Positions 1 to 64,000 of a stretch of DNA of 64,000 nt are shown here, piece after piece. Every line of letters begins with the position of its first letter. Position 1 is the stretch's first letter. The translations under genes and the position numbers were made by a program. The stretch covers positions 974 to 64,973 of the forward strand of contig JAFSOV010000004.1 in the NCBI GenBank assembly GCA_017443235.1, read 5' to 3'. The notes below the pieces were generated by a model. It worked only from the letters and a program-made list of their open reading frames with translations, did no database searches and was not told the DNA's origin. The stretch comes from Alphaproteobacteria bacterium (lineage in GTDB: Bacteria; Pseudomonadota; Alphaproteobacteria; Rs-D84).

Positions 1-183
1 ACGATAAGAATCAATTCCGGCATACTGATTATCCGCCTGCATAAAACCACTGGTCCGTTCGTTATAGTACGGGGCGTCGTCACCACCGTTTGCAAAATCT
101 TCGGTGTTATACGGCCGGTCTTCGCCCGCACATCCCGCCAAAGCCAAGGTCAAACAAAAGATTGGTAAAAATAATTTCTTCAT
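1..183 (-). CDS. lipoprotein, N-terminal part only (gene runs off the window start)
   Basis: ATG at 183-181. The N-terminus MKKLFLPIFCLTLALAGCAGED has a signal peptide and lipobox LAGC. The frame is open to position 1. Confidence 0.5.
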   Translation of the reverse strand, partial: MKKLFLPIFCLTLALAGCAGEDRPYNTEDFANGGDDAPYYNERTSGFMQADNQYAGIDSYR

Positions 184-264
184 TTTCTTTCTCTCTTTTT
201 TTTTGATTCTAACAAATAAACAATTTTGATTCAAGCACCGATTTATGATAAAATGATTTTATAA

Positions 265-1224
265 ATGACGAATGTTGTATTGGAATCTTTATTAAAACCT
301 CTGGCGGATTTTTACCGGCCGTCTTTTGTGGAAGAAATCGCAATAAACCATGAATGCGAGGTTTGGATGCGACTGCACGGTGCGCGCGTGCCGTGGGTTG
401 CGTATGATGCGCCGACACTTACCAAACAATACCTGGTCGATTTGATTCATACCGTTGCAAATATATATGAACGGCCGTTTGACCCAATTCACGGTATGCC
501 GGTTGTTTATGCGACCTTGCCGGGCAACCATCGGTTCAGTGCGATTGCCGGTCCAAATGTTCAATATGACGAACGCGATATAACCGGCGGGGTGGCGTTG
601 AATATCCGCGGTGGCGGGGTGGCCGATACATCGTTTGAAAATTATCACCTAAAACGCGGTGAAAAATTGATGAAGGTTAAACCGCGCGAAACAAATCGGC
701 CCGATGATCCATATGACCGGTTGATGAGTGCGATAAATGATGGCAGTCCTATTTTAATAAGTGGCGCAACCGCAACCGGAAAAACAACTTTCTTGAATCA
801 TATGTTGACATTGATTGACCAAAACAGTCGCGTAATTACCGTTGAAGACGCCCGCGAAGTGCGCGTGCCGCAAAAGAATCGGGTTCACTTTGTATTGTCG
901 CGCACCGAACAAACGAACGAATTTAACTATGCGCGGTTATTAGATTTGGTTGTGCGTATGACGCCGGATGTAATAATTGGTGGCGAAATATCAACCGATA
1001 ATGCGGCGGTTATGTGGGAAATGCTGGGGACGGGGCACGAACATTTCTATACAACAATTCACGCAGAAAGCGCCGATGCCGCCTATGCCGCATTTGCAGA
1101 CCGCATTTTACACACTCAACCGGCGTATGACCGTACGGATTTAATCGCGGAAATGAAACAAAAGATTCGTGTTGTTCAATTATCGCGCGACGGTTCACTG
1201 CGCGCCGTGACCGAAGTTGTATAA
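265..1224 (+). CDS. VirB11/TrbB-family secretion NTPase (type II/IV secretion ATPase fold)
   Basis: 319 aa. Walker A GATATGKTT, Asp box ITVEDAREV, Walker B DVIIGGEI, His box GHEHFYTTIHA. Confidence 0.75.
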   Translation: MTNVVLESLLKPLADFYRPSFVEEIAINHECEVWMRLHGARVPWVAYDAPTLTKQYLVDLIHTVANIYERPFDPIHGMPVVYATLPGNHRFSAIAGPNVQYDERDITGGVALNIRGGGVADTSFENYHLKRGEKLMKVKPRETNRPDDPYDRLMSAINDGSPILISGATATGKTTFLNHMLTLIDQNSRVITVEDAREVRVPQKNRVHFVLSRTEQTNEFNYARLLDLVVRMTPDVIIGGEISTDNAAVMWEMLGTGHEHFYTTIHAESADAAYAAFADRILHTQPAYDRTDLIAEMKQKIRVVQLSRDGSLRAVTEVV

Positions 1225-1253
1225 AAGATTTAACATAAACAAAGGAAAATAAA

Positions 1254-1649
1254 ATGTCTGATTATCTGCAAGAAGTAAAAGAAGAAATCATTGATAAAAT
1301 GTTTCGCCAAGGCATTGTGGACCAAGGTGGCGAAATTCTTGATGAACAAAGATACACCGATTGGTTGACCAACGCAGAAAGCAATATAAAATCGCAAATT
1401 GCACACCACGCAGAACCGGGCGGATATGACCTGAATTTGCTGTATAAAGATTTAGAGGTTATTCAAGAAATGCTGCGTTCTTTGAACGATTCTAAACCAT
1501 CTGGGCGTGAACAAGAAATAATGGAACGTTTTTCGGCAAAACAAGAAAAACGCGAAACAAAAATTCAAAATCTAAAAAATGGTGCAAAACGGGTAATAAG
1601 ATTATTCTCTTTTCAAAGAAACCCACGGACACCGGAACATACCAAATAA
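1254..1649 (+). CDS. hypothetical protein
   Basis: 131-aa ORF with AAGGAAAA upstream of the ATG, followed by a terminator. No recognisable motif. Confidence 0.5.
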   Translation: MSDYLQEVKEEIIDKMFRQGIVDQGGEILDEQRYTDWLTNAESNIKSQIAHHAEPGGYDLNLLYKDLEVIQEMLRSLNDSKPSGREQEIMERFSAKQEKRETKIQNLKNGAKRVIRLFSFQRNPRTPEHTK

Positions 1650-1654
1650 TTTCA

Positions 1655-1677
1655 AACCGCGCATTGCGCGGTTTTTT
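1655..1677. terminator. bidirectional intrinsic terminator
   Basis: Hairpin AACCGCGCA-TT-GCGCGGTT flanked by an A-run and a T-run, between convergent genes. Confidence 0.6.
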
Positions 1678-1678
1678 C

Positions 1679-3880
1679 TTACATAAAATTCACCGGATTC
1701 ACATCTATTTTTATGCGAACATTTGCCGGCACGCGGACGCGCGACATCCACGTTTGCACCAACGGTTGCAAATGCGCGCGCGCATCACCCGCAACCAAAA
1801 AACGCATACGATACCAATTACGTGCAACATATACCGCGGCCATCACCGGCCCCATTATTCGCGCACCATTTACATTTGGTACGGCGTGCGCCAAATCATC
1901 ACAGAATTTCTTTAACACAGATTCTTTTTGACATTCAACGATTATCGCAATCAATTGCCCAAATGGTGGCATCTTGGCCGCGCGTCGCGCATCCATATCC
2001 GCACGCAAAAATTCATCACGATTTCCCGCACAAATTGCATTCAATACCGGATGATTTGGTTGATATGTTTGTAATAAAACACGTCCCGGAATCGCCCCGC
2101 GCCCCGCGCGACCGGCAACCTGGAACAACTGTTGAAACGTATGTTCAGCGATGCGGAAATCGGTTCCAAACAAACCCATATCCGCATCAACAACACCAAC
2201 CAGAGTCAGGTTTGGGAAATGGTGACCTTTGGCCAAAATTTGCGTTCCAATTATTATATCCAATTCGCCCGATTCCATTTTGGCGACCAATCTTTCCAAC
2301 GCACCACGCGACATCATCGTGTCACTGGACACCAATGCGGTACGGACGCCCGGGAAACGCGATTTAACCTCTTCTTCTATCTTTTCCAATCCTGCGCCCC
2401 GCATAGATATTTCCCCGCCACATTCGGGACACACATTTGGCATTCCCATTGTGCGACCGCACATATGGCATAATAATTTTCCCAATCGTTTATGATATGT
2501 CATACCGACCGAACAATCACCACACGTTGCAACCCACCCGCATTTTTTGCATTGTACAATTGGTGCGAATCCACGACGATTTATAAACAGCATAACCTGT
2601 TGATGATTATCCAACGTATTTTGTATTTCTTGGCACAGTACCGGCGACAAAGAACCGGTGCGTGTATCTTCGCCTTCGGCATCCACACGGTATTCATCAG
2701 GCCGATGTTCACGCATATCAATGGTTTCAATTTGTGGTAATTCTGCCCCACCATATCGCAATTGCAAAACCAGATGCCCAAAACGGCCAATTTCAATATT
2801 GTGCATTGTTTCTTCACTTGGCGTGGCACTTGCCAAAACAACGGGAAAGTTCGCCAATTTTGCACGCAGAATCGCCATATCGCGCCCATGATAGTTGCCC
2901 ATATCTTCTTGCTTGTACGAAGAATCGTGTTCTTCGTCAACGACAATCAAACCCAAATCTTGCCACGGCAAGAATAACGCGCTGCGCGTGCCAACAACTA
3001 TTTTTATTTTGCCTTGGACAACACCGCGCCATATATCACGCCGCCGGGCCGCGGTTAAATTACTGTGCCATACAACGGGCGGCGCGCCAAATCGTGATTC
3101 GAAACGTTTTATAAATTGTGTGGTCAACGCGATTTCAGGCATCATCAATAATACCGAACGTCCCGCACTGTACGCGCGCCATACCGAATCAAAATATACC
3201 TGGGTTTTACCACTGCCGGTGATTCCGTCAATCAGGTTCACCGAAAAACCACCCTGCTCTATACACCGACCTATCTTGTCTGCGGCGGCGCGCTGTTCCG
3301 CGTTTAATTCTATATTACCCATATCACGATATTGATATGCAAAATTTTGTTCAACGCTGCGCGATAAAGTTGGCAATAACATCCCCCGCGCAATCATTGT
3401 TTTTACCACAGACGGCGTGACGCGCGCGATTGATTGAATATCATTTATGGACATCGGTTCATTATCATTCAATTCAAACGCATCCATAACCATTTGCCGG
3501 CTTTCGGTCATTTTGGATTTTGACGTGTCAAAGTTATACGAATATAACTGTTCAACCTTGGGCGGAGAAAATGCATCGGGAACATTGATAATCAATCGCA
3601 GTACCGCACCCGGCGCCATCAACGTCCATTCAGACATTTTTTGAATCCACTGTAAATCGGCAACCGACAATTTCCACGGAAATACTTGTGATACATTTTT
3701 TATCTTTTCCGGGACAATGGTGCCATCACCAATACCGTATATTACACCGATATACGGCCGGTTCATCAATGTCACACGAACAAATGCGCCCAATTCCGCA
3801 TCCGCATTCAATCGATAATCGTAACCACGGTTCACAACATTCGGCAATAAAACTTTTACAATCGTCCCATTTCTAAACAT
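1679..3880 (-). CDS. priA: primosomal protein N' (replication restart helicase)
   Basis: 733 aa. Walker A GITGSGKTQVY, VVDEEHD box, paired CxxC zinc motifs (CKKCGW..CGDC, CHMCG..CPEC). Confidence 0.9.
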   Translation of the reverse strand: MFRNGTIVKVLLPNVVNRGYDYRLNADAELGAFVRVTLMNRPYIGVIYGIGDGTIVPEKIKNVSQVFPWKLSVADLQWIQKMSEWTLMAPGAVLRLIINVPDAFSPPKVEQLYSYNFDTSKSKMTESRQMVMDAFELNDNEPMSINDIQSIARVTPSVVKTMIARGMLLPTLSRSVEQNFAYQYRDMGNIELNAEQRAAADKIGRCIEQGGFSVNLIDGITGSGKTQVYFDSVWRAYSAGRSVLLMMPEIALTTQFIKRFESRFGAPPVVWHSNLTAARRRDIWRGVVQGKIKIVVGTRSALFLPWQDLGLIVVDEEHDSSYKQEDMGNYHGRDMAILRAKLANFPVVLASATPSEETMHNIEIGRFGHLVLQLRYGGAELPQIETIDMREHRPDEYRVDAEGEDTRTGSLSPVLCQEIQNTLDNHQQVMLFINRRGFAPIVQCKKCGWVATCGDCSVGMTYHKRLGKLLCHMCGRTMGMPNVCPECGGEISMRGAGLEKIEEEVKSRFPGVRTALVSSDTMMSRGALERLVAKMESGELDIIIGTQILAKGHHFPNLTLVGVVDADMGLFGTDFRIAEHTFQQLFQVAGRAGRGAIPGRVLLQTYQPNHPVLNAICAGNRDEFLRADMDARRAAKMPPFGQLIAIIVECQKESVLKKFCDDLAHAVPNVNGARIMGPVMAAVYVARNWYRMRFLVAGDARAHLQPLVQTWMSRVRVPANVRIKIDVNPVNFM

Positions 3881-3935
3881 ATCAATAAAATACTTGTTTT
3901 TTTTATTGGTTTCAATAGTATTTATTATGTAAAAA

Positions 3936-4694
3936 ATGGAAATAAATATGTGGCGAATATTTTTTGATAGTCTTTATGTATTGTCTTGTCTTATTCCAAT
4001 TCGTGGGTGGCGGGAATGGTTTCGTCGTGAAAAATTATTTGATTACCACGCAAAACTGAATGCGTTACGGCGCGCATTTCCACGCCAAGATTGGCGGCAT
4101 TTCCGTTTGGCCAAAGGCGGCGGCAGTTTGGCATTTATAACCCCAAATGGTCACGTTTATAAAATAAGAAAATTCCACCTTAAAGATGATTCGGATACAA
4201 AATTTACCCGTGAAAAACGAATAACGGACGCAATTGCCCCGATATTGGATATTCGCGTCCCACAAATCAAAATTCACCATATCGGCATCTATACGGTATA
4301 TGAAACCAAATTTATCCCCGGCCGGATTTTGTTAAATTTGCCACTTAAACAAATAAAACTGCACCGCGAATCAATTGGCAAACAACTGGGCGGAATAATT
4401 TACAGCCTGTTCAATGCGGAATTACCGGAATTGAACGATATGCGCCCCAAGGCCGCAAAAACCAAAGACATCGGTATGGTTCATGGCGATATGTGCAGCA
4501 ATATTTTAATAGACCCCAAAACAATGAAAATTACTGGGATAATTGATTGGGAATATGCCGGTTTCGGGTCATTAAAACGGGAATTTTTCGGGCTTTTTCG
4601 CGTGCGCCGCAAAATGCGCCTGACCGACATTGCACCCGAAGCCATTTGGGAATATTACAGATTGCGCGACTCTGTACTTGACAAAACAAAATAA
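3936..4694 (+). CDS. phosphotransferase, aminoglycoside/choline-kinase-like (APH) family
   Basis: Catalytic loop HGDMCSNILID and IIDWEYAGFG are typical of the APH/ChoK kinase fold. Confidence 0.6.
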   Translation: MEINMWRIFFDSLYVLSCLIPIRGWREWFRREKLFDYHAKLNALRRAFPRQDWRHFRLAKGGGSLAFITPNGHVYKIRKFHLKDDSDTKFTREKRITDAIAPILDIRVPQIKIHHIGIYTVYETKFIPGRILLNLPLKQIKLHRESIGKQLGGIIYSLFNAELPELNDMRPKAAKTKDIGMVHGDMCSNILIDPKTMKITGIIDWEYAGFGSLKREFFGLFRVRRKMRLTDIAPEAIWEYYRLRDSVLDKTK

Positions 4695-5323
4695 TGTCTT
4701 ATAATCTTTTTGTCAAAAACCAACCAAAGGAAAGTGTTATGGCAAAAAGATTATTACAGGTTAAACGCGATTACATTACCCATATTGCTGAATTTATGTA
4801 CACGCATCATATTTCTTTCAAAACATTGGAACAAACAAAACAAACATGGCGCACAGAACGCGCATACGATGCATCAATCGAACAAGAATTAATTGATACG
4901 TCCAAATTGTTTTTATCGTTGTTGGATAAAGGATTGGATTTGAATTTCCGTCGCCGTTTGGTGAACTTTATGGCAAACTATCTTGCGGTATACGTATCAA
5001 AATCAACAGAGTATGCCAATATCCAAGACGCAAAAGCACGCCAAAACCATGCATATACCAAACTAAACAATGAATTTCTAATCTGGTTAAATACGCTTCA
5101 GGCGAACAAGGCTTTGCGCAAAACCAATAAAAAACCAAGAAAACCGGTTCAAACGCAGCAAGAACCAAAATATGAAAAACATTTGTCTAAACAAGGTGAC
5201 AAAGTCATCCAAGAAATAACGTTTAGAAATGAAACAATAAAATTCACATATGAAAATATGAAAGAATTCCGCCGGAATTATCGTGCAGACATTGCACGCG
5301 TAATTGGCGCACACACTAAATAA
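4694..5323 (+). CDS. hypothetical protein (start may be the ATG near 4739)
   Basis: 209-aa ORF, lysine-rich, no recognisable motif. Confidence 0.45.
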   Translation: MSYNLFVKNQPKESVMAKRLLQVKRDYITHIAEFMYTHHISFKTLEQTKQTWRTERAYDASIEQELIDTSKLFLSLLDKGLDLNFRRRLVNFMANYLAVYVSKSTEYANIQDAKARQNHAYTKLNNEFLIWLNTLQANKALRKTNKKPRKPVQTQQEPKYEKHLSKQGDKVIQEITFRNETIKFTYENMKEFRRNYRADIARVIGAHTK

Positions 5324-6200
5324 TCAAATCTAAATCGTCCCGATTTGGAATATGATTTATTGTTAAATCGGCAAAGAATTGGGTTTTGAACCACGTTCTT
5401 TGCCGTTTTGCATATTGATTTGTTTTTATAATCCAATTTTCAATTGCCGCATCACGCGATATTTCGCCACGCAAATATGCGCACAACTGTTCGGCGCCGA
5501 TGGCACGCCGCGGGTCAAAATTATTTTTTAATATATACTCGGCCTCGGCAACCGCGCCGCCTGATATCATTTGTGGAATGCGCGATGCGATGCGTGTGCG
5601 CAATTCATCAATTGGCGGATTTATAAGTATCCTGAACGGTGTCGGTGTAATTGCGCCTACACGTGGCATTTTTTGCCAGGCGGACAAATGTTGACCTGTT
5701 TCGTAAAAAACCTCAATCGCACGCGCAATACGTTGTGGGTCGGTTGCAATGCAACCCGGCACCATCGCACGCGCCGCACTTATATCACACGCAACCAATT
5801 CACGCGCACGACGACGATTATCGGTCGATATTTCCGGAATTTCCGCAATACCATTTACCAAACCGTTTATATAATATCCCGTCCCCCCGACAAAAATCGG
5901 GACAAAGCCGTGCGCGATTACATCATCATATTGTTCACGCGCCATTTTAATATAATCTGCAACACTGATTTGTTTATCCAAATTAAAAACAGAAAAAAGT
6001 CTGTATGGCACACCGTCTATTTCATCGGTAATGGCGCGGCCGGCAAAGGGACTGGCCGATATGTTTTCGATGCCGCGATATATTTGCACGCTGTCGCAAT
6101 TTATAATTGCACCATTCACCCGACGCGCCAAATCGTGGGCAAAGTTTGATTTGCCCGATGCGGTTGGTCCCGTGATAATATATGCGTTTTTTGTATTCAT
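5316..6200 (-). CDS. miaA: tRNA dimethylallyltransferase
   Basis: P-loop GPTASGKS near the N-terminus when started at the internal ATG at 6200 (AAGG upstream). Family-typical length. Confidence 0.9.
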   Translation of the reverse strand: MNTKNAYIITGPTASGKSNFAHDLARRVNGAIINCDSVQIYRGIENISASPFAGRAITDEIDGVPYRLFSVFNLDKQISVADYIKMAREQYDDVIAHGFVPIFVGGTGYYINGLVNGIAEIPEISTDNRRRARELVACDISAARAMVPGCIATDPQRIARAIEVFYETGQHLSAWQKMPRVGAITPTPFRILINPPIDELRTRIASRIPQMISGGAVAEAEYILKNNFDPRRAIGAEQLCAYLRGEISRDAAIENWIIKTNQYAKRQRTWFKTQFFADLTINHIPNRDDLDLII

Positions 6201-6324
6201 ACCTTGAATTATAAACGGCAAAAAATGCAAATTCAAGTCCGCCAAGTATGCAAAAATTCAGGTTGGATTTTTATACAAATGGTGCTATTATATCCCAGGC
6301 AAAAAAAACAAAAGGAAGGTATAT

Positions 6325-7323
6325 ATGTCAAAAGTAAAAGTTGCAATAAATGGATTCGGCCGTATTGGACGCCTGGTGCTGCGCGCGGCATTGGAATCGG
6401 GGCGCAGTGATATTGAATTTGTCGCCGTCAATGATTTGGCACCCGCGGAACAGAACGCATATTTGTTACAGTATGATTCTGTGCACGGCAATTTGCCGAT
6501 GGATGTAAAATTGGTCGGCGACACAATTATTGTTGGAAAACATAAAATAAAATGCATTTCTGAAAAAGACCCAACAAAACTGCCTTGGAAAAAGATGGGG
6601 ATTGATGTGGTTATGGAATGCACAGGGATTTTCACCGCGGCGGACCGGGCGCGCGTTCATATCGATGCGGGTGCAAAGCGTGTTTTGGTTTCTGCACCTT
6701 CGGCGGGTGCCGATAAAACAATCGTGTATGGGGTAAATGAAAAAACATTGACAAAAAAAGACATCATTGTATCAAACGCGTCTTGCACAACGAATTGCCT
6801 GGCGCCGGTTGTTGCGGTGCTGGATAAAAAATTTGGCATCACATCGGGTTGGATGACAACCGTTCACGCATACACCGGCGACCAACAATTGTTGGATAAA
6901 AATCACAAAGATTTTCGACGCGCACGTGCGGCGAACCTGTCTATGATTCCAACCAGTACCGGCGCCGCCAAGGCCATCGGGTTGGTACTGCCGAAATTGG
7001 CGGGCAAATTGGACGGCATTGCGATTCGCGTCCCAACGCCGGACGTGTCGGTTGTTGAATTGGTTGTCAATTTGGCAAAGCCCGCAACGGTAGATTCGGT
7101 TAACGCCGCAATGCGCGCAAATGTATCAAACATACTGGGGTATAACGAAATGCCGTTGGTGTCGGTTGACTTTACGCACGATGCGCACAGTTCGATATTT
7201 GATGCGGGCCAGACGCACGTTTTGGATAAAAACCTGGTTCACGTGACCGCGTGGTATGACAACGAATGGGGATTTTCAAATCGTATGAGTGACACCGCCG
7301 TTGCAATGGGTAAATTGATTTAA
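6325..7323 (+). CDS. gap: glyceraldehyde-3-phosphate dehydrogenase
   Basis: NGFGRIGR Rossmann start, active-site SNASCTTNCLAP, WYDNEWG. Confidence 0.95.
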   Translation: MSKVKVAINGFGRIGRLVLRAALESGRSDIEFVAVNDLAPAEQNAYLLQYDSVHGNLPMDVKLVGDTIIVGKHKIKCISEKDPTKLPWKKMGIDVVMECTGIFTAADRARVHIDAGAKRVLVSAPSAGADKTIVYGVNEKTLTKKDIIVSNASCTTNCLAPVVAVLDKKFGITSGWMTTVHAYTGDQQLLDKNHKDFRRARAANLSMIPTSTGAAKAIGLVLPKLAGKLDGIAIRVPTPDVSVVELVVNLAKPATVDSVNAAMRANVSNILGYNEMPLVSVDFTHDAHSSIFDAGQTHVLDKNLVHVTAWYDNEWGFSNRMSDTAVAMGKLI

Positions 7324-7343
7324 TTTACAATCACAACAAAACA

Positions 7344-7371
7344 CCACGAATATTTTTTCGTGGTTTTTTTG
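7344..7371 (+). terminator. intrinsic terminator after gap
   Basis: CCACGAA-loop-TTCGTGG followed by T7. Confidence 0.6.
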
Positions 7372-7455
7372 TTGCCGTAATATATTTTTATGATATAAAT
7401 AAATTGAGGGGTCATAAGAATACAAGCCATAACGATACACCAAAAGGATTTTAAT

Positions 7456-8289
7456 ATGACAAAAAAGAAGACTATAAATTTCTCTAAATATCCCGGTTTG
7501 AATAATATTGCTTTGTATGCCTCGATTATTGCCGTCTTGGGATTGGGCACATTGGTAACCGCGCATTACATGGGGCGAAAAAAGGCACGAAGAGAGGTCG
7601 CACGCTTGACCAATGAAATTCGTAAAAATCAAGAATCACAGAAAACATATATATCAACCGCACCGGAATTTATCGAAAACAAAAAACTTAAAAAAACGGT
7701 TGATTCTCTGGACAGGCGTAATCTAGAACTGTTCTTGGGCGCCAAAGAAAAATACTTTGCGCGCGTTGATCGCCGATACACTTTGGGCCGCTTCTTTACA
7801 CCCAATCAAATTGCAAAGTTGAACAATATTGTTATGCCGTATGCAAAACAAATCAAAAAAGACGATTCTCAATTGTATATGTTTATCAAAAATAACACAC
7901 CATTAAAATCCCGCACCACAATACCGACCATGGAAGATATTATTCGCAATCTGGATATACCGGCCGAAAAATTTGCACCAATGGATATGGTGATTGATGG
8001 CGGTTATTTATATATGTTCAATGATGCACGTCAACAAAAATTGTTCGAGGCATATTTAACAGAAATTAACGCCGCGTTCATTAACAAAGATGAAAACGAA
8101 CCAAATTTTGCGATTCGCGAAATTGCCCCTATACAGGCCGAGTACATGCATAACAAACGTGAAATTGGGAAATTGAAACGCGAAATGGAAGGCAACGATT
8201 TTCTTATTGGCCAAACACTTGCGCAATTCGGCCGTGTCAACGACAGTCTAAATGCATTGGTTGAAAAAAACAAACAGAAATTAAAGTGA
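7456..8289 (+). CDS. hypothetical membrane-anchored protein
   Basis: 277-aa ORF in an AT-rich stretch with one N-terminal hydrophobic helix (IALYASIIAVLGLGTLV). Confidence 0.5.
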   Translation: MTKKKTINFSKYPGLNNIALYASIIAVLGLGTLVTAHYMGRKKARREVARLTNEIRKNQESQKTYISTAPEFIENKKLKKTVDSLDRRNLELFLGAKEKYFARVDRRYTLGRFFTPNQIAKLNNIVMPYAKQIKKDDSQLYMFIKNNTPLKSRTTIPTMEDIIRNLDIPAEKFAPMDMVIDGGYLYMFNDARQQKLFEAYLTEINAAFINKDENEPNFAIREIAPIQAEYMHNKREIGKLKREMEGNDFLIGQTLAQFGRVNDSLNALVEKNKQKLK

Positions 8290-8331
8290 TACCCCGCGCC
8301 CCACAGCGCACGACAATTAAATTTATAAACC

Positions 8332-8359
8332 AAAAAATCCGCCAATTGGCGGATTTTTA
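8332..8359. terminator. bidirectional terminator
   Basis: Palindrome ATCCGCCAATTGGCGGAT flanked by A6 and T5, between convergent genes. Confidence 0.55.
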
Positions 8360-8416
8360 ACAATGAAAATTCGTGACGAAAAAATGAACAGTTTTTATAA
8401 ATTAAACCGTTTGACT

Positions 8417-9118
8417 TTAACGCATTTTCAATAATTTTATAATTTGTTTTTGGGTGTGCAACATACTGGATTCCATATAATCGGTATATGCGCGGCGGTT
8501 GCCATCAATTCGATTATGCAACGCATCTGTATATGCCGTCGCATCCGTCTTTTTATTGAATATTATTGGCCGGTAACCATTTTGTATCAAAAGCCAATTC
8601 ATTATTAAACGTGCGGTACGTTTATTATAATCGTTATACGGTTGCGTCATTATAATATCAAAGTGAGTATCAAACGCCCGTGTTAAAATGGAATAGTTTT
8701 CATCGTGTAAATGGTATTCTATCTGTTCCATTTTGTAATAAATCTGTTCAATGGACGGCGCGAATTCGCCCAACACCATGGTCCCAGAAATTCTGTACCC
8801 GGGACGCACATCTGTATTTCTGGCCAATATTTTCTGTATTTCGGTCATTTGATACATATCTATATTCGTTTTCTTGTGCTTTAAGATATAATCATATGCG
8901 ACACCAATATTTTTCAAATTGGTCCAATCAACAAAGGCCATTTGTTTGTCCTTTGCAAATCCTTTGGTTTGCGGTTTGGCCAAAATCATAGGTTCAACCG
9001 AAGTAATCTCGTGCCGCAGCATATTGATACTTGCGACATTTTTTCCAGATTGACGCATTAAAGCATCTATCGCCTGGCGATTTACCTCAATCATTTCTTT
9101 ATTCGTCAATTTTTTCAT
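8417..9118 (-). CDS. Fic/DOC-family protein with a degenerate active-site motif
   Basis: The region IIMTQPYNDYNKRTARLIMNWLL aligns to the Fic motif HPFxDGNGRxxR, but reads QPYNDYNKRTAR (His replaced by Gln). Confidence 0.55.
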   Translation of the reverse strand: MKKLTNKEMIEVNRQAIDALMRQSGKNVASINMLRHEITSVEPMILAKPQTKGFAKDKQMAFVDWTNLKNIGVAYDYILKHKKTNIDMYQMTEIQKILARNTDVRPGYRISGTMVLGEFAPSIEQIYYKMEQIEYHLHDENYSILTRAFDTHFDIIMTQPYNDYNKRTARLIMNWLLIQNGYRPIIFNKKTDATAYTDALHNRIDGNRRAYTDYMESSMLHTQKQIIKLLKMR

Positions 9119-9245
9119 ATTTTTGCCTTTGTCACATATAATATAATACAAAAACATATAATTGTCAATATTTTAACACGATTTTCGGCCCATAAACACT
9201 AACCAAAATTAAAAATCCACCATCGGCGGATTTTTAATTTTAATC

Positions 9246-9339
9246 TGGCGGATGGTGAGGGATTTGAACCCCCGAAGGTCTTATTTCATACCTTGTCCGA
9301 TTTCAAGTCGGATGCATTCAACCGCTCTGCCAACCATCC
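9246..9339 (-). tRNA. tRNA-Ser (anticodon UGA), long variable arm, CCA encoded
   Basis: Reverse complement GGATGGTTGGCAGAGCGG...CCGACTTGAAATCGG...GGTTCAAATCCCTCACCATCCGCCA folds as a class II cloverleaf. Confidence 0.9.
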
Positions 9340-9409
9340 TTAACTTTTTTCTTGCCGTATCATACGGCATTTTTTTCTAAAACGCAAATAAAATACACAT
9401 AAAAAACAC

Positions 9410-9660
9410 TTGCCTTGTTGTTGTCTTTTCGTTTAACATCGATATGAGCCAAATGGGAATTTGGTTCGGGGCTGTGGTAGGCCCACGCTAGTTCGGTGCA
9501 ATGCATCGTAATCCATTGGATTCTCATGTTTTTGCACCGTCGTAATGTCCCCGACTGTGGTCGGGGTGCGGGTGGCGTATATCAAAAGGTCATCTGGATC
9601 GTTAACTAGCGTGATTTACCAACACCCCGACCGTCAATTCCCCTTTGACGGTTTCTTTAT
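9410..9660 (+). promoter_or_regulatory. type I structured leader, copy A (promoter, ~200-nt RNA, terminator-like hairpin)
   Basis: TTGCCT-18-TAACAT promoter. Shares TTGGTTCGGGGCTGT..GCCCA..TTCGGTGCA and a compensated long-range helix with 32424-32680. Ends with ACCGTCAA-loop-TTGACGGT plus a T-rich tail. Confidence 0.55.
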
Positions 9661-9677
9661 GAAAACAGGGGAATTTT

Positions 9678-10652
9678 ATGAAAAAATTTGGGATTATCAT
9701 TTGTGGCATTTTTATGATTTTTTCTGCATTTGCCATGGGTGAAAATGTTCCAACATCCAAGAATTATGTGGATACCGCCGTTGCGGTAAAACAAGACAAA
9801 ATTTTGGCAAATGATGGTACGGCCCAGGTTTTAACCAACACGGGCACCGCGGGCGAAGTTGGGACAAAAGAAATCTATGATTCCACCGGTTCATACTTGG
9901 CACAAACCGATGCATTGATTGACGCCGTCACAATGAACACGGCGGTTCAAAACGCAATCAACAGTGAATTCCAATGCATTGAATACAACCCGAACGACCC
10001 AACCGATTGTTGGATAATGGATATTTTCGGCGAAACCGGGCAATCCATTTTACCATCGGGATACACCGCATTGGAATATATCGCCGGCACCGGAACACAA
10101 TACATTGATACGGGCGTTATACCAGATAATCTTACAGGCATTGATATAAAATTCAATAAATCCGCCACTGGAGACCAAGTCGTTTTTGGGATACTATCAT
10201 CGGTGACCACCCAACAATTATATATTAATCCTGTGGGCGGCAGTATTTATCTGCCATTTGCTGAAAAATATAATCAAGCGAGCGCCGGTATCCCGTTCAG
10301 CAACAATCTCGATTTTGATGTAAAGATTAATTATTTGAATGACAGGAAACGATATGTCAATGCCCGAAAAGCACCGGATATAAACAAAACACTAATTTCG
10401 CCGGAATATACAATGTACCTGTTTGCGGGCCATAGCGCAGGCGGGGCCGCCCGATGGTTTTTTAATGGTAAAGTTTATTATCTTAAAATCACAAACGGCG
10501 CCACAATTACGCATGATTTCGTTCCCGCGCGGCGCGATAGTGACGATAAAATTGGAATGTATGATATGGTCAGTGGCACATTCTTTACCAACTCTGGCAG
10601 TGGTGAATTTATTGCCGGGCCGGTTGTGAATTTGTATGTACCAAGCAACTAA
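9678..10652 (+). CDS. secreted protein, YVD-motif family, with a C-terminal tail-fibre-like module
   Basis: Signal peptide, then TSKNYVDTAVAVKQDKI and QCIEYN..DC blocks shared with 24672-25085 and 60538-61164. RBS AGGGGAA. Confidence 0.7.
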   Translation: MKKFGIIICGIFMIFSAFAMGENVPTSKNYVDTAVAVKQDKILANDGTAQVLTNTGTAGEVGTKEIYDSTGSYLAQTDALIDAVTMNTAVQNAINSEFQCIEYNPNDPTDCWIMDIFGETGQSILPSGYTALEYIAGTGTQYIDTGVIPDNLTGIDIKFNKSATGDQVVFGILSSVTTQQLYINPVGGSIYLPFAEKYNQASAGIPFSNNLDFDVKINYLNDRKRYVNARKAPDINKTLISPEYTMYLFAGHSAGGAARWFFNGKVYYLKITNGATITHDFVPARRDSDDKIGMYDMVSGTFFTNSGSGEFIAGPVVNLYVPSN

Positions 10653-10655
10653 CCG

Positions 10656-11357
10656 CTATTCCCGCCAGATGACGGTTTCAAACAGGGAATTTATTTCGCT
10701 GCGTAATTTTTCATCATCAAAAAATGCGTTGCGCATCGCCGGCGTGGTGCCATGTTCGGTATCTTCAAAATGCGGAACATATTTTTGCACCGCAAAGTTT
10801 TTGAACCCGCGCGCGGCCACGTCTTGTGCAATTTTTAATAAATCATCGGGCGTAACATATCGCGGGTCCACGGTCGTCCTGACCTCGGCCGGTTTGCCGG
10901 TTTGCGCCCACACGTCCAGACTTTTTATCATCCGTTCATATGCGATATTTACGCCCGTCAATTTTTCGTAATTTGTTTTGGTTGCCTTGTAATCAATGCC
11001 AATCCAGTCAATTAAATCCGCCGCGTGCGCTAAATTTTCCGGATAAAATCCATTGGTGTGCAAACCAATGGAAAATCCCAATTCCCGCACGCGGCGCATA
11101 TAGTCAAATAATGGTTCGCCCTGCATCAACGCTTCGCCCCCGGAAAAGACCACCGCCTCTAACCGGCCGACACGCGTTTTCAACCATTCAAAGACTTTTT
11201 CGGGGTCATATTCCCCCACCCCGACCGGAATCAGATGCGGATTGGAACAATATGCACAACGAATTGGACAACCAACCAAAAACAGCACGCACGCCAATTT
11301 GCCCGGATAATCTATCGTTGTGAACGATACCAATCCACCAATCTGAATCGTATTCAT
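10656..11357 (-). CDS. nrdG: anaerobic ribonucleotide reductase activating protein (radical SAM)
   Basis: CPIRCAYC CX3CX2C cluster motif. Lies directly downstream of nrdD. Confidence 0.85.
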   Translation of the reverse strand: MNTIQIGGLVSFTTIDYPGKLACVLFLVGCPIRCAYCSNPHLIPVGVGEYDPEKVFEWLKTRVGRLEAVVFSGGEALMQGEPLFDYMRRVRELGFSIGLHTNGFYPENLAHAADLIDWIGIDYKATKTNYEKLTGVNIAYERMIKSLDVWAQTGKPAEVRTTVDPRYVTPDDLLKIAQDVAARGFKNFAVQKYVPHFEDTEHGTTPAMRNAFFDDEKLRSEINSLFETVIWRE

Positions 11358-11360
11358 TTT

Positions 11361-11546
11361 TTATGCGGCCATTTTTAATAATTCGGTATGACGCGCACCG
11401 GCGGTCAAACTGTTCGCTTCGGTAAAGGTTTTTCTTTCGCAGAATTCCGAATATTTACCAATGTTAAAATTGCTGGTCGGGCGGATAAATCCCATGCTGC
11501 GTGAGAAAACTTCGCATTTTGTTCTTTGTTGTGTATTTGCAATCAT
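11361..11546 (-). CDS. stand-alone glycyl-radical domain of class III RNR (61 aa)
   Basis: CEVFSRSMGFIRPTSNFNIGKYSEFCERK aligns with the NrdD C-terminal RVCGYLG...FNAGKQEE block. Own RBS AGGAAAGGAGAG. Confidence 0.7.
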   Translation of the reverse strand: MIANTQQRTKCEVFSRSMGFIRPTSNFNIGKYSEFCERKTFTEANSLTAGARHTELLKMAA

Positions 11547-11595
11547 TTTTTACTCTCCTTTCCTGTTTTTTTTGATTGTTTGTTTTATGGTTCTT

Positions 11596-13638
11596 TTATG
11601 CCTTGTTTGATGCGTCATCGGTACATATTCCCAATTCTGCATCGCATTTTGGACAAAACTCGTGCCGACCCGGCAAATACCCATGCTTTGGACATATTGA
11701 AAATGTCGGGGTAAGTGTCATGTACGGAATTTTATAGTTTTCGAATATCGTGCGGACAATTTTCTGGGCCGCTTCGCCGGATGACACCGGTTCACCCATA
11801 TACAGGTGCAACATTGTGCCACCGGTGTATTTCCGTTGCAATTCTTCCTGGTGTTCCAGGGCGACAAATGGGTCGTCCGTAAAGTTCACCGGTAATTGCG
11901 TGGAATTTGTGTAATACGGTGCCTCACGCGTGCCGGCGGTAATAATATCAGGGAAGTTTTTCACATCGGTTTTTGCAAAACGATATGAACAGCCTTCGGC
12001 CGGTGTTGCCTCCAAATTATACAGATTTCCGGTTTCTTCTTGGAACGTGGCCAATTTATCACGCATAAAGTCCATCAAATCCAAAACGAATTTTTTACCA
12101 AACGGTGTCGCAATATTTTCTTTGCCGTCTGTAAAGTTCAAAACCATTTCGTTCGCGCCGTTCACACCGATTGTGGAAAAGTGATGATTCCAATTTCCCA
12201 AATAACGGCGGGTGAACGGATACAAACCATTTTCCATATGTTTAGATATCACGCGGCGTTTGATTTCCAAAACTTCACGTCCCATATTCATAAGGCGTTC
12301 CAATTCGCGATACAAACCTTCGCGGTCGCCTTTGTGACGGTACCCCAGGCGCGCCAAATTCATTGTCACAACGCCGATTGAACCCGTTTTTTCCGCCGAA
12401 CCAAACAGCCCACCACCGCGTTTCAACAGTTCACGCACATCAAGACGCAGCCGACAGCACATTGAACGAACATCCGTCGGATTCAAATCAGAATTCAAGA
12501 AATTTTGGAAATTTGGAATTCCGTATTTTGCCGCCAAATCGAACAAAGGTTTAACGTTCGGGTGATCCCACGGAAAATCATCCGTTATATTATATGTTGG
12601 AATCGGGAAAGTGAACGGACGACCATGCGCGTCACCTTCGGTCATAACCTCGATAAATGCCTTGTTTATCATATCCATTTCGGCCTGCAAATCGCCATAG
12701 GTAAAATCAACCTGTTTTTTGCCGATAAATGGACGTTGGGCACGTAAATCCTTGGGGCATGTCCAATCAAATGTAAAGTTAATAAACGGCGTCTGGGTTC
12801 CCCAACGGCATGGCACCGCACAGTTAAACACCAATGTCTGCATTGCGTTTTTCACATCGGCATACGACATATTATCAACGCGGACATACGGTGCCAGGTA
12901 TGTATCAACCGAAGAAAACGCCTGGGCCCCGGCAAATTCGTTTTGCAACGTCCCCAGGAAATTCACCATATGCGAAATCGCGGTCGCCATGTGCCGCGCC
13001 GGTTCGCATTGCAGGTATCCCGGCACACCATTGAAACCTTCGTACAACAATTCGCGCAGTGACCAACCCGCACAATAACCGGTCAACCACCCAAGGTCAT
13101 GAATATGAATTGCGGCACTGCGGTGTGCATCGGCAATTTCTTGCGGGAACATATTCAACCAATATTCTGCGGTGACGCGTTCACTGGTCCGCAAAATAAG
13201 ACCACCAATAGAATAACCAATATTCGCATTTTCTTTGATACGCCAATTAGAACCACCGACATAACTTTCGATAATTTCAATCGCATCAACATTTGCGTTA
13301 CGAATTTCAGAATGTTTTTGACGATATATAATATATGCCTCGGCCGTTTTGTATGCGCGTGCATCCATCAATTTGCGAATCACTGTATCTTGAATTTCTT
13401 CGACCGATGGCGTGCGTCCCATAAAATTATTGTCCAAATCACTTAAAACATCGTTTGTGATTTGAACAACACGTTCATCAGATATTTCATTCGTTGCCAC
13501 GGCCGCCTTTTTAATGGCTTCAAAAATTTTCTTAGGCTCAAACGCCACCGTTTCGCCCGAACGCTTTTTAACACTCATAACATTGCAAATAAATGTCGGC
13601 GCGACCTGCATTTTAACCTCTTTTTCGTTATCAGACAT
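11596..13638 (-). CDS. nrdD: anaerobic ribonucleoside-triphosphate reductase, large part ending after the Zn ribbon
   Basis: N-terminal ATP-cone (VKKRSGETVAFEPKKI), class III RNR core, C-terminal CPKHG..CPKC. ATG at 13638 with GGAG upstream. Confidence 0.9.
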   Translation of the reverse strand: MSDNEKEVKMQVAPTFICNVMSVKKRSGETVAFEPKKIFEAIKKAAVATNEISDERVVQITNDVLSDLDNNFMGRTPSVEEIQDTVIRKLMDARAYKTAEAYIIYRQKHSEIRNANVDAIEIIESYVGGSNWRIKENANIGYSIGGLILRTSERVTAEYWLNMFPQEIADAHRSAAIHIHDLGWLTGYCAGWSLRELLYEGFNGVPGYLQCEPARHMATAISHMVNFLGTLQNEFAGAQAFSSVDTYLAPYVRVDNMSYADVKNAMQTLVFNCAVPCRWGTQTPFINFTFDWTCPKDLRAQRPFIGKKQVDFTYGDLQAEMDMINKAFIEVMTEGDAHGRPFTFPIPTYNITDDFPWDHPNVKPLFDLAAKYGIPNFQNFLNSDLNPTDVRSMCCRLRLDVRELLKRGGGLFGSAEKTGSIGVVTMNLARLGYRHKGDREGLYRELERLMNMGREVLEIKRRVISKHMENGLYPFTRRYLGNWNHHFSTIGVNGANEMVLNFTDGKENIATPFGKKFVLDLMDFMRDKLATFQEETGNLYNLEATPAEGCSYRFAKTDVKNFPDIITAGTREAPYYTNSTQLPVNFTDDPFVALEHQEELQRKYTGGTMLHLYMGEPVSSGEAAQKIVRTIFENYKIPYMTLTPTFSICPKHGYLPGRHEFCPKCDAELGICTDDASNKA

Positions 13639-13663
13639 ATCAAACTCCAATTTTTGTCAAAAA

Positions 13664-13711
13664 ACACAAGATATTGTGTCCGTTTTATCGTTTCCATAAC
13701 AATATATAGTT
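13664..13711. promoter_or_regulatory. pair of NrdR-box-like palindromes upstream of nrdD
   Basis: ACACAAGATATTGTGT (13664-13679) and ATAACAATATATAGTT (13696-13711), centres 32 bp apart. A third similar site lies at 13723-13738. Confidence 0.5.
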
Positions 13712-13892
13712 TTTGCATTTTATTCACAATATATAAAACGTAATTTTTTTTATTTTTTTTACTGGACATTTCAAAACGCACGTTATCCGCACCTTTCAGG
13801 ACTATTGTCTCGGCACACTTTGGGCACCAAAACGCATTTTGTGTCAATAATTTATAAAAAGCACCCAATAAATCGATTCGAAAAACGCAAAA

Positions 13893-13939
13893 ATCACAAC
13901 ATATAGTCAAAAAATTATTAAAATGTGTCTATATGTTGA
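13893..13939. promoter_or_regulatory. second pair of NrdR-box-like palindromes
   Basis: TCACAACATATAGTCA and TGTGTCTATATGTTGA, centres 31 bp apart. Confidence 0.45.
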
Positions 13940-14141
13940 ATTTATAACAATTTTTCTTGAAAAACCAAAGTGTTGCGGGACGCGACCGATTCTAACACAG
14001 AATCGGTAAAACAAATAAATGCCGGAAATCCGGCATTTTCACGAATCGAATCGATACAATGGTTATAAACTATATTTTAGGTTGTTTTTCCTTATGTTTC
14101 TGGGGTATAATGAATATATTCATAAACCCCAGGGGAATCAT

Positions 14142-15737
14142 ATGAAAATACAAGATTTACAAAATGTATATGATATGTTGGTGCGCGCATGCACCGAAAA
14201 CAAGAACCGCATTTTCTTTATTCGGCAAAATGAAACCTATGCCGATTTATTGCGCGCGGTAAAGCGGCGCGCGGTGGTTTTGGCCAAACGCTTTCAAATC
14301 AAGGCGGGTGATACGGTCGCATTATTGTCCGGGAACACACCCGAATTTATCAAATCTTATTTTGCGATTTTGTCCCAAGGTGCGCGCGTTTTGATGTTGG
14401 ACACCGGTTTGGCACAAAGCGAACACATCAATATGATGAAACGCACAAATTGTAAATTGGCATTGGCGCAAAAATCGTACTTTATTCCAAACGGCCCACA
14501 AATGTTTGATATCGAATCAGTTGATGATACCGATGAAAAAGATTTTGTTGCCGCAAAATGTGGACGCAACGATTTGGCGATGTTGTCTTTTACATCGGGT
14601 TCCACCGGCAACCCAAAAATTGTCGGTATCACACACAATAATGTATTGGCGTTGGGGCACGGCGCCCAATTTTATCGTGCGGTTGTAAAACCCAATGATA
14701 TTTTTTATGGGTTTTTGCCACTGTATCATATATACGGCGTGGTTATAAATATAATTACACCGTTGGTATTGGATGGACGATTGTTATTACAACCGGTGTT
14801 GAACCCAAGGGAATTTTTGCGTGACTTTCATGAGTATAAACCTGAAATAATACCGGCCGTTCCGCGTATATGGGAAACATTTTATAAAAAGATTATTCAA
14901 TCTGCGCGCGAAAAGCATGTTTATACATTGATGCGAATCATTGTATCTATGCGTCACGTTTTGAATAATATTGGGCTATCGTCACTGGTTCGGCGGGTGA
15001 CAAGACCGGTGCATGATATATTCGGTGGAAATACACGCGTATTGATTTCGGCGGGCGCGACACTTAAACCAACAATCCGTAAATTCTATGAAAGTATGGG
15101 GTTTGTGGTTGGCGATTGCTATGGATTGACCGAAACAACGGGACCGGCGAATTTCAACTTTGCATTCAAATTGCCGGATGGTTCAATGCACTATGCGGGG
15201 CCACTGGCTGGGAACGAGATTAAAATCCACAACCCCAATAAACAAGGCATTGGTGAAATATGGGTACGCGGAGAAATGGTTATGCCGGCATACATTGACA
15301 ATGACGCGGCAAACAGTGATTCATTTGAAGATGGGTGGTATAAAACCGGTGACATCGGTGTAATCGATTCGCGTGGCCGATTGGCCGTCAAAGGACGCAA
15401 GAAACAGGTCATTGTTTTGGACAGTGGCAAAAACGTATATCCGGATGAATTGGAAGATTTGTACATGCAAAATGACGAAATTTTGGCGGCGGCCGTGTTT
15501 GAATATACTATACATGGAAAAATCGTTCCATTCGCCGTATTCCAGGTTGCACCGGGCACATCAATGGCGCGCACCGCAATGTTATTAAAGGCATCAAACC
15601 TTAAAATCGCACCATATAAATGGGTAAATCATTTTGCGATAACGGAAAGCGAATTACCACAAACATCCGCCAAGAAAATAAAACATTATATGGTTCGTGA
15701 AATGTTGGATGCGGGTAAATTTGAAGTGTCAAAATAA
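14142..15737 (+). CDS. AMP-dependent synthetase / long-chain acyl-CoA ligase family
   Basis: AMP-binding motif SFTSGSTGNPK, YKTGDIG, GRKK. The internal ATG at 14142 has RBS AGGGGAA. Confidence 0.8.
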   Translation: MKIQDLQNVYDMLVRACTENKNRIFFIRQNETYADLLRAVKRRAVVLAKRFQIKAGDTVALLSGNTPEFIKSYFAILSQGARVLMLDTGLAQSEHINMMKRTNCKLALAQKSYFIPNGPQMFDIESVDDTDEKDFVAAKCGRNDLAMLSFTSGSTGNPKIVGITHNNVLALGHGAQFYRAVVKPNDIFYGFLPLYHIYGVVINIITPLVLDGRLLLQPVLNPREFLRDFHEYKPEIIPAVPRIWETFYKKIIQSAREKHVYTLMRIIVSMRHVLNNIGLSSLVRRVTRPVHDIFGGNTRVLISAGATLKPTIRKFYESMGFVVGDCYGLTETTGPANFNFAFKLPDGSMHYAGPLAGNEIKIHNPNKQGIGEIWVRGEMVMPAYIDNDAANSDSFEDGWYKTGDIGVIDSRGRLAVKGRKKQVIVLDSGKNVYPDELEDLYMQNDEILAAAVFEYTIHGKIVPFAVFQVAPGTSMARTAMLLKASNLKIAPYKWVNHFAITESELPQTSAKKIKHYMVREMLDAGKFEVSK

Positions 15738-15742
15738 ATAAA

Positions 15743-15758
15743 CCACCCAATTGGGTGG
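15743..15758. terminator. palindromic bidirectional terminator
   Basis: CCACCCAATTGGGTGG between convergent genes. Confidence 0.5.
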
Positions 15759-15763
15759 CTTAT

Positions 15764-17005
15764 TTAATTGTGACATACCGCAACATACGGGTAAATTGAT
15801 TTTGATGTATCAATTGTTCCCATCCCGCAATCCAGACAATTGAACTTTCTGTTTTGCGAATGTGCAGAATCAAACGGCACAGATGATGCGGTAATTCCAC
15901 CCACATTGGCAACGTACGCAGCGTTTGGAAAACCAAAATAAAACGCACGTGACGCCCCCGCACATTCCGCCGCACGTCCCGGATAGCATGACGGCGAAGT
16001 TATTTTTGTTTCATCGGGGACACATACCGCATCGCACGTAGATTCATCTATTATCATTTTTTCACAATCTGTGCACGATGTATTCACCAATCGCAATGTG
16101 GCGCCACTGCGTCCACGAATCGCACGCGGACCAAATTGGGCGCATTTAGAATCCGTTTTGATTTTATTTGGGTCTTCGACACATTCCCATTCCAATGTTT
16201 CATAATTCAAACGCGCCAACATATTGTTCGGACATGTACGTTCACCAAACGGATTTATGCATTCCCAAACATTATCAACTATGACCGCGGTTTGTTCACC
16301 AGAACACAGGGGTTTGCGGCTTTCGTCCGGCACGCATTCCATCAATGTTGAATCCCACACCGTATCGCCACCACAACTTGTCTTCAAATTATATCCAACA
16401 CATTGCCAACGACCAAACCGATATGTTTTTGTTGTTCCCACAGGGCATACCACATCATCCGCGGCAACGGCGGAAAATACCCTTTCGGCATCCGGCGCAT
16501 CATAGTGGGTCATATAAATCAATTGTCCATCTTCAAGATTAAGATTTTTTTGAATTGCATCGGGCACGCTGCGTTTTGCGGTTGTTCCGCCGGCAATAAC
16601 AACACCTTCTTGATATATACCAAGGGTGCCACTGGTTGAAAAATTTTGTTCCAAGATTTCCATCATTTCGTTGTAATCTGATGTATGCAATGCCCCGGTG
16701 GTTGTTATAATAAAACTGTATTTTGGGCGTTTGGAACCGGACGTGTCGCACGCGGTCACCGCAAGTCGCGAATCCAGACATACAAATTCACTTTTAACCC
16801 CATATTGCTCGATACAGATGTCTTCGAATTGACCGCCCGCAATTTGTGCATTATGTGCGGCAATTGCGCATTCGGCAACCGAACGCAAATCGGCCACAGA
16901 AATTGCATAATCTGTTTCTTGTTCGTGAATACGGGCGGACGGGCCAAAAAACATATAGTATCCCGCCATAAAAACCGATATTAACATCACCAGAAAAATA
17001 TTCAT
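15764..17005 (-). CDS. cysteine-rich membrane-anchored/secreted protein, function unknown
   Basis: 413 aa with an N-terminal hydrophobic helix and many Cys in repeated C..C patterns. Confidence 0.55.
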   Translation of the reverse strand: MNIFLVMLISVFMAGYYMFFGPSARIHEQETDYAISVADLRSVAECAIAAHNAQIAGGQFEDICIEQYGVKSEFVCLDSRLAVTACDTSGSKRPKYSFIITTTGALHTSDYNEMMEILEQNFSTSGTLGIYQEGVVIAGGTTAKRSVPDAIQKNLNLEDGQLIYMTHYDAPDAERVFSAVAADDVVCPVGTTKTYRFGRWQCVGYNLKTSCGGDTVWDSTLMECVPDESRKPLCSGEQTAVIVDNVWECINPFGERTCPNNMLARLNYETLEWECVEDPNKIKTDSKCAQFGPRAIRGRSGATLRLVNTSCTDCEKMIIDESTCDAVCVPDETKITSPSCYPGRAAECAGASRAFYFGFPNAAYVANVGGITASSVPFDSAHSQNRKFNCLDCGMGTIDTSKSIYPYVAVCHN

Positions 17006-17078
17006 CTTTCCCCCTTGCGATTTAATAAAACTCTAAGTATTATATAAATAAATTTCAAGGAAATTTTTATTTGCATGG

Positions 17079-17558
17079 GTGCAAGATATGAAAAGAATTC
17101 TTATGTTTATTGTTTTGTGCGGGTGTGGGTTCACGCCAATGTTTTCTGGGGACCGTACGGATATCTATGTTCCTGTAATCCAGGGTATTAATGGTATCGA
17201 ATTACGCAACGCGTTGAACACAAAGTTTGGCGGCCCACACGATGATGGTGCGCCATATGTGTTGCGTGTGACATTGAATAATCCAATCACAAAGTACAAG
17301 GCATTGGAACCAACCGGTGACGCCACATGGCAAGAGGTTCGTTTAACCGCAAAATACGTATTGGAACATAACGGCGAAAAAATCGCCAGTGGCAGTGAAG
17401 CCGCCGCAGAATCATATACTTTCGTGCGATACTTGGTTGCGGCAAACGCGTCATATAACAACGCCGTTGCAAACACCATAACCGTTTTGGCGGATAAAAT
17501 TGGCACCCGTGCCATTGCCCAGGTTTCTGAATACGAACGCGGAATAACAAAACAATGA
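17079..17558 (+). CDS. lptE: LPS-assembly lipoprotein LptE-like
   Basis: Lipobox IVLCGC, ~155 aa, immediately upstream of and overlapping holA as in proteobacterial lptE-holA. Confidence 0.6.
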   Translation: MQDMKRILMFIVLCGCGFTPMFSGDRTDIYVPVIQGINGIELRNALNTKFGGPHDDGAPYVLRVTLNNPITKYKALEPTGDATWQEVRLTAKYVLEHNGEKIASGSEAAAESYTFVRYLVAANASYNNAVANTITVLADKIGTRAIAQVSEYERGITKQ

Positions 17559-18544
17559 AATGGAAAGAAGCCGATTTTACCAAAGGAATTCAATCTGTGC
17601 GTGCCGTTTTAATATATGGGCCGGACGCAGGTTTGGTTGATGAATTGTGCGATAAATCAATCGATATTTTATCGATTGACAAAGACAATATATTCGCGTT
17701 GGATTCCGGTGATTTGCGCGATAAACAAGACGCCCTTTTTGCCGAGGCATGCACCCCGTCCATGTTTGGTGGTCGCAAAATGGTTATTATTTCCAATGCC
17801 GGCGATTCAGATGCAAAAATCATCAATGATTTGGTTGAACACCCCGGTCTTGATGCGATGGTGATTATCACCGCCGGCGATTTGCGTGCGGGGGGGGGCC
17901 TGCGCACACTGTTCGAAGGCGGCAAAGATTCGGCGGCAATTGCGTGCTATACCGATGATGCGCGAACGTTGGAAACATTGATACGCAACGAACTTTTTAC
18001 AAACGCGGGCATCAAACAGATTTCACCGGACGCGATGGCGTATATGTTAAATCACCTTGGGGGGGACCGTGGAATCACACGTGGATTTTTGGGTAAAATC
18101 GCACTGTATGTTGATGACAAAAAAACCGTCGATTTGGAAGATGTGGAAAAATGTCTGCCCGATACAGGGGCGGCAAATACCGATGATTTTTTGTATTCTT
18201 TGACGGCGGGCCATATTCAACAGACGATGTTGGCATTGGACCGTTTATTATACGATAATGCCGAACCAAATATGTTGGTGCGTATGTTGGACCGGCATTT
18301 CAAAACATTGTTGACCGCGGTGGTGGACGGACAATTGCCACGACTGTTTTGGAAAGTGACCGATAAATTTAATATGGCGATGAAGATATGGTCGGCCACC
18401 GATATTTCGGCGGTATTGGTCCGTCTTAACGAATTAGAATCGCAAATAAGAACCACCGGTATGCCGGCGGAAATTTTATTGCGTGATTTTGCATTAAAAT
18501 TGGTATTAAAAACTTATAAAATGTCTATTAAACGGAGGAATTAA
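17555..18544 (+). CDS. holA: DNA polymerase III delta subunit
   Basis: 329 aa. Family-like N-terminal block (VLIYGPDAGLV) and the lptE-holA context. Confidence 0.75.
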   Translation: MKWKEADFTKGIQSVRAVLIYGPDAGLVDELCDKSIDILSIDKDNIFALDSGDLRDKQDALFAEACTPSMFGGRKMVIISNAGDSDAKIINDLVEHPGLDAMVIITAGDLRAGGGLRTLFEGGKDSAAIACYTDDARTLETLIRNELFTNAGIKQISPDAMAYMLNHLGGDRGITRGFLGKIALYVDDKKTVDLEDVEKCLPDTGAANTDDFLYSLTAGHIQQTMLALDRLLYDNAEPNMLVRMLDRHFKTLLTAVVDGQLPRLFWKVTDKFNMAMKIWSATDISAVLVRLNELESQIRTTGMPAEILLRDFALKLVLKTYKMSIKRRN

Positions 18545-18545
18545 A

Positions 18546-19313
18546 ATGTTGGCATCTGTGTATGCACCAAAAGATTTTAAGCGTTTGCGCGTTGTTGGCG
18601 ATTTGGTTGCGCGGTGCTTTGACCATATAACGCCGTATATTTGCGCCGGGATTTCAACCGGCGAAATTGATCGTATGGTCGCAGATTTTTTGAAGTCGAA
18701 TGGTGCGCGTTCTTCGGATTTGGGGTACCAGGGATATCCAAAAAGCATTTGCACATCGGTCAATGATGTAATTGTGCATGGCATCCCAAGTGATGATGTT
18801 ATATTAAAAGACGGCGATATTGTGAATGTGGATTTAACCGCAGAATATAAAGGGTTCCACGGTGATTCTTCGCGTATGTTTATGATTGGTAATGTGTCAC
18901 CCCGCGCACGTGAATTGGTGCAAACGTGCCAAGATGCATTGAATGCGGCAATTGCGGTATGCGCGCCGGGCGTGCCGTTGTCCGAAATCGGCAAAACGAT
19001 TGAGGCGGTTGTTAAACCCCACGGTTTTTCAATATCACGTGATTTTGTTGGACACGGCATCGGCAAAGTTATGCACGACGACCCACAAATTTTTCATTTC
19101 TATGATAAAATGTGGGACCGCGTAAAAATGGTTCCGGGGTTGGTGTTCACAATTGAACCGATGATAAATACCGGACGGCCCGAATGTAAAATTGATGCCG
19201 ATGGTTGGACGGCACGCACGGTGGATGGCGGGTTGTCTGCACAGTGGGAACACACGTTGGGAATTACCGAAGACGGTGTCACGATATTCACAGAAAAAAT
19301 GATTCAAGAATAA
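18546..19313 (+). CDS. map: type I methionine aminopeptidase
   Basis: VHGIP, DIVNVD, GHGIG, FTIEP and WEHT metal-ligand blocks. Confidence 0.95.
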   Translation: MLASVYAPKDFKRLRVVGDLVARCFDHITPYICAGISTGEIDRMVADFLKSNGARSSDLGYQGYPKSICTSVNDVIVHGIPSDDVILKDGDIVNVDLTAEYKGFHGDSSRMFMIGNVSPRARELVQTCQDALNAAIAVCAPGVPLSEIGKTIEAVVKPHGFSISRDFVGHGIGKVMHDDPQIFHFYDKMWDRVKMVPGLVFTIEPMINTGRPECKIDADGWTARTVDGGLSAQWEHTLGITEDGVTIFTEKMIQE

Positions 19314-19314
19314 A

Positions 19315-20028
19315 ATGTCGGATAAAGAACCAGATTTATCTTTGCGTGCGGGTCATCGCGAAAGATTGCGTCAAAATTTTCTTGATGACAAATTGGCGAA
19401 ATATGAAACGTTGGAATTATTACTAAGTTATGCGATTCCGCGCCGTGATGTTCGGCCCCTGGCACGAATGTTGTATAATAAATTCGGTGGAATGTACCCG
19501 ATATTGTCTGCGTCAATTGACGATTTATGTGCGGTTCGTGGCATGGGTCGCAATACCGCAATTTTCATCAAGGTTGTTCAAAAAATTCTACTGGATGGAT
19601 ATGAATATAAATTCAAAGATTCGCCTGTTTTGCACGACCGTGAACAACTGAACAATTATTGCAAATTGATGTTGGGTCACAAAGATATAGAAGAAGTGCA
19701 TATATTGTATCTTGATGATTTGGGGCGATTGTTGGAAAACCAACTGCACAGTACGGGAACATACGACCAATCGTCACTTTATGACATAGAAATCGTGAAA
19801 CATGCGTTGACCATTGGTGCCAAAGAAATTGCATTAATACACAATCATCCGCGTCCGCATACATCTTTTTCGCCCCAAGATAAAGAGGTCACAATGCGAT
19901 TAAAGGGAATGTTGGATGCCGTTGGCATAAGATTGGTTGATCATTATGTTGTGTCGGGCGATATGTTATACGCAATGTCTGAATTTCCTGCTTTTGCCGC
20001 TGGCGTTGTCAAACCCAACAATTCATAA
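19315..20028 (+). CDS. radC: RadC-family JAB/MPN domain protein
   Basis: HNHPRPHTSFSPQD JAMM-like motif plus an N-terminal HhH region. Confidence 0.85.
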   Translation: MSDKEPDLSLRAGHRERLRQNFLDDKLAKYETLELLLSYAIPRRDVRPLARMLYNKFGGMYPILSASIDDLCAVRGMGRNTAIFIKVVQKILLDGYEYKFKDSPVLHDREQLNNYCKLMLGHKDIEEVHILYLDDLGRLLENQLHSTGTYDQSSLYDIEIVKHALTIGAKEIALIHNHPRPHTSFSPQDKEVTMRLKGMLDAVGIRLVDHYVVSGDMLYAMSEFPAFAAGVVKPNNS

Positions 20029-20469
20029 TCCCGAATTTGGGCCGGAATCGTATATATCAATATCTTCGTACAAAGACGCATCCAAAGATTTTGTTTGTGC
20101 ACGCGCCGCCAAAATTTCGTTTATTTCGCCAACCGACACCTTTAATGTTTTGCATCCCCGGCCAATTAAATCACCACCATAAACCAAGTTTAATATCAAC
20201 GGCACAACCGTCAAAATACCAAATATCAAAATCAAATTTTTCATATTGTTTATAATATCGTTTTTGGCACCACGTATCATTGATATGCCCCAACCCATAA
20301 TTAAAAACACGGTTATCAACAACAACACATCCCACGCATACCCAAGAAAAGTTTCAAATCCACGTAAAATGCATGACGGATCTTCGATATATATAAAATT
20401 TGTATCGATACCGGTGACCCTTAGTCCGGATCTTTCCAATATATTTTGAATATTTTGTAAATTGTTCAC
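20023..20469 (-). CDS. small integral membrane protein
   Basis: 148 aa with two or three hydrophobic helices. Follows 20473-21294 in the same orientation. Confidence 0.5.
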   Translation of the reverse strand: MNNLQNIQNILERSGLRVTGIDTNFIYIEDPSCILRGFETFLGYAWDVLLLITVFLIMGWGISMIRGAKNDIINNMKNLILIFGILTVVPLILNLVYGGDLIGRGCKTLKVSVGEINEILAARAQTKSLDASLYEDIDIYDSGPNSGL

Positions 20470-20472
20470 GTC

Positions 20473-21294
20473 TTACATCTTTTGCTTAAAGAATCCCGGG
20501 ATTGTAAAGTCATCATCATTTGCGGCGATTCCCGCCCAACCAAACAAATCACCCATTAACCCCGAATCATCGCGTTTCATTTTTTTGAACGGTAATATAT
20601 TTTTTAACTTGCCAATTTTTCCACGTTCGGCGCCCTTTTTGGTACCGATGACTTTATCTTGATTTTCGGCAAATTCACTGGCCAAACTTTCAAGTGTTGC
20701 ATCCGTTTCATCGCTTGATTCGGTCGGTTGTTCGACCTTGGCCGCCTTTTTTTTGCGGGGGGCAATCACATCTTCTTGTAATGGGGTCATTGTTTCCAAC
20801 AATTCTTCCAATGTTTTTTCTTGTGCCGCGGCCGGCATTTCGTCATTTATCATATCGGCGATATCGGGGTCCGGGTCATCTAATTCAATTGCGGTTAATG
20901 TTTCTTGTGTTTCCGCAATCGGTTCCGGGGCGACAACGTTTTCTTCTTGGGACGCCAATACAGACAAAATCGGCACAACGGGCGCATCCGGTTCCGGGGC
21001 GGCGGCCACTGGGGCAATTTCTGGGGTTGGCGCATCCGGCACAACAATATCATCCAATTCCGCATTATCCGATTCGGTTTCCATCACCGGTGCCGGTTCC
21101 AAATCGGGCATGGCGGCCGATACCACCCCCATTGTATCACCAACGGATTCGGCCGCATCCACGGGGACGCCGAACAAAACGGTATCTGGGTCCAAATTCA
21201 ATGTGTTTCTAACTTCATCAAAAGCGACGCGGACATCATTCACATCGAACGAATCTGCACCAGATATATACACAATTTTCTTTTTCATATGCAC
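20473..21294 (-). CDS. acidic, Pro/Ala/Glu-rich protein of unknown function
   Basis: 273-aa ORF with a low-complexity acidic centre and a basic C-terminal tail. Confidence 0.5.
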   Translation of the reverse strand: MHMKKKIVYISGADSFDVNDVRVAFDEVRNTLNLDPDTVLFGVPVDAAESVGDTMGVVSAAMPDLEPAPVMETESDNAELDDIVVPDAPTPEIAPVAAAPEPDAPVVPILSVLASQEENVVAPEPIAETQETLTAIELDDPDPDIADMINDEMPAAAQEKTLEELLETMTPLQEDVIAPRKKKAAKVEQPTESSDETDATLESLASEFAENQDKVIGTKKGAERGKIGKLKNILPFKKMKRDDSGLMGDLFGWAGIAANDDDFTIPGFFKQKM

Positions 21295-21371
21295 TTCCTA
21301 AAAAACCTTTCGCGTGGATTATATCACATTTTAGGGTTGAACGCATATAAAAAATATCTTAAAATGCCGAT

Positions 21372-21581
21372 ATGTCGGATTTAAGAGAACAAATCTTTCA
21401 AGAATTGACCAAATTGGACGAATCGGCGGCGCGTCTGCGGGCGACTGCGATAAACGCGGGCAAACAAACGGATCTTGAGGTTGCAATTTTAACCGAACAG
21501 GTTCGAAATCTGCGTGCCAAGAACGCCCATGCGGTCGAATTGATTGATCAATCGGTTGAATTATTAAAGAAGTTAAAATGA
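21372..21581 (+). CDS. small coiled-coil protein overlapping the zapA start (ZapA-partner-like)
   Basis: 69 aa with heptad-like pattern. ATGA overlap with the next gene. Confidence 0.5.
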   Translation: MSDLREQIFQELTKLDESAARLRATAINAGKQTDLEVAILTEQVRNLRAKNAHAVELIDQSVELLKKLK

Positions 21582-21856
21582 GTGTCGTATCGATACCTAT
21601 TGTGAACAAAAATTACCCAATGGGGTGCGAAGACGGTCAAGAAGGCCGGTTGGTTGAATTGGGGAAAATGGTGGATGCCCGCGCGCGGCAAATTCTGGAC
21701 AGAATCGGGCCTTTGCCCGAAAATTCCCTGCTGGCGACACTTTGTATTGTTTTGGCGGACGAAGTGCGGTCCCGCCCCACCCCAACCGTGACCGATGCCG
21801 ATTTGCGCGAAATTTTGGCCCGCATACGTGAGATAAAGAACAAGATTAGTCAATAA
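21578..21856 (+). CDS. zapA: cell division protein ZapA
   Basis: 92 aa. N-terminal V.I.I..K.Y...C..G.E..L..L...VD pattern typical of ZapA. Confidence 0.65.
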   Translation: MSVVSIPIVNKNYPMGCEDGQEGRLVELGKMVDARARQILDRIGPLPENSLLATLCIVLADEVRSRPTPTVTDADLREILARIREIKNKISQ

Positions 21857-21909
21857 AACGGCTTTTTTCGGTTGTTATTTTTGTTCAAATGTTCTAATTT
21901 TGTGTTGCT

Positions 21910-24141
21910 ATGGTAAAAGAAATTATTGAAAGAATTGATTCACAACAATTGTCAGACGCGCTTTCTACGCGTTATTTGTCGTACGCGGTCAGTACGATTG
22001 TATCGCGCGCCCTGCCCGATGTGCGGGACGGCCTTAAACCGGTGCACCGGCGTATTTTGTATTCTATGTTGCGGCAAAAATTGTCGCCTGCGGCGGCTTT
22101 CCGCAAGTGCGCGACTGTCGTTGGCGATGTTTTGGGGCACTATCACCCGCATGGCGATTCGTCTGTTTATGATGCTATGGTCAGACTTGCCCAGGATTTT
22201 TCCGTCCGTTATCCCCTGATTGATGGCCAGGGTAATTTTGGAAACATCGACGGCGACCCCCAGGCGGCATACCGTTACACCGAATCAAAGATGACCGATG
22301 CGGCAATGCTGATTATGGATGGCATTGACGAAGACAGTGTTGATATGATGCCGAACTTTGACGGCACCACGGTTGAGCCTGTGGTTATGCCGGGTGCGTT
22401 TCCAAACTTGCTGGCCAATGGGGGGATGGGTATTGCGGTCGGTATGGCAACAAATATCCCAACACATAATGTGGCCGAGGTTTGTGATGCATTGACATTG
22501 ATGGTTGATAAACCCGAATCAACCACAGCCCAAATTATGAAAAAAATGATTGGGCCGGATTTTCCAACCGGGGGGGTGCTGATTGATAACTTTGAAACCA
22601 TAGTAAAAAACTATGAAACGGGTAAAGGCGCATTTCGCATTCGCGCGCGATATGAAATCGAAGAATTGGAACGCGGCGGGTACCAGGTTGTAATTACCGA
22701 AATTCCGTACGGCATTGTTAAATCCAAGATGGTGGAACAAATTGGCGAAATGATTGATGCCAAGAAATTACCACTGATTGACGATATTGTTGATGAATCG
22801 ACCACCGATGTCCGCATCGTTATCACACCAAAATCGCGGAATATTCCGGCGGATAAAATGATGGCGCATTTGTTTGCACTGACGGACGCGGAATATAAAT
22901 TCAATATGAATTTCAATGTGATTGATTCTAATGGCGCGCCGCGCGTTATGGGCATTCGCGATGTTTTATTGGAATTCATCGCGCACCAGAAAAATGTTTT
23001 GCTGCGGCGTTCTAAATGGCGTTTGGGTAATATTGACCGGCGTTTGGAAATATTGGGCGGGTTGCTGATTGTGTATTTGAATTTGGACCGTGTTATTGAA
23101 ATTATCCGCACCGAAGACGAACCTAAGGCCGTATTGATGGCGGAATTTAATTTGACGGAAATTCAGGTTGAATCTATTTTGAATACGCGTTTGCGCGCAT
23201 TGCGTAAATTGGAAGAAATGGAAATCCGGCGTGAAGATAAAAATTTGCGCGACGAACGCGAACAACTGATTGCGTTGCTTGGTGACCCCGAAATACAAAA
23301 TGCCCAGATTAAGGCATGGTTTGCCGATATTAAACGGCAATATGATAAAAAAACGACACTGGGACGCCGCCGCACAACATGGGCGCCATTGACCCAAGAC
23401 ATTACAATCAACGCCGAAGAATTTATTGAAAAAGAACCTGTCACAATAATCCTGTCCACTATGGGTTGGATTCGTGCGGCGCGGGGTCATTTGGATTTGA
23501 ACGCATTGGATTTGAAATTCAAAGAAGGTGACGAATTGCAATGCGCGTTTCACGCAATGTCCACCGATAAAATAAACCTGTTTGGCGCATCGGGTCGTAT
23601 GTTCACGCTTTCGGCCAATGATTTGCCGTCTGCACGCGGGTTTGGCGAATCGGTGCGTATGATGGCGGACATTGGTGCCGATGAAAACATTGTTCGTGCA
23701 TTTGTTCTGGACACGACCGCGAAATATTTGGTTGTATCACGTCACGGAAACGGGTTCATCGTTGCCGGCGAAAACTGTGTTGCGCAAACACGCACCGGGA
23801 AACAGGTTATGAACGTGGACGATAAAAATCCGGCGGCGTTCTGTGTTCCGGTTACCGGGGACATGGTTGCAATGTCCGGTTCAAACGATAAATTGTTGAT
23901 ATTTGCCGCGGCCGATGTTCCAGAAATGATTCGTGGCAAAGGTGTAATTTTACAGAAATACAATGCCGAACGGACATACGTGTTGGATGTAATGTTCTTT
24001 AACGCGGCGGACGGTTTTGGTTGGACAACGGGCCGCGGCACAACCAAATTGGATGATTGGCAACCGTGGGTCGGCCGCCGTGCAACCCAGGGCCGCACGA
24101 TTCCGGTCGGTTTCCCCCGCAGTGGAAAATTTGGGAAATAG
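21910..24141 (+). CDS. parC: DNA topoisomerase IV subunit A
   Basis: [11 protein letters not shown] and HPHGD blocks, catalytic Tyr block AAYRYTES. No GyrA box seen in the C-terminal domain. Confidence 0.88.
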
Positions 24142-24171
24142 TGGTTAGTGTTAGTGATTAGTGGTTAGTAA
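24139..24171. repeat. TAGTG(G/A)T tandem array (six-frame stop array), copy 1
   Basis: TAGTGGT TAGTGT TAGTGAT TAGTGGT TAGTAA. The first TAG is the parC stop. TAG/TAA fall in all three frames on each strand. Confidence 0.85.
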
Positions 24172-24174
24172 AAA

Positions 24175-24199
24175 CGGATGCGAATCACATCCGTTTTTT
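24175..24199 (+). terminator. intrinsic terminator after parC
   Basis: CGGATGCGAATCACATCCG hairpin plus T6. Confidence 0.65.
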
Positions 24200-24218
24200 A
24201 GTCCCCTTCTTATGAAGA

Positions 24219-24462
24219 AGGGGTGGCGCCGAATGGCGACGGGGTAGTTGCCTGATAATAAAAAATTCCAGAAAGTTTGTATTTTTCCACATATTTTCTT
24301 TCCATAAGAACTGTCATTCCGGACTTGGTCCGGAACAGGGTCTATAAACCTGTGACGAAGCAAAGTTCTCCTCCCTTGGAGGAGTACGGCCCAGCGGGCC
24401 GGGAGGTGGGGGGAATTTATATCTTTTTTACCCCCACCCCGTCGCCGTTCGGCGCCACCCCT
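24219..24462. repeat. MITE-like element with 26-bp terminal inverted repeats
   Basis: AGGGGTGGCGCCGAATGGCGACGGGG (24219-24244) matches the reverse complement of 24437-24462 at 25 of 26 positions. The interior is homologous to 42150-42225. Confidence 0.6.
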
Positions 24463-24671
24463 CCGGTCATCACCCACAAAAAACTGTGTTTTTTGTGGGG
24501 CCCGATGGAGGGGAACATAGAGCACACTGGTCAAAATAAATGTACCTTTTTGTCCACCATTTTTTTCACATATCCCGATTCAGTAAAATCAATGACTTAC
24601 AAAATCAGTAGGGTGGTCAATTTAAAGGTACCTTTTTGCTACACTATAAAGCGAGGAATAAAGGAGAACAT

Positions 24672-25085
24672 ATGAGCAAATTATTATTCATTGGTGCATT
24701 TGCATCAGTAATTACAATCAACGCATTTGCAACATCTTCAACGGTCACATCGCGGGATTATGTCGATGCACAGGATGCATTAAAGCAAAACAAAATACCG
24801 GCAACAGATGCAGTTTTTACCCGTGGCAGTGTTGTTGAAACAACCGGCGAAGACGGTGTAGTCACGCAACGTGGAATTTATGATGGAGATGGGCTAGTAG
24901 AGCCAACTGATTACAAATTAATAATGACTGCGTGGTGGACAAATGAAGCGATAAGAAACGCGCTTAATTGGGTACAACCACAATGCGTAGAATATAATAG
25001 TGCTGGAGATTGTCTACTTTTGAGAATAAAAGACATAACTTACACTTACACGAACGGACTCGATTTTGTTAAATATGTTGACTGA
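24672..25085 (+). CDS. small secreted protein, YVD-motif family
   Basis: RBS AAGGAG. Signal peptide, then TSRDYVDAQDALKQNKI and QCVEYNSAGDC blocks. Confidence 0.65.
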   Translation: MSKLLFIGAFASVITINAFATSSTVTSRDYVDAQDALKQNKIPATDAVFTRGSVVETTGEDGVVTQRGIYDGDGLVEPTDYKLIMTAWWTNEAIRNALNWVQPQCVEYNSAGDCLLLRIKDITYTYTNGLDFVKYVD

Positions 25086-25090
25086 AACAA

Positions 25091-25114
25091 CCGCCCGGGT
25101 GGGCGGTGTTTTTT
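25091..25114. terminator. intrinsic terminator
   Basis: CCGCCC-GGGT-GGGCGG hairpin plus T-run. Confidence 0.6.
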
Positions 25115-26477
25115 ATTTGTCGTTTATTATTTCCATAACCTTTTGTGGCACATCGGTAATTGGAACGCGAACCTGGTCCATCGTGTCGCGATAACGCAGT
25201 GTCACCATATTGTCTTCCAATGTTTGGTGGTCAACCGTTATGCATACCGGTGTCCCGATTTCGTCATGCCGGCGATAGTTTTTACCGATATTTCCCGAAT
25301 TTTCCAATTCGATGCGCCCGATGCCAAGTGCCCGCAAATCATTTTCGATATTTTCCGCCAACCCGACCAATTCCGGAACATTGCGCGCCAATGGAATTAC
25401 CGCCGCCTTGACCGGGGCCAATTTTGGTTTCAATTTTAACACCGTGCGCGTTTTACCGTCCGGCAGGTTTTCTTCGGTATATGCCTCTATCATCAATGCC
25501 ATCATCGCACGGTTCACGCCCATTGCGGTTTCAATCACGTACGGAATAAAACTCTCGCCCGTCTGGGGGTCGGAATACGCCAATTTAATTGTGCTGTCAC
25601 GATTCTCCATAACATGTGCCGCAATTTTGAATTCGTTTTGCGATTTCGTATGTGACCCCAAATCAAAGTCTTGGCGATTGTGTACACCTTCGACTTCATC
25701 AAACCCGTCCGGAAATTCGTATTCTATATCGCCGGCGGCCTTGGCATAGTGCGCCAATTTTTCGTGTGGGGTGAAACGCAGTTTGTTCGCCGGAATTCCC
25801 AACACATTGGTCCACCACGCAATACGGTTTTCGCGCCACGCGGCAAAGTATTTTTCATCATCACCCGGACGCACAAAGTATTGCATTTCCGCCTGTTCAA
25901 ATTCGCGCATACGGAACACGAATCCGCGCGGGGAAATTTCGTTACGAAACGCCTTGCCAATCTGGGCAATGCCGAACGGCAATTTATGCGGCGTGGAATC
26001 AAGGACATTTTTGAAATTGATATATGTTGTGGTCGCCGTTTCCGGACGCAAATAAGCGTTTATTTCGCCGTCCGCCACCGCACCAATGGAAAGCCCCATC
26101 ATCAATTGATATTCGCGCGGCGGCATTAAATCGGTTGAACCACAGTTATCGCATTTTGTTTGATCGCGCATTTTATCTTGGCGCATGCGGGCACCACATT
26201 TTTTACATTCAACCAATGGGTCGGAAAATCCGCCTTCGTGCCCGGAATATTTCCACATTAAACGATTGCCAATCAGTGATGCGTCCAAACCTTCGATATC
26301 ATTGCGGGAATATACCATCGCATTCCACCATGCGTTGCGAATATTCCGCATTAATTCCACACCATACGGGCCATAGTCATACGTTCCACCCATACCGCCA
26401 TAAATTTCAGAACCCGTAAAAATAAAACCGCGCCGTTTGCACAGTGCCACAATATCATTTACATTTTTTGCCGGCAT
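25113..26477 (-). CDS. glyQS: glycine--tRNA ligase, dimeric (alpha2) type
   Basis: 454 aa. Class II aaRS blocks (FRNEISPR, GLDRIML-like region) and a C-terminal anticodon-binding domain. Confidence 0.88.
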   Translation of the reverse strand: MPAKNVNDIVALCKRRGFIFTGSEIYGGMGGTYDYGPYGVELMRNIRNAWWNAMVYSRNDIEGLDASLIGNRLMWKYSGHEGGFSDPLVECKKCGARMRQDKMRDQTKCDNCGSTDLMPPREYQLMMGLSIGAVADGEINAYLRPETATTTYINFKNVLDSTPHKLPFGIAQIGKAFRNEISPRGFVFRMREFEQAEMQYFVRPGDDEKYFAAWRENRIAWWTNVLGIPANKLRFTPHEKLAHYAKAAGDIEYEFPDGFDEVEGVHNRQDFDLGSHTKSQNEFKIAAHVMENRDSTIKLAYSDPQTGESFIPYVIETAMGVNRAMMALMIEAYTEENLPDGKTRTVLKLKPKLAPVKAAVIPLARNVPELVGLAENIENDLRALGIGRIELENSGNIGKNYRRHDEIGTPVCITVDHQTLEDNMVTLRYRDTMDQVRVPITDVPQKVMEIINDK

Positions 26478-26555
26478 ATCTAACCCTTTTGTTTTTTTTC
26501 ACCACCAAGTATTATATTTTATTCGCGCCTTTGCAACATTTTTTGGCATAAAAAA

Positions 26556-26572
26556 CGGGGGCGATGCCCCCG
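26556..26572 (-). terminator. terminator after the ferredoxin gene
   Basis: CGGGGGC-GAT-GCCCCCG, with a T-run on the minus strand. Confidence 0.55.
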
Positions 26573-26589
26573 CTAAATTTTTAATAATT

Positions 26590-26781
26590 CTAATTTGCCG
26601 GGGCGATTGCCGAAACCGGGCAAACCGATGCGCATGTTCCGCACGATACACACTTTGCCGGGTCAATTACGCATTTACCGTCTGCGTCCACACTTATCGC
26701 CATCATCGGGCACACCGCCATACAGGAATGACAGCCAATGCATTTACTTTTATCGATTTTATAAGCCATTTTTTTCTCCAT
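26590..26781 (-). CDS. 2x[4Fe-4S] ferredoxin
   Basis: CIGCHSCMAVCP and CVSCGTCASVCP. Confidence 0.85.
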   Translation of the reverse strand: MEKKMAYKIDKSKCIGCHSCMAVCPMMAISVDADGKCVIDPAKCVSCGTCASVCPVSAIAPAN

Positions 26782-27498
26782 TTAATCTCTGTTTAATAAC
26801 CCCATCACGTATTGGAACATTGCAATGAAAGATATATACAAATGCAATGCCCCCAACACCGCCAATTGGTCTTTCTGGGTATCGTCACCCAACACTTCGT
26901 ATGAACGTTTCAGTGTCTGCATATCATACGCCGTGAACAACGCAAACACCAACACGCCAATCGCACAGACTATTGTTGAAAATGTTCCGCCCAGGGTCCA
27001 AATCATAGACACTATGCCGACCAAAATCAAGCCAATCATTCCCATCATCAAAAATATCCCCAGGAACGATAAATCTTTCGCGGTTTTATATCCATATGCC
27101 GCCATAAAGCCGAACATCGCGGCCGATATAATAAACGCCCAAACGATAGATGCCGGATTCACGGCCAGTCCACCCCAAATAATCGGCGTCAATGCCAACC
27201 CGATTGTCACCGCGTACATAAACAGCAACACCGCCGCGACCGCCGGACGCATTGAAAACGCGCGCGCCTGGGCCCAGATGGACAGTGCCAATCCCCCGAA
27301 CACCAAAATATAGAACAACGGCGTCATTCCGCCCGGACCAACCAATAACCGTATGCCACCAAGGTATATTGTAATGAACGCCGTTATTGCCGTGACGCCG
27401 ACCGCGCCAAACATCAATGTAAAGATTTTCCGCAAATACAAATCTATTCCGCCGACCGATTGTGATTTTTTTACCCGTACGGGTGTTTTTTGTACCAT
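26782..27498 (-). CDS. BAX inhibitor-1/YccA family membrane protein
   Basis: Seven predicted TM helices. Internal ATG at 27498 with RBS AAGGAGAA. The longer tracked ORF is an unsupported extension. Confidence 0.8.
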   Translation of the reverse strand: MVQKTPVRVKKSQSVGGIDLYLRKIFTLMFGAVGVTAITAFITIYLGGIRLLVGPGGMTPLFYILVFGGLALSIWAQARAFSMRPAVAAVLLFMYAVTIGLALTPIIWGGLAVNPASIVWAFIISAAMFGFMAAYGYKTAKDLSFLGIFLMMGMIGLILVGIVSMIWTLGGTFSTIVCAIGVLVFALFTAYDMQTLKRSYEVLGDDTQKDQLAVLGALHLYISFIAMFQYVMGLLNRD

Positions 27499-27579
27499 AA
27501 TTTTTCTCCTTGTTAGTTCGTAAAATATATAATACAATGTGGGTATCTTTTCAAGGATTAAAAACAAAAAGGATATAAA

Positions 27580-27795
27580 ATGGCAAGTCATACACACGGC
27601 ACAGACCCAATAAAACGCAAAGAAAAACCAACTTTGACACCAAGCAAAAAAGAAGAATTGAATAAGTTGAAAGCCAAATTGGCCGAAGCCGAGGCAAAAT
27701 TGAAAAAAGATCCGGACAATAAAAGGCTGAAGGAAATCACGAAAAATTTGAAGCAAATGTTCGAATTGGAACGTGAACGCGGATATTCTTGCTAA
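27580..27795 (+). CDS. small lysine-rich coiled-coil protein
   Basis: 71-aa ORF. Its TAA overlaps the lgt ATG (TAATG). Confidence 0.4.
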   Translation: MASHTHGTDPIKRKEKPTLTPSKKEELNKLKAKLAEAEAKLKKDPDNKRLKEITKNLKQMFELERERGYSC

Positions 27796-28589
27796 TGTCT
27801 ATTGTAATAAACCCGATTTCACCCGTCGCATTTACGGTATTTGGATTGCCGATACGGTGGTATGCCTTGGCGTATATTGCGGCGTTCGTGGTCGGGTATT
27901 TTTTATTCCGCACCTTTGCACGCCGCCCCGATAGTGGCCTTGATATGTCGCGTCACGAATTGGACGATTTGTTTTCGTGGATAATATTGGGTGTGATAAT
28001 CGGCGGGCGATTGGGATATGTACTGTTTTATAACCTGCCGTTCTTTATATCGCACCCGTTGGAAATTTTTGCTGTATGGCACGGCGGGATGAGTTTTCAT
28101 GGGGGATTGGCTGGTGTGGTTGCGGCAACGTTTTTATTCACACGTTCATGGTCGCGGGGGCTGCATGTATTGGATTTAATATCGGTTGTGACGCCGATAG
28201 GACTATTTTTTGGTCGTGTTGCGAATTTTATAAATATGGAAATTATGGGTCGGCCCACAGATTCAAGTATTGGCGTATTTTTTAATGGCGTGTCCGATGT
28301 GCCACGACACGCAAGTCCATTGTACGAGGCCGCAACCGAAGGCCTGTTGTTGGCTATAATAATGCTGGGGCTGTATCGATACACAAAATTGCGCAAATAC
28401 CCGGGTGCACTGTGTGGGGCGATGGCGATGTTCTATGCGGTGTTCCGTATTATATGTGAACAGTTTCGTGCACCCGATGCCCAGATTGGATTCTTGACTT
28501 CGTGGGGTTTAACCATGGGCGGGTTGCTGTCGGGGGTGCTGTTTCTATGCGGCGCGGGGCTGTTTTTTGCGGCGATACGTCGCAGATAA
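27795..28589 (+). CDS. lgt: prolipoprotein diacylglyceryl transferase
   Basis: HGGLAG and GRVANFINMEIMGRPT signature; polytopic membrane protein. Confidence 0.9.
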   Translation: MSIVINPISPVAFTVFGLPIRWYALAYIAAFVVGYFLFRTFARRPDSGLDMSRHELDDLFSWIILGVIIGGRLGYVLFYNLPFFISHPLEIFAVWHGGMSFHGGLAGVVAATFLFTRSWSRGLHVLDLISVVTPIGLFFGRVANFINMEIMGRPTDSSIGVFFNGVSDVPRHASPLYEAATEGLLLAIIMLGLYRYTKLRKYPGALCGAMAMFYAVFRIICEQFRAPDAQIGFLTSWGLTMGGLLSGVLFLCGAGLFFAAIRRR

Positions 28590-28724
28590 TTGTGTTGTTG
28601 GTTTAACCCCGACCATTTTGCAAGACAATAAATAAACCACCGCAGACAATTCGACCAGGTCCGGTTCATATGCCGGATTTTTCCTAAAAAAGCCGCGAAC
28701 ATCATCCAATAATTTCATCGTCAT
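28545..28724 (-). CDS. possible 59-aa ORF downstream of leader II copy a
   Basis: ATG with AAGGAA upstream. Overlaps the lgt 3' end convergently. No homology recognised. Confidence 0.3.
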   Translation of the reverse strand: MTMKLLDDVRGFFRKNPAYEPDLVELSAVVYLLSCKMVGVKPTTQLSATYRRKKQPRAA

Positions 28725-28744
28725 TTTGATTCCTTTTTTTGTTA

Positions 28745-28953
28745 AAAAAGAAACCACCCGAAATAAATTCAAAGTGGTTGGAGTCTTAACGACAATCAAG
28801 CGAATTGCTGTGCTTATTCAGTATATTCACACACTCCAACCAGTGGTTGGAGATTTTTGTGTCCCTCCGGACACGCCTGACATGGGCGTTAAGACCCACA
28901 GACGGAACGCCCGTCTGTGATTTCATAATAACATTTTATATGCGAAAAGGCAA
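28745..28953 (-). promoter_or_regulatory. type II (CTCCAACC) leader/sRNA module, copy a
   Basis: On the minus strand: TTGCCT-17-TATTAT, hairpin CAGACGG/CCGTCTG, CTCCAACC-AGT-GGTTGGAG hairpin, a second CTCCAACC overlapping the terminator AACCAC..GTGGTT, then a T-run. Confidence 0.6.
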
Positions 28954-29020
28954 ATTTATATTTTTTACAAAAAATGCTTGATTTTATCGTTTTGGCATTA
29001 TATCATAGCGTCACGGCATT

Positions 29021-29097
29021 GGGGTGTTAGCTCAGCTGGTTAGAGCGTCTGCCTGTCACGCAGAAGGTCGAGGGTTCGAGCCCCTTACATCCCGCCA
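29021..29097 (+). tRNA. tRNA-Asp (GUC)
   Basis: GGGGTGTTAGCTCAGCTGGTTAGAGC..CTGTCAC..GGTTCGAGCCCCTTACATCCCGCCA cloverleaf. Confidence 0.92.
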
Positions 29098-29116
29098 GTT
29101 TTTTTGTGTCAGTTCC

Positions 29117-29191
29117 GGCCCCATCGTCTAATGGTTAGGACACCGCCCTTTCAAGGCGAGAATCCCGGTTCAAATCCGAGTGGGGCTGCCA
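29117..29191 (+). tRNA. tRNA-Glu (UUC)
   Basis: GGCCCCATCGTCTAATGGTTAGGACACCGCCCTTTCAAGGCG..TTCAAATCC..TGGGGCTGCCA. One mismatch each in the anticodon stem and the T stem. Confidence 0.85.
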
Positions 29192-30737
29192 AATCAGAGT
29201 CACCGTCCATTTGGGCGGTGTTTTCGTTGAAAATCTGCACTGTTGAGGCGGTTCGAAATCCTGATTCTTGGTGATAGACAGGTTTTTCAGTAAAAATCAA
29301 CCTAACAAGACGTCGTTTTTGCGAAATTGTGCCGCGTGACCATAGTAAATCAGGCCTTTTGAAAAATTCGCGTCCGTTTTCAATGGCGGTTCGAAATTTT
29401 TCTGCGACATTGGATGCAGTGTTATTTTCCAATTGTTTTTCCAATGCTTGCTTGTTGGCATTTAGTTCTTTAATTTGCCCCTGGTATATGTTCGCCAAAT
29501 CTTTATCACCACTTGCCAGAGCATTCATAACCAGCGCAGTGATTCCCGATATTTGTTGTTTTATTTTTGTTATTTTATCGTGCGTCTTGTTGTTTGCGCT
29601 GGTTATTTCGTTTTCCCTAATTTTGCCTATCTTTGTAATCATGGCACAGCATAAATCAAGAAACTTGTCTGTCGCTTTTAATGTGCGCAGTTTTTCCACA
29701 AAAGCATCTTCAATAAGGTTCCTGCGTATGGATTTTTTGTGAAACACGCATTCTTTGTTATGGCACCTGTAATATGGATGCATACACCCCCTTGTTCCGC
29801 TTTTCGCGTAATAGCCGGTTAATGGATGCCCACAATGCTCACAAAACACCTCGTGTCGCAATGGAAAATCATCGGCAATAGTGGATTTATATGATTTATA
29901 ACCCCCTTTGTCTAATCTGGCTTGAACAGCATCGAACAAATCCATTGGTATCAGTTTAACCATTTTCCATTCTTGTAGTGGTATTTCCCATTTGTCATAA
30001 GCAAACACACCAGTATAAACCACATTGTGCAGGATATCATTTGCGGCTGTATCGGTTATTCTGCGACCGTTCCATGCATCATGCGAATTTAAGAAATCTG
30101 CGACCGCATGTTTGGTTGCCAATTCGCCACTGGCATATTTGGCGAATGCTTGCTGTATCAATGTGGCCTTTGGTTCGTCTGGCACCAAAATAACCTTGTT
30201 ATGTTCATCTTTTTGCCTTTTTAACCCCAATGGCGGATTTAGTGGGTAATAACCAAGTGTCATTAAAGAGCGCATAGAGGCTCTGGTCTTTTCTGATAGT
30301 TCGTCACTAAACCGTCGTGCATTTAGTATGTCTATTCCGCGCACAAAACGACCTGTGGCATTGTTCTGTGATTTTCCGGCCACGACCGTTAATAGTTCTA
30401 TATCGTATTTTATAACCAAGTTTTCAAACCGGCTAAACACCTCTAAATTGCGCGATAATCGCGACATATCAAAGAACAAGACCCTTATTCGCTTGTTTTT
30501 CTGTTCTTGGGTTATATATTCCATCATCATGTCAAGCCCCGGGCGGTCAGTTTTCCACCCAGATACCCCGTCTTCATAAAAGAACTTATCAATTATAAAT
30601 CCGTTGTTTTTCGCATAATCCAAACATGCCTGTTTTTGTGACATGATGGTTTCTTTCTTTGCTTGTTTGTCTGATGAAACACGGCACAGACACAATGTTT
30701 CAATTGGTTTTTCTTTGGTTGGTATATATTTTTTCAT
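29151..30737 (-). CDS. large serine recombinase
   Basis: 528 aa. Resolvase catalytic block LCRVSSDKQ and YEDGVSG, recombinase domain, Zn-ribbon CEHCGH..C..C, coiled-coil tail. The 3' end runs into tRNA-Glu. Confidence 0.85.
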   Translation of the reverse strand: MKKYIPTKEKPIETLCLCRVSSDKQAKKETIMSQKQACLDYAKNNGFIIDKFFYEDGVSGWKTDRPGLDMMMEYITQEQKNKRIRVLFFDMSRLSRNLEVFSRFENLVIKYDIELLTVVAGKSQNNATGRFVRGIDILNARRFSDELSEKTRASMRSLMTLGYYPLNPPLGLKRQKDEHNKVILVPDEPKATLIQQAFAKYASGELATKHAVADFLNSHDAWNGRRITDTAANDILHNVVYTGVFAYDKWEIPLQEWKMVKLIPMDLFDAVQARLDKGGYKSYKSTIADDFPLRHEVFCEHCGHPLTGYYAKSGTRGCMHPYYRCHNKECVFHKKSIRRNLIEDAFVEKLRTLKATDKFLDLCCAMITKIGKIRENEITSANNKTHDKITKIKQQISGITALVMNALASGDKDLANIYQGQIKELNANKQALEKQLENNTASNVAEKFRTAIENGREFFKRPDLLWSRGTISQKRRLVRLIFTEKPVYHQESGFRTASTVQIFNENTAQMDGDSDLAAPLGFEPGFSP

Positions 30738-30787
30738 ATTTTTTCCTTTAAGTTTTGTCCCGGATGCCGAAACACCCGGGGGTTAGT

Positions 30788-30913
30788 TTATATTTGGTCG
30801 CATATTATCCACGCATACTCTTCAATCAGTTGCAGGATTTCCTGTAATTGTTCTATTGGCATGTGCGTAGAACCTAAAATGCGCTTTGCCTCAGTGATTG
30901 ACAATAAAGCCAT
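30788..30913 (-). CDS. possible small HTH protein (excisionase/RDF candidate)
   Basis: 41-aa ORF MALLSITEAKRILGSTH... directly upstream of the recombinase. Weak RBS. Confidence 0.25.
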   Translation of the reverse strand: MALLSITEAKRILGSTHMPIEQLQEILQLIEEYAWIICDQI

Positions 30914-31039
30914 CGCAACACCTTTTTGGTTGCGTTTCGGCTCTGGTTTGTCCAGTCACTAAAACAATGTTGTTCATTTGCGCTGGTAATAATTTCGATT
31001 TGTTCGATGGTTATTTTCAGCATGTTTATATGGTGTATT

Positions 31040-31813
31040 TTATTCATACAAGACCTCCGTTGATTTGACCTCGTTAAAAACTTCGCGTCCATTTTGGTAT
31101 TTGATGGTGCGTTCCCCATAGTTTGGGCTTGTGCCACCATCTGATACTGTATGGATGCGGTTTGCTGTTTTATCAATATTCAGTTTTTTAACCCCGGGGT
31201 CATATAGTTTGCTGGCAATGTTTGTTGGTATACCCACAAATTCGCCTATGTCAGATGCGTTGATTTTTAGCACCACATCGCATTCGTTGAATATCTGCAT
31301 AGTATTCAGTATGATATGTGAATATGTGGTTATATCCGGGTCTGTAATGATGGTGTCCAGGTCGCGTTTCAAAGCCAATGTTATCCGATTTTCGCCGTCT
31401 ATAACCAAATATGGTGTTTTATCGGCATCCGGTTGTTCCAATGCTAAATTGCGACATAGTAATGTGGCGAATTCTAACACTGAACAGTTATCATACATTG
31501 GCAAATTCAATGCGTCTCGTATTTGTCTCAATGCAGACAAAGAAAGACCGCGCTTTTTTAGCACGGTCAGTACACTTAACATCGCGGCATCACGAATGGA
31601 CATTGCCTGTCCGGGTTCCACATGAATCAGCTCCCGGCTCGCCCATTCTTTTAACACATGTTGTATGTTGCCCGACAAGAAGTCGCCGATGCCAGATATA
31701 TGCCTATTAAGATTGACCAAATCAATCTGTTTGGCACCGGTTGCAAACGCATCAAAAAATGCGTTGGTTTCTTGTGATATTTTTTTGATATTTATATAAT
31801 TTGAATTTTGCAT
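31040..31813 (-). CDS. hypothetical island protein
   Basis: ATG at 31813 with RBS AAGGAG. 257 aa, no recognised motif. Confidence 0.55.
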   Translation of the reverse strand: MQNSNYINIKKISQETNAFFDAFATGAKQIDLVNLNRHISGIGDFLSGNIQHVLKEWASRELIHVEPGQAMSIRDAAMLSVLTVLKKRGLSLSALRQIRDALNLPMYDNCSVLEFATLLCRNLALEQPDADKTPYLVIDGENRITLALKRDLDTIITDPDITTYSHIILNTMQIFNECDVVLKINASDIGEFVGIPTNIASKLYDPGVKKLNIDKTANRIHTVSDGGTSPNYGERTIKYQNGREVFNEVKSTEVLYE

Positions 31814-31989
31814 GAGTTTTACTCCTTTGGTTTTCGCAAAATTCGCAACACTTGCCCACCACAAGTCATTTTGTGTCAGGATTGTTGCTCTCGTCCACTT
31901 GTCGAGTCAAGTCCGCAGACAAAAAAAGACAAAATGAACACAATAAAATTGCGCGTGGGGGATAACACATGTATGAATCGTAAAAGGGA

Positions 31990-32124
31990 AATCATAAAGG
32001 GTCGTCATAAACCCGAATCATAAAAAAATGCTCATAAAGAGCACGAGCATAATATAGTCACAATGGATAGAATGGGGGCTAATAAGAAATCAATTAACGA
32101 ATCATAAAACCCGAATCATAAATT
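31990..32124. repeat. iteron-like cluster of (A/G)TCATAAA motifs
   Basis: At least six copies. They include the long direct repeat TCATAAA(A)CCCGAATCATAAA at 32005-32024 and 32102-32122. Confidence 0.6.
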
Positions 32125-32423
32125 GTCATCTTAAAATCCTCGCAACTCCTTTGTGACTGTGGTTTTGAACGATTTTTATTGTAGTTAAAAAACGATAAAA
32201 TGTCAAGTCCTTGATGCATATTTTTTGTTTTTGTCAGTTTTCCGGTATGTTGACGTTGTTGCATTAAAGTATGAACGATTCGTAAACGGTGTTATTTTGC
32301 CTCGACATGCGATGTCTTGGTTTTGAAATAGTCAGTATGCCGAAAAACAAAACATTGCGACGTCGGGCACGACAATGCGATTGTCGCATATCAAATATAA
32401 AACCAGTGCAATTAACATATATT

Positions 32424-32680
32424 TTGACTTTTTTCCTGTTTGCGTGTAAAGTTTTTCATGAATCCAAGAGATTGGGTTCGGGGCTGTCACAAGCCCATCT
32501 CATTCGGTGCATAAGCATCGTTAAATTGTTAGCATGGCGCGTTTGCGCCGGCTTTCCCCGCATGGTCGGGGAGTCGTGGTTATACAATAGGGGTAACCCG
32601 AAACCCACGAAATCAATAATGAGATGATTGTGAACTCCCCGGCCGTCAATCTTTTGGCGGTCGATTTTATTTAACCAAAA
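32424..32680 (+). promoter_or_regulatory. type I structured leader, copy B
   Basis: TTGACT-17-TAAAGT promoter. Same conserved blocks as 9410-9660. Helix CATCTCATT/AATGAGATG replaces ACGCTAGTT/AACTAGCGT. Terminator-like CCGTCAA..TTGGCGG plus T-rich tail. Confidence 0.55.
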
Positions 32681-32688
32681 GGGAAAAT

Positions 32689-33333
32689 ATGAAAAAATTA
32701 TTGTGTGCTTTGGGCTTGCTATGTGTGTTGTGTGCATGTGACCGAAACGAAAACAAAAAGCAACAATCACCACTAGTAAAAAGTGTAATAACTTTTCGGG
32801 CTTTTCATCAGGATGTTTGCAAATGTGTTCTTGGGAATATGCCGACATTTGTTAAGACACTTAATTCAGACGGGTATAATAATATCAATGCTTTTTGTTT
32901 TTGGGGTGCATATTTTTGTTCAAACCAAAAATCAGACGAAACCATTATGGCCGCTGCTAAAGTCATTGACGGTTTAGACAGTTTCCAATGCGCCGATCCG
33001 CACTTTAATGAAAGGTTTGTTGCGGCCAGTGAAAAGGCAGGGGTCGATGCTTTGTGTCCCGCTATATGGCAACAAGATAATGTTTTGTATTTAAGCAAAT
33101 TGGCGCATTTAACAAATTCGTGTCAGTCAACATTTGGTAAAAGCGAAATCGAATGTTTGTGTGCGGTTGATAATTATATGTCGCATTTGTCTGAAGCCGA
33201 ATTCAAAGCATTAAAAAGTTATGGGCAATTCTTTCCTGGTTATGGGTGGATGGCGAATACCAAAGCAAAACAACAAATGACCGTCAGCATAATGACAAAA
33301 ATGCGAAATGCGGTTGCGGCATGTGCAGAATAA
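32689..33333 (+). CDS. cysteine-rich lipoprotein, unknown function
   Basis: Signal peptide with lipobox VLCAC. 214 aa. Confidence 0.6.
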   Translation: MKKLLCALGLLCVLCACDRNENKKQQSPLVKSVITFRAFHQDVCKCVLGNMPTFVKTLNSDGYNNINAFCFWGAYFCSNQKSDETIMAAAKVIDGLDSFQCADPHFNERFVAASEKAGVDALCPAIWQQDNVLYLSKLAHLTNSCQSTFGKSEIECLCAVDNYMSHLSEAEFKALKSYGQFFPGYGWMANTKAKQQMTVSIMTKMRNAVAACAE

Positions 33334-33350
33334 AAACAAAGGAGTAAAAA

Positions 33351-34154
33351 ATGAAAAAATATATTTTGTTCACAATAGGTTCCGTCTCATTGGCGGCATG
33401 TCAGTTTGACGGGATTAGCCCAGAGCAATGCAATGATTATGTTAATTCACTAACAAGCTCTGGAGATATAATTCAAGTTTTAGATACATATATTGAATAT
33501 AGAGATTGGTGGAAATCTTCTAATGATGCTAAAACTCAACAATCTCTGCAAAGAAGTTGTTGGAACGATTTTTTAAGAAGACAAGATATAGATTATACAT
33601 GTTTGGATAAAGACAATGTTTCAGATGAATGTATTTTATATCGTCGAAATAATAAATACGAATCAGAATTTAATTTTTACGATTTTACAAAGTTTTTATC
33701 GCAAGATAGTTATATAAAAAATGAAACAGATTTTAAGATGGCTCTAGAATACTATGAAATAAACATAAGGAAATGTGAAGCACTTATTGAAAAAACCAGT
33801 GTAGAGAAAGAAGATTGTGTAAATAATATCAAAGACGATTTGCGTAATTTTTCTAAACATGGGATGTTGCTGTGTAGAAACAGTCTAAAAAAAGAATATA
33901 GAGCCATGTTAAAAGAGCAAGGTCAGTGGTATAGGTGGGCAATAAACCATGATCCGTATGGGTTTTATAAAGAATGGGTCGCGATGACCGGTATTTCGGG
34001 ATATGAAGCCCAAGTATCCATGTATCAACCCGTATATAGCAAAAGTTCCGCCGCAGAAAGGGTAAAAGAAGAAATTGAAAGCTGGGGTAAAGAACATTTG
34101 TGCAAAACTACAAACTATTTGACAGATCTAAAAACATTAGGCTTTTATATGTGA
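33351..34154 (+). CDS. lipoprotein, unknown function
   Basis: Signal peptide with lipobox SLAAC, RBS AAGGAG. Very AT-rich. Confidence 0.6.
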   Translation: MKKYILFTIGSVSLAACQFDGISPEQCNDYVNSLTSSGDIIQVLDTYIEYRDWWKSSNDAKTQQSLQRSCWNDFLRRQDIDYTCLDKDNVSDECILYRRNNKYESEFNFYDFTKFLSQDSYIKNETDFKMALEYYEINIRKCEALIEKTSVEKEDCVNNIKDDLRNFSKHGMLLCRNSLKKEYRAMLKEQGQWYRWAINHDPYGFYKEWVAMTGISGYEAQVSMYQPVYSKSSAAERVKEEIESWGKEHLCKTTNYLTDLKTLGFYM

Positions 34155-34187
34155 CGGAACTGTATAACGGAAAAACAGGAGACAGAA

Positions 34188-34292
34188 ATGGAAAAGATTA
34201 TACTAAAAACACTGAAACGGGTATTAGTTTTGATTGGGTTGATATTACCATTGATAATAATGATAGCGATGATAAACGCATTACTTAAATAA
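34188..34292 (+). CDS. possible 34-aa hydrophobic peptide
   Basis: RBS AGGAGA. MEKIILKTLKRVLVLIGLILPLIIMIAMINALLK is a single TM helix. Confidence 0.3.
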   Translation: MEKIILKTLKRVLVLIGLILPLIIMIAMINALLK

Positions 34293-34497
34293 TGAGGCCG
34301 CCCATGATAAAAACACTAGTAGTATTATCAATGATGCAAGGGAATCTTAATATAGCCCCTTCGTTAAGAGAAATGGAACACCAATTCGTTGGGTATGGAT
34401 GCACGGATATGTATGTATTTAGAACAATTTACCATTACCCATACATATATCCTATCAGTTTATTTAATTTAGGCCACTAAACAAAAAGGAGAAAACA

Positions 34498-34944
34498 ATG
34501 TTGCAAACTGAACGCTCGTGTATGCGCGAAACCGAAAGAACTTTATTGCGTTCTAAATTGGTATCATTGGCGGACGACATTGATTTTACAGGTCAAAAGC
34601 CGCACAAGGCACAGTTTAGGGGCAGATTATTTGAATTTACCCGTGCAAATGGTTGGAAACGGTTGTATGAACAAATAGTTGGTGAATTATACAAGATAAA
34701 TCCAAAACTTTTACAAGATTCAGCCGATGGACAAACTGAATTCATCATATCAGATGAACCGGTTTTATGGAGCGTAGGCAGTCGAGGACCAGCGCAGACA
34801 TATGATGATTCATGGTGGACACCCATAGATGATAATATTTATATATACACAAAACATAATACAAACAAGAAAATCGAACTTATGCGCCGTTTTTTTGACA
34901 TGTATGGCATAGAGTATGCAGAATTAAAAATTTTATTGTATTAA
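34498..34944 (+). CDS. hypothetical protein, upstream partner of the nuclease gene
   Basis: 148-aa ORF with RBS AAGGAGAA. Ends 8 nt before the next gene. Confidence 0.55.
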   Translation: MLQTERSCMRETERTLLRSKLVSLADDIDFTGQKPHKAQFRGRLFEFTRANGWKRLYEQIVGELYKINPKLLQDSADGQTEFIISDEPVLWSVGSRGPAQTYDDSWWTPIDDNIYIYTKHNTNKKIELMRRFFDMYGIEYAELKILLY

Positions 34945-34952
34945 AGGGGAAA

Positions 34953-35882
34953 ATGATGGGGGTTATTGTTTTGATACTGGTTTTAATTGGTATATTTGTT
35001 TGGATATTGATGGTAGAAGAAAAAAAGAAAGGGATATATATACAACAAGAGCAAATGGTAAAGGAGGAATTATTAAAAGAATTTAGGCTTTCATATGTCG
35101 AACATATAATAGATATAACCAGAAAATATCAAGATGTATTAATAGATAAATGGGACCAAAAAACTTACATAAATGAATGGGGCGATCTTGATGCGGCTGA
35201 TTTTTTTAAAGAACTTGAGTATTTTATATTTAACAAAATTCGAAGAATATATGATTATACAAAGTCACCAGAATATAAAAAATTAAAGGAAAACGCTGTG
35301 TCTGAATATGAGTATTTTGCTTTTGATATAGTGCCGAATGAAAGCAATATACCGGAATGTGCGGGCTACGACGGTGAACGAATTAACTATCATTTTCATT
35401 TTACTATGAAAGATAATCAGGAAAAACGATATTTGGCTTCTTGGTATGATACAACCGTTGATATAATATGTGTTTTTATAGACACTATTAGATGGCTTGA
35501 ATCTGTTGTTGGCACAAAAAAGAAAATAACTATAAGTTTACAGTCCAAAAATCCATTGGATTATGAAAAACAAATTGCCAACAAGTTAAAACAATCTGGG
35601 TTCAATGCGCATGCAACAAAAGGTTCGGGCGATCAGGGGGCAGATGTTCTGGCAGATAAGAATGGTGTAAAGTTTGCTATACAGTGCAAAATGTATTCAA
35701 AGCCGGTTGGTAATAAAGCCGTTCAAGAGGCCAACACCGCCCGTGATTTTTACAAGTGTGATTATGCGGTTGTTGTCACTAATGCGGGATATACAAAATC
35801 TGCACGCCAAGCCGCAAATGCGTGCAATGTTATCCTGTTGAACGAAAACCAATTGGATAAATTAGACAATTATATAGAATAA
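34953..35882 (+). CDS. membrane-anchored protein with a C-terminal Mrr-type restriction endonuclease domain
   Basis: N-terminal TM helix. The C-terminal block GSGDQGADVLADKNGVKFAIQCKMYSKPVGNKAVQE..VVVTNAGYT is typical of Mrr_cat (D..D..QCK). Confidence 0.7.
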   Translation: MMGVIVLILVLIGIFVWILMVEEKKKGIYIQQEQMVKEELLKEFRLSYVEHIIDITRKYQDVLIDKWDQKTYINEWGDLDAADFFKELEYFIFNKIRRIYDYTKSPEYKKLKENAVSEYEYFAFDIVPNESNIPECAGYDGERINYHFHFTMKDNQEKRYLASWYDTTVDIICVFIDTIRWLESVVGTKKKITISLQSKNPLDYEKQIANKLKQSGFNAHATKGSGDQGADVLADKNGVKFAIQCKMYSKPVGNKAVQEANTARDFYKCDYAVVVTNAGYTKSARQAANACNVILLNENQLDKLDNYIE

Positions 35883-36511
35883 CTGTACTTATCCCCCCCA
35901 CCCCCCTATGGGGGTAGTGCTTGAATTGTGCGATATATATCAAAGAATGCTTTTCTTTACATGGCATGCCATTAAGTTATGGTTCACGTTATGGGTATTA
36001 TCTTAACCTTTATATCCCATCTATACCCTTGTTATCATCCCTGGTTAGAATATCGTTCTGGATTATATTTATTTGGTTTTGTGGGGTTTGCGTTTGTGTG
36101 TGTTTGTATCGGGCATAAAGTGCAAAATCAACATCCATTAGGGATTCTGCGATATTTATAGTTTGCTCAATAAACCGGTTCAAATTTGTAAGGTCTTGGG
36201 CTGCCAAAATAAAAAGACCACCATTTTGGTGGTCGTTTTATTTTGTTCAACCCCCGAATTTGAACCGCGGTTCACAATGAGTAAGCGAAAACGAACGAAG
36301 CGAAGTTTGAGCGCCCGGGCCCCGCAAAATTGTAAAATTTTGTGGGTGGGCTTACGAATGCCCCGCAGGCGCAAGCCGAGGGAAATCCGAGTGGGACAAT
36401 TACGAAAATCTTAAAAAATCGACAGATGGAGATTTTTTTGATTTTCGTTATTGGGGATGTCCGTTCTTGACGAGTTTTTATAGATTTTTATTATTGTGTA
36501 TTGAGGAAGCG

Positions 36512-36526
36512 GTGGGGCTGCCAAAT
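36512..36526 (+). repeat. attR-like copy of the tRNA-Glu 3' end
   Basis: GTGGGGCTGCCAAAT is identical to 29180-29194. Shorter fragments: GGGCTGCCAAA at 36198-36208 and AAATCCGAGTGGG at 36383-36395. Confidence 0.65.
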
Positions 36527-36698
36527 TTAGTTAATAAAAAACGCCGAATGGCGTTTTTTATTTAGGAAATTTGAGCATCGCGCCGTAGCTACCCACGTTT
36601 TCCGAACCCAAACCACATAAATCGATTTTTTATTCAACGCGATTAAGCACCTGCGAAGGCGGATGCCAAGAATTCAAACCGACCTTTTTGGTCGGTTT

Positions 36699-37055
36699 TT
36701 ATTTTTTCTCTGTCAGATCAAATGATGCGGTTATCAATTGTTTTACGTTTTTTTGTGGGACTGTGCCGTCCAGAACAATGGATACCCAATTTGCCTTGCT
36801 CATATGATACGCCGGCAGAATACCCGGAATGTCACGCAAAAACCCAATGTCATCAATCGAACATTTTACATTTATAATGTCCATGTTCCCATCGCCAGAT
36901 AGTTTCAAAATTTTTCGTGGCACAGTCATTATAATTGCAAACCATTTTCGATTATCGTGATGGCGAAAGACACAATAAGTCGGGTACCGCCGCCACAGGT
37001 ATTCCGGTTTTGCCCCATACGTCTTGAACATAAAATCAATGATATCTTGTTTCAT
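36699..37055 (-). CDS. MmcQ/YjbR-family protein
   Basis: 118 aa. The pattern PEYLWRRYPTYCVFRHHDNRKWFAI..NVKC is typical of YjbR. Confidence 0.65.
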   Translation of the reverse strand: MKQDIIDFMFKTYGAKPEYLWRRYPTYCVFRHHDNRKWFAIIMTVPRKILKLSGDGNMDIINVKCSIDDIGFLRDIPGILPAYHMSKANWVSIVLDGTVPQKNVKQLITASFDLTEKK

Positions 37056-38080
37056 TATTTCATGTTTGCTTTCATAAATGATTCAATCTTGTCAAACGGT
37101 ATCACATCCATTTTATAATACAGGTCTGTGTGGTTGGCACCTGGGATTATCAATAATTCCTTGTTATCGCCGGTCAGTTTTTTATATGCATCTTCACTAA
37201 AATAACGGCTGTGTGCATTTTCGCCATGTATCATCAAGACCGCACTTTTAATTGTGTCGGCATATTCCAATATTGGCATCGTTATCAAAGATAAATTTGA
37301 TGTCGCGTTCCATCCCCGCTGGGATCCAACAGAACGTTTATGGTATCCCAATGGTGTTTTATAAAAGTTTACATAGTCACGAACAAACTGTGGTGTGTCG
37401 TCTGTCAAATCTTCTGGGTTTGGTAATGGTGCAGATTTTGCGATTTTACCAGATTTGGCATCCGCGGTTCTTTGATTATTCATTTCAACACGCACGGCAT
37501 ATAATTCTTCGGCAGACATAGAATCATTATACCCGTGTGCAGAAACGCGCGTCATATCGTACATTGTTGATGTGACGGTGGCACGAACACGTGTATCCAT
37601 GGCGGCCGCATTCAATGCAAAACCACCAAATCCGCAAATACCAATCATACCGATTTTGTTTTCATCGACAAATGGCAGTGTTACCAAATAATCAATTGCC
37701 GCAGAAAAATCTTCTGTATTGATATCAGGGGACGCAACATCACGAATTTTACCACCACTTTCGCCGGTAAATGATGGGTCAAAAGCCAATGTTATAAATC
37801 CACGAGATGCCATTTCCTGGGCATAACGACCCGATACTTGTTCTTTGACCGCACCAAATGGCCCGGATACTGCGATTGCCGGCATTTTGTCGGCGGGTTT
37901 ATTTTTTGGCATATACAAATCGCCGATCAATTCAACCCCATAACGATTTGTAAAGTGAACTTTGTGTGAGATTACGTCCGGATTCTTGGCAAATGTTTTA
38001 TCCCATTTGTTGGGCGCAACAAGGAAATACCCAAATATTCCCAATATTGCCACGATTGCGATTATGATTGCTGTTTTCAT
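37055..38080 (-). CDS. alpha/beta hydrolase with Cys nucleophile elbow (dienelactone-hydrolase-like)
   Basis: N-terminal TM anchor, GICGFGG (GxCxG) elbow, C-terminal HTD/His region. Confidence 0.65.
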   Translation of the reverse strand: MKTAIIIAIVAILGIFGYFLVAPNKWDKTFAKNPDVISHKVHFTNRYGVELIGDLYMPKNKPADKMPAIAVSGPFGAVKEQVSGRYAQEMASRGFITLAFDPSFTGESGGKIRDVASPDINTEDFSAAIDYLVTLPFVDENKIGMIGICGFGGFALNAAAMDTRVRATVTSTMYDMTRVSAHGYNDSMSAEELYAVRVEMNNQRTADAKSGKIAKSAPLPNPEDLTDDTPQFVRDYVNFYKTPLGYHKRSVGSQRGWNATSNLSLITMPILEYADTIKSAVLMIHGENAHSRYFSEDAYKKLTGDNKELLIIPGANHTDLYYKMDVIPFDKIESFMKANMK

Positions 38081-38207
38081 TTTTGGCTCCTTTCAATCGC
38101 ATAGTAGCCGTTACAGTAATTTTTCACAAGCAAAAAAATCTTTTCGTGGGACCCGATGCCACAGCGAGATAAATAAAAACACCACCCGAATGGGTGGTCG
38201 GTATTAT

Positions 38208-38552
38208 CTATTTAGTTTTTTTATTTTGTGCCAATAACTCGGTACGTCTTGCATTGCACGCACGTACAAAATCTCTGTAATCTTTTGGTGTTATAACAAA
38301 CCGATAGAATTCATCACCATTGTTTGCAATTGAATAAACATTATGCGTGTACGAATATACCGCATAGATATCACCAACAACCCATTTTATATGACGTTTA
38401 CGAAACGGACCATCGGTTTCATCTTCTATGGCATCCATCTGTTTGGCCACCGTAGATACTGAGATTAGATTCATCAAATTTTGAACACGTGCCTGATATT
38501 GCTGTTTAATTCTTACTTCGTTTTGTTTTTCCCTTGATGATTTTTTTGCCAT
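38208..38552 (-). CDS. hypothetical protein
   Basis: 114-aa ORF followed by the terminator hairpin CCACCC-GAAT-GGGTGG. Confidence 0.5.
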   Translation of the reverse strand: MAKKSSREKQNEVRIKQQYQARVQNLMNLISVSTVAKQMDAIEDETDGPFRKRHIKWVVGDIYAVYSYTHNVYSIANNGDEFYRFVITPKDYRDFVRACNARRTELLAQNKKTK

Positions 38553-46817: not shown

Positions 46818-47009
46818 TTGCAAAACGCAATTCAATCTGTTATTGGTGGCGAAGTGTTGATTGTATGCAAACCAATTGGCAAACCGGTCGGCAAGAATTT
46901 CTATCATTGGGTGGAAAATCAACCGGGCGATGTGGTTGTTGATTTTGACGAACCACGTTCGTTTGAAAAAGCGTACAAGAAATATATTCTGCAACAGAAA
47001 GGTAAATAA
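46818..47009 (+). CDS. hypothetical protein (TTG start in the track; frame open back to the preceding stop)
   Basis: 63-aa ORF in the same frame as 46473-46760. Confidence 0.35.
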   Translation: MQNAIQSVIGGEVLIVCKPIGKPVGKNFYHWVENQPGDVVVDFDEPRSFEKAYKKYILQQKGK

Positions 47010-47011
47010 AA

Positions 47012-48256
47012 CTATTTCCGTTTGTATGCCAAAATGTATGGCGATATTTTATCAATGCATTCCGCGGGAAACCATTTTCGCGGAATTTTTATTGCATTAT
47101 TTTGACCCGCGGACATTTTTGGTTGCACCATATCATCGCGGGCATTTATTATTTTCTCAACACGAACCGTCACAACATCAACCGCATTCGGTAAGACAAA
47201 GTTTATTTCTTCGCCGGCGTTGATTTCATTACGCAATTCCATTGTGACACCGTCACCATTCACCGCGGTGACAACACCCGCCGCATGATACGTGGACGTT
47301 GAACGCGCCGAATCATAATTGTGCGCATCGGGTGGAACCGGGCCATCAAAGAACGCCGTCGTGTAACCGCGCGATTCCAACACATTTAACATTTCCATAT
47401 AGGCGTCCGGGTCAAATTTTTCCGGGTCGCGCGCGTATGCATCCAACGCACAACGATACGCGTGAACAACACTGCCCACGTAATATTCGCTGCGGTTGCG
47501 ACCTTCTATCTTTAACGAATCGGGGGCGGATTCTAAAACCTCGGCCAAACGTGGCATTAAACACAAATCACGCGAATTCATAATATATGCGCCACGTTCG
47601 TCCTCGGTAATTGGCATTTCAATTCCCGATTCGTGTTCCCGCAGGATAACATCATATTTCCACCGGCACAGTTGCGCGCACGCGCCACGATTTGCCGGCC
47701 GCCCCGTTATAAAGTTCGACAACAAACATCGACCCGAATACGCCATACACATTGCACCGTGAACAAAGATTTCCAATTTTATATCTGGGCACGCACGGCG
47801 AATTGCGGCAAATTCCGCATGCGAAACTTCACGTGCCAACACGCACAATGACGCCCCCGCGTTTTGCCAAAACTTTACAGACGCGGCCGAGCAAATATTC
47901 GCCTGGGTTGAAATATGAATTGGCATATCGGGATGGTGTTCGCGTACCCATATTAAAACGCCCGGGTCGGCCACAATCAGCGCATCCGGATTCAAATATC
48001 GTATGGTTTCGGATACACGTGGCATATTCACGTATTCGCGGTCATGCGCAAACAGGTTGAACGCCAAATAGACTTTACGCCCGGCGGCGTGCGCCAATTC
48101 TATACCCGTTTTAACCTCTTCGGTGGTAATTTTCGCGCGCGCCCGCATTGAAAACCCCGGCAAACCGGCATATATGGCATCCGCGCCATAAAGAATCGCG
48201 GTTTTAAATGCGTCCAACGTTCCCGCCGGCGCCAAAAGTTCGGGCAGTTTTATCAT
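47012..48256 (-). CDS. peptidase U32 family protein
   Basis: Signature EIFVHGAMCMAYSGRCLLS. Confidence 0.85.
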   Translation of the reverse strand: MIKLPELLAPAGTLDAFKTAILYGADAIYAGLPGFSMRARAKITTEEVKTGIELAHAAGRKVYLAFNLFAHDREYVNMPRVSETIRYLNPDALIVADPGVLIWVREHHPDMPIHISTQANICSAASVKFWQNAGASLCVLAREVSHAEFAAIRRACPDIKLEIFVHGAMCMAYSGRCLLSNFITGRPANRGACAQLCRWKYDVILREHESGIEMPITEDERGAYIMNSRDLCLMPRLAEVLESAPDSLKIEGRNRSEYYVGSVVHAYRCALDAYARDPEKFDPDAYMEMLNVLESRGYTTAFFDGPVPPDAHNYDSARSTSTYHAAGVVTAVNGDGVTMELRNEINAGEEINFVLPNAVDVVTVRVEKIINARDDMVQPKMSAGQNNAIKIPRKWFPAECIDKISPYILAYKRK

Positions 48257-48328
48257 AAATCTTATTCTAACAATCTTTTATATATTTTCAATCAAATAAG
48301 AAAAACGGGCGTTTGCCCGTTAAAAAAC

Positions 48329-48793
48329 TTATCTTAATTTGCTTAACGCTTCTTTTATTGCGGCGTCACGTTGCTGTTCCGTGGCATTAAGGCTTTGTTT
48401 AGCTTGCCTCTTTTCGTTTACTTTCGCGGTTGCTTCTTTATATTTCCTTGCTTTTTCAGCCCTTTTTTGATAAACATCCCGCACCATCATTAGCAAATTA
48501 TGAAACCAATTTGTCCTTGCTTCTTGCATCTGGTTATTCGGTTCATAGTGGCAATCCATTTTGTAAACCAGATTCCCTTGTTTATCTTTAACGGTTATTG
48601 AAGCATCCGCGGCCGTACCCAAATTCATATAAAGGTCTATATCGTCTAACCTATATATTTCCATATTGCCTTCATTTGTACCAGGTTTGCCATATTCGCA
48701 TGTTATGCTTTCAGATTTTTTCACTTTTTTAGCCAAGAGGCTAATCAACTTTTCTTCCTGACGAAACTGCTTGTTAAAAATAAGTATCATCAA
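48329..48793 (-). CDS. hypothetical protein
   Basis: 154-aa ORF, no recognised motif. Confidence 0.45.
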   Translation of the reverse strand: MMILIFNKQFRQEEKLISLLAKKVKKSESITCEYGKPGTNEGNMEIYRLDDIDLYMNLGTAADASITVKDKQGNLVYKMDCHYEPNNQMQEARTNWFHNLLMMVRDVYQKRAEKARKYKEATAKVNEKRQAKQSLNATEQQRDAAIKEALSKLR

Positions 48794-48898
48794 AGTCCCC
48801 TTTGTTATTGGAATAATTGTACATAAATGGCATAAAAAGTCAATATTTTAAAATTTTTGCTTGCTTTGATTCCGCGCATATGTATAATTATGTGGCAT

Positions 48899-48975
48899 TG
48901 CCGGTTTAGCTCAGTTGGTAGAGCGGCTGATTTGTAATCAGTAGGTCATTGGTTCAAGTCCGATAACCGGCACCA
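48899..48975 (+). tRNA. tRNA-Thr (UGU)
   Basis: GCCGGTTTAGCTCAGTTGGTAGAGCGGCTGATTTGTAATCAGT..GGTTCAAGTCCGATAACCGGCACCA. TTGCTT-16-TATAAT lies upstream and a terminator follows. Confidence 0.9.
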
Positions 48976-49172
48976 GGAATAAAGCCGGCGTTTTGCCGGT
49001 TTTTCTTTTTTGTTTTTTTTGCGTGCGTTATAAAAATCAAAGGAATTTTTACCTGTGTCGTTGTGTTATAAAATTGTGTATTTTATGATTACGGAATAAT
49101 AAAAAATCAAACGATTGACTTAAATAATAACCTGTGATATTATTTGGTGGTTTTTAAATAAGGGGTATTTTT

Positions 49173-49898
49173 ATGAAATTGGTAAAACAATCCAGTGTCG
49201 CCGCCAGCCTGTGTGATGCTTCGGTAAATTTATCTGCGATTGGAGCATTTCAAATTGTGGAAAATATGATTACAGAATTTATGGGAAAACAAAAAATAGA
49301 TGGCCTTACATCCATACGCGAATACAATGCAATGTGGGTATTTATTCGCAATCGTGTCGAAATTTATCAAACACTGCACTGGATGGACGAATATACCGCC
49401 GAATGTTATATCAGTTCAATCGGCAATGCCAAAATGATAGTTGATACAGTCATAAAATCTAATGATAAAATTGCTATTGCGGCACGCACACAAATTTGCG
49501 CACTGGATTTATCAACCGGGAAAATTCGGCGCTGCGATACCGTTGGCATAGACGAACATATTTTGCCAACCACCCCAGAAATAAATATTGAATTTACCAA
49601 TACAAATTTCGAACCAATCGAATTGATTGATACCGGTGTTTCGCGCTTTACAGACATTGATTATTGCCAACACACAAATAATATGACCTATGTTCGGTAT
49701 ATTATCAATCAATACAATTTATCATGGATAAAAGAAAACCCAATTACCGCAATTGAAATACAATTTATAAACCAGACATTTGAAGGCGATAAACTTGAAA
49801 TCTATCGTTGTTCAAATAATAATTTTTCTATTCGGTGCAACGACAAGACCGTCGCGAATTGCATAATCAAAACAGAGCATAAAGAATTGAGTAATTGA
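49173..49898 (+). CDS. acyl-ACP thioesterase-like (double hotdog) protein
   Basis: 241 aa. The overall pattern resembles the FatA/B-type thioesterase family. The assignment is tentative. Confidence 0.45.
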   Translation: MKLVKQSSVAASLCDASVNLSAIGAFQIVENMITEFMGKQKIDGLTSIREYNAMWVFIRNRVEIYQTLHWMDEYTAECYISSIGNAKMIVDTVIKSNDKIAIAARTQICALDLSTGKIRRCDTVGIDEHILPTTPEINIEFTNTNFEPIELIDTGVSRFTDIDYCQHTNNMTYVRYIINQYNLSWIKENPITAIEIQFINQTFEGDKLEIYRCSNNNFSIRCNDKTVANCIIKTEHKELSN

Positions 49899-49945
49899 TT
49901 TAAATTCTTTGTTATGCTAAATTTTATGAACACAAAGGGGGTTGC

Positions 49946-50530
49946 ATGAAAAACACAAAAGAAAAATTGTTGGAAAATGCGACTACTATGTTCGCAGAGC
50001 ATGGATTTGACGGCGTATCTACACGCAGTTTGGTTACCGTGTCCATGGTGAATTTATGCACAATAAATTACTATTTCGGTTCCAAACAGAAATTATATGA
50101 TGCGGTTATTGACAATATTATAAATAATGTTCAAGAAAACCTTATTAAAAAGACGGATGAATATATCAAATGCAATATTCCGGCCGGTGAAAAAATTGTT
50201 TTTATAATTGGGGAATTTTTTGATTATCTGTTTTCTAATAATGTTTCAAATTCTATGGCATTGATTTTGTTTCGCGAATTGTTAAACACAACACCGGGTG
50301 GCGACAGAATTTATTCAGAAATTATGGAGCCATTAAAAAAACAATTTGTAAATTTGATAATCCAAGAAACCGGCGCAACAAAACAAAGCGCATATATCAA
50401 TGCACATTGCCTGGTTAGCCAGACCGTATCTTTTCGATTATTGCAAAACAGAAAACATTATTCACGCGAATTTCTAAAAAGCGCAAAGCAACAAATTATC
50501 GAAAACTGTAAAAAAATTTTGGAACATTAA
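49946..50530 (+). CDS. TetR-family transcriptional regulator
   Basis: N-terminal HTH FAEHGFDGVSTRSLVTVSMVNLCTINYYFGSKQKLY. Confidence 0.8.
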   Translation: MKNTKEKLLENATTMFAEHGFDGVSTRSLVTVSMVNLCTINYYFGSKQKLYDAVIDNIINNVQENLIKKTDEYIKCNIPAGEKIVFIIGEFFDYLFSNNVSNSMALILFRELLNTTPGGDRIYSEIMEPLKKQFVNLIIQETGATKQSAYINAHCLVSQTVSFRLLQNRKHYSREFLKSAKQQIIENCKKILEH

Positions 50531-50557
50531 AAAACGGAATCAATCGATTCCGTTTTT
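50525..50557. repeat. terminator hairpin, left copy of a duplicated ~33-bp sequence
   Basis: CATTAAAAAACGGAATCAATCGATTCCGTTTTT recurs at 53471-53506, with three extra A there. Confidence 0.8.
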
Positions 50558-50604
50558 TTAGTTTTTGTTTTCTTAACTAGAAATATGGGATTTGTTTAAG
50601 AAAA

Positions 50605-51516
50605 TTACTTTTCTTCATCTGGTAATCTGCCAAACGGAAGGAAATTTATACCACCCGTTATGTTGGCATGTTCCGCGCCACCAATTTGATAATTTCCCAA
50701 TGTTACTATCCACATTAAATTACCGTTATCATCAAATGCACCCCCACCGGAATTACCACTCCAGCCTTGGCAGCCTGTAAACTGACTTTTTGAATTTTGG
50801 GAACATTTAGAAACTTTTAATAAATTGTCTTCAAAACGCCGACGATTGTTCAAAATAAACATTTCTACGCCGTTGCCACGCACCCCACCATCCGCCGTAT
50901 GAACGTCTTGGACCTTAACAACATTCTCGATAAACTTTATATAATCATCCTTAATTTCTTGTATTTCTTGATCACTCATTATTTTTAATGCACCATAACC
51001 AATAATCCGGACATCTTTGGCACCACGGGCAAAAGAATCGTTTATTTTTACATACGCACCATCTAAAACCTCTTTTACACCATCGGCTGAATTTGACCCG
51101 ATTGTTAGCAATCTGTACTTTGCCCAATCCCCATTTGGGTTCGTTCCATCGGCATAATTAAAATTGCCCTTTTTAACCAACCGTGCATTAAGTTCGCGAC
51201 CATTTGGCAACCTGATTCTTACCAAATCATCAATAATATTATCGTGATTAGAATCTACACAATGTTTGGCGGTATATAAAAAATATCCCACATCGTCTTG
51301 TGTTAGCCCTTGTCTTTTTACTATGGTCCCCGAACAATGTGTGCGTTCATTGGCAAAAACAAATGTCGCAACCGCATTATATGGTTTCTCTTGTTTTTGT
51401 TCATCGGTAACATAGCACCGTTTATCAATCGTATACAATTCAGGATTGGTACACGCATCATCAGCCCAAGAAATTAACGGTACGCACAATAAAAACCATA
51501 CGATGATTTGTTTCAT
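50605..51516 (-). CDS. secreted trypsin-like (S1) serine protease
   Basis: Signal peptide, His block TAKHCV, Ser block GWSGNSGGGAF. Confidence 0.75.
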   Translation of the reverse strand: MKQIIVWFLLCVPLISWADDACTNPELYTIDKRCYVTDEQKQEKPYNAVATFVFANERTHCSGTIVKRQGLTQDDVGYFLYTAKHCVDSNHDNIIDDLVRIRLPNGRELNARLVKKGNFNYADGTNPNGDWAKYRLLTIGSNSADGVKEVLDGAYVKINDSFARGAKDVRIIGYGALKIMSDQEIQEIKDDYIKFIENVVKVQDVHTADGGVRGNGVEMFILNNRRRFEDNLLKVSKCSQNSKSQFTGCQGWSGNSGGGAFDDNGNLMWIVTLGNYQIGGAEHANITGGINFLPFGRLPDEEK

Positions 51517-51518
51517 AA

Positions 51519-52220
51519 TTATTCGATATTTGGTTTACAATCATATCCATAATCACTAAGGCTTAATGCAATGTCCGTGATCCTCCTATCTCTGATCTGA
51601 ATATTCCCATGCGTACCAGAAAAAACCTGTTCCGAATATCCGTTGGTAACAGATGTCGTGGATTCACAATTAACAATAGGAACCAAACAACAAACATTAT
51701 AAAATTTATTTTTGCCGCCCTTGCTGGCCGGTCGGCTTACAACACATCTATTATCTGTTTTGGAACAATCTATATTTTTGCTTGTTCCCGGAATAATAGT
51801 ATAGCCGTCATAACTATGTTCATTGCCACATTTACTTCTCGCCAGCCTTTCCATATATGATTGATGACACTGGGAATGTTCTTTAACACCGGTTTCTACC
51901 ACAATCTTGGCCGAAGACATTGCGACATACCAAACATATTGTAAATTTCTGTCATAATCCAAATCAGGCCAACTCTTACAATCCTCCAGTTCTACTGAAT
52001 GCCACATTTGTTTATCACCGTCCGTATAAGGCAAGAGTAGATCTATTTCGCTTACATTCGCATAGTTAACAATTTTTTTACACAACACGATCGCCGTTGC
52101 CAAATCAATCTTGCCGGCAATGTAATCCGCATTCATAGATTCTATATTGAATGGCGGATTGTCACAATACGCGTTTTGGACATAAAACAAACAGGACAAA
52201 ATTATTAAAAAATTCTTCAT
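51519..52220 (-). CDS. secreted cysteine-rich protein, unknown function
   Basis: Start at MKNFLIILSCLF with RBS AGGAGAG. Signal peptide. Confidence 0.55.
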   Translation of the reverse strand: MKNFLIILSCLFYVQNAYCDNPPFNIESMNADYIAGKIDLATAIVLCKKIVNYANVSEIDLLLPYTDGDKQMWHSVELEDCKSWPDLDYDRNLQYVWYVAMSSAKIVVETGVKEHSQCHQSYMERLARSKCGNEHSYDGYTIIPGTSKNIDCSKTDNRCVVSRPASKGGKNKFYNVCCLVPIVNCESTTSVTNGYSEQVFSGTHGNIQIRDRRITDIALSLSDYGYDCKPNIE

Positions 52221-52230
52221 ATTTTCTCTC

Positions 52231-53199
52231 CTACTGTTGCAAAGCCTCTTCACACATTTCGGCTTGGCGTATCATTTTTTTTGTTAAAGTTATTAGTGAA
52301 ATATTTAACCCCGTCTCTACCAAACCTGTACCAACATTAACCCCCGACATTATGTTGGCCGTCGTATTCAAATTATTTACACTTTGTTTTTCAGATTCTG
52401 TTAAGGCGATTCTTTGTTCCGCATTCATATATTTATTGGAATTGGATGATGCACTGGCCGCTGTGCCAATACCACCAACCACAACGCCTGCGATTGATGT
52501 GCCCATTACACCTTTCATACGTTTTTCTATTTTTTGTGCATCACTGACGTTTATCTGGTTACACCAGGTCTTTACATTATTGATTTTTTTCGCTATTGGA
52601 TTATCCAACGGACTTACACCCGCAGATGTCAATTTGGCCGGCATATCTGACAAAGATTTTATCATTTTATTGCACGCCTCTATATGCTGAATCAAATCAG
52701 ATTGATTTGCGTTTACGCCCGATATTATTGCAGATGCCAAATTTGTGCCGATTGTTCCGGCCATTAAACCGGTGCGCCAATTACCCAATTTTTTAGAGCG
52801 GTCTAATTTGTTCTGTAATTCCGCAATTTCTGCCATCGGGGAAATTACATCGGTATAAAATTGTTCAAGACTCATTGTTTTGATACTTTCCGCAGAGCAA
52901 CCACCTTTTGCGCATATTTGGTCTATCAATGATTCTATTTCCCTTTCTTCGCTTGATTTCGCTATGCCAACGGCCAACGCACCACCGGCTGCAACGGTTC
53001 CAACCCCGGTTACCGCGGTGTTTATTTTTGATACATTTGAAACTTTTGAAATTTCATCGGATAATCCCGAACAAACTATTTTTGTGGCATTAAACAATTC
53101 TGTTGCGTTGTTAACAATATTGTCGCTATCAGAATCTACTTGGCCGAACGACTGGACGGTTATTAAGCCGAATATACACACAACTATAAATTTTTTCAT
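52231..53199 (-). CDS. secreted protein with four glycine-zipper-like hydrophobic segments
   Basis: Signal peptide. Segments TGVGTVAAGGALAVGIA, GLMAGTIGTNLASAIISG, MGTSIAGVVVGGIGTAA and GVNVGTGLVETGL. Confidence 0.6.
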   Translation of the reverse strand: MKKFIVVCIFGLITVQSFGQVDSDSDNIVNNATELFNATKIVCSGLSDEISKVSNVSKINTAVTGVGTVAAGGALAVGIAKSSEEREIESLIDQICAKGGCSAESIKTMSLEQFYTDVISPMAEIAELQNKLDRSKKLGNWRTGLMAGTIGTNLASAIISGVNANQSDLIQHIEACNKMIKSLSDMPAKLTSAGVSPLDNPIAKKINNVKTWCNQINVSDAQKIEKRMKGVMGTSIAGVVVGGIGTAASASSNSNKYMNAEQRIALTESEKQSVNNLNTTANIMSGVNVGTGLVETGLNISLITLTKKMIRQAEMCEEALQQ

Positions 53200-53237
53200 A
53201 CCTTATCCTTTCTTTACGAATGTTCGATTAGACACGA

Positions 53238-53453
53238 ACAAAAAACCACCAGACAAAGCAAGTGGTTGGAGGTTCAGAACTATTATGCTCGGCAAATAGT
53301 GGGCTTATTCAACATATTCACCGCCCTCCAACCCTGCCTTAGGTTGGAGGTATTTTTTGTCCCCGCGGACACCGAACATAACAAGGGTTCTGACACCCAA
53401 CAAAGCAACCGCCCTGTCAATGGTATGTTACACTAAAATTGGATAAAAATCAA
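53238..53453 (-). promoter_or_regulatory. type II (CTCCAACC) leader/sRNA module, copy c
   Basis: On the minus strand: TTGATT-17-TAACAT, CCTCCAACC-loop-GGTTGGAGG hairpin, GAATAT..GAATAAG box, a second CCTCCAACC overlapping the terminator AACCAC..GTGGTT plus T6. Confidence 0.6.
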
Positions 53454-53470
53454 AACAATAATAAAAACAC

Positions 53471-53506
53471 CATTAAAAAAAAACGGAATCAATCGATTCC
53501 GTTTTT
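53471..53506. repeat. terminator hairpin, right copy of the duplicated sequence
   Basis: CATTAAAAAAAAACGGAATCAATCGATTCCGTTTTT. Confidence 0.8.
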
Positions 53507-53509
53507 AAT

Positions 53510-54265
53510 TTATTCTTTGTTTTCTTGTTTGGCGCGTTCTTTTTCGTGCCGGTCAACCGCATTCGCAACGCTTTCTATTTGCAGTAATTGATTTTCCAAT
53601 GCGCTGCGTTCAGAATTTTTATAACCGGTTTCTTCGTTTCCCGCCGGTGACGGACGCGTGTCTTTACCCGGCACTGCATCGCCGTCAACCACACGCGGAT
53701 TAATCAGGTTATCAAAAATCTTTTTTGATTCACGCGAACCCGCGACATCACGTTGCAACAATTTGTTTTCCGGGCCGGGGATAAACCATTCGTCCAATTT
53801 AACCGCCGTCATTTGCATAATTGGACGCGTGCGCGCATCTTCTATCCAATGCGGCATACGCGGCGCATCCGAATAATACCATAATGCAACCCAATACGCC
53901 ACACCCATAACAATAACACCACGAACAATACCAAATATCACCCCCAATGTGTGGTCGGTGACATTCATCACGCTGTCTTGAATACGGTCACGCAGTTTCT
54001 GGTTAAAGAATCCGGCAATCAACAATATCACAAAGAACACAATGAAATACGATGCCACCAATGTTCCAACCGTTGATTCGGCCAACCCAAACCAAGATTG
54101 CAACAATCCATCCAACCAAGGCGACACAAAACGCGCCGTCACCGCCGCCACAACCCATGACAGTGTGGCAACGGTTTCGTAAATTCCGCCACGAATTGTC
54201 GCCCATACCGTTGACGCCAACAACACGCCAATATAGATATAATCAAGTCCAGTTAAATTAAACAT
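53510..54265 (-). CDS. cvpA: CvpA-family membrane protein
   Basis: Four N-terminal TM helices with the CvpA-like start (DYIYIGVLLASTVWATIRG) and a hydrophilic tail. Confidence 0.65.
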   Translation of the reverse strand: MFNLTGLDYIYIGVLLASTVWATIRGGIYETVATLSWVVAAVTARFVSPWLDGLLQSWFGLAESTVGTLVASYFIVFFVILLIAGFFNQKLRDRIQDSVMNVTDHTLGVIFGIVRGVIVMGVAYWVALWYYSDAPRMPHWIEDARTRPIMQMTAVKLDEWFIPGPENKLLQRDVAGSRESKKIFDNLINPRVVDGDAVPGKDTRPSPAGNEETGYKNSERSALENQLLQIESVANAVDRHEKERAKQENKE

Positions 54266-54275
54266 AGTTCATCCG

Positions 54276-54866
54276 TTATTTTTTATTTCCTTTGCGCGTT
54301 AAAACAAAACCCAAACCAACGACCAATGCAACCAAGATGACATAAAACACCCATCCGCTGTCCGTCTTTTTTGCTACTTTGTTATTTTTTTTTTGCGCGT
54401 CATCATTGGCGCTTTTGACTTTGCGTTCAACAATCGCGTTTGGCCTGTCTTCGTGCGCCCGTTTGAACGCATCTGCATCCGCCGCAATTGCCTTTTTATT
54501 TTCCGCCGCGATGGATTTTGCCGCGTCCGTCATGTCGGCCTCGACCGCGGCACGCAAATCGTCCGCCATAGAATCCGCATAACCCTGGAAACATTTTTCA
54601 CCGATAACCAAAACCGGAACGCCGCCCGATTCGTATTTGCATTTTTTCAAAGTGTTCATAAATTCCGGACGATTCGCAGATTCCATAACATTGACCATCG
54701 TCACATTCAATTCCGGATATTCATAAATTAAATTATTTGAAATAAAATCGCGTGCATGATGACAATGCGGACATGTAGGCGAATAATAAACCGTGATATC
54801 CGCCGCGTATGCGGTCGCCCCAAACATCGCACCAATCAATGCCCCAAACACAGATATTTTTTTCAT
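54276..54866 (-). CDS. secreted thioredoxin-fold thiol:disulfide oxidoreductase with C-terminal TM anchor
   Basis: Signal peptide, CPHC active site, C-terminal helix WVFYVILVALVVGLGFVL. Confidence 0.7.
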   Translation of the reverse strand: MKKISVFGALIGAMFGATAYAADITVYYSPTCPHCHHARDFISNNLIYEYPELNVTMVNVMESANRPEFMNTLKKCKYESGGVPVLVIGEKCFQGYADSMADDLRAAVEADMTDAAKSIAAENKKAIAADADAFKRAHEDRPNAIVERKVKSANDDAQKKNNKVAKKTDSGWVFYVILVALVVGLGFVLTRKGNKK

Positions 54867-55006
54867 TTTTTCTCCTTTTGTAATTTTTTTTGATTATAGA
54901 AATAACATATGCGGTGGCGCAAGTTGTTTTTGAAAAAAATTAAACTATTTTTCCTGTGGCGATAAAAAATTTATTCGATAAAATGTTTTCAAAAGGAGTT
55001 GAAGAT

Positions 55007-55591
55007 ATGTTTAACCTGAATGATTTTCCGTTGCCTTTTCGTGAAACAGATTTGGTCCCATATATGTCGGTTGAAACCGTGCGGTTGCATCACGATAAAC
55101 ATTTGGGGGGATATATTGCAAACCTGAATAAACTGATTGCGGATACAAAATATGCAGATATGGATTTACGTGAAATCATCGTGAATTCGGCACACGACGC
55201 GTCCGCACAAAAGATATTTAATAATGCGGCCCAGGTGTTTAATCACGAATTCTTTTTCAATTGTTTGGGGCGCGGCAATAATACCGTTCCAGATTTAATC
55301 ACCGATGCATTTGGCGGCGCGGCCGAATTCAAAGAAAAATTCAAATCTGTGGCGGCCGATGTATTTGGTTCGGGATGGGTTTGGTTGACATATGATAATA
55401 AAAAATTCGAAATTTTGGCCACACAAAATGCGGACACACCGATTGCGCATAGGAAAAAACCGGTGTTGACTTTGGACCTGTGGGAACACGCATATTACTT
55501 GGATTTTCAAAACAGACGTGCGGATTTTGTTGATGTATTTTTGAACGGTTTAATTGATTGGAAATTTGTAATCGACAATATGAATATGTAA
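55007..55591 (+). CDS. sodB: Fe/Mn superoxide dismutase
   Basis: HHDKHL, FNNAAQVFNHEFF and DLWEHAYYLD. ATG at 55007 with RBS AAGGAG. Confidence 0.85.
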   Translation: MFNLNDFPLPFRETDLVPYMSVETVRLHHDKHLGGYIANLNKLIADTKYADMDLREIIVNSAHDASAQKIFNNAAQVFNHEFFFNCLGRGNNTVPDLITDAFGGAAEFKEKFKSVAADVFGSGWVWLTYDNKKFEILATQNADTPIAHRKKPVLTLDLWEHAYYLDFQNRRADFVDVFLNGLIDWKFVIDNMNM

Positions 55592-55593
55592 TT

Positions 55594-55896
55594 TTACCGT
55601 GCAACGGTTATTAAACGCACATCATCAAATTCTGGGCACCGATTAAATATGGATTGCGCGCGCGGACACAGGCACAGAATTTTTCGTCCCGTACGACGTG
55701 CAAATTCTACAACACATTGCACCAGGTTTTTGCACACATCACCGTCATCGTACCCGTCGTCTATGTACGTGTGTTCAATAATGACACGATTTCCGCCAAC
55801 AATGGCAATATCTATTTCACCAATTTGCACATTTCCCCGGCACGCACAAAAACCGCGTCCATTTTCCATTTCTGTATATTCTATATCTGTTGGCAT
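55594..55896 (-). CDS. small GNAT-like (YjdJ-type) acetyltransferase domain protein
   Basis: 100 aa. The pattern resembles the Acetyltransf_CG family. Confidence 0.5.
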   Translation of the reverse strand: MPTDIEYTEMENGRGFCACRGNVQIGEIDIAIVGGNRVIIEHTYIDDGYDDGDVCKNLVQCVVEFARRTGRKILCLCPRAQSIFNRCPEFDDVRLITVAR

Positions 55897-55991
55897 TTTT
55901 ATGATTCCCCTGTGCTATAAAAATACCACAGTGTCACAGATGCATAAATATGAATGTTTGCCAACGGACGGGTATGTTTTCCCCGCCGATA

Positions 55992-56921
55992 TTAAATACG
56001 TGAAAAATTCTTTTGAATAATTTTTCCACTGCGGCGCAATGCGGCCGATTCGGTCGATGACATTTTTGGCATCAAAGTCATAACAACACCATTCGCACCG
56101 ACTACGCGCGGCAAAGACATCGCAACCGTGTGCGCCCCAGTACCGGCAACAATGGACACGGTCAAAATTCTGTGTTCATCGTTTATGATACATTTCAACA
56201 AATCGGCAACGGCGGCACCTATGCCGTCCCACGTTGCGCCACGCCCACGAATAATTTCGTATGCCGCATTACGAACACGATATTCAATCGTTTCGCGCGT
56301 GGCGGCGGTCATTGTTATCTTGGATTGGTGACAAAAATCGTCCAAAGATAATCCACCAACCGTGACGGACGACCAATCGATAACACTGCTGTCGCCATGT
56401 TCACCCAAAACATAGGAATGAATGGATTGTGGCGACACATCCAAACCGCGGGCCAATATCGTACGCAAACGCGCCGTGTCCAACATTGTTCCCGTACCAA
56501 TTACGCGTGACGGTGGCAACTTAGAAAGACTTTGTGCCAACATAACCATAACGTCCAACGGATTTGTGACCAAAATTAAAATCACGCGTTTTGGGTCAAC
56601 ATTCGCCATAACGCGTGGCACAATATCGCGAATAACTTCGGCGTTGTTTTGTAATAAATCGGTGCGGGTTTCGCCCGGTTTTTGATTTGCGCCGGCGGAA
56701 ATGATAACTATGTCCGAACCGCGAATACCGCGATAATTATTCACCGCAGAAATTTTAACATCAAAACCGAATGCGGCGGCGTGGCCCAAATCTTCGGCGG
56801 CGGCACGTGCGCGCACGCCATCACGGTCATATAAAACAATTTCATGAACCAGACCAGTATTTTTAACCGCCGTTGCAACGGCCGAACCAACAGTTCCCAC
56901 ACCAATAATTGCTATCTTCAT
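55992..56921 (-). CDS. ldh: L-lactate dehydrogenase
   Basis: IGVGTVGS NAD site. GANQKPGETRTDL has Gln rather than the Arg of MDH. GEHGDS. Confidence 0.85.
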   Translation of the reverse strand: MKIAIIGVGTVGSAVATAVKNTGLVHEIVLYDRDGVRARAAAEDLGHAAAFGFDVKISAVNNYRGIRGSDIVIISAGANQKPGETRTDLLQNNAEVIRDIVPRVMANVDPKRVILILVTNPLDVMVMLAQSLSKLPPSRVIGTGTMLDTARLRTILARGLDVSPQSIHSYVLGEHGDSSVIDWSSVTVGGLSLDDFCHQSKITMTAATRETIEYRVRNAAYEIIRGRGATWDGIGAAVADLLKCIINDEHRILTVSIVAGTGAHTVAMSLPRVVGANGVVMTLMPKMSSTESAALRRSGKIIQKNFSRI

Positions 56922-56955
56922 ATCGCTCTCCTGTTGGAAACATTATAGCATATTT

Positions 56956-56984
56956 TAGTGATTAGTGTTAGTGGTTAGTGTTAG
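56956..56984. repeat. TAGTG(G/A)T tandem array, copy 3
   Basis: TAGTGAT TAGTGT TAGTGGT TAGTGT TAG, adjacent to a terminator homologous to 24175-24199. Confidence 0.8.
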
Positions 56985-56987
56985 CAC

Positions 56988-57020
56988 AAAAAAACGGATG
57001 CAATCGCATCCGTTTTTTTT
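56988..57020. terminator. bidirectional terminator after proS
   Basis: A7-CGGATGCAATCGCATCCG-T8. Confidence 0.65.
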
Positions 57021-58299
57021 ATTTATGCAGAAGTTTTTGAATTGTCTTTATCGTATCATCAACACATGTTTTAATGTCAAAAGAGTTTGGCATTTTTGAT
57101 GTATCAACATCGTTCACACGATATTTAACTTCTATGGCATTTTTTTCCAAGTTTTTTTGTGAGACGATTAAACGAATTGGCGCAGCAATCAAATCTGCAT
57201 CGGCAAATTTTTCGCCCGCACGTGCATCACGATTATCCAATAAAACCTCAATCCCCGCCGCGTGCAAATCGTTATAGATTTTTTCGGCCAATGCAAAAGT
57301 TTTATTTTCTTTATCGGCCAAACCGATTACTTCGACCGCAAAAGGCGCCGTTTCCATATTCCATACCGGTCCGTTATCGTCCGCACTTTCTTCCAAGATT
57401 GCCGCCATTGTACGACCAACACCGATGCCATAGCAACCCATAATCGGCGTTTTTTCCGTACCATCCGCGGCGGTGTATGTCATATGCATAGATTCCGTAT
57501 ATTTTTTGCCCAATTGGAAAATATTTCCAATTTCTATACCACGAATCTTTTTCATCTTGCCACCGCACTTTGGGCAATTGGTGGAATCGGTATCTTCCAA
57601 TTCTTTGTTTGCGCGGAATCCACAATCACATACATACAGCGTGTCTTCGCCCATTTCATTTACCAATTGGAATTCGTGGGCAACCGCACCACCCATATCC
57701 CCAGTGGACGACATTACGTCAATAAAGTTCTTTAATCCGCAACGACGGAATATTCTGTAATACGCATCGAAACACAATTTGTAATATCGTTCCAAATCTT
57801 CCTGGGTTTCGTGGAAAGAATAACCGTCTTTCATAATAAATTCACGTGTTCTTATTAGCCCCGCACGCACGCGCAATTCATCACGAAACTTGGTTTGAAT
57901 TTGATACAGCATAAACGGCAATTGGCGATATGAACTTATTACCGAGCGCGCATAATCCGTCACAACTTCTTCATGCGTTGGACATATTACATAGTCGGCC
58001 CCGGAACTTCCTTTGAACTTTGCCAAAACCGCCATCGCATCATAGCGCCCCGTTTCATGCCACAGGTCGGCCGTACAAACAACCGGCATCAAGATTTCTT
58101 GGCCGTCAATTTTATCCATTTCATCGCGAATAATGTTTTCAATTTTATGAACAACACGCCATCCAAGTGGGGTCAGCGTATATCCGCCCTGAAAGGTTTG
58201 ATATATATAACCGCCCTTGACCGCGATTTTGTGACCGCGTGTTGTTGCGCCGGCGACATCGCCGATTAAACGCCGAACACATAAATTTTCAATTTTCAT
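57019..58299 (-). CDS. proS: proline--tRNA ligase, short type without editing insertion
   Basis: 426 aa. Class II motifs and a C-terminal anticodon-binding domain. Confidence 0.88.
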   Translation of the reverse strand: MKIENLCVRRLIGDVAGATTRGHKIAVKGGYIYQTFQGGYTLTPLGWRVVHKIENIIRDEMDKIDGQEILMPVVCTADLWHETGRYDAMAVLAKFKGSSGADYVICPTHEEVVTDYARSVISSYRQLPFMLYQIQTKFRDELRVRAGLIRTREFIMKDGYSFHETQEDLERYYKLCFDAYYRIFRRCGLKNFIDVMSSTGDMGGAVAHEFQLVNEMGEDTLYVCDCGFRANKELEDTDSTNCPKCGGKMKKIRGIEIGNIFQLGKKYTESMHMTYTAADGTEKTPIMGCYGIGVGRTMAAILEESADDNGPVWNMETAPFAVEVIGLADKENKTFALAEKIYNDLHAAGIEVLLDNRDARAGEKFADADLIAAPIRLIVSQKNLEKNAIEVKYRVNDVDTSKMPNSFDIKTCVDDTIKTIQKLLHK

Positions 58300-59123
58300 T
58301 TTTTAATATCCTTGGTTTCCATATATTTATTCGAAATTATTTTGTGCATTGTTTCTGCCATTTGTTTCCTGTCCATACCCCCAAGGGGTGGCGGCGGCAA
58401 CATATATACATCTACGCGGAAACCGCCCAAAACCATTACGTGAAATATTTGACCAAACGCACTGCGTTCGCGACTGCATTTTGGGCCCTGGGTCTGTTTT
58501 GCATTATCAAAATATGCAAAGTGTTCCGCCAAATCTTCATCCGCAATTGGCGTGCCATCATGATAACAATAACGCGTCACAACCGGTTGAACCGTGACAT
58601 CGGTGCCTTCGGCAACATTGAACAGACTGCTTTTGAATTCTTTAACATACGCGCCGTTTGTTGTTGTACCTTCGGGAAAGATATACAGTGGATATGTAAT
58701 CTTGGCTATTTCGTCTTGAACCAATTTTAATGCATCCATCGCGTGGGATGGCCGACGGTCAATAAACACGACACCAAACTTATTCGCGATATATCCAACC
58801 AAAGGCCAATTACGGACATCGTTTTTGGAAATAAAACTGCCCCCGAACATTACCGGGAAAGTCGCAATTTCAAACACCGATATGTGATTGCCCGCAACCA
58901 GTAAGGGACGTTTTTTGGAAATTGTTCCGTGTTTTACAATCTTGATACTTGCCAAAATCAGCAAGATTTTCATAAACACCGCCATATATTTCACGGCCAG
59001 GCGCGACCGCGAAGGCAACAAAATTATAATCGGCAATTGCACAACAACCATAATCCAAAACGCCGCAAACCGCAGTGTTCCAGTGATTGTATTAAGAAAA
59101 TTCTGTTTACGAACGTGTGACAT
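58296..59123 (-). CDS. olsA: lysolipid acyltransferase (PlsC/OlsA-like)
   Basis: NHISVFE (HX4D/E-type) and FPEGTT blocks. ATG at 59123, one nt after the upstream stop. Confidence 0.6.
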   Translation of the reverse strand: MSHVRKQNFLNTITGTLRFAAFWIMVVVQLPIIILLPSRSRLAVKYMAVFMKILLILASIKIVKHGTISKKRPLLVAGNHISVFEIATFPVMFGGSFISKNDVRNWPLVGYIANKFGVVFIDRRPSHAMDALKLVQDEIAKITYPLYIFPEGTTTNGAYVKEFKSSLFNVAEGTDVTVQPVVTRYCYHDGTPIADEDLAEHFAYFDNAKQTQGPKCSRERSAFGQIFHVMVLGGFRVDVYMLPPPPLGGMDRKQMAETMHKIISNKYMETKDIKK

Positions 59124-59124
59124 T

Positions 59125-60078
59125 TTAATCCTCGGCCTCGGTTGCGGGTTCATCGATAAATTCCGCATCCGCCGCGTCTTCACGCAGCAAGAATTCAAAG
59201 AACGCGCCCAACATATTCAATGGCCCCGTAATCGGCATCAGCATAATTTTCCCCAACGTCTGCATCGGGTGCGGTTTAACATCCAAATGATCCAACGCAT
59301 TTGCACGACCATAGAAATGTTTTTGATACGCGGCATCCATATTTTTAGACTGCATCATAACAAAGACATCGTACGTGTTAAACGGTTTATCAATAAATAC
59401 GCCCGCCCCGAACGTGGCACCCATACGCAGGTATCCCTTGATAAGTGGTGTCATTTGTTTTTTTGCCATTTCTTCATCAACAAACGCGCGTGGCAAAATA
59501 TTCATTTTCGACATACGCGGGTCCGCACCATCGGCAAAATTTTCCGGTATCACGCGTGCGCGCAGACGCAACGGCGACAAATGATTGTAATACAGGTAAG
59601 ATATCGCCTGGGCCGATTCAACAGGCTTTTGCCCAACCCAAGACGCAACACCGAATAAAACCGCAATACGCCGGCGTAAAACATATTCACTTAACCCCGC
59701 CCACAACATACGCATCACCAACGCGTTTTCACGATATTCGCGTGCGACACAGGCGCGCGACATTTCGGCAATATTGTCCGATGCCTTTTTAATCTTGGAA
59801 ATATTAAATTCTGTTTCGGTATAGAACCCACCCATTTTGTCGGCGGCCTTTTTATCTATGATACGATATGTGCCAACGATTTTTCCGTTATGAAACACCG
59901 CCATATAGTCCGCATATTTATCAAATTCATCGAATTCTTCGTGCAATTCGTGTTGTTCATCCGTGGCGGATGCGCCCTCTTCGGTGACAAAAACGTCATA
60001 GCGCAGATTGCGCACCATACGGCGTTCTTCTTTGTTCCGCGTAAGGCGAACTTCGAAATCACGAACCTTGATAGCCAT
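59125..60078 (-). CDS. olsB: GNAT-fold N-acyltransferase (OlsB/hemolysin-like)
   Basis: 317 aa. Family-like N-terminal region (RLRYDVF-type block LRYDVFVTEEGA) and coupling to an acyltransferase gene. Confidence 0.6.
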   Translation of the reverse strand: MAIKVRDFEVRLTRNKEERRMVRNLRYDVFVTEEGASATDEQHELHEEFDEFDKYADYMAVFHNGKIVGTYRIIDKKAADKMGGFYTETEFNISKIKKASDNIAEMSRACVAREYRENALVMRMLWAGLSEYVLRRRIAVLFGVASWVGQKPVESAQAISYLYYNHLSPLRLRARVIPENFADGADPRMSKMNILPRAFVDEEMAKKQMTPLIKGYLRMGATFGAGVFIDKPFNTYDVFVMMQSKNMDAAYQKHFYGRANALDHLDVKPHPMQTLGKIMLMPITGPLNMLGAFFEFLLREDAADAEFIDEPATEAED

Positions 60079-60150
60079 AGAATAACCCCTTGGTTTTCAA
60101 TAACGTCGCATTAAGAATACCAAACAATGCAAGCCCACGCAATAGTTTTT

Positions 60151-60181
60151 TAGTGGTTAGTGTTAGTGTTAGTGGTTAGTA
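60151..60181. repeat. TAGTG(G)T tandem array, copy 4
   Basis: TAGTGGT TAGTGT TAGTGT TAGTGGT TAGTA. Confidence 0.8.
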
Positions 60182-60210
60182 AAACAATAGCAAACAGCAG
60201 CGTTTTTTTA

Positions 60211-60431
60211 TTGCATTAAAATTACTTTGATGCTAACATTCACTATGTCGGTGGGTGTTCCGCCGATGGGGTGTGAAGACCCCTTTACATGTGGCCCGTA
60301 TGGGCAAAAAACTCCAACCCCAGGGTTGGAGGGATGCGAATAATATAGGGCCCAGCCCATAAAATAAGCACACAATTTGCATGTAAATTGTCTTCAACCT
60401 CCAACCACTCGAATTTTTCGGTGGTTTTTTA
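60211..60431 (+). promoter_or_regulatory. type II (CTCCAACC) leader/sRNA module, copy d
   Basis: TTGCAT-17-TAACAT, hairpin TCGGTGG/CCGCCGA, GGGGT..ACCCC, CTCCAACC-CCA-GGGTTGGAG, then CCTCCAACCAC overlapping the terminator AACCAC..GTGGTT plus T6. Confidence 0.6.
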
Positions 60432-60480
60432 TTCCCCTTCACACCGTGAAGGGGGGGACCACCGGAGGTGGTGGGGTAGT
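60432..60480. repeat. GC-rich double-hairpin module, variant of 41481-41529
   Basis: CCCCTTCACACCGTGAAGGGGGGGACCACCGGAGGTGGTGGGGTAG. The second stem changes from CCGCG/CGCGG to CCACC/GGTGG. Confidence 0.75.
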
Positions 60481-60537
60481 TTTACTTCACTGCGCAACGT
60501 GGGTAAAAAAGAACAAGGAACAAAGGGGAGAATCACA

Positions 60538-61164
60538 ATGCACAAAAAATTATTACTTGGTTTAATCGGCACAATTATCGCGGGACATGCATTTGCCGAA
60601 ACAACAACGCAAACAATTCCAACGCAAAGTTATGTTGATACAAATTTTCAAACCAAAATCCCGGCGGGTTCATTCGGTGAAAACAATAGTGTTGTTACAT
60701 ACGGAGCAAATGCCGGAGAGGCGCAGGAAAGGTTGATATTACATCCTACAAGAACCTATAATGAAACAACAATAACAGCCTTTCTTCGTGGAGGCCTACT
60801 TTTTGAAGACAGCGCACTTATTCGTTCATATAAAGGTCAATTAGGTGCAACAGATGAACAATACAATAATTCATTATTACCCGCGAAGTATATATCAGAT
60901 GCAATTGGCTCGAAGCAATACGCCATCACCCCAGGCACCACAGGCAGTGTTGCGATATTTAATGGTGCAGATTCGCGGGGCGGTTCACAATTTACCGAAC
61001 GTGCGATATATGACGGTTCGACAACGTATGATTCAACGACCGATGCGAATAAACTTATTACCGCCGGTGCCGTTGACAACAAGCAAAACAAAATGACATG
61101 TACGCGGTGGATTGATAATGCCGATGAAACAGATGAAAATTGTTTGTTATGGCAATTAAATTGA
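60538..61164 (+). CDS. secreted protein, YVD-motif family
   Basis: ATG at 60538 with RBS GGGGAG. Signal peptide ending AGHAFA, then PTQSYVDTNFQTKI. C-terminal C..C block. Confidence 0.65.
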   Translation: MHKKLLLGLIGTIIAGHAFAETTTQTIPTQSYVDTNFQTKIPAGSFGENNSVVTYGANAGEAQERLILHPTRTYNETTITAFLRGGLLFEDSALIRSYKGQLGATDEQYNNSLLPAKYISDAIGSKQYAITPGTTGSVAIFNGADSRGGSQFTERAIYDGSTTYDSTTDANKLITAGAVDNKQNKMTCTRWIDNADETDENCLLWQLN

Positions 61165-61247
61165 CGGTCTTAACATTTTTTTAGTGGACTTTCTTGTTAT
61201 ATAATGCTAGCATTTAATTGAATACTAAATTAGATGCGAGATAAAAA

Positions 61248-61550
61248 ATGCTAACAAATCCAGAAAACATTGTTTCTTTAACAGATTTTAAGCGCAATGC
61301 GGCGGATATTGTTCGACGTATAAGGGATGAAAAATTGCCGGCTGTACTGACCGTCAATGGTGCGGCATCTGTGGTGGTGATTGACGCACATGAATATAAC
61401 AGAATCGCACGCGATGCAGAAATGGGTTCCATGATGCGTGGTATCGAAGATGGTTTGAAAAGCATGCAAGAAAATCGTGGTATGCCTTTGGATACCGCGT
61501 TTGAAATGTTGAAACAAGATATACGACTTGCAACAAAACGTCAGGGTTAG
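61248..61550 (+). CDS. Phd/YefM-family antitoxin
   Basis: SLTDFKRNAADIVRRIRDEKLPAVLTVNGAASVVVIDAHEY is typical of the family. Confidence 0.75.
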   Translation: MLTNPENIVSLTDFKRNAADIVRRIRDEKLPAVLTVNGAASVVVIDAHEYNRIARDAEMGSMMRGIEDGLKSMQENRGMPLDTAFEMLKQDIRLATKRQG

Positions 61551-61554
61551 ACCA

Positions 61555-61857
61555 ATGGCAAAAAAATATCCGGTTATAGTGGAAGAACGGGCGTATAACG
61601 ACCTGAGGAATATATTCGTTTACATCGCCAAGGATTCGCCTTTGATTGCAAATCGAATATACACTGAACTTTTGGAACAAATGCAATCTTTGGCGGAATT
61701 TCCAGAACGGCACCAGGTTATTATCATCGTTCGTGAATATGAGATAAGGCACATGGTATTCAAAAAGGGATTCCGCATACTGTATACCATACATGACAAC
61801 GAAGTTCATATTTTACACTGTTTCAGGTCGGAACAAAATCTTGGAAACTTTTTATAA
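61555..61857 (+). CDS. RelE/ParE-family toxin
   Basis: 100 aa from MAKKYP. The pattern FPERHQ...RHMVFKKGFRILYTIHDNEVHILHC is typical of ParE/RelE. Confidence 0.7.
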   Translation: MAKKYPVIVEERAYNDLRNIFVYIAKDSPLIANRIYTELLEQMQSLAEFPERHQVIIIVREYEIRHMVFKKGFRILYTIHDNEVHILHCFRSEQNLGNFL

Positions 61858-61867
61858 TTTTATAAGA

Positions 61868-62899
61868 TTATTTCAATTTATCGGCCAATTCTGCAATCGC
61901 AATCGCATACCAATTTGAATTATTCCATTTTTTAATGCGATAAAAATTTGGATATGTTAAATATGCCGTAATTACCGGACGTGGGGCGACATCGACATCC
62001 GGATTGAAATCATCCGCAGAATTCGCATGCAAATTTGCAACGTCTGCAACAAGGCCCGCCACCATATTGCCCGTTGGGATTGGTCCGCCGTCCGCGTTCA
62101 ACACACCATATTCTGCCCATTCGGTCAATGTCTTTTTGGTTTTACCGTCCAAAAGCGACTTATCAAAATTTGCCGGCAAAACAACGCGCCGCACAATGCG
62201 TTCGTTTTTATTCCACCCCAGTTTATTCAGGTAATTTCCCGCACTGGCCATCGCGTCACCAACACTGTCGATAATATCAACACGACCGTCATCATTGCCG
62301 TCCACGCCGTATGATGCCAATGTTGTTGGTATAAATTGGAAATGCCCCATGGCGCCGGCCCAACTGCCACGAATATTATTGATATCTAATTTATTATCGT
62401 CGGCAATTTTCATCAAAGCCAACAATTGGTCGGTAAAGAATTTTTCGCGCCGCCCATCATAAATCAGTGTAAAGAATGCATCCACCAACCGGTGGCGCGC
62501 CTTCACTTCGCCATAGTTTGATTCCATTCCCCAAAACGCCAAAATAACGTGCGGCGGCAAACCATAAATACTTTCCACCCGATTTAACATCGTTGGATAT
62601 TTTGCGCGCATTTGACGGCCACGCGTAACACGCGTCGAATTTACCGTCCGCGCCAGGTATTCGTCCAACGTCAATTTGAATTCACTTTGATTCTTGTCGC
62701 TTTTCACAATTGACGGAACAAACGCCGGATTGTGCAACGTGGCGTTTATGGTATCCGCCGAAATATTCTTGGCCGCGGCACGCATGCGAATATCGGCAAT
62801 GACGGAATCCCATCGCGTCATATCAAACACACCGGTGTCACAAAACGCCGGTCCACAAACCAAAAAGAACGCGAAAAACGCCGAAACGCGCCGCATCAT
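61868..62899 (-). CDS. mltB: lytic murein transglycosylase (MltB/SLT_2 family)
   Basis: FWGMESNYGE catalytic block and GAMGHFQFIPTT. Confidence 0.8.
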   Translation of the reverse strand: MMRRVSAFFAFFLVCGPAFCDTGVFDMTRWDSVIADIRMRAAAKNISADTINATLHNPAFVPSIVKSDKNQSEFKLTLDEYLARTVNSTRVTRGRQMRAKYPTMLNRVESIYGLPPHVILAFWGMESNYGEVKARHRLVDAFFTLIYDGRREKFFTDQLLALMKIADDNKLDINNIRGSWAGAMGHFQFIPTTLASYGVDGNDDGRVDIIDSVGDAMASAGNYLNKLGWNKNERIVRRVVLPANFDKSLLDGKTKKTLTEWAEYGVLNADGGPIPTGNMVAGLVADVANLHANSADDFNPDVDVAPRPVITAYLTYPNFYRIKKWNNSNWYAIAIAELADKLK

Positions 62900-62909
62900 T
62901 TACCCCCCA

Positions 62910-64000
62910 TTAAAATGCGTACTTGAACCCGATATGCAATCCAAACGATTGCCAAGTTGCCTGTTTCAAAGAATTGCTGATGTGTTCGGTATGCGCGGCA
63001 ACCTGATTTAATTCTGGATACAGAACCGTTTCGCCCGTTATTGGATCTATACCTTCATATACCACCAATTGACCATTTTCGTCATACACGAAATCGGTGT
63101 ATTCGGCGATATACAGTTTTCCCGGAATCTTGCCCACATGGAACAGATTTGTGTCCACCTTTAACGCCAATTGCAAACGCGATGACAACCGCAGGTCATA
63201 TTCCATTTCCGCAGAATAAGAATAAGACCCATTACTGCCTTCGTCCAAGAAACTTGGACTCTGTTGCCAATCGGTACGATTCGGCCAAATGCCTTCGGAT
63301 GAATACTTGGGCAAACCAACCTGGAAATAGAAACGCAATTTATCCGCAAGTGTCATTTGTTTTTCTACCTCTAACCCGAAATAGAAACCACTCCACGTCG
63401 TATTGTAAATGTGCGTCACACCGCCAACCTTAATCGGGCCGTCACCGCCAATAATAACGCAATCGCCTTCGGGTACGCCCCACGGCACAATACCCCAACT
63501 GGGGTCATATTCCATTGTGGTCAACAAGTTTCCATAACCCGTCACATAGCCGCCAATTGCACTGCCGGTGGATTGGTTCACAACCCGCATATCTTCGGGG
63601 CCCATACAAACCTGGTACCAATTACTGGGTGGGGTAACATCGATCGGCATAGAAAAATAATTTCCGTCGGCGTCGCCGTACACATATTCGCCACCACTGG
63701 TCATCAAAGGCAGGTACACACCTTGGTTTGGATACAGGTGGTCGGACATTTTCAAATCATGCTTGAAAATTTCATAACCGATAACCGGTGAAAATTTCCA
63801 CCCGCCAATATCCCACACGTGGTGCGCCCCAAGACCGAAACGCAAATGATGCGAACGCCCGGATTGGTCACCCATAGATATCGTGAAAATTCCATCGTTC
63901 GGCGTATTCCAATCATACGGTTCCAAATCATAATCCATGGACAGACCACCGTGCGACATATCGCCATAGGTGTATTCACCAAACGCAAACAAATCAAAAT
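62910..64000 (-). CDS. outer-membrane beta-barrel protein, partial (5' end beyond the window)
   Basis: The frame is open to the window end. C-terminal HIGFKYAF; aromatic-rich alternating pattern. Confidence 0.6.
   Translation of the reverse strand, partial: FDLFAFGEYTYGDMSHGGLSMDYDLEPYDWNTPNDGIFTISMGDQSGRSHHLRFGLGAHHVWDIGGWKFSPVIGYEIFKHDLKMSDHLYPNQGVYLPLMTSGGEYVYGDADGNYFSMPIDVTPPSNWYQVCMGPEDMRVVNQSTGSAIGGYVTGYGNLLTTMEYDPSWGIVPWGVPEGDCVIIGGDGPIKVGGVTHIYNTTWSGFYFGLEVEKQMTLADKLRFYFQVGLPKYSSEGIWPNRTDWQQSPSFLDEGSNGSYSYSAEMEYDLRLSSRLQLALKVDTNLFHVGKIPGKLYIAEYTDFVYDENGQLVVYEGIDPITGETVLYPELNQVAAHTEHISNSLKQATWQSFGLHIGFKYAF

Follow-up and report, generated by a model that had tools for sequence, protein, structure and literature searches.

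The window analysed here, a 64-kb stretch of alphaproteobacterial DNA, carries two copies of a structured leader of the type I family, copy A and copy B, each placed on the plus strand between a promoter-like site and an ORF without known family. Copy A adjoins tRNA-Ser (9246–9339), and several homologous loci also have a tRNA at most 1 kb from the leader. A Fic/DOC family protein is encoded upstream of it (8417–9157, minus strand), while NrdD anaerobic ribonucleotide reductase and its radical-SAM activase lie downstream on the opposite strand (10656–13650, minus strand). Between tRNA-Ser and the copy A promoter, a terminator-like hairpin, TGCCGTATCATACGGCA, followed by T7, is found at 9353–9369 (plus strand), with no plus-strand gene upstream of it to be terminated. 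The features of copy A are as follows:

9410–9439, plus strand: promoter-like site, TTGCCT (9410–9415), an 18-nt spacer and TAACAT (9434–9439)
9441–9661, plus strand: copy A, structured leader, type I family member
9446–9467, plus strand: P1 hairpin, GAGCCAAA with TTTGGTTC, alignment columns 9–14 with 27–32
9469–9484, plus strand: Pa local hairpin, GGGC (9469–9472) with GCCC (9481–9484)
9475–9493, plus strand: 5' strands of P3 (9475–9480, inside the Pa loop) and of P4 (9484–9493)
9494–9539, plus strand: P5 domain, CGGTGCAA (9494–9501) with TTGCACCG (9532–9539)
9549–9555, plus strand: S2, CCCCGAC, the upstream partner of S3; S2:S3 is the putative local anti-antiterminator hairpin
9559–9568, plus strand: S3, GGTCGGGGTG, the candidate switching segment, with S2 or S4 as partner
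9569–9598, plus strand: hp1 hairpin with the A/U-rich loop GUAUAUCAAAAG, a short form of the Xcc1-type AUACAAYA...AAAG motif
9596–9601 with 9612–9616, plus strand: candidate alternative hairpin hp2, GGATCG with TGATT, conserved segments that could pair
9604–9621, plus strand: 3' strands of P4 (9604–9613) and of P3 (9616–9621)
9623–9632, plus strand: S4, CACCCCGACC, the downstream partner of S3; S3:S4 is the putative antiterminator and Xcc1-type closing helix
9629–9660, plus strand: intrinsic terminator called by the terminator scan, stem-loop 9629–9653 and T-rich tail 9654–9660 (TCTTTAT)
9667–9672, plus strand: RBS, AGGGGA
9678–10652, plus strand: ORF A, 324 aa, with an N-terminal signal peptide and without known family

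Copy B has the same arrangement:

32424–32452, plus strand: promoter-like site, TTGACT, a 17-nt spacer and TAAAGT, found by the promoter scan and by the family consensus
32455–32670, plus strand: copy B, whole structured leader, covariance model hit of 176 bits
32460–32479, plus strand: P1
32487–32492 with 32628–32633, plus strand: P3
32496–32504 with 32618–32626, plus strand: P4
32555–32560, plus strand: S2
32564–32574, plus strand: S3
32634–32644, plus strand: S4
32640–32663, plus strand: intrinsic terminator called by the terminator scan, with the U-tract ATTTTATTT
32689–33333, plus strand: ORF B, 214 aa, with the lipoprotein-type signal LCAC and without known family

A large serine recombinase with Resolvase, Recombinase and Zn_ribbon_recom domains (29151–30737, minus strand) lies approximately 1.7 kb upstream of copy B and adjoins tRNA-Asp and tRNA-Glu (region 29021–30737); copy B may therefore be part of an integrated island. 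In addition, a mini-element of approximately 70 nt (36208–36278, minus strand) with a P1-like hairpin, UUCGGGG and a terminator hairpin, devoid of the core and scoring 12.8 bits, may be a degenerate leader.

Both regions were read directly, and every sequence string that the first-pass annotation had reported was found at its coordinates. These include the long-range helices, correct in position and pairing, of copy A (CACGCTAGTT, 9484–9493, with AACTAGCGTG, 9604–9613) and copy B (CATCTCATT, 32496–32504, with AATGAGATG, 32618–32626), together with the G/C-rich segments S2, S3 and S4 of copy A and their S3 and S4 equivalents in copy B (GGTCGGGGAGT, 32564–32574, and ACTCCCCGGCC, 32634–32644). 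The blocks shared by the two copies exceed chance, as 0.02 occurrences of the 23-nt block GGTTCGGGGCTGTNNNNNGCCCA would be expected in the window and exactly two are present. Both copies fold far below the energy of their dinucleotide shuffles (z = -5.9 for copy A and -7.2 for copy B), and both score 176 bits (E about 1e-51) with the covariance model R1, built from 69 homologues.

Leader families and the genes that follow them

The scan of the whole window against Rfam 15 at gathering thresholds returned five tRNAs and nothing else, and copies A and B have no gathering-score match to any of 4227 Rfam families. They form a new family of leader RNAs of approximately 215 nt, type I, that is absent from Rfam at curated thresholds and was not found described in the literature on sRNA-Xcc1 or on Enterousia. 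The family was collected by searching the 23-nt block in one genome per species (185,579 species), which gave 100 loci; approximately 75 of these are true homologues that share the same 3' blocks, and the remainder are chance hits in high-GC genomes. Since the alignment was seeded with this exact pattern, the invariance of columns 29–51 is partly ascertainment. Further copies were recovered with the covariance model in the flanks of known loci, and the family, conserved well outside the source genome, now has at least 85 members. All true copies belong to gut or rumen Alphaproteobacteria MAGs of the order Rs-D84, labelled Candidatus Enterousia, 'Rickettsiales', RGIG or RUG, whose genomes measure approximately 0.75–1.0 Mb (PMC12306168). 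Several copies per genome are present, with 4–7 in several genomes, and, as an unbiased estimate, the covariance model found six hits in 744 kb of Rs-D84 sequence that had been selected without regard to type I. The type I pattern gave no hits in the viral contigs of IMG/VR. Three truncated leaders (L027:7618–7730, L050:307–404 and L014:5372–5502) keep the 5' ~100 nt only and are natural deletion variants that have neither switch nor terminator; in two of them, the leader is followed directly by an AG-rich, RBS-like sequence (GGAG in L027) and an ATG.

A sister family, type II, has four copies in the window, all found with a covariance model:

60242–60434, plus strand: type II leader
53236–53423, minus strand: type II leader
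41780–41940, minus strand: type II leader
28744–28923, minus strand: type II leader

Its layout is the same as that of type I, consisting of a promoter, P1, a GGGG-N8-CCCC hairpin, long-range helices, S2/S3/S4, hp1 (with the loop GAAUAU..GAAUAAG), a terminator and an RBS. The 24-nt triple pattern of type II was found at 120 loci or more, all in the type I clade, with an estimated one expected by chance. No Rfam similarity was detected for type II in E-value mode. Its downstream genes encode secreted proteins and XRE-like HTH regulators.

The type I unit is ordered as a sigma-70 promoter, the structured RNA, an intrinsic terminator, an RBS and an ORF. The promoter consensus of 76 members is TTGAC(A/T) at -36 to -31 and TGnTATAAT at -15 to -8 from the first G of P1, and this fixed distance implies that the transcript starts at P1. 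For copy A, the promoter-like site would place the start at approximately 9446; its match is weak, and the consensus promoter scan did not call it. The proposal that the element is a 5' leader agrees with this start at the first helix and with the same-strand RBS and ATG, which lie approximately 40–55 nt past S4 in nearly all members.

The annotation had also placed both copies before secreted proteins, and ORFs A and B do begin with signal-peptide or lipobox sequences. By a crude test, similar N-termini occur in 47 of the 69 downstream ORFs (approximately 70%), among which recurring families begin with ...TSKNYVDT..., ...SRGFLDE... or ...TATSLKYV...; other ORFs look cytoplasmic, e.g., GT6-like glycosyltransferases. 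The genes under type I leaders would be mainly those of surface and secreted proteins of genome-reduced gut symbionts. The downstream genes as a whole are too diverse for a ligand guess, and ORFs A and B and their neighbors match no Pfam or PHROG family, so that their function offers no clue to a ligand. GC-rich REP-like hairpin repeats, e.g., CCCTTCACACCGTGAAGGGG and GTGTAAGTGCCGTCATTCC..., have been inserted after some leaders, ahead of the ORF, and shift the start codon 190–230 nt downstream; they were seen at 60436–60470 in the window and downstream of the leaders in L007, L024, L068, L074 and L097.

Core fold, covariation and strand

In the 69-sequence alignment, 97% of cells are paired, compared with 36–47% when the partners are slid, and 471 cells show double changes against 127 ± 13 in shuffles. 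Covariation supports P1, P3, P4, P5, hp1 and the terminator. Two pairs of P1 covary, with 97.6% of its cells paired. The compensation of the long-range helix, first noticed between the two copies of the window, holds across the family, with double changes at seven of nine P4 pairs and three of six P3 pairs (42:264, 43:263 and 44:262, each with 27–32 double changes and no broken cells). Covariation is also seen at seven of eight pairs of P5, which in copy A surrounds the conserved GCATCGTAATCC block and one variable hairpin, at all four stem pairs of hp1 and at three stem pairs of the terminator.

Pa is a 4-bp local hairpin formed by S1, with the 5' strand of P3 as its 8-nt loop, giving an H-type pseudoknot geometry. 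Its pairs co-change in members recovered independently of the search pattern (GGAU:AUCC in L162, AGGC:GCCU in L136 and U:A at the fourth pair in L056 and L092), and its type II counterpart covaries as well (pair 60:73, GC 34 and AU 6). Similarly, the loop of hp2 is the 3' strand of P4. In type I, the hp2 strands RRUCA and UGAUU are compatible through R:U pairs in approximately 68 of 69 members, with one-sided changes only, while in type II the hairpin covaries (pair 210:234, UA 30 and AU 13). Another helix, P2, which was proposed by the MFE and RNAalifold folds from the GGGG of S1 and the CCCC of S4, was rejected, as it never covaries; moreover, a single U at column 272 is compensated in S3 rather than S1, and S1 changes are compensated within Pa in the unbiased members. 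Taken together, the modeled type I RNA would either adopt a doubly pseudoknotted fold or exist as two global conformers.

G:U pairs are frequent (e.g., 41 at pair 11:30 and 44 at pair 273:300), and the reverse strand scores only 9–21 bits with the covariance model; both point to an RNA structure on the plus strand, as had been proposed. The same evidence bears on the suggestion that the leader acts at the DNA level, for instance as a recombination site, MITE or integron attC-like structure. Such an element would fit the occurrence of sRNA-Xcc1 in integron cassettes, the position of copy A beside tRNA-Ser and the 1.7 kb that separate copy B from a serine recombinase flanking tRNA genes. However, many G:U pairs would read as C·A mismatches on the opposite strand, the leaders keep one orientation with respect to promoter, terminator and ORF, and the absence of hits in viral contigs speaks against a phage origin. 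Short ORFs that start at 9445 and 32457 could instead recall a leader-peptide attenuator; a leader peptide was, however, rejected because the two ORFs differ in the frame in which they cross the conserved block. Most members moreover lack an ATG at this place. Either of these explanations, a DNA element or a leader peptide, is considered highly improbable.

Putative switch segments, terminator and competing explanations

The G-rich segment S3, with the type I sequence GGTCGGGGNG, was predicted to pair either with the upstream S2 or with the downstream S4, and in at least 69 homologues it has indeed two covarying partners. For S3:S4 (columns 183–191 with 267–275), 95.7% of cells are paired and pairs 190:268 (AU 24, GU 24 and UA 20), 185:273 (CG 52, UG 13 and UA 4) and 186:272 covary, the last by a single A at 186 in S3 that is matched by a U at 272. 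The S2:S3 local hairpin has -10 to -16 kcal/mol in nearly all of 72 members and shows several Watson–Crick pair types at four positions, including an apical extension that is unable to pair with S4, although these counts derive from MFE folds, which are biased towards pairing. In a divergent member (L076:1910–2083), GGGG of S3 has become GGGA and CCCC has become UCCC in both S2 and S4. In type II, the three segments have all changed together, to CTCCAACC / GGTTGGAG / CTCCAACC, which resemble Shine–Dalgarno and anti-Shine–Dalgarno sequences. These joint replacements are two independent lines of evidence that both pairings of S3 are under selection.

In both copies, a G+C-rich hairpin is immediately followed by a U-tract, as expected of an intrinsic terminator, and the terminator scan called the hairpin and T-run that had been noted before the RBS (9629–9653 and 32640–32663). 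A hairpin of -7 kcal/mol or lower with five or more U in 8 nt is present in at least 58 of 72 members; L072 and L090 keep the hairpin without the U-tract, which counts against an attenuator. The overlap of S4 with the terminator was likewise confirmed, at 3–4 nt, GAC(C), with GACC at 9629–9632 in copy A, and its shortness also counts against attenuation. Blocking the shared bases nevertheless weakens the terminator from a median of -10.9 to -5.0 kcal/mol (-11.5 to -4.3 kcal/mol in copy A and -12.3 to -4.1 kcal/mol in copy B) and parts its stem from the U-tract. The duplex energies are approximately -21 kcal/mol for S3:S4 and -11 to -13.5 kcal/mol for S2:S3; with the terminator energies added, S2:S3 plus the full terminator is roughly isoenergetic with S3:S4 plus the crippled terminator, before loop penalties.

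S3:S4 crosses P3/P4, which the first-pass annotation had overlooked. When S3:S4 is enforced without pseudoknots, the fold is by a median of 12.8 kcal/mol worse than the MFE, and the nested terminated fold is the MFE in all members. The antiterminated state must consequently be a pseudoknot, a global refold in which P3/P4 are lost, or a state that is stabilized; given the 12.8 kcal/mol penalty, a non-pseudoknotted ON fold that simply drops P3/P4 was judged unlikely unless a stabilizing factor is present.

That the terminated fold is the MFE throughout, together with an own conserved promoter and a canonical terminator, would also suit a stand-alone sRNA gene, in which the RNA of approximately 215 nt is itself the product, acting in trans or binding a protein, and the position before an ORF only reflects a promoter shared through leaky read-through. 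Likewise, sRNA-Xcc1 was found to accumulate as a separate 88-nt species whose ends were mapped (PMC2996969). Yet the RBS and ATG follow the U-tract within approximately 25 nt in nearly all of the ~70 loci, leaving no space for a second promoter, and the leader subtypes travel with their downstream gene families, the short-hp1 subtype with the TSKNYVDT proteins. Furthermore, the conserved competition of S2, S3 and S4 over the terminator would have no obvious role in such a gene, and the variable helices are internally paired and hence are not free seed regions. A stand-alone sRNA appears unlikely, if still worth keeping in mind.

The intrinsically greater stability of S3:S4 over S2:S3 would in turn be expected of a constitutive structural 5' UTR that stabilizes the mRNA, directs processing or enhances translation, with S2:S3 as a co-transcriptional folding guard later displaced by S4 and without any sensing. 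A density of two type I and four type II leaders in 64 kb of a genome of <1 Mb (PMC12306168), together with the very diverse downstream genes, would also be more in keeping with a general-purpose module than with a metabolite sensor. In that case, however, a strong, conserved and covarying terminator between leader and RBS would be wasteful, and the many highly conserved unpaired nucleotides are typical of binding pockets. This constitutive role appears rather improbable, somewhat more so than a stand-alone sRNA.

The explanation preferred here is that the type I leader is a cis-acting transcription attenuator, riboswitch-like or factor-dependent, which, as read from the sequence, is on balance probable. 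The structured 5' UTR domain is backed by covariation, and it has mutually exclusive, covarying pairings (S2:S3 and S3:S4), the second of which shares bases with the terminator through S4, in support of the terminator/antiterminator layout of riboswitch or attenuator type proposed at the outset. Terminator-type switches are exemplified by trp-type attenuators and by the multi-copy c-di-GMP-I riboswitches that precede surface-protein genes. The type I leader resembles such terminating systems in being a conserved structured 5' leader, in the mutually exclusive pairing of one segment with two partners, of which one overlaps an intrinsic terminator right before the RBS, and in occurring many times per genome ahead of envelope and surface genes. 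It differs from them in having no known ligand or factor and no leader peptide, and in its antiterminator helix, which crosses other covarying helices and would thus form a pseudoknot.

In the proposed mechanism, transcription would begin at P1 from the leader's own sigma-70 promoter, and the RNA core would fold into P1, Pa with the loop that forms P3, the long-range P4, P5 and hp1. By default, the local S2:S3 hairpin would form first and leave S4 free, so that the full terminator would stop transcription before the RBS (OFF). Pairing of S3 with S4 would take 3–4 bp from the terminator stem and shift the stem from the U-tract, resulting in read-through into the gene (ON). The balance would be set by a signal, be it a small ligand, a protein or another factor, that stabilizes the core closed by S3:S4 and thereby favors read-through. 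The leader may be a ligand riboswitch or, equally, an attenuator that depends on a protein or an RNA; copies at such a density, before so varied a set of genes, fit a signal or an RNA-binding factor that acts globally.

Relation to sRNA-Xcc1 and biological meaning

The element had been described as unclassified, which holds insofar as no Rfam family is matched at its gathering score; it does not hold for the 3' half, which is related to sRNA-Xcc1 (RF02221). In E-value mode, sRNA-Xcc1 was the sole meaningful match for either copy: the 3' 90 nt of copy B (32564–32652) score 43 bits against a cut-off of 53 (E = 1.5e-6), copy A gives no hit to RF02221 at E up to 10, and none of 18 homologous loci reaches the gathering score of 53 bits. 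Judged by sequence and predicted fold, the 3' half of type I is a diverged sRNA-Xcc1-like module.

Both RNAs have a G/C-rich closing helix, which in type I is the covarying 9-bp S3:S4, as well as a location approximately 50 nt upstream of a same-strand ORF; the second hairpin of Xcc1 would correspond in position to the candidate hp2. Copy B and most members further resemble Xcc1 in a first hairpin with the internal loop AUACAAYA ... AAA(G/U) and a small hairpin inside it. The internal loop AUACAAUA / GAAUA and the GNRA-type inner hairpin of Xcc1 correspond to UAUACAAYAGGGG..CCC.AAAG in these members, and in copy A and its subfamily the motif is reduced to the plain loop GUAUAUCAAAAG. Unlike sRNA-Xcc1, the type I leader has an extra 5' domain of approximately 125 nt (P1, Pa, the 5' strands of P3/P4, P5 and S2) that pairs into the hp2 region, a promoter-inferred start approximately 120 nt upstream of S3 rather than at S3, a separate terminator hairpin after S4, where in Xcc1 the closing helix itself precedes the U-run, and hosts among the Rs-D84 Alphaproteobacteria. 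Type I would be best described as an Xcc1-like core inside a larger attenuator that is specific to its clade and whose expression platform is new.

Elsewhere, Xcc1 lies approximately 50 nt upstream of same-strand ORFs as well. On a P. aeruginosa plasmid, the ORF encodes a BRO family protein, on N. vulgaris pDsulf-L2-2 a hypothetical protein, in Xanthomonas integron cassettes symE (bioRxiv 10.1101/2025.06.18.660453) and in APSE phages an ORF6N protein (10.1101/2020.03.17.996009). The RNA of Xcc 8004 was described as a trans-acting, discrete and stable RNA of 88 nt with mapped ends (PMC2996969), which is consistent with a terminated leader. An Xcc1-like element with a wholly different closing helix, GGACGCGTGG / CCACGCGTCC, was also observed in N. 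gonorrhoeae (L101; NZ_CP119140.1, 1480–1580); the record, a 2.17-Mb 'plasmid', is probably a chromosome under the wrong label. Downstream of this element lies a consensus promoter, TTGACA-N17-TATAAT, instead of an ORF.

Xcc1 adjoins C4 and isrK in a Xylella prophage. The c4 antisense RNA of phages P1 and P7 (immI; Rfam C4, c4-2 and c4-a1b1) is, similar to type I, a structured RNA in the leader of the genes it controls, and both have copy-specific variable sequences with complementary partners on the same transcript. In contrast to c4, the variable P3/P4 strands of type I have no third complementary site near the downstream RBS, and Rfam similarity is absent. A c4-like cis-antisense model was rejected, as the mean longest match near the RBS was 5.07 against 5.00 ± 0.10 with permuted partners.

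A broader and so far speculative proposal, unlikely though less so than the alternatives above, is that type I and type II constitute an orphan riboswitch superfamily, perhaps with dozens of copies per genome, that acts as the main regulator of the surface proteome and of XRE-type regulators in genome-reduced gut symbionts, with the sRNA-Xcc1 fold as its minimal sensing core. If so, Xcc1, which has carried the annotation of a trans-acting virulence sRNA for 15 years, would become a widespread cis-acting sensor before mobile-element genes (symE and BRO/ORF6N); the reading of sRNA-Xcc1 as a cis-regulatory leader is new and testable. Type I itself offers a concrete orphan-riboswitch candidate for which a ligand or partner could be sought, and hundreds of diverged copies with covariation for two competing structures would be useful for the study of pseudoknotted switches. 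If the model is true, bacteria with genomes of <1 Mb, poor in protein regulators, would place many surface and host-interaction genes under a single RNA switch family, at a copy density comparable to that of T-boxes in Firmicutes.

Follow-up and report, generated by a model that had tools for sequence, protein, structure and literature searches.

Dispersed heptamer arrays are, to our knowledge, among the most abundant unexplained repeats of bacteria, and we know of no family with an established function. The REP/BIME elements of enterobacteria and pseudomonads are extragenic palindromes located at 3' ends, between convergent genes and within transcription units, forming mosaics of palindromic units and other short motifs, with inverted pairs. 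The Correia/NEMIS MITEs of Neisseria are palindromic elements of ~100-150 bp with inverted arms, which lie near genes, are co-transcribed and can contribute elements of promoters and terminators. Dispersed intergenic heptamer simple-sequence arrays were described for Xanthomonas (GGGAATC) and Nostoc (GGGGA(C/T)T), where they lie near the ORF on their 5' side, overlap with stop codons and are depleted between divergent ORFs (Rehm et al. 2015, PMC4692102). Direct repeats of TAACTGA occur in marine Beggiatoaceae, in Cyanobacteria and in some Bacteroidetes (MacGregor 2015, PMC4679880).

Analysis of a 64-kb stretch of DNA (the window) revealed four short tandem arrays of the unit TAGTG(G/A)T, termed A1 to A4, of which A1 forms the end of parC. 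The TAGTG array family falls into a class of bacterial intergenic repeats that is known but little understood, and the parC array is best likened to the heptamer arrays found in Xanthomonas, Nostoc and Beggiatoaceae, showing traits of REP/BIME elements and MITEs as well.

As in Xanthomonas and Nostoc, the TAGTG arrays are short, tandem, lineage-specific heptamer arrays of typically ~4 units in non-coding DNA genome-wide; they have the same positional polarity with too few arrays between divergent ORFs, are sometimes arranged as inverted repeats and usually recur at the same gene pair in related species with varying sequence and length (PMC4692102). Head-to-tail repetition of a 5-11-nt unit beyond chance, many dispersed copies and positional polarity, three of the traits that define the LSSR class, were found. 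Unlike the units of Xanthomonas and Nostoc, which are G-tract repeats forming G-quadruplexes, TAGTG arrays contain GG at most, often twice per array (GG occurs just twice in A1 and is absent from TAGTGT units), so that a canonical G-quadruplex is impossible; a G-quadruplex repeat was excluded on the missing four or more G tracts. They further differ in mixing 7-nt and 6-nt units, in carrying a stop codon in each unit and terminating essential genes, and in their host, a gut alphaproteobacterium with a reduced genome.

With TAACTGA, the TAGTG arrays have in common a stop-containing heptamer, 2-6 repeats, intergenic sites numbering well above a hundred, a phylogenetic spread that is patchy and includes unrelated phyla, and a location beside ribosomal and RNA-polymerase genes (PMC4679880); unlike TAACTGA, they lie mostly at stop codons, facing hairpins, and the reverse complement alone lies upstream of starts. 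Their extragenic position at 3' ends and within operons, interleaved with GC-rich palindromic modules, is REP/BIME-like. In contrast to REP/BIME, a single TAGTG array is a direct tandem repeat without a palindrome and stems arise only from inverted pairs, since a direct repeat without C has no strong self-pairing; GTAG is not conserved in the TAGTG unit. One cassette-sized gain and an array arm contributing a -35-like box recall the Correia/NEMIS elements, and a filled and an empty site in relatives, a single case in the zapA-parC spacer, recalls MITEs in general. The TAGTG cassettes differ from both in having no target-site duplication, no uniform length or conserved interior, a variable unit number in the arms and several unrelated centres.

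The arrays of the window

The coordinates of the arrays and of the features around them are given in Table 1.

Table 1. TAGTG arrays of the window and adjoining features
Feature	Position	Strand	Remarks
parC (topoisomerase IV subunit A, 743 aa)	21910-24141	+	ORF ends on first TAG of A1
parC stop codon	24139-24141	+	First TAG of A1
A1: TAGTGGT TAGTGT TAGTGAT TAGTGGT TAGTA(A)	24139-24170	+	
A1 hairpin AAAAACGGATGCGAATCACATCCGTTTTTT	24170-24199	+	Directly 3' of A1; intrinsic-terminator-like, with A tract and U tail
GC-rich mosaic of palindromic repeats	24200-24470	.	Directly after the A1 module
Short degenerate inverted partner of A2 (CGAAGTGG CGAAGTGG GA)	42267-42284	+	Predicted to base-pair with A2
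A2: TAGTGGT TAGTGGA TAGTGT TAGTT	42285-42308	-	First TAG (42306-42308) is the stop codon of a 565-aa ORF (42306-44003)
Promoter-like site for ldh	56942-56971	-	-35-like CTAACA within the reverse complement of A3
A3: TAGTGAT TAGTGT TAGTGGT TAGTGT TAG	56956-56984	+	Between proS terminator and ldh start (56921, minus strand)
Bidirectional terminator hairpin adjoining A3, 14 pairs	56988-57019	.	z about -6 on both strands
A4: TAGTGGT TAGTGT TAGTGT TAGTGGT TAGTA	60151-60181	+	Divergent spacer

The gene upstream of A1 was identified as parC by TIGR01062 (parC_Gneg; 811.6 bits at a cutoff of 628.9). The C-terminus of ParC, ...GFPRSGKFG(K/R), is essentially conserved among 120 homologues, ending with ...FGK in 112 and with ...FGR in 8, with internal S/N and K/R variants in 3/120. 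We conclude that the first TAG of A1 is the natural end of parC. A1 does not contain a single C and has stops in 3/3 forward and 3/3 reverse frames. Together with its hairpin (67 nt, 24139-24205) it folds with an MFE of -15.1 kcal/mol (z = -2.8). The hairpins adjoining A1 and A3 are 93% identical, the two array-plus-hairpin modules being homologous, and both show the GC-rich stem-loop and U tract of an intrinsic terminator, with the array outside the stem. In the mosaic that follows, 27-nt inverted repeats are located at 24219-24245 and 24436-24462, and a 48-nt segment is in common with 42176-42223. Elsewhere, too, arrays adjoin mosaic GC-rich palindromic repeats.

The initial annotation had described the sequence of the parC array, its first TAG as the parC stop and a U-tailed hairpin directly behind it, as well as the three further arrays; all of this was confirmed, A2 being on the minus strand. 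Its six-frame stops hold for A1, whereas A2, A3 and A4 have stops in three frames on the array strand and in two on the complement. Likewise, a U-tailed hairpin follows A1 and A3; at A2 its place is taken by the degenerate inverted array, and after A4 no significant hairpin was found (fold z = +0.57). Each unit has a TAG and usually a TAA on the complement, so that an array placed against a gene end becomes its stop codon, as is the case in the window for parC and the 565-aa gene. Neither A3 nor A4 is located at a gene end: A3 overlaps the promoter-like site for ldh, in which CTAACA is followed by an 18-nt spacer and TGcTATAAT (10/12 matches), and A4 is 73 nt upstream of a 317-aa gene starting at 60078 on the minus strand.

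Searching the window for TAGTGRTTAGTG with up to 1 mismatch gave 9 matches against 0.27 expected, a number reached in 0/100 shuffles, and TRF reported a period of 7/13 with 2.3-4.7 copies at all four arrays. Only A2 has an inverted partner, most copies in the window being single arms. At gathering thresholds, Rfam matched only tRNAs in the window; in three array-rich loci the sole match was a spurious one of a plant miRNA precursor to a long hairpin. An alternative genetic code was rejected on long ORFs ending in TAA, TGA and TAG at a ratio of 41:16:9.

Distribution, unit composition and polarity across the clade

The exact 18-mer TAGTGRTTAGTGTTAGTG was found at at least 118 loci; among those listed, 100 were from 39 MAGs of Enterousia, Alphaproteobacteria and rumen 'proteobacterium', with several loci per MAG. 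The arrays extend over no fewer than 39 MAGs at species level, from Candidatus Enterousia and its relatives among rumen and gut Alphaproteobacteria, the hosts having reduced genomes of ~0.75-1.0 Mb. They form a clade-wide repeat family and are not confined to the window, and the suggestion of the initial annotation that they are the end of an unknown repeat family was broadly right in view of their preference for gene ends, the frequent stop codon and the facing hairpins. TAGTG arrays also occur sporadically in Bacteroidota, Acidobacteriota, Saccharibacteria and others. Among viral contigs, the 18-mer was present in only 2, both resembling chromosomal or prophage DNA of Enterousia with the same neighbouring modules, and a phage origin was rejected on these two contigs. 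In the literature, the exact 12-mer turned up only by coincidence, within sequences given in papers on vertebrates, and the Enterousia literature does not mention repeats.

For the array statistics, 213 arrays were collected from the listed 18-mer loci and the window with a strict search pattern, orthologous arrays of related species entering more than once. They are short, tandem and C-free and are built from heptads (TAGTGGT or TAGTGAT) and hexads (TAGTGT). Conservation amounts to ~83-85% at each unit position and is not limited to the stop triplets. Of the arrays, 24% end in TAGTA, which makes up only 0.5% of the internal units. The alternation of 7-nt and 6-nt units (13-nt period) looks enriched, but a 7-6 step is already built into the search pattern, and no weight was given to this enrichment.

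A hypermutable phase-variation simple-sequence repeat, or a chance slippage product local to the genome of the window, is the least probable of the explanations considered. Unit number does differ between species at orthologous sites, and tandem units of 6-7 nt are given as the most slippage-prone size class (Mrazek 2007, as cited in PMC4679880). However, the arrays were identical in all same-species assemblies (A1, n=5; A3, n=3; A4, n=3), the TAGTG unit recurs in 39 species, the neighbours include the housekeeping genes parC, rpoB, rpmG, zapA and ldh, and arrays are far denser in close relatives (1.24 per 10 kb) than in shuffles (0.013 per 10 kb).

The placement of the arrays relative to genes was determined with crude ORF calls of at least 80 aa, which miss small genes such as rpmG. 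A co-oriented gene is the 5' neighbour of 129 arrays and an opposite-strand gene that of 67 (listed loci and window). In the 129 gene-end cases, the stop codon is a median of 2 nt from the array; it coincides with the first TAG in 36/129 and falls within the array in 58/129. Serving as an internal control, the 3' side has only 3/128 facing gene ends equally close, with a median of 92 nt, and the 3'-side medians overall are 92-185 nt. This tabulation, which the initial annotation had proposed, revealed a polar placement.

The 45 nt downstream of the arrays fold at a median of -11.1 kcal/mol as compared with -5.75 kcal/mol upstream and -5.95 kcal/mol for random segments, and segments at -10 kcal/mol or lower amount to 54% versus 17%. 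The array is consequently polar, its 5' end lying against the neighbouring gene and its 3' end, often TAGTA, facing a hairpin that is frequently an intrinsic terminator. A mirror-image array often lies across the hairpin: 72/213 arrays (listed loci and window) are in inverted pairs, mostly 20-50 nt apart, which fold at -24 to -58 kcal/mol. Convergent spacers hold 39% of the arrays against a baseline of 22% and divergent spacers 11% against 18-23% (p = 1e-8).

Inverted pairs around terminators are also how the DUS of Neisseriaceae and the USS of Pasteurellaceae cluster. DUS and USS have a density of roughly 1 per kb, whereas the TAGTG arrays are sparse, with 4 in 64 kb or only ~1 per 16 kb in the window; they can never be coding sequence because of the stops in their units, and they are tandem arrays of variable length and no fixed 9-12-mer. 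A DNA uptake signal is hence very improbable, even though the TAGTG sequence is clade-specific and conserved and the host, having a reduced genome, might salvage DNA (PMC12306168).

With respect to an insulator, a boundary role may be assigned to the arrays from their sequence context. The 'six-frame translation-plus-transcription insulator' of the initial annotation is partly supported: the association with termination signals stands, and a purpose-built six-frame design is not supported, given that stops in all six frames were found in only 87/213 arrays (41%; listed loci and window). Speaking against such a design, too, are the even conservation of all unit positions, the placement of A3 and A4 away from gene ends, the array pairs in the rpoB-rpoC spacer of five relatives and the lack of an array at parC in a relative with 94% ParC identity.

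Turnover between relatives and candidate roles

We tentatively favour the reading that the parC array is a copy of a clade-specific dispersed repeat, which forms the arm module of small extragenic palindromic cassettes and may mark cistron boundaries. It is supported by the distribution and polarity given above, by full cassettes between tandem genes, by the persistence of arrays at orthologous sites, by the near-identity of the A1 and A3 hairpins and by the like polarity of known heptamer families. Six-frame stops would then be an incidental consequence of the unit sequence, exploited secondarily, and not a design principle. On entering the hairpin, the transcript would have its reading frames shut by the G/U-rich arm, which would also act as ~25-35 nt of weakly structured RNA separating the stop codon from the hairpin. 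On leaving it, the transcript would present the G-free CACUAAC arm just upstream of the Shine-Dalgarno sequence or promoter of the next gene, and where both arms are present they could pair as a long stem. Spread would occur by duplication or insertion of whole cassettes, followed by retention through selection or homogenisation. The duplex energy of arms from the same pair equals that of arms across pairs (p = 0.86), a comparison of mirror-image unit order that at most counts weakly against this reading.

Comparing the parC 3' ends of relatives, as the initial annotation had suggested, revealed arrays or remnants only at ParC identities of at least 85%. Taking all arrays of the parC-centred loci, 8 per 64 kb were found at ParC identities of at least 85% versus 1 per 221 kb at 72-84%. 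Several observations count against the favoured reading: one relative with 94% ParC identity has a TAA at parC and no array, and below 85% ParC identity most relatives do without an array at this gene. The position of A3 and A4 away from gene ends, the missing hairpin at A4 and the share of only 41% of arrays with stops in all six frames count against it as well.

The rpoB-rpoC spacer was compared in five species. It consists of the rpoB stop, which is the first unit of a forward arm, a hairpin, a reverse arm, the Shine-Dalgarno sequence and the rpoC ATG; the reverse arm is kept between species, whereas the central part is entirely different. As the array pair is inside a co-transcribed spacer in these five relatives, there can be no efficient terminator at this site. 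More generally, the centres of the pairs are of at least three unrelated kinds, namely a CTGGAAT...ATTCCAG hairpin, GC-stem terminators and a GTGCGGCAAATGCCGCAC hairpin.

In the zapA-parC spacer, a ~105-nt cassette of array, hairpin and inverted array is present in two relatives (L124, L128) and absent from the window and from two others (L125, L127), which is the single filled/empty case. The gain replaces ~12 nt without a target-site duplication and is no clean insertion, which again counts against the favoured reading. Using BLAST with the flanks, many orthologous sites were found to be filled in both relatives and no further clean empty site was detected. Target-site duplications were not found around 25 inverted pairs either, and ends of a characterised IS or MITE, which the initial annotation had considered, were not recognised.

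Gains of this kind are what is expected if the arrays are the terminal inverted arms, or solo arms after deletion, of a MITE- or BIME-like element that is entirely selfish or neutral, with no host function, and that would survive only in spacers and be pushed against stop codons by the deletional compaction of the reduced genome. We consider this unlikely, yet it is the strongest of the alternatives. Besides the zapA-parC gain in one lineage, it accords with two near-identical cassettes 5.7 kb apart in one relative (L021), the homology of the A1 and A3 modules, the gain and loss of arrays between close species (90-94% ParC identity), a synteny break exactly at A4 in another relative (L197) and the adjoining mosaic GC-rich palindromic repeats. 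It also accords with orthologous genes that end either in TGA followed by the array (L044, L192) or in the array's own TAG (L191). Such an element is at odds with the missing target-site duplications, the several unrelated hairpin types between the arms and the unit number and order varying between copies; a cognate transposase was not noticed either, which is an unsystematic observation. The parC array of one relative (L177) is identical at 29/32 positions, while identity is 47% at four-fold sites and ~50% in the next 60 nt. Retention of arrays at ~90% identity at orthologous sites, with four-fold sites saturated, is hard to square with neutrality under deletional bias.

The TAGTG family is well suited to further study. 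Its very small, gene-dense genomes are a setting where useless DNA should vanish, and it offers a sharp polarity of stop, array and hairpin, stops of essential genes, the rpoB-rpoC spacer and retention past neutral saturation. This combination makes the distinction between a selected boundary element and a tolerated selfish repeat directly testable. In practical terms, gene callers and terminator predictors applied to Rs-D84 MAGs should expect arrays at gene ends and contig breaks.

Going beyond the favoured reading, the arrays might constitute a cis-code of clade-specific cistron 'punctuation'. Its units would be read by a putative dedicated multimeric protein at ~50 gene boundaries of these ~0.9 Mb genomes, including rpoB-rpoC, parC and rpmG, setting termination, anti-termination, mRNA processing or translational coupling; the target would be (UAGUGGU)n and/or (CACUAAC)n RNA, or duplex DNA. 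We regard this proposal as improbable.

Only slightly better placed, and still rather improbable, is the simpler notion that the arrays are binding sites of a putative protein recognising specific nucleic-acid sequences, each 6-7 nt unit taking up one protomer. This could be a HutP-, TRAP-, cold-shock- or S1-type protein acting on termination or translation at the RNA level, or a ribbon-helix-helix protein polymerising on heptad repeats of DNA. HutP binds UAG-N4 repeats adjoining a terminator, and the omega repressor binds WATCACW heptads, the complement AGTGATT of which occurs in TAGTG arrays. The irregular spacing of mixed 7-nt and 6-nt units speaks against such sites, as does the occurrence of both array orientations relative to transcription, by which a reader of RNA only would meet two different sequences. 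The same idea was proposed for the TAACTGA heptamers (MacGregor 2015, PMC4679880). It is consistent with the conservation of all unit positions beyond the stop triplets, with the unit being kept across at least 39 species and with the reverse arm being conserved directly upstream of the rpoC Shine-Dalgarno sequence where the central hairpin is not. It is also consistent with the position of six arrays, each located at a fixed distance of 5 nt from a TGnTATAAT box.

The array at the parC end and its counterparts in the window

The first TAG of array A1 was found to be the stop codon of a 743-aa ORF (21910-24141), as the initial annotation had proposed for parC; its product is topoisomerase IV subunit A, ParC (TIGR01062, 811.6 bits; cutoff 628.9). 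The sequence of 24133-24199 reads gggaaaTAGTGGTTAGTGTTAGTGATTAGTGGTTAGTAAAAACGGATGCGAATCACATCCGTTTTTT. The ParC C-terminus, ...GFPRSGKFG(K/R), is near-invariant among 120 homologues, ending in ...FGK in 112 and in ...FGR in 8, with an S/N or K/R substitution further inside in 3, and A1 thus begins precisely where the protein naturally ends. A1 is devoid of C and presents stops in all six frames; together with the U-tailed hairpin that follows (24139-24205, 67 nt) it folds with -15.1 kcal/mol (z = -2.8). The presence of three further arrays, A2 to A4, was confirmed (table), and the nine motif matches in the window, against 0.27 expected, are far beyond chance. The TAGTG array is a real, non-random feature. 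The proposal that the arrays act as translation-plus-transcription insulators was borne out only in part. Six-frame stops are limited to A1 among the window arrays, and a U-tailed hairpin follows only two of the four.

Coordinates of arrays and other features in the window
Feature	Position	Strand	Remarks
A1	24139-24170	+	parC end
A2	42285-42308	-	stop of a 565-aa ORF supplied by its first TAG (42306-42308)
A3	56956-56984	+	flanked by the start of opposite-strand ldh and by the bidirectional terminator that belongs to a prolyl-tRNA-synthetase-like gene
A4	60151-60181	+	divergent spacer, 73 nt upstream of an acyltransferase-like gene
GC-rich mosaic palindromic repeats	24200-24470; 41464-42284; 60433-60481		in otherwise AT-rich spacers; pieces of the mosaics also in the last
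27-nt inverted repeats	24219-24245; 24436-24462		
48-nt common segment	24359-24406; 42176-42223		92% identity
51-nt direct repeat	41479-41529; 42001-42051		perfect; within GC-rich non-coding stretch
AAAGCAAAGTTCYCCTC...GAGG module	24355-24384		
Possible hairpin remnant	24266-24276		
Terminators of common form	24170-24199; 50530-50560; 53480-53510; 57019-56988		
tRNA-Asp/tRNA-Glu pair	29021-29191		
Large serine recombinase	29151-30737	-	528 aa; Resolvase and Zn_ribbon_recom
Phd/YefM antitoxin and ParE toxin pair	61248-61550 and adjacent gene		variable region right of A4

A2 is followed by a short degenerate inverted array, with which it pairs in the predicted fold. The hairpins beside A1 and A3 are 93% identical, and the reverse complement of A3 contains a -35-like CTAACA 18 nt upstream of TGcTATAAT; an exact 5-nt distance from array to TGnTATAAT box was seen in six arrays, three of them orthologous. 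Folding of the sequence flanking A4 revealed no significant hairpin. Compared with window 60079-60181, one retrieved locus (L197) encodes an identical 317-aa neighbour protein but is without A4, and homology and synteny of the two end exactly at the A4 edge, upstream of a conserved promoter-like segment.

Distribution and divergence of the TAGTG arrays

When one genome per species (596 Gb) was scanned with the query TAGTGRTTAGTGTTAGTG, at least 118 loci matched. Among those listed, 100 lie in 39 MAGs labelled Enterousia, Alphaproteobacteria or rumen 'proteobacterium', with frequently several loci per Enterousia-type MAG. The arrays, therefore, extend beyond the window and form a clade-wide family in at least 39 related MAGs. 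The remaining 18 listed loci belong to unrelated phyla (G+C 26-65%). By our arithmetic, chance alone would yield about 35 matches in 596 Gb; despite this, the 18 matches are true multi-unit arrays, implying that the unit also arises sporadically outside the clade, and a few of these contigs could be mis-binned. Outside the clade, TAGTG(G/A)T arrays were seen in L007, L011, L022, L024, L035, L049, L055, L069 and other retrieved loci, whose MAGs are labelled Saprospiraceae, Saccharibacteria, Acidobacteriota, Nitrospinota, Prevotellaceae, Planctomycetota and Gammaproteobacteria; the array-hairpin-inverted-array layout recurs in some of them.

The listed loci and the window hold 213 arrays of at least three units, composed of TAGTGT (233), TAGTGGT (212) and TAGTGAT (81), and C accounts for 1.4% of the bases on the array strand. 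Array density in parC-centred loci, a set chosen independently of the motif, was 1.24 per 10 kb at ≥85% ParC identity, against 0.07 per 10 kb at 72-79% and 0.013 per 10 kb in shuffles; 69 kb of such loci at 80-84% contained no array.

The parC 3′ ends of relatives were compared, as suggested initially. Arrays varying in unit number and carrying point changes are present at 85-92% ParC identity, but L124 (94% identity) has TAA and no array at this position, and relatives below 85% mostly have TAA with a terminator directly after it. A1 and the array of L177 are identical at 29 of 32 positions, compared with 47% at four-fold sites and ~50% over the following 60 nt. A cassette, i.e., a forward array, a hairpin and an inverted array, occupies ~105 nt of the zapA-parC spacer in L124 and L128 and is absent there from the window, L125 and L127. 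The arrays are the same in every independent assembly of the species from which the window comes. In one orthologous gene pair, TGA precedes the array in one species and the array's own TAG is the stop in the other.

When the DNA 3′ of parC (from window 24141) was set against L124-L127 and L128-L187, it differed in nearly every relative. YjbR, rpmG, an HTH protein and a glycosyltransferase are among the genes that come next, and the region is thus a rearrangement hotspot within otherwise syntenic small genomes.

Polarity and cassette architecture

Polarity was counted with each array of the listed loci and the window read in TAGTG orientation; all figures in this paragraph rest on crude ORF calls (≥80 aa), strict-pattern locus ascertainment and repeated counting of orthologous arrays. 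On the 5′ side, 129 arrays have a co-oriented gene as neighbour and 67 an opposite-strand gene. From the stop codon of co-oriented genes to the first array base the median distance was 2 nt; the stop lay inside the array in 58 of the 129 and was the first TAG itself in 36. On the 3′ side, the median gene-end distance was 92 nt, with only 3 of 128 touching the array. Arrays are over-represented in convergent and under-represented in divergent spacers. The median fold of the 45 nt downstream was -11.1 kcal/mol, as against -5.75 upstream and -5.95 for random segments, and TAGTA is the final unit in 24% of arrays versus 0.5% of internal units. One third of the arrays are in inverted pairs, spaced mainly 20-50 nt apart; whole cassettes fold with -24 to -58 kcal/mol.

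In the rpoB-rpoC spacer of five species (L008, L016, L030, L048, L058), the rpoB stop is the first unit of the forward arm, followed by the hairpin, the reverse arm CACTAACCACTAACACTAACCACTAACA, a Shine-Dalgarno sequence and the rpoC ATG. Across these species, the reverse arm is ~90% conserved and the central hairpin is unrelated. Since rpoB and rpoC are generally co-transcribed in bacteria, the cassette there is not an efficient terminator.

In many relatives (L017, L021, L026, L052, L079, L089, L099, L124, e.g., at 9880-9922, L128, L191), inverted TAGTG arrays enclose a hairpin of a conserved palindromic family, TCTGGAAT..CGTAATTACG..ATTCCAGA, which is often trailed by a AAAGCAAAGTTCYCCTC...GAGG module that also occurs in the window; an intact copy of the hairpin was not found in the window, where a possible remnant is present.

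Possible roles, related repeats and surrounding features

In our interpretation, a single TAGTG array serves as the arm module in an extragenic repeat specific to this clade. By its own sequence it does no harm at a gene end and can take over from the stop codon. Fixed orientation to hairpins and a mirror-image partner would define a boundary cassette, consisting of a stop arm, a hairpin and then a start arm or second stop arm. The host may use it to close reading frames, to keep the terminator at a distance from the terminating ribosome, to form a long stem that serves RNA processing or stability, or to give the next gene an unstructured leader. That the arrays are kept in very compact genomes and are conserved past neutral divergence speaks for constraint or homogenisation, whereas their gains, their losses and their dispensability at parC speak for a selfish component.

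No description of the TAGTG family was found in the literature; it belongs to a known yet unexplained kind of bacterial repeat. The nearest described systems come from Xanthomonas and Nostoc, whose dispersed heptamer arrays overlap stop codons, are scarce between divergent ORFs and are of unknown function (PMC4692102); positional polarity, stop-codon overlap and divergent-ORF depletion are as in the TAGTG arrays. The TAACTGA repeats of Beggiatoaceae come near as well: they likewise contain stops and are patchily distributed, but most of them precede start codons (PMC4679880). What sets the TAGTG family apart from both is its lack of G-quadruplex potential, its mixing of 7-nt and 6-nt units, its tight coupling to stop codons and hairpins and its host clade. 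Some of its traits recur in REP/BIME mosaics and in Correia-type MITEs, but it failed defining tests of both.

The window has a G+C content of 42.7% and uses all three stop codons (TAA:TGA:TAG = 41:16:9; ORFs ≥100 aa); its ParC shares 94% identity with the ParC of a MAG that carries the label Candidatus Enterousia sp. Enterousia is a member of the uncultured order Rs-D84 with genomes of 0.75-1.0 Mb, and the reduced-genome MAG data set including it spans 671-1,611 kbp at 81-94% coding (PMC12306168).

GC-rich modules lie <300 nt from three of the four window arrays, and the ~1.1 kb of GC-rich repeat material between tRNA-Leu and the 565-aa gene is unusual in a ~0.9 Mb genome. The serine recombinase adjoins the tRNA-Asp/tRNA-Glu pair, and region 29021-30737 may be an integrated element. 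Four terminators in the window have the common form AAAAACGGA(T/A)(G/T)C-loop-G(A/C)(A/T)TCCGTTTTT, and AAAAAACGGA, with eight copies, is among the commonest 10-mers in the window.

Follow-up and report, generated by a model that had tools for sequence, protein, structure and literature searches.

In the window, the whole stretch of 64,000 nucleotides that was analysed, a pair of tRNA genes is followed by a mobile element whose gene for a large serine recombinase (LSR) runs into the second tRNA gene from the opposite strand. The features of the locus are as follows.

29021-29097, plus strand: tRNA-Asp(GUC), first gene of the tRNA-Asp/tRNA-Glu pair (ARAGORN; Rfam, 68 bits)
29117-29191, plus strand: tRNA-Glu(UUC), the integration target (ARAGORN; Rfam, 55 bits)
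29151-30737, minus strand: large serine recombinase, integrated form, 528 aa (Pfam, PHROG, fold match, homolog C-termini)
29183-29193, plus strand: attL core, GGGCTGCCA plus AA, the 11-bp repeat GGGCTGCCAAA
29201-29228, plus strand: intrinsic-terminator-like hairpin CACCGTCCATTTGGGCGGTG followed by TTTTCGTT (folding energy, covariation)
30874-31047, minus strand: 57-aa ORF between the 257-aa and LSR genes (gene calls)
31040-31813, minus strand: conserved 257-aa partner protein, first in the 257-aa/57-aa/LSR operon
31977-32122, plus strand: six iteron-like repeats RTCRTAAA (TTTATGAT on the operon strand)
32689-35882, plus strand: variable cargo (two putative lipoproteins, small ORFs, a 148-aa protein, an Mrr-like nuclease)
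34498-34944, plus strand: the 148-aa cargo protein
34953-35882, plus strand: membrane-anchored Mrr-like nuclease (Mrr_cat)
36010-36207, minus strand: detached 3' 'tail exon' of the LSR gene (homology to tails of other elements)
36198-36208, plus strand: attR core, GGGCTGCCA plus AA, true distal end of the LSR element
36216-36245, plus strand: terminator found directly 3' of tRNA-Glu in empty-site relatives, displaced 7 kb by the insertion
36246-36511, no strand assigned: integrase-less modules from older insertions (relatives' sequences; inverted repeat I16)
36512-36526, plus strand: outer 15-bp copy of the tRNA-Glu 3' end, displaced fragment of an older event

The recombinase and its neighbours

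The domains and fold of the 528-aa protein confirm the initial annotation, which had assigned it to the large serine and not to the tyrosine recombinases. Pfam domains were found for Resolvase (PF00239, 2.8e-20, residues 17-156), Recombinase (PF07508) and Zn_ribbon_recom (PF13408), and the PHROG match is to an integrase (2e-67). In Foldseek searches the AlphaFold model was observed to match full-length serine integrases (9dxh, 9iu2 and 9rah), with the SPbeta-type 9dxh first (E 7e-19) and then Bxb1 and PhiC31, while sequence identity to solved LSRs is 12-17%. Residues R19, V20, S21 and Q25 of the catalytic motif (R-x-S...Q) are invariant in 26 sequences, the zinc-ribbon cysteines C299, C302, C325 and C330 are also invariant, and long helices span 357-408 and 412-438 in the AF2 model. 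The arrangement of Resolvase, Recombinase and a zinc ribbon with coiled coil is that of Bxb1, PhiC31, SPbeta SprA and Listeria A118/LI, and the RVS..Q motif, the four zinc-ribbon cysteines and the full-length fold are shared with the canonical large serine integrases. A feature absent from the initial annotation is that the LSR ORF overlaps tRNA-Glu in antisense by 41 nt, where its TGA stop overlaps the anticodon; antisense tRNA-Glu encodes residues 516-528 (LAAPLGFEPGFSP) and this stop.

The conserved module of the element consists of the 257-aa, 57-aa and LSR genes together with the iteron-bearing promoter region. The 257-aa gene is conserved in 10 elements; a Pfam domain was found in none of the 26 homologs checked, and the AF2 model of the protein (pLDDT 81) gave no PDB match. 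The 57-aa ORF is conserved across the family (37-93% identity) and its product, which gave no Pfam and no family match, is a candidate directionality factor or regulator. Excision by large serine integrases needs a separate recombination directionality factor, and a search for one among these two conserved neighbours yielded no family or fold match. The six RTCRTAAA iterons, conserved in 10 related elements, are flanked on one side by a strong promoter-like site (minus strand, 32206-32178) and on the other by the 257-aa gene; this putative iteron region is probably an operator.

The iterons had been noted earlier along with lipoproteins and a nuclease, and these too were found: two proteins have lipoprotein-like N-termini (LCAC at 32689-33333 and LAAC at 33351-34154) and Mrr_cat was matched at 34953-35882 (6.7e-23). 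Close relatives (L059, L062 and L021) carry different cargo. With the PADLOC models only the Mrr-like nuclease domain was matched (ZorD nuclease domain 3.9e-17, PDC-S02) and no complete anti-phage system was found in the cargo. PHROG matches within the element are limited to the integrase and a restriction endonuclease. A phage or prophage was considered and rejected, there being no virion structural, packaging or lysis genes and no relatives in viral contigs; the IMG/VR viral contigs gave neither the tail-exon pattern nor an LSR relative. The GC content is 0.378 in the element, 0.35 in the cargo, 0.461 in the left flank, 0.421 in the right flank and 0.427 in the whole window. The island is therefore richer in AT than its flanks overall, as had been claimed, but on the right the difference is only modest.

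Boundaries of the element and scars beyond it

Integration at the 3' end of tRNA-Glu was confirmed. The insertion leaves the tRNA intact, and the gene in the window is 100% identical to that of the empty-site contigs L028, L036 and L049. The initial annotation had bounded a 7.3-kb island by a 15-bp direct repeat, GTGGGGCTGCCAAAT, which is exact and has exactly two copies on the same strand (29180-29194 and 36512-36526), where about 1e-4 exact second copies of a 15-mer are expected in 64 kb. Two additional tRNA-Glu fragments are present as described, namely GGGCTGCCAAA at 36198-36208, which is identical to 29183-29193, and AAATCCGAGTGGG at 36383-36395, which matches 29173-29185. The 15-bp repeat is not the attachment site of the serine integrase: the LSR element stops at the inner 11-bp repeat, 7,015 bp from attL to attR, and the 7.3-kb interval is composite.

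The conserved core is the 9-bp GGGCTGCCA, the final 9 nt of tRNA-Glu including CCA (29183-29191 and 36198-36206). In 12 species the proximal junction was observed to run from the LSR 3' end through TGGCAGCCC to the tRNA and the distal junction from an unrelated host hairpin through TGGCAGCCC to the tail exon, with the core bases alone common to both. In addition, in at least 10 metagenome contigs an intact tRNA-Glu leads into AAAATAAAAAGACCACC, corresponding to the window from 36206 onward (89% over 93 nt in L039, 86% over 141 nt in L038 and 79% over 282 nt in L028). The comparison with island-free relatives that had been proposed also yielded one contig, L044, in which the tRNA joins the sequence after 36526 and the two matches overlap by exactly the 15-bp repeat, as expected of the empty site that had been predicted. 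All long same-species contigs retrieved carry the element, and the empty sites come from relatives and not from the same strain.

Large serine integrases act on attP and attB sites of about 40-50 bp with a central 2-bp overlap and require no host factors. Because junction identity is limited to 9 bp in the 12 species, we infer that strand exchange takes place within GGGCTGCCA, presumably as a 2-bp exchange by the LSR, and a short common core between attachment sites is a further likeness to the canonical enzymes. The long, tyrosine-style repeat beside a serine enzyme had been presented as an anomaly; since the LSR element ends at the inner repeat and the more distal bases are older scars, this anomaly disappears.

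Positions 36209-36526 lie outside the LSR element; they contain no integrase and are the scars of earlier, unrelated insertions. Modules of this segment were found downstream of tRNA-Glu in many relatives without an LSR; as an example, 36470-36525 is 100% identical to L027:2120-2175, where no LSR is present. The older modules at 36246-36511 include an inverted T-arm-like piece (36255-36273) as well as the fragment AAATCCGAGTGGG, and the ancestral terminator after the outer 15-bp copy lies at about 36534-36561. The earlier suggestion of serial insertions at tRNA-Glu is borne out by these remains.

The integrase gene spans attP and embeds a terminator

The crossover lies inside the integrase coding sequence, as in the Mx8 and SSV types, and the LSR gene spans attP. 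After virtual excision the LSR ORF continues in frame as LAAQDLTNLNRFIEQTINIAESLMDVDFALY and so on, giving a reconstructed protein of 580 aa. In frame after the distal core come 36-66 aa which are homologous across elements, and the tail exon of the window is homologous to the tails of P0023, P0027 and 12 other elements. In tandem arrays the upstream LSR reads into the tail of the next element (P0023, 563 aa, on a 512-kb contig). Melainabacteria elements, whose LSRs are about 26% identical, share this layout and its codon phase; convincing reconstruction of the tail is limited to the Enterousia-type family, the Melainabacteria group and L101. The dN/dS of the tail is about 0.1-0.4, and dS is 0.31 and dN 0.03 between the window and L021. 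As the integrase gene crosses the joining site, insertion swaps the tail of the enzyme for antisense tRNA sequence. AlphaFold gave the tail helix a pLDDT of about 60 with packing that is not trustworthy, and a function of the tail is therefore without structural support. A circular junction of the element was sought and none was found, and contig L127 (7.3 kb, with a full-length LSR) is not demonstrably circular; excision probably still occurs.

The terminator-like hairpin begins 10 nt past the tRNA CCA, within the LSR codons TAQMDGD of the opposite strand. Over 48 loci the mean folding energy of the hairpin was -13.5 against -4.5 for controls (p 7e-23), and in the covariation analysis 97.9% of cells were paired, with double changes in four of the eight pairs. 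The predicted hairpin and T-run are a replacement terminator for the tRNA operon.

A tRNA or tmRNA convergent with the LSR 3' end was observed at 52 of 68 GTDB loci from several phyla, and in 38 cases it is tRNA-Glu. Antisense T-arm motifs occur in the last 30 aa of 90 of the 134 full-length family representatives, compared with 1% of internal windows. At 50% identity the family falls into at least several hundred clusters; it occurs in gut Alphaproteobacteria, candidate-phyla-radiation bacteria, Melainabacteria, Gammaproteobacteria and marine Alphaproteobacteria and is a serine integrase clade specialised on tRNA 3' ends. Textbooks and databases assign insertion into tRNA genes to tyrosine integrases and insertion into protein-coding genes to serine integrases (PMC4383910, PMC7168690), and a 2014 survey states that no serine integrase is known to target tRNAs. 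We found no published account of this group in the literature, and it is apparently a large, undescribed group of tRNA-targeting serine integrases.

Mechanism and relation to known integrases

The best explanation of the locus, with a probability of roughly 0.8, is a 7,015-bp LSR-driven element at the 3' end of tRNA-Glu with an ORF across attP and an embedded terminator. Positions 29192-36208 would then be an integrative element whose host, an alphaproteobacterium of gut or rumen, is related to Candidatus Enterousia; the LSR would have inserted it at the extreme 3' end of tRNA-Glu(UUC) through exchange within the 9-bp core. Since these same 9-11 bp are present in attP, the tRNA would be kept intact and a short direct repeat formed. 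The LSR gene of the excised circle is predicted to encode the 580-aa enzyme with a conserved amphipathic C-terminal helix. Integration would cut the gene at codon 516 and fuse it to antisense tRNA-Glu to give 528 aa, where the tRNA would supply the last 13 residues and the stop (TGA in the anticodon loop), and the helix-coding exon would be stranded at the far end of the element. The final element-encoded codons of the LSR would form the hairpin and T-run on the tRNA strand, replacing the native terminator of the tRNA operon which the insertion would have pushed 7 kb off.

As attP lies inside the gene, integration would reversibly trade the conserved C-terminal helix for an antisense-tRNA tail. 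That this swap tunes the activity or directionality of the integrase is possible, with the odds somewhat against it. A wider reading, in which a multi-phylum clade acts at tRNA and tmRNA 3' ends, recombination is a switch on the C-terminus and the same codons give the terminator, is tentative and on the whole rather doubtful. There is close to an even chance that the position of attP at the gene's 3' end is accidental, with both C-termini tolerated and no regulation by the swap; the tail helix would then have a general role in the free form only. The low AlphaFold confidence for the tail and its widely varying length and sequence across the clade are consistent with such a neutral overlap, as is the established unidirectionality of serine integrases even without such a device (PMC3783163), whereas purifying selection on the tail, a junction position and codon phase conserved across phyla, and the altered behaviour of the Mx8 integrase after an analogous swap (PMC6070905) argue against it.

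An immobile fossil of the same architecture, with an integrase truncated on integration ('suicidal', SSV-like) and a tail kept by recent shared ancestry, is improbable. Every ORF of the core module is intact, as is the tail exon, the junction leaves untouched the catalytic and DNA-binding domains, which lie upstream of it, synonymous change is in excess in the tail between diverged elements, and the same module occupies the same site with different cargo in close relatives. In favour of a fossil, neither a circular form nor a same-strain empty site was found, the relatives L020, L059 and L065 show how common decayed and tandem remnants are, and SSV-type integrases are known to split themselves upon integration (PMC7253208). 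A single 7.3-kb island (29195-36526) mobilised whole by the LSR is very unlikely, as the exact 15-bp repeat and the L044 junction are outweighed by the LSR elements of other species that end at the core equivalent to 36198-36206 amid unrelated flanks, by the many contigs that continue from an intact tRNA-Glu into 36206 onward, by the LSR-free module in L027 and by the sequence beside the 15-bp copy, which gives no homologous LSR tail ('LAAPPLPQYTI...').

The LSR-driven element differs from the canonical large serine integrases in its target, which is the last 9 nt of a tRNA and not a protein-coding or intergenic site, in an attP inside the integrase ORF, in a coding sequence which embeds the terminator of the target gene and in having no relatives in the viral contig collection. 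It shares with classical tRNA islands the Islander signature of an island between a full tRNA gene (29117-29191) and a displaced 3' fragment (36198-36208) with an integrase gene between them, and in both, elements accumulate in tandem and decay at a single tRNA; the 15-bp and 13-bp fragments farther out in the window resemble the scars of such islands. However, classical islands have a tyrosine integrase whereas the LSR is the sole recombinase in 29192-36526, where a search for a tyrosine recombinase found none, and the repeat here is just 9-11 bp at the extreme 3' end.

Myxophage Mx8 has its attB sites at the 3' ends of tRNA-Asp genes. The Mx8 tyrosine recombinase has attP within the int coding sequence, and integration (intP to intX) yields a recombinant gene, its 3' end new, whose enzyme is altered and not abolished (PMC6070905; PMC4383910). 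The likeness lies in an attP within the integrase gene and a 3' end rewritten by integration, but the enzyme family and chemistry are unrelated, Mx8 is a single phage and not a multi-phylum clade, and it is not known to have an embedded terminator. The SSV-type integrases of archaeal viruses and plasmids are also tyrosine recombinases with the recombination site in the ORF and insertion into tRNA genes (PMC7253208; PMC4383910), and they resemble the LSR in both respects. Their gene is split into two inactive parts, whereas here about the last 65 residues are exchanged and the catalytic and DNA-binding domains all remain intact in an enzyme of another family.

The family runs against the rule that assigns tRNA genes to tyrosine integrases and protein-coding genes to serine integrases. 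Island finders that require a tyrosine integrase will overlook these elements, and many family proteins in databases end in translated antisense tRNA. Serine integrases are prized in genome engineering because short sites suffice and no host factors are needed; organisms without engineered landing sites could be reached through the near-universal, highly conserved tRNA 3' end by enzymes aimed at it. The terminator within a coding sequence is a clean case of dual-function DNA. If the C-terminus is indeed rewritten by the enzyme's own reaction, it would be a natural counterpart of engineered integrase-RDF fusions (PMC5737554) and possibly a new kind of directionality control.

The tRNA-Glu locus and the ends of the element

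A large serine recombinase (LSR) gene was found to extend 41 nt antisense into tRNA-Glu, which the initial annotation had overlooked, and its stop codon, TGA, is the complement of the anticodon-loop TCA of that tRNA. The features involved are listed here.

Features of the tRNA-Glu locus
29021-29097: tRNA-Asp (ARAGORN and Rfam)
29117-29191: tRNA-Glu(UUC) (ARAGORN and Rfam)
29151-30737, minus strand: complete LSR of 528 aa with Resolvase, Recombinase and Zn_ribbon_recom domains
30874-31047, minus strand: 57-aa protein, constant LSR companion in the element family
31040-31813, minus strand: 257-aa protein, constant LSR companion in the element family
29180-29194 and 36512-36526: exact copies of the 15-bp repeat GTGGGGCTGCCAAAT

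The tRNA-Glu, the recombinase and the exact repeat, all noted initially, were confirmed by ARAGORN and Rfam, domain and exact-match searches respectively, and a nuclease (Mrr_cat), two lipoprotein-like genes, iterons and a lower GC (0.378 in the element against 0.42-0.46 outside) were each present as described. The LSR matches an integrase in PHROG (2e-67), and in a fold comparison its AlphaFold model aligns along its whole length with SPbeta-type, Bxb1 and PhiC31 integrases. The original interpretation, an island bounded by the 15-bp repeat, is only partly supported, and the point of interest moves from this repeat to the architecture of the integrase. The tRNA-Glu also has a C-A mismatch at positions 27-43 and another in the T stem; these were not caused by the insertion because contigs L028, L036 and L049, which have the empty site, carry this tRNA at 100% identity.

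Metagenome contigs were pattern-scanned for tRNA-Glu with an intact 3' end running into sequence other than the island, which gave 32 loci. In ten of these, the intact tRNA-Glu is followed by AAAATAAAAAGACCACC...GGTGGTCGTTTTATTTTG and then by TTCAACCCCCGGATTTGAACC, which corresponds to the window from 36206 onward (89% over 93 nt in L039, 86% over 141 nt in L038 and 79% over 282 nt in L028). The ten contigs are empty sites for an element whose end is 36198-36208. LSR homologs from 12 other species have the same two junctions as the window, where the proximal one runs from the LSR 3' end through TGGCAGCCC into the antisense tRNA and the distal one from a host terminator hairpin whose sequence is unrelated through TGGCAGCCC into conserved sequence. 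Only 9 bp, GGGCTGCCA (tRNA positions 68-76), are always common to both junctions and therefore the exchange must lie inside them. These comparisons show the boundaries and the 9-bp core; in the window, 11 bp are identical between the junctions, and the element measures 7,015 bp. Either placement of the crossover dinucleotide fits the T/C core variant in contig L020, and inspection by eye gave no convincing dyad symmetry in attP or attB. A scan of the genome collection for two predicted empty sites returned no matches, and the Lgt-side contigs stop within the multi-copy tRNA-Asp and are uninformative for the boundary.

A junction at ~36416 with a 5-bp AAATC core was first suspected because seven Logan contigs all stop at 36416, and it was rejected, such an empty site being absent from both collections. 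These short metagenome contigs carry a YjbR gene, end exactly at 36416 and each come from a different sample. The exact Mrr nuclease protein was absent from the samples and no alternative sequence left of 36416 was recovered there. The strains in these samples must differ left of 36416, and the break is probably strain or module variation.

The integrase gene at attP and its embedded terminator

About 30 LSR homologs (46-94% identity) are of near-equal length, and the C-terminus of each is LAAPLGFEPGFSP, LAAPTRFELVFSP or similar, the product of translating the local tRNA-Glu antisense. Two homologs, P0023 and P0027, run on as LAVQIELN.NQII...DADFALY... instead. The contig of P0023 (512 kb) holds two tandem elements beside tRNA-Glu, and the reading frame of the upstream LSR passes through the junction and enters the beginning of the element that follows. 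In the window, the LSR frame was observed to continue for 65 codons from the distal core on the minus strand, from 36207 down to 36010, as LAAQDLTNLNRFIEQTINIAESLMDVDFALY..., and joining the ends gives a 580-aa protein. In 12 related elements, too, the distal core leads in frame into a homologous tail. The dN/dS of the tail is ~0.1-0.4 (window against L021, a related element: dS 0.31, dN 0.03) and therefore the tail is translated and is more than a binding site. Furthermore, elements of Melainabacteria, which belong to a different phylum and where the LSRs are only ~26% identical, have the same layout with an unchanged codon phase; their core TGGTACCCC corresponds to the final 9 nt of the local tRNA-Glu, and their tail is related to the window type (MVPHIEKNSKQIVLELYQLYEL against LAAHIEKNANQIIDQIIKIAELL). 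These alignments show an open reading frame across attP and purifying selection on the tail.

On the LSR strand, the attP junction of the excised form is predicted to read ...ATGGACGGTGACTCTGATTTGGCAGCCCAAGACCTTACAAATTTGAACCGG..., and the attB repaired after excision would read ...AAATCCGAGTGGGGCTGCCAAAATAAAAAGACCACCATTTTGG.... From the known mechanism of the family, the short sites would be recombined at a 2-bp overlap and excision would need a directionality factor. Among candidates for the excised circle, contig L127 had no terminal overlap, and neither the tail-exon pattern nor LSR relatives were found in a viral contig collection. The AlphaFold model of the 580-aa form is confident in the body, with the tail helix at only ~pLDDT 60 and its packing unreadable. 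A reversible swap of the C-terminus might alter the activity or directionality of the integrase, a tentative reading to which we give a probability of roughly 0.4. A precedent for such a swap is Mx8, where attP also lies within int but the enzyme is of the tyrosine type (PMC6070905), and SSV-type integrases split themselves entirely (PMC7253208).

The same gene contains a terminator. Ten nucleotides past the CCA on the tRNA strand, CACCGTCCATTTGGGCGGTG and then TTTTCGTT lie within the LSR codons TAQMDGD. Folding of the 42 nt past the tRNA gave a mean dG of -13.5 kcal/mol over 48 loci that cover all phyla, against -4.5 for 573 control windows in the same genes (Mann-Whitney p 7e-23), and a T-run follows nearly all the hairpins. 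Within the close family, pairing in this helix amounts to 97.9%, with two-sided changes in four of eight pairs, and slid controls are 32-51% paired. One of the helix pairs, U-G when read on the tRNA strand, is mismatched as C-A on the LSR strand. The L020 peptide has ALASG in place of AQMDG, and the hairpin pairing is retained. These observations show an embedded terminator. A native terminator occupies the equivalent place in empty sites, and the simplest reading is that the element would supply a replacement terminator for the invaded operon.

Conserved parts, companion genes and integrase-less modules

The conserved module comprises 29111 to ~32400-32700 together with 35893-36239, and the cargo between these parts varies among close relatives. 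Both companion genes are upstream of the LSR gene. The AlphaFold model of the 257-aa companion has a pLDDT of 81; no match was found for it in a PDB fold search (best E-value 0.25) or in Pfam, PHROG and PADLOC, and the 57-aa companion was likewise without a family or fold match. The iterons, TTTATGAT(TCG), have the 257-aa gene on one side and a strong promoter-like site on the other; they are conserved in ten elements, and we infer that they act as an operator. In addition, 32564-32652 (plus strand) gave a hit to sRNA-Xcc1 (RF02221) that stays below threshold (43 bits, gathering score 53, E 3.8e-5), has a terminator-like hairpin (32640-32663) at its end, just upstream of the first lipoprotein gene, and lies within the part of the element kept in loci L059 and L062.

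Contig L044 joins the tRNA directly to the sequence after 36526 (85% over 190 nt) and the two matches share exactly the 15 bp as overlap; therefore 36209-36511 is likewise inserted sequence when compared with a more ancestral arrangement. These 303 bp are a mosaic of short modules. Every module combines a terminator hairpin with 12-30 nt from the 3' end of tRNA-Glu and with a piece (TTCAACCCCCGGATTTGAACCGG) that resembles an inverted T-arm. Such arrays downstream of tRNA-Glu (window 36209-36526; L027:740-2480; L029, L037, L041, L045, L051, L053, L056 and L058) recur in many relatives with no integrase nearby, and 36470-36525 is 100% identical to L027:2120-2175. Given the L044 join and these LSR-free modules, the 15-bp repeat marks an older event and is not the LSR attachment site it was first taken for, and the initial suggestion of serial, decayed integrations at tRNA-Glu proved right. 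A reading of the modules at 36209-36511 as decayed ends of LSR elements was rejected: their tRNA-type continuation past the core and the lack of tail homology speak against it. Some modules carry a cargo gene, such as a PNP_UDP_1 phosphorylase (L027:1098-1859).

Tandem and partly deleted LSR elements at one tRNA are common (L020:4876, L059:4762/6748, L065:1761/4667/5878 and L101:6256) and therefore the tRNA-proximal junction of a resident element is reusable by an incoming one. Beyond the element, 38500-41202 is AT-rich (GC ~0.32-0.34), holds two Phage_lysozyme-family genes (38973-39833 and ~40301-40813) and adjoins tRNA-Leu(UAG) at 41118-41202 (minus strand); it may be another island or a remnant.

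Breadth of the clade

Scanning GTDB with one genome per species gave 68 LSR loci, 64 with sequence past the gene. In 52 of these 64, the 3' end of the LSR gene adjoins or runs into a tRNA or tmRNA of convergent orientation; 38 of the 52 are tRNA-Glu, and the others comprise Thr, Arg, Met, His, Ala, Ser, Pro, Asn and a single tmRNA. At tRNA-Glu the LSR stop always lies 39-41 nt into the tRNA. Searching 1.84 billion representatives exhaustively and without a profile returned 347 clusters at E <= 1e-30. Among 134 full-length top hits, 90 have an antisense T-arm motif (GIEP, GFEP, GLEP, RFEL or similar) in the last 30 residues, against only 1% in internal windows, and about a dozen others have helical tails after an (M/L)-V-(E/D) junction, as excised or tandem forms should show. 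These counts show a clade-wide link of the LSRs with tRNAs. A tmRNA gene adjoins one Saccharibacteria locus (L113).

We found no description of tRNA-targeting serine integrases or of this clade in the literature; absence of a report is unproven because the coverage was incomplete, and island databases may list members. In a streptococcal survey, the enzymes at tRNAs were of the tyrosine type and those in protein-coding genes of the serine type (PMC7168690), and a large LSR survey never mentions tRNA. Distant clade members were observed in cultured marine Alphaproteobacteria at other tRNAs (L077, L082 and L092), namely Notoacmeibacter marinus XMTR2A4 at tRNA-Thr, Ahrensia marina ac1 at tRNA-Met and Roseivivax isoporae LMG 25204 at tRNA-Ser, and these strains are usable as experimental hosts. 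Within an ordinary enzyme family, these integrases stand out by their unusual class of target, by an attP located in the integrase gene itself and by a coding sequence with a dual use.

Follow-up and report, generated by a model that had tools for sequence, protein, structure and literature searches.

A leader RNA with the architecture of phage P1/P7 immI upstream of two lipoprotein genes of a gut alphaproteobacterium

Three parts make up the segment 32424-32674 (+) of the window (the whole 64,000-nucleotide stretch of DNA analysed here): a promoter, an RNA with extensive structure (~32459-32662), and an intrinsic terminator. This element, leader copy B, is predicted to give an RNA of ca. 210 nt with its 5' end at ~32459, has its own promoter and its own terminator, and ends (32674) 15 nt before two lipoprotein genes, the space being occupied by a ribosome-binding site (RBS) followed by the ATG at 32689. 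Its pairing sites are arranged as in the immI region of phages P1 and P7, and we propose, with moderate confidence and on the strength of a structural model, that it may be a cis-acting immI-type leader with conditional termination. A preliminary description of this DNA placed a regulatory RNA at 32424-32680, and the promoter, terminator, fold, and covariation found here support it as real, structured, and located in cis. The epithet "chromosomal-type" given to it is not supported, since the architecture is that of c4-a1b1 plus c4 from P1/P7 immI and the nearest Rfam relative, sRNA-Xcc1, is an RNA of mobile elements.

Structure of the leader

The components of copy B are as follows, from 5' to 3'.

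32424..32452, plus strand: sigma-70-like promoter found by a promoter scan, with -35 TTGACT (32424-32429), a 17-nt spacer, and -10 TAAAGT (32447-32452)
32460..32479, plus strand: P1 hairpin, GAAUCCAA-GAGA-UUGGGUUC, with a GNRA-type loop, the equivalent of c4-a1b1 hairpin 1
32481..32496, plus strand: P3 hairpin with a GGGC/GCCC stem and the 8-nt loop UGUCACAA, the equivalent of c4-a1b1 hairpin 2
32487-32492, plus strand: site a, UCACAA, in the P3 loop, partner of a'
32497..32504, plus strand: site b, AUCUCAUU, which forms P4 as its 5' strand, with b' in the P10 loop as partner
32505..32554, plus strand: P5 hairpin (32505-32520) and the optional, variable P6 region
32555..32562, plus strand: C1 strand, UCCCCGCA, pairing locally with G2 into P7, the proposed anti-antiterminator
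32564..32573, plus strand: G2 strand, GGUCGGGGAG, the 5' strand of P1x, which is the closing helix of a three-way junction
32574..32610, plus strand: P8/P9 arm with the internal loop UAUACAAUA / GAAA and a GNRA tetraloop, GUAA, as its cap, aligning to the first hairpin of RF02221
32611..32633, plus strand: P10 hairpin, AAUCA...UGAUU, whose loop contains b' (32618-32625); a' (32628-32633) comes immediately 3'
32635..32644, plus strand: C2 strand, CUCCCCGGCC, the 3' strand of P1x, whose last 4-5 nt double as the base of the terminator stem
32641..32674, plus strand: intrinsic terminator, stem-loop 32641-32662 (a 10-bp hairpin at 32640-32663 in the terminator scan) and a T-rich run after it
32675..34154, plus strand: RBS and the two lipoprotein genes (ORFs 32689-33333 and 33351-34154)

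The folding of copy B compared with that of shuffled sequences gives z = -5.9, and that of its paralogue, copy A, z = -7.0. In 60 of 63 homologues a -10-like TAnnnT lies at most 28 nt 5' of the first hairpin, although this is a loose test. ORF 32289-32627, which crosses the promoter and the RNA, is regarded as non-coding because the homologous leaders vary there by indels of many lengths, in agreement with the lack of coding support reported for it previously.

Homologues and covariation

There are at least 57 homologues of copy B, all of them from MAGs of gut Alphaproteobacteria (Candidatus Enterousia and relatives); a BLAST search of copy B against plasmids and phages returned no match. Two viral-contig matches to the 5' search pattern (L120 and L121) have no match to model R1 and are probably due to chance, as are the matches in high-GC genomes, e.g., Streptomyces. 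In a 51-sequence alignment, 92.5-93% of the cells are paired and both-side changes occur at 36-37 pairs; the observed covariation values were matched by none of 500 shuffles, and the slid controls dropped to 29-50% paired. Such heavy compensatory change removes the possibility, named in the preliminary description, that the copies are a recent duplication devoid of covariation. It should be kept in mind that some alignment columns are invariant by construction, having been imposed by the 5' search pattern.

P2 (a:a') is paired in 99% of the cells, with both-side changes of 28, 18, and 28, and P4 (b:b') shows both-side changes at seven of its eight pairs; each of the 3' sites, b' and a', thus covaries with its 5' partner. 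The b and b' columns are the most variable of the whole alignment (1.4 bits per column), and the a/b pair is distinct in each of the 51 leaders. Among the local helices, P1 (8 bp, 96% of cells paired) has both-side changes at three pairs, P5 (6 bp, 96% of cells paired) at five pairs, and P8 at all six. P6 is missing from the short variants. Copies recovered independently of the search pattern show replacement of C-G by U-A or U-G at the fourth pair of the P3 stem. P1x (10 bp) is paired in 95.5% of the cells and also closes the junction when aligned to sRNA-Xcc1; its column pair 207:285, paired in 51/51 sequences, is AU in 17, UA in 17, GU in 16, and CG in one. P7 is seen in all 51 local folds, with a mean of -14.0 kcal/mol, and C1 co-changes with G2 in L044, L062, L064, L090, and L091, as read off the alignment. 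The P10 stem yields no covariation evidence because it is invariant. As there is also hardly any variation in the G/C cores of P7 and P1x, the model rests in part on conservation rather than covariation. The upper-stem pairs of the terminator covary, and in 51/51 homologues its stem is followed by at least six T within 12 nt.

Mutually exclusive pairings and the proposed mechanism

The 5' arm of the terminator, situated just upstream of the ORF, is also part of the alternative helix P1x. The overlap with C2 amounts to 4-5 nt in 51/51 copies and is found in all four type II copies described below. The terminator hairpin has a mean energy of -12.0 kcal/mol, which falls to -5.0 kcal/mol once the nucleotides shared with C2 are withheld. 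From these pairings, which exclude one another, we infer conditional termination. Transcription from the strong promoter would give a ~210-nt transcript, in which the 5' domain would offer a and b, and the 3' junction domain a' and b'. G2, the G-rich 5' strand of the closing helix, would have two rival partners, C1 and C2. Pairing of G2 with C1 (P7) would leave C2 free to complete the 9-10-bp terminator, and transcription would stop 15 nt before the lipoprotein RBS; pairing of G2 with C2 (P1x) would deprive the terminator of its base, and the polymerase would enter the two lipoprotein genes and probably continue to 35882. Such a layout would be that of a 1:2 / 2:3 / 3:4 attenuator.

The junction fold, i.e., the read-through one, is less stable than the terminating fold by 13.3 +/- 3.7 kcal/mol. 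As the terminating fold is the default in nested energy models, expression of the genes would need an input stabilizing the junction fold. Candidate inputs are cleavage upstream of G2 with loss of C1, comparable to the RNase P processing of P1 C4, a cognate RNA that recognizes the private a/b pair, a protein, and tertiary or ligand contacts; c4-like processing by RNase P would place the 5' end at ~32563/32564. In-silico masking of a/b brought about P1x in only 6/51 leaders, and that of a'/b' in 13/51, so a simple flipping of the switch by a cognate RNA is unsupported by nearest-neighbour energies, which cannot score the pseudoknot. Occupancy of a/b in trans as the trigger is likewise unsupported by nested energy models.

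Several other pairings and modes of control were considered and rejected. An outer helix between the 5' GGGG and the CCCC of C2, proposed by RNAfold and RNAalifold, is invariant, the adjacent W position pairs with G2, type II elements cannot form it, and the GGGG bases are accounted for by the local P3 hairpin. Ribosome-mediated attenuation through a leader peptide was dismissed, there being no conserved start codon after the Shine–Dalgarno (SD)-like G2, and pairing of C2 to the downstream SD is absent from MFE folds.

Other copies in the window

The window holds six elements of the copy B architecture, two of type I and four of type II, that is about one per 10 kb. Besides copy B they are the following.

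9410..9674, plus strand: leader copy A, the type I paralogue, with the RNA at ~9446-9661; R1 73.8 bits
28744..28926, minus strand: type II, R1 26.9 bits, with an a/b pair of its own and, for the helices as read from the sequence, G2 GGUUGGAG, C1 and C2 CUCCAACC
41780..41946, minus strand: type II, sRNA-Xcc1 34.9 bits, R1 29.5 bits
53236..53420, minus strand: type II, R1 34.1 bits, upstream of a signal-peptide protein (52231-53199)
60247..60434, plus strand: type II, R1 31.7 bits

Copies A and B are 74% identical, both are strongly folded, and they have in common a 23-nt core pattern present twice in the window against 0.01 expected, so that 32424-32680 and 9410-9660 are paralogues, as previously supposed. 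Copy A is followed by the gene of a secreted 324-aa protein (9678-10652). Type II copies keep the architecture but almost none of the type I "junction" sequence. In 41780..41946 there is pairing between the loop CUAGAAA and UUUCUAG, and between AAAAUCAAAA and UUUUGAUUUU; the gene that follows codes for a small, helix-turn-helix-like putative regulator for which no Pfam family was found. Model R2, built solely from published c4-a1b1 sequences (a gamma-proteobacterial and phage alignment), has its best match of the window in the 5' domain of a type II element (60247-60287; 15.5 bits, E ~0.05), while its matches to type I copies are non-significant. Two weak R1 matches, 7299-7373 and 51232-51336, were rejected as a plain terminator and coding sequence, respectively.

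Downstream genes and genetic context

Both ORFs directly downstream of copy B, 32689-33333 (N-terminus MKKLLCALGLLCVLCAC) and 33351-34154 (N-terminus MKKYILFTIGSVSLAAC), code for lipoproteins, as stated in the preliminary description, each with a signal peptide and a lipobox; that description also listed the 34-aa hydrophobic ORF present at 34188-34292. No Pfam or PHROG family was found for either lipoprotein. The promoter scan revealed no promoter-like site between the copy B terminator and the ATG, and the next plus-strand terminator lies at 36216; this anatomy suggests that copy B controls the lipoprotein genes.

A start codon is located within a few tens of nucleotides downstream in 45 of 57 homologues, and a hydrophobicity screen gave signal-peptide-like N-termini for 37 of 55 downstream proteins. 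Almost all of the 49 downstream proteins subjected to Pfam and PHROG searches are orphans, and no metabolic theme appeared in these searches. GGGA-type SDs precede 23/55 leader genes vs 5/46 background ORFs, which is a compositional hint only.

The DNA around copy B has some features of a mobile island, for which the following landmarks are relevant.

29117-29191: tRNA-Glu
29151-30737, minus strand: large serine recombinase of 528 aa, its 3' end overlapping tRNA-Glu

The G+C content dips to 0.30-0.42 over ~29.2-40.5 kb vs 0.43-0.50 in the flanks. The putatively mobile tRNA-Glu island of the preliminary description is upheld as regards its low G+C content, its position adjoining tRNA-Glu, and the recombinase; no direct repeats of the tRNA-Glu 3' end that would serve as att sites and mark its right end were found, and the island may be called plausible. 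The exact same protein from the lipoprotein unit (32689-34154) occurs on 17 contigs in an unchanged context. RUG774 (L100) and RUG13256 (L041) carry leader-plus-lipoprotein units 88-92% identical, located near tRNA-Thr, one with lipoprotein 1 only and the other with lipoprotein 2 only. The presence of the same cassette near tRNA-Thr in related genomes indicates that the leader moves with the cassette; of the two possibilities considered before, the comparison of contexts favours travel with secreted-protein cassettes over an island wired into a host regulon.

Alternative explanations and significance

Copy B, with its own promoter and terminator, could also be mainly a small-RNA gene, in which a constitutive terminator would give a c4- or Xcc1-like antisense RNA acting in trans via a' and b', possibly processed at the 5' edge of G2, and the downstream genes would be transcribed only by leaky read-through, as in Gifsy-1 IsrK. 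The strong in-silico preference for the terminating fold agrees with this, as do sRNA-Xcc1, for which Northern blots show a stable ~88-100-nt RNA (PMC2996969), and Gifsy-1 IsrK, which forms short and read-through isoforms, the short one acting in trans (PMC4825925). A single a..b-like site (UCACAA, 8 nt, and GUCUCAUU, at 33371-33392) was found inside the second lipoprotein gene. Nevertheless, a strict search detected a cognate a..b site within 2.5 kb in only 1/51 leaders vs 1.1% of non-cognate pairs, and the RBS downstream shows no general a2/b2 target, a'b' interacting with its own downstream 160 nt at a mean of -9.34 kcal/mol vs -9.22 kcal/mol for non-cognate ones. Moreover, a constitutive terminator needs neither the overlap with the junction kept in 51/51 copies nor the conserved competing C1, and a small-RNA gene of this kind is considered rather unlikely. 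A dispersed, MITE-like repeat bearing chance promoter-like and terminator-like sequences and no regulatory role would account for the many copies per genome and the six in the 64-kb window. However, neither terminal inverted repeats nor target duplications were seen, the orientation and the distance to the downstream start codon are fixed, and pairing is kept by compensatory changes despite the 26% of positions differing between copies; this covariation and the positional data effectively refute what was a very improbable explanation.

Two further alternatives are a riboswitch and a protein-dependent attenuator. The pseudoknotted 5' domain, the junction, and the two GNRA tetraloops might constitute the aptamer of a riboswitch, whose ligand, a small molecule or ion and perhaps a global signal, would stabilize P1x and block termination. 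The fold is compact and conserved, with invariant junction nucleotides (UAUACAAYA, GAAUCA, and UGAUU) and a terminator platform, and its many copies per genome precede diverse genes of surface and secreted proteins, which is also the case for second-messenger riboswitches. Still, the c4-a1b1/c4 antisense system accounts for every part without a ligand, the variability is highest at the long-range a/b pairings rather than in peripheral helices, the "junction" sequence of type II is almost wholly different, and the downstream genes lack a metabolic theme; a riboswitch appears improbable. Of similarly low probability is an attenuator in which a lineage-specific RNA-binding or NusG-like factor would read the hairpins and set read-through for a secretome regulon. 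In its favour are the conserved sequence blocks common to all type I copies before genes of exported proteins, and the genomes of this lineage are of ~1 Mb (PMC12306168), a size that might favour one regulator for many genes; against it, no candidate protein was identified, and what the type II elements conserve is architecture rather than sequence.

With the cis-acting immI-type leader retained as the preferred reading, it may be speculated, tentatively and with considerable doubt, that a phage-immunity module (a1b1 plus c4) was domesticated, multiplied, and made the main switch of the secretome, the private a/b pairs providing self-addressed, independent switches genome-wide. The terminated or processed leader RNA of each locus would then feed back on that locus alone. 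If the conditional-termination mechanism proposed above holds, an antisense-immunity cassette of phages would have been converted into a cis switch based on a terminator, apparently widespread for exported proteins in ~1-Mb genomes, and the locus-specific a/b pairs would provide a natural set of non-cross-reacting RNA parts. The immI-type reading connects three RNAs hitherto regarded apart, namely the c4 RNA of P1 immunity, sRNA-Xcc1, an orphan "virulence sRNA" known from plant pathogens, and a high-copy leader, so far undescribed, of an uncultured gut lineage.

Comparison with known systems

P1/P7 immI and copy B display the same order of elements: promoter, hairpin 1, hairpin 2, b1, hairpin spacer, and three-way junction. 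In both, hairpin 2 has a 4-bp stem and an 8-nt loop containing a1, with b1 directly 3', and in both the junction consists of a closing stem around a tetraloop-capped hairpin and a hairpin with b' in its loop, followed by single-stranded a'. Like c4-a1b1, copy B starts with two adjacent hairpins (P1 and P3), both of its sites being complementary to a'/b' of the following RNA, and, like C4, it has a stem (P1x) around P8/P9 with its GNRA cap and P10, a' and b' being exposed. The published a1b1 loops, e.g., UGUGGUAA, are of the same form as UGUGGUAG of copy A and the loop of copy B. A counterpart of C1 exists in P1 as well, as an upstream strand (UUACGCCC, L154 229-236) whose complement is the 5' strand of the stem that closes C4. 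Neither of the two Rfam covariance models detects the element: C4 (RF01695, gathering score 45 bits) gave no match at E <= 10 around copy B nor at E <= 0.1 window-wide, and c4-a1b1 (RF03163, gathering score 46.7 bits) none in the window, the positive controls being P1 (68.8 bits for C4 and 51 bits for c4-a1b1) and an Stx2 phage (48.4 bits for c4-a1b1). The order in the annotated P1 record is a1, b1, C4, a2, b2; in immI b2 covers the RBS of the regulated gene, whereas the copy B family has no such a2/b2 target at the RBS downstream. The genes downstream are icd/ant in P1/P7 immI vs lipoprotein and secreted-protein genes in the copy B family, and the host of copy B, unlike that of P1/P7 immI, is an alphaproteobacterium with many chromosomal copies. 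It has been noted that in some cases a terminator shares sequence with the 3' half of the P1 stem of c4, and that some c4 RNAs may be cis-regulatory (Weinberg et al. 2010, PMC2864571); this overlap, present in some c4 RNAs, is universal in the copy B family, and if the proposed mechanism is true the remark becomes directly testable.

sRNA-Xcc1 (RF02221) aligns with copy B end to end (model positions 1-87) at 43.0 bits, below the gathering score of 53, the positive controls reaching 68.6-73.5 bits; copy A gave no match at E <= 0.1, and 0/18 homologous loci reach the threshold. The two RNAs share the 3' domain, with the closing helix GGYCGGGG/CCCCGRCC, the AUACAA / GAA internal loop, a GNRA cap, and a second hairpin, and copy B forms the same three-way junction, P1x and P8 being backed by covariation in 51 sequences. 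sRNA-Xcc1, with a length of 88 nt, begins at the closing helix and is devoid of the 5' a/b domain of copy B. True members are located directly upstream of ant or BRO genes and, as in copy B, are co-oriented with and directly 5' of a mobile-DNA gene (10.1101/2025.06.18.660453). Position and orientation are thus alike, but the genes following the copy B family code for orphan lipoproteins and secreted proteins rather than for antirepressor, BRO, ORF6N, or symE products. In the Pseudomonas plasmid Xcc1 the second hairpin is complementary at 11/11 positions to the region around the RBS of the BRO gene that follows, whereas b' of copy B pairs with the upstream b. The comparison suggests that sRNA-Xcc1 be re-read as an RNA controlling, in cis, the gene next to it on the 3' side.

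The Gifsy-1 IsrK locus offers another parallel, since one promoter there is the source of both a short, terminated RNA and an mRNA made by read-through, and RNA–RNA pairing of the isoforms sets expression (PMC4825925); in an Stx2 phage the isrK (RF01394) and c4-a1b1 matches overlap. The terminator of IsrK follows the a1b1 hairpins and control is translational, via an upstream ORF, while that of copy B follows and overlaps the c4-like junction. Finally, copy B resembles classical attenuators and terminator-type riboswitches in having three mutually exclusive pairings (1:2, 2:3, and 3:4) just before a gene. It differs from them in that there is neither a leader peptide, no start codon being conserved, nor a known ligand, and the sensor is an antisense-RNA module.

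Structure and setting of the type I leader

The structured type I leader is real and well supported, and its parts have been resolved: it is a version of the c4/a1b1 antisense module of phages that is coupled to a terminator and has expanded in a gut lineage with small genomes. Copy B (window 32424-32674) lies directly ahead of a gene and comprises the following parts.

Parts of leader copy B
32424 to 32452, plus strand: promoter, TTGACT (32424), 17 nt, TAAAGT (ending at 32452); sequence reading and promoter scan
Between promoter and terminator, plus strand: GC-rich structured stretch; sequence reading
32640-32663, plus strand: terminator, a 10-bp hairpin followed by a T-rich run; terminator scan
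Up to 32689, plus strand: AAAAGGGAAAATATG, then ATG at 32689; sequence reading of 32100-34400

The coordinate at which the preliminary description began the leader is that of the -35 box and not the RNA start; the RNA itself extends from about 32459 to about 32670. Its proposed paralogy with 9410-9661 is borne out by 74% identity with copy A (near 9410-9674) in alignment. A 23-nt core pattern common to both copies occurs twice in the window (0.01 expected), and dinucleotide shuffles fold far worse than either copy (z = -5.9 and -7.0). The two genes 3' of copy B, described earlier as lipoprotein genes, indeed start with lipoprotein signal peptides, MKKLLCALGLLCVLCAC and MKKYILFTIGSVSLAAC. Since the scan found no plus-strand terminator 3' of copy B before 36216, its transcription unit may reach through the Mrr-type endonuclease gene.

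In a MAFFT alignment of 51 leaders, scored against hand-drawn structures, standard pairs occupy 92.5-93% of cells and 36-37 pairs show changes on both sides; none of 500 shuffles matched any observed pairing measure, and sliding the partners by 1-3 columns left pairing at only 29-50%. The best-supported helices include P1, a 5' hairpin with a GNRA loop; P2, formed between six bases in the 8-nt loop of P3, a short hairpin, and a strand lying 140 nt further 3' (its three variable pairs showing 28, 18 and 28 changes on both sides); P4, in which the eight bases directly 3' of P3 pair with the loop of the distal hairpin P10 and 7 pairs covary; and P5 and P8. P3 is supported by its fourth pair, C-G, replaced by U-A or U-G in copies found without the 5' pattern. 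The 10-bp helix P1x, likewise among the best supported, closes the three-way junction that P8/P9 and P10 make up; one of its pairs is AU in 17 leaders, UA in 17, GU in 16 and CG in 1, and thus paired in 51 of 51. Because P1x crosses P2 and P4, these helices form either a pseudoknot or alternative states. An outer GGGG:CCCC helix proposed by RNAfold and RNAalifold is without support, and the type II copies described below are unable to form it.

Competing helices and proposed mechanism

The G-rich strand G2 (32564-32573) is complementary both to a strand immediately upstream, C1, with which it forms P7, and to a downstream strand, C2, with which it forms P1x; the final 4-5 nt of C2 also serve as the terminator stem's base. 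The layout is that of a classical 1:2 / 2:3 / 3:4 attenuator. Every local fold of the 51 sequences contains P7, at a mean of -14.0 kcal/mol; the means are -18.4 kcal/mol for the P1x duplex and -12.0 kcal/mol for the terminator hairpin, or -5.0 when the shared nucleotides are withheld from it. Termination is predicted to be the default state, since nested energy models favour the terminating fold by 13.3 +/- 3.7 kcal/mol, and by 9.2 kcal/mol even before the 3' arm of the terminator is transcribed. When a and b, the 5' sites, are masked in silico, P1x forms in only 6 of the 51 sequences, and when their complements in the 3' domain, a' and b', are masked, in 13. Read-through could be brought about by removal of C1 through processing, by tertiary or pseudoknot stabilisation, by a protein or by a ligand. 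Conditional termination is the best-supported mechanism, a reading to which we give about an even chance.

The a/b combination is distinct in each of the 51 leaders, and paralogues of the same MAG always differ. The most variable alignment columns are b and b' (1.4 bits); G2, C2, P5 and P10 are nearly fixed (0.2-0.5 bits). Selection against cross-talk has a precedent in phage P1/P7 heteroimmunity, and the private pairs fit such selection; they also fit neutral drift in a helix that needs only complementarity. Target sites a2/b2 over the RBS, the defining functional feature of P1 c4, are absent in the leaders: a'b' pair with their own downstream 160 nt at a mean of -9.34 kcal/mol, compared with -9.22 for non-cognate pairs and -17.4 for their own a/b sites. 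Copy B alone has a strict a..b site within 2.5 kb (33371-33392), and 1 in 51 is no more than chance would give, as 1.1% of non-cognate pairs have one too. The site (UCACAA, 8 nt, GUCUCAUU) lies at the start of the second lipoprotein gene, in the signal-peptide region, is a near-copy of the a and b sites of leader B with their order kept, and pairs with b'a' at -17.5 kcal/mol, equal to the real a/b site; it may be a coincidence or a relic a2/b2 site, given its chance-rate occurrence across the 51 leaders.

The Shine-Dalgarno regions of type I leader genes contain GGGA in 23 of 55 cases and GGGG in 20 of 55 (5/46 and 7/46, respectively, in other long ORFs of the window), motifs complementary to CUCCCC of C1 and C2. 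SD:C2 pairing was not seen in MFE folds.

Homologues and type II elements

A single scan of species-representative genomes with the 5' core pattern gave 119 loci, about 60 of which are true homologues; the remainder, in high-GC genomes, are chance matches. True homologues are confined to gut or rumen Alphaproteobacteria MAGs (Candidatus Enterousia, 'uncultured Rickettsiales' UMGS860, RGIG and RUG bins), each with several copies. Enterousia belongs to Rs-D84, an uncultured order in which genomes measure roughly 0.75-1.0 Mb (PMC12306168). In three truncated type I leaders (L039 7638-, L094 7618- and L018 5394-) the 5' domain is whole up to P5, followed directly by an RBS and start codon in L039 and L094 and by unrelated sequence in L018. 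As the c4-like domain and the terminator are lost, they may be natural 'always on' deletion variants.

R1, a covariance model built from the leader 3' domain alone, scores copy A at 73.8 bits, copy B at 89.6 bits and four further window elements, termed type II, at 27-34 bits, which brings the total to six in the 64-kb window.

Type II elements of the window
28744-28841, minus strand: type II element; R1
41780-41878, minus strand: type II element; R1, also sRNA-Xcc1 at 34.9 bits
53236-53333, minus strand: type II element; R1
60324-60434, plus strand: type II element; R1

Read from the sequence, these elements have the architecture of copies A and B in different sequences: a P1 hairpin, a second hairpin of GGG(G)/CCC(C) that pairs through its 8-nt loop with a strand adjoining C2, a strand after this second hairpin that pairs with the P10 loop, CCUCCAACC in both C1 and C2 against GGUUGGAGG in G2, and AACC common to the terminator and C2. 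Elements like these are also present on a few contigs predicted to be viral (L126, L127 and L134). Intergenic regions repeatedly contain GC-rich, REP-like palindromes (…CCCCTTCACAACGTGAAGGGG… plus GGACCGCGGGACGCGGTGGGGTAG), as at window 41479-41529, 42001-42051 and 60437-60480 and in L010; some lie directly behind leader terminators.

Downstream genes and mobility

Of 57 homologues, 45 have a first ORF that begins no more than a few tens of nt past the T-run. A hydrophobicity screen found signal-peptide-like N-termini in 37 of 55 downstream proteins, many with lipoboxes. Nearly all are without a Pfam or PHROG family; those assigned to one are two GT6 glycosyltransferases, three proteins with Listeria-Bacteroides repeats and a Cro/C1-type helix-turn-helix protein. 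Repeatedly tied to type I leaders, in many genomes, is a secreted family, without a Pfam family, with an N-terminal ...(A/V)TSKxYVDxxxxxKQDKI... motif after the signal peptide; its members include the gene after copy A (window 9678-10652) and those of L007, L010, L024, L035, L075, L084, L104 and L114. A family 6 glycosyltransferase (Pfam E = 3.5e-23) lies behind a type I leader in UMGS860-like genomes (L001 7582-, L043 2724-, L078 766-); L078, labelled Bacteroides fragilis and near-identical to alphaproteobacterial contigs, is probably mis-binned.

Copy B lies in a segment of lower GC content, from 29.2 to about 40.5 kb, which begins at tRNA-Glu (29117-29191, plus strand) with a large serine recombinase (29151-30737, minus strand) and also holds genes for an Mrr-like endonuclease, YjbR and phage lysozyme. 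The recombinase gene overlaps, with about its final 13 codons, the 3' 41 nt of tRNA-Glu, an arrangement that fits integration at this tRNA gene; a search for att repeats of the island gave none. Just upstream of the tRNA pair is lgt (27789-28589), which encodes prolipoprotein diacylglyceryl transferase. Two paralogous island ORFs, 39388-39687 and 40368-40667, are 70% identical over 300 nt, one having a phage-lysozyme domain, and another ORF there (39862-39895) starts with a signal sequence that is lipoprotein-like and similar to the one of lipoprotein 1.

An identical lipoprotein is encoded in the same context on 17 contigs from several samples. The leader B cassette is also found, 88-92% identical, in RUG774 and RUG13256, where it lies between homologues of window 48.3 kb (tRNA-Thr) and 53.5 kb, with lipoprotein 1 only in one and lipoprotein 2 only in the other. 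The earlier suggestion that the leader travels with a secreted-protein cassette is favoured by this, and the presence of these units at the tRNA-Thr site instead argues that leader and gene move or recombine together.

Relationship to sRNA-Xcc1, c4 and immI

In Rfam 15 the sole matches are sub-threshold ones to sRNA-Xcc1 (copy B 43 bits, the 41.8-kb element 34.9 bits, gathering score 53), and none of 18 homologous loci reaches that threshold. Bona fide Xcc1 lies directly 5' of, and co-oriented with, a BRO-family gene on a Pseudomonas aeruginosa plasmid (72.6 bits), ant in Stx2 phage WGPS6 and a putative antirepressor in Aggregatibacter phage S1249; it is also reported to precede an ORF6N gene in APSE phages (10.1101/2020.03.17.996009) and symE in Xanthomonas integron cassettes (10.1101/2025.06.18.660453). 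The second hairpin of the Pseudomonas Xcc1, CCUCUGCUUGG, is complementary in 11 of 11 positions to the RBS region of the following BRO gene, the logic of the phage P1 c4 antisense RNA. This perfect complementarity suggests that Xcc1, instead of being a free-standing virulence sRNA, controls translation in cis in the manner of c4.

Complementary strands in reference loci
L145 1541-1551 and 1599-1609: Xcc1 hairpin and RBS region, P. aeruginosa plasmid NZ_CP093017
L154 229-236 and 248-255: C1-like pairing of 8 bp, phage P1 NC_005856 48328-48354

The c4 RNA has a' and b' sites and a P1 stem that encloses two further helices, P3 and P2, the latter usually with a GNRA or UNCG tetraloop as its cap (PMC2864571, supplement, Weinberg et al. 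2010). In published a1b1 elements the stem is 4 bp long and the loop, for example UGUGGUAA, has 8 nt (PMC2864571), to be compared with GGGC-UGUGGUAG-GCCC in copy A. The annotated order in the P1 record is promoter, a1, b1, C4, a2, b2, icd-ant, and, as in the leaders, a hairpin spacer separates b1 from C4. Just 5' of mature C4, phage P1 carries the strand UUACGCCC, complementary to GGGCGUGA, which is the 5' side of the closing stem of C4; the pairing is the counterpart of C1/P7, and the resulting hairpin spans the annotated 5' end of C4 RNA. With the order of parts, the a1b1 loop form, the spacer and the C1-like strand in common, type I and II leaders match the immI leader part for part.

Rfam C4 (RF01695) and c4-a1b1 (RF03163) detected P1 and the Stx2 phage and gave no match in the window. 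R2, a model built only from 34 published a1b1 sequences, had as its top window match the 5' domain of the 60.2-kb type II element (15.5 bits, rough E of 0.05) and did not reach the type I copies. By these models the leader is not a member of the C4, c4-a1b1 or sRNA-Xcc1 families; by likeness it probably acts as the c4 / a1b1 / Xcc1 group does, as distant kin.

Gifsy-1 IsrK offers a precedent: of the two isoforms made at this locus, the short terminated one acts in trans on the one that reads through (PMC4825925). Multi-copy chromosomal expansion of the a1b1 module is not peculiar to the gut lineage, since Pseudomonas putida KT2440 and P. entomophila carry at least 10 chromosomal c4-a1b1 copies, many with an identical a1 loop, UUUGACAG (PMC2864571, supplementary alignment). 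The Pseudomonas a1 sites are thus shared among copies, whereas those of the gut-lineage leaders are private.
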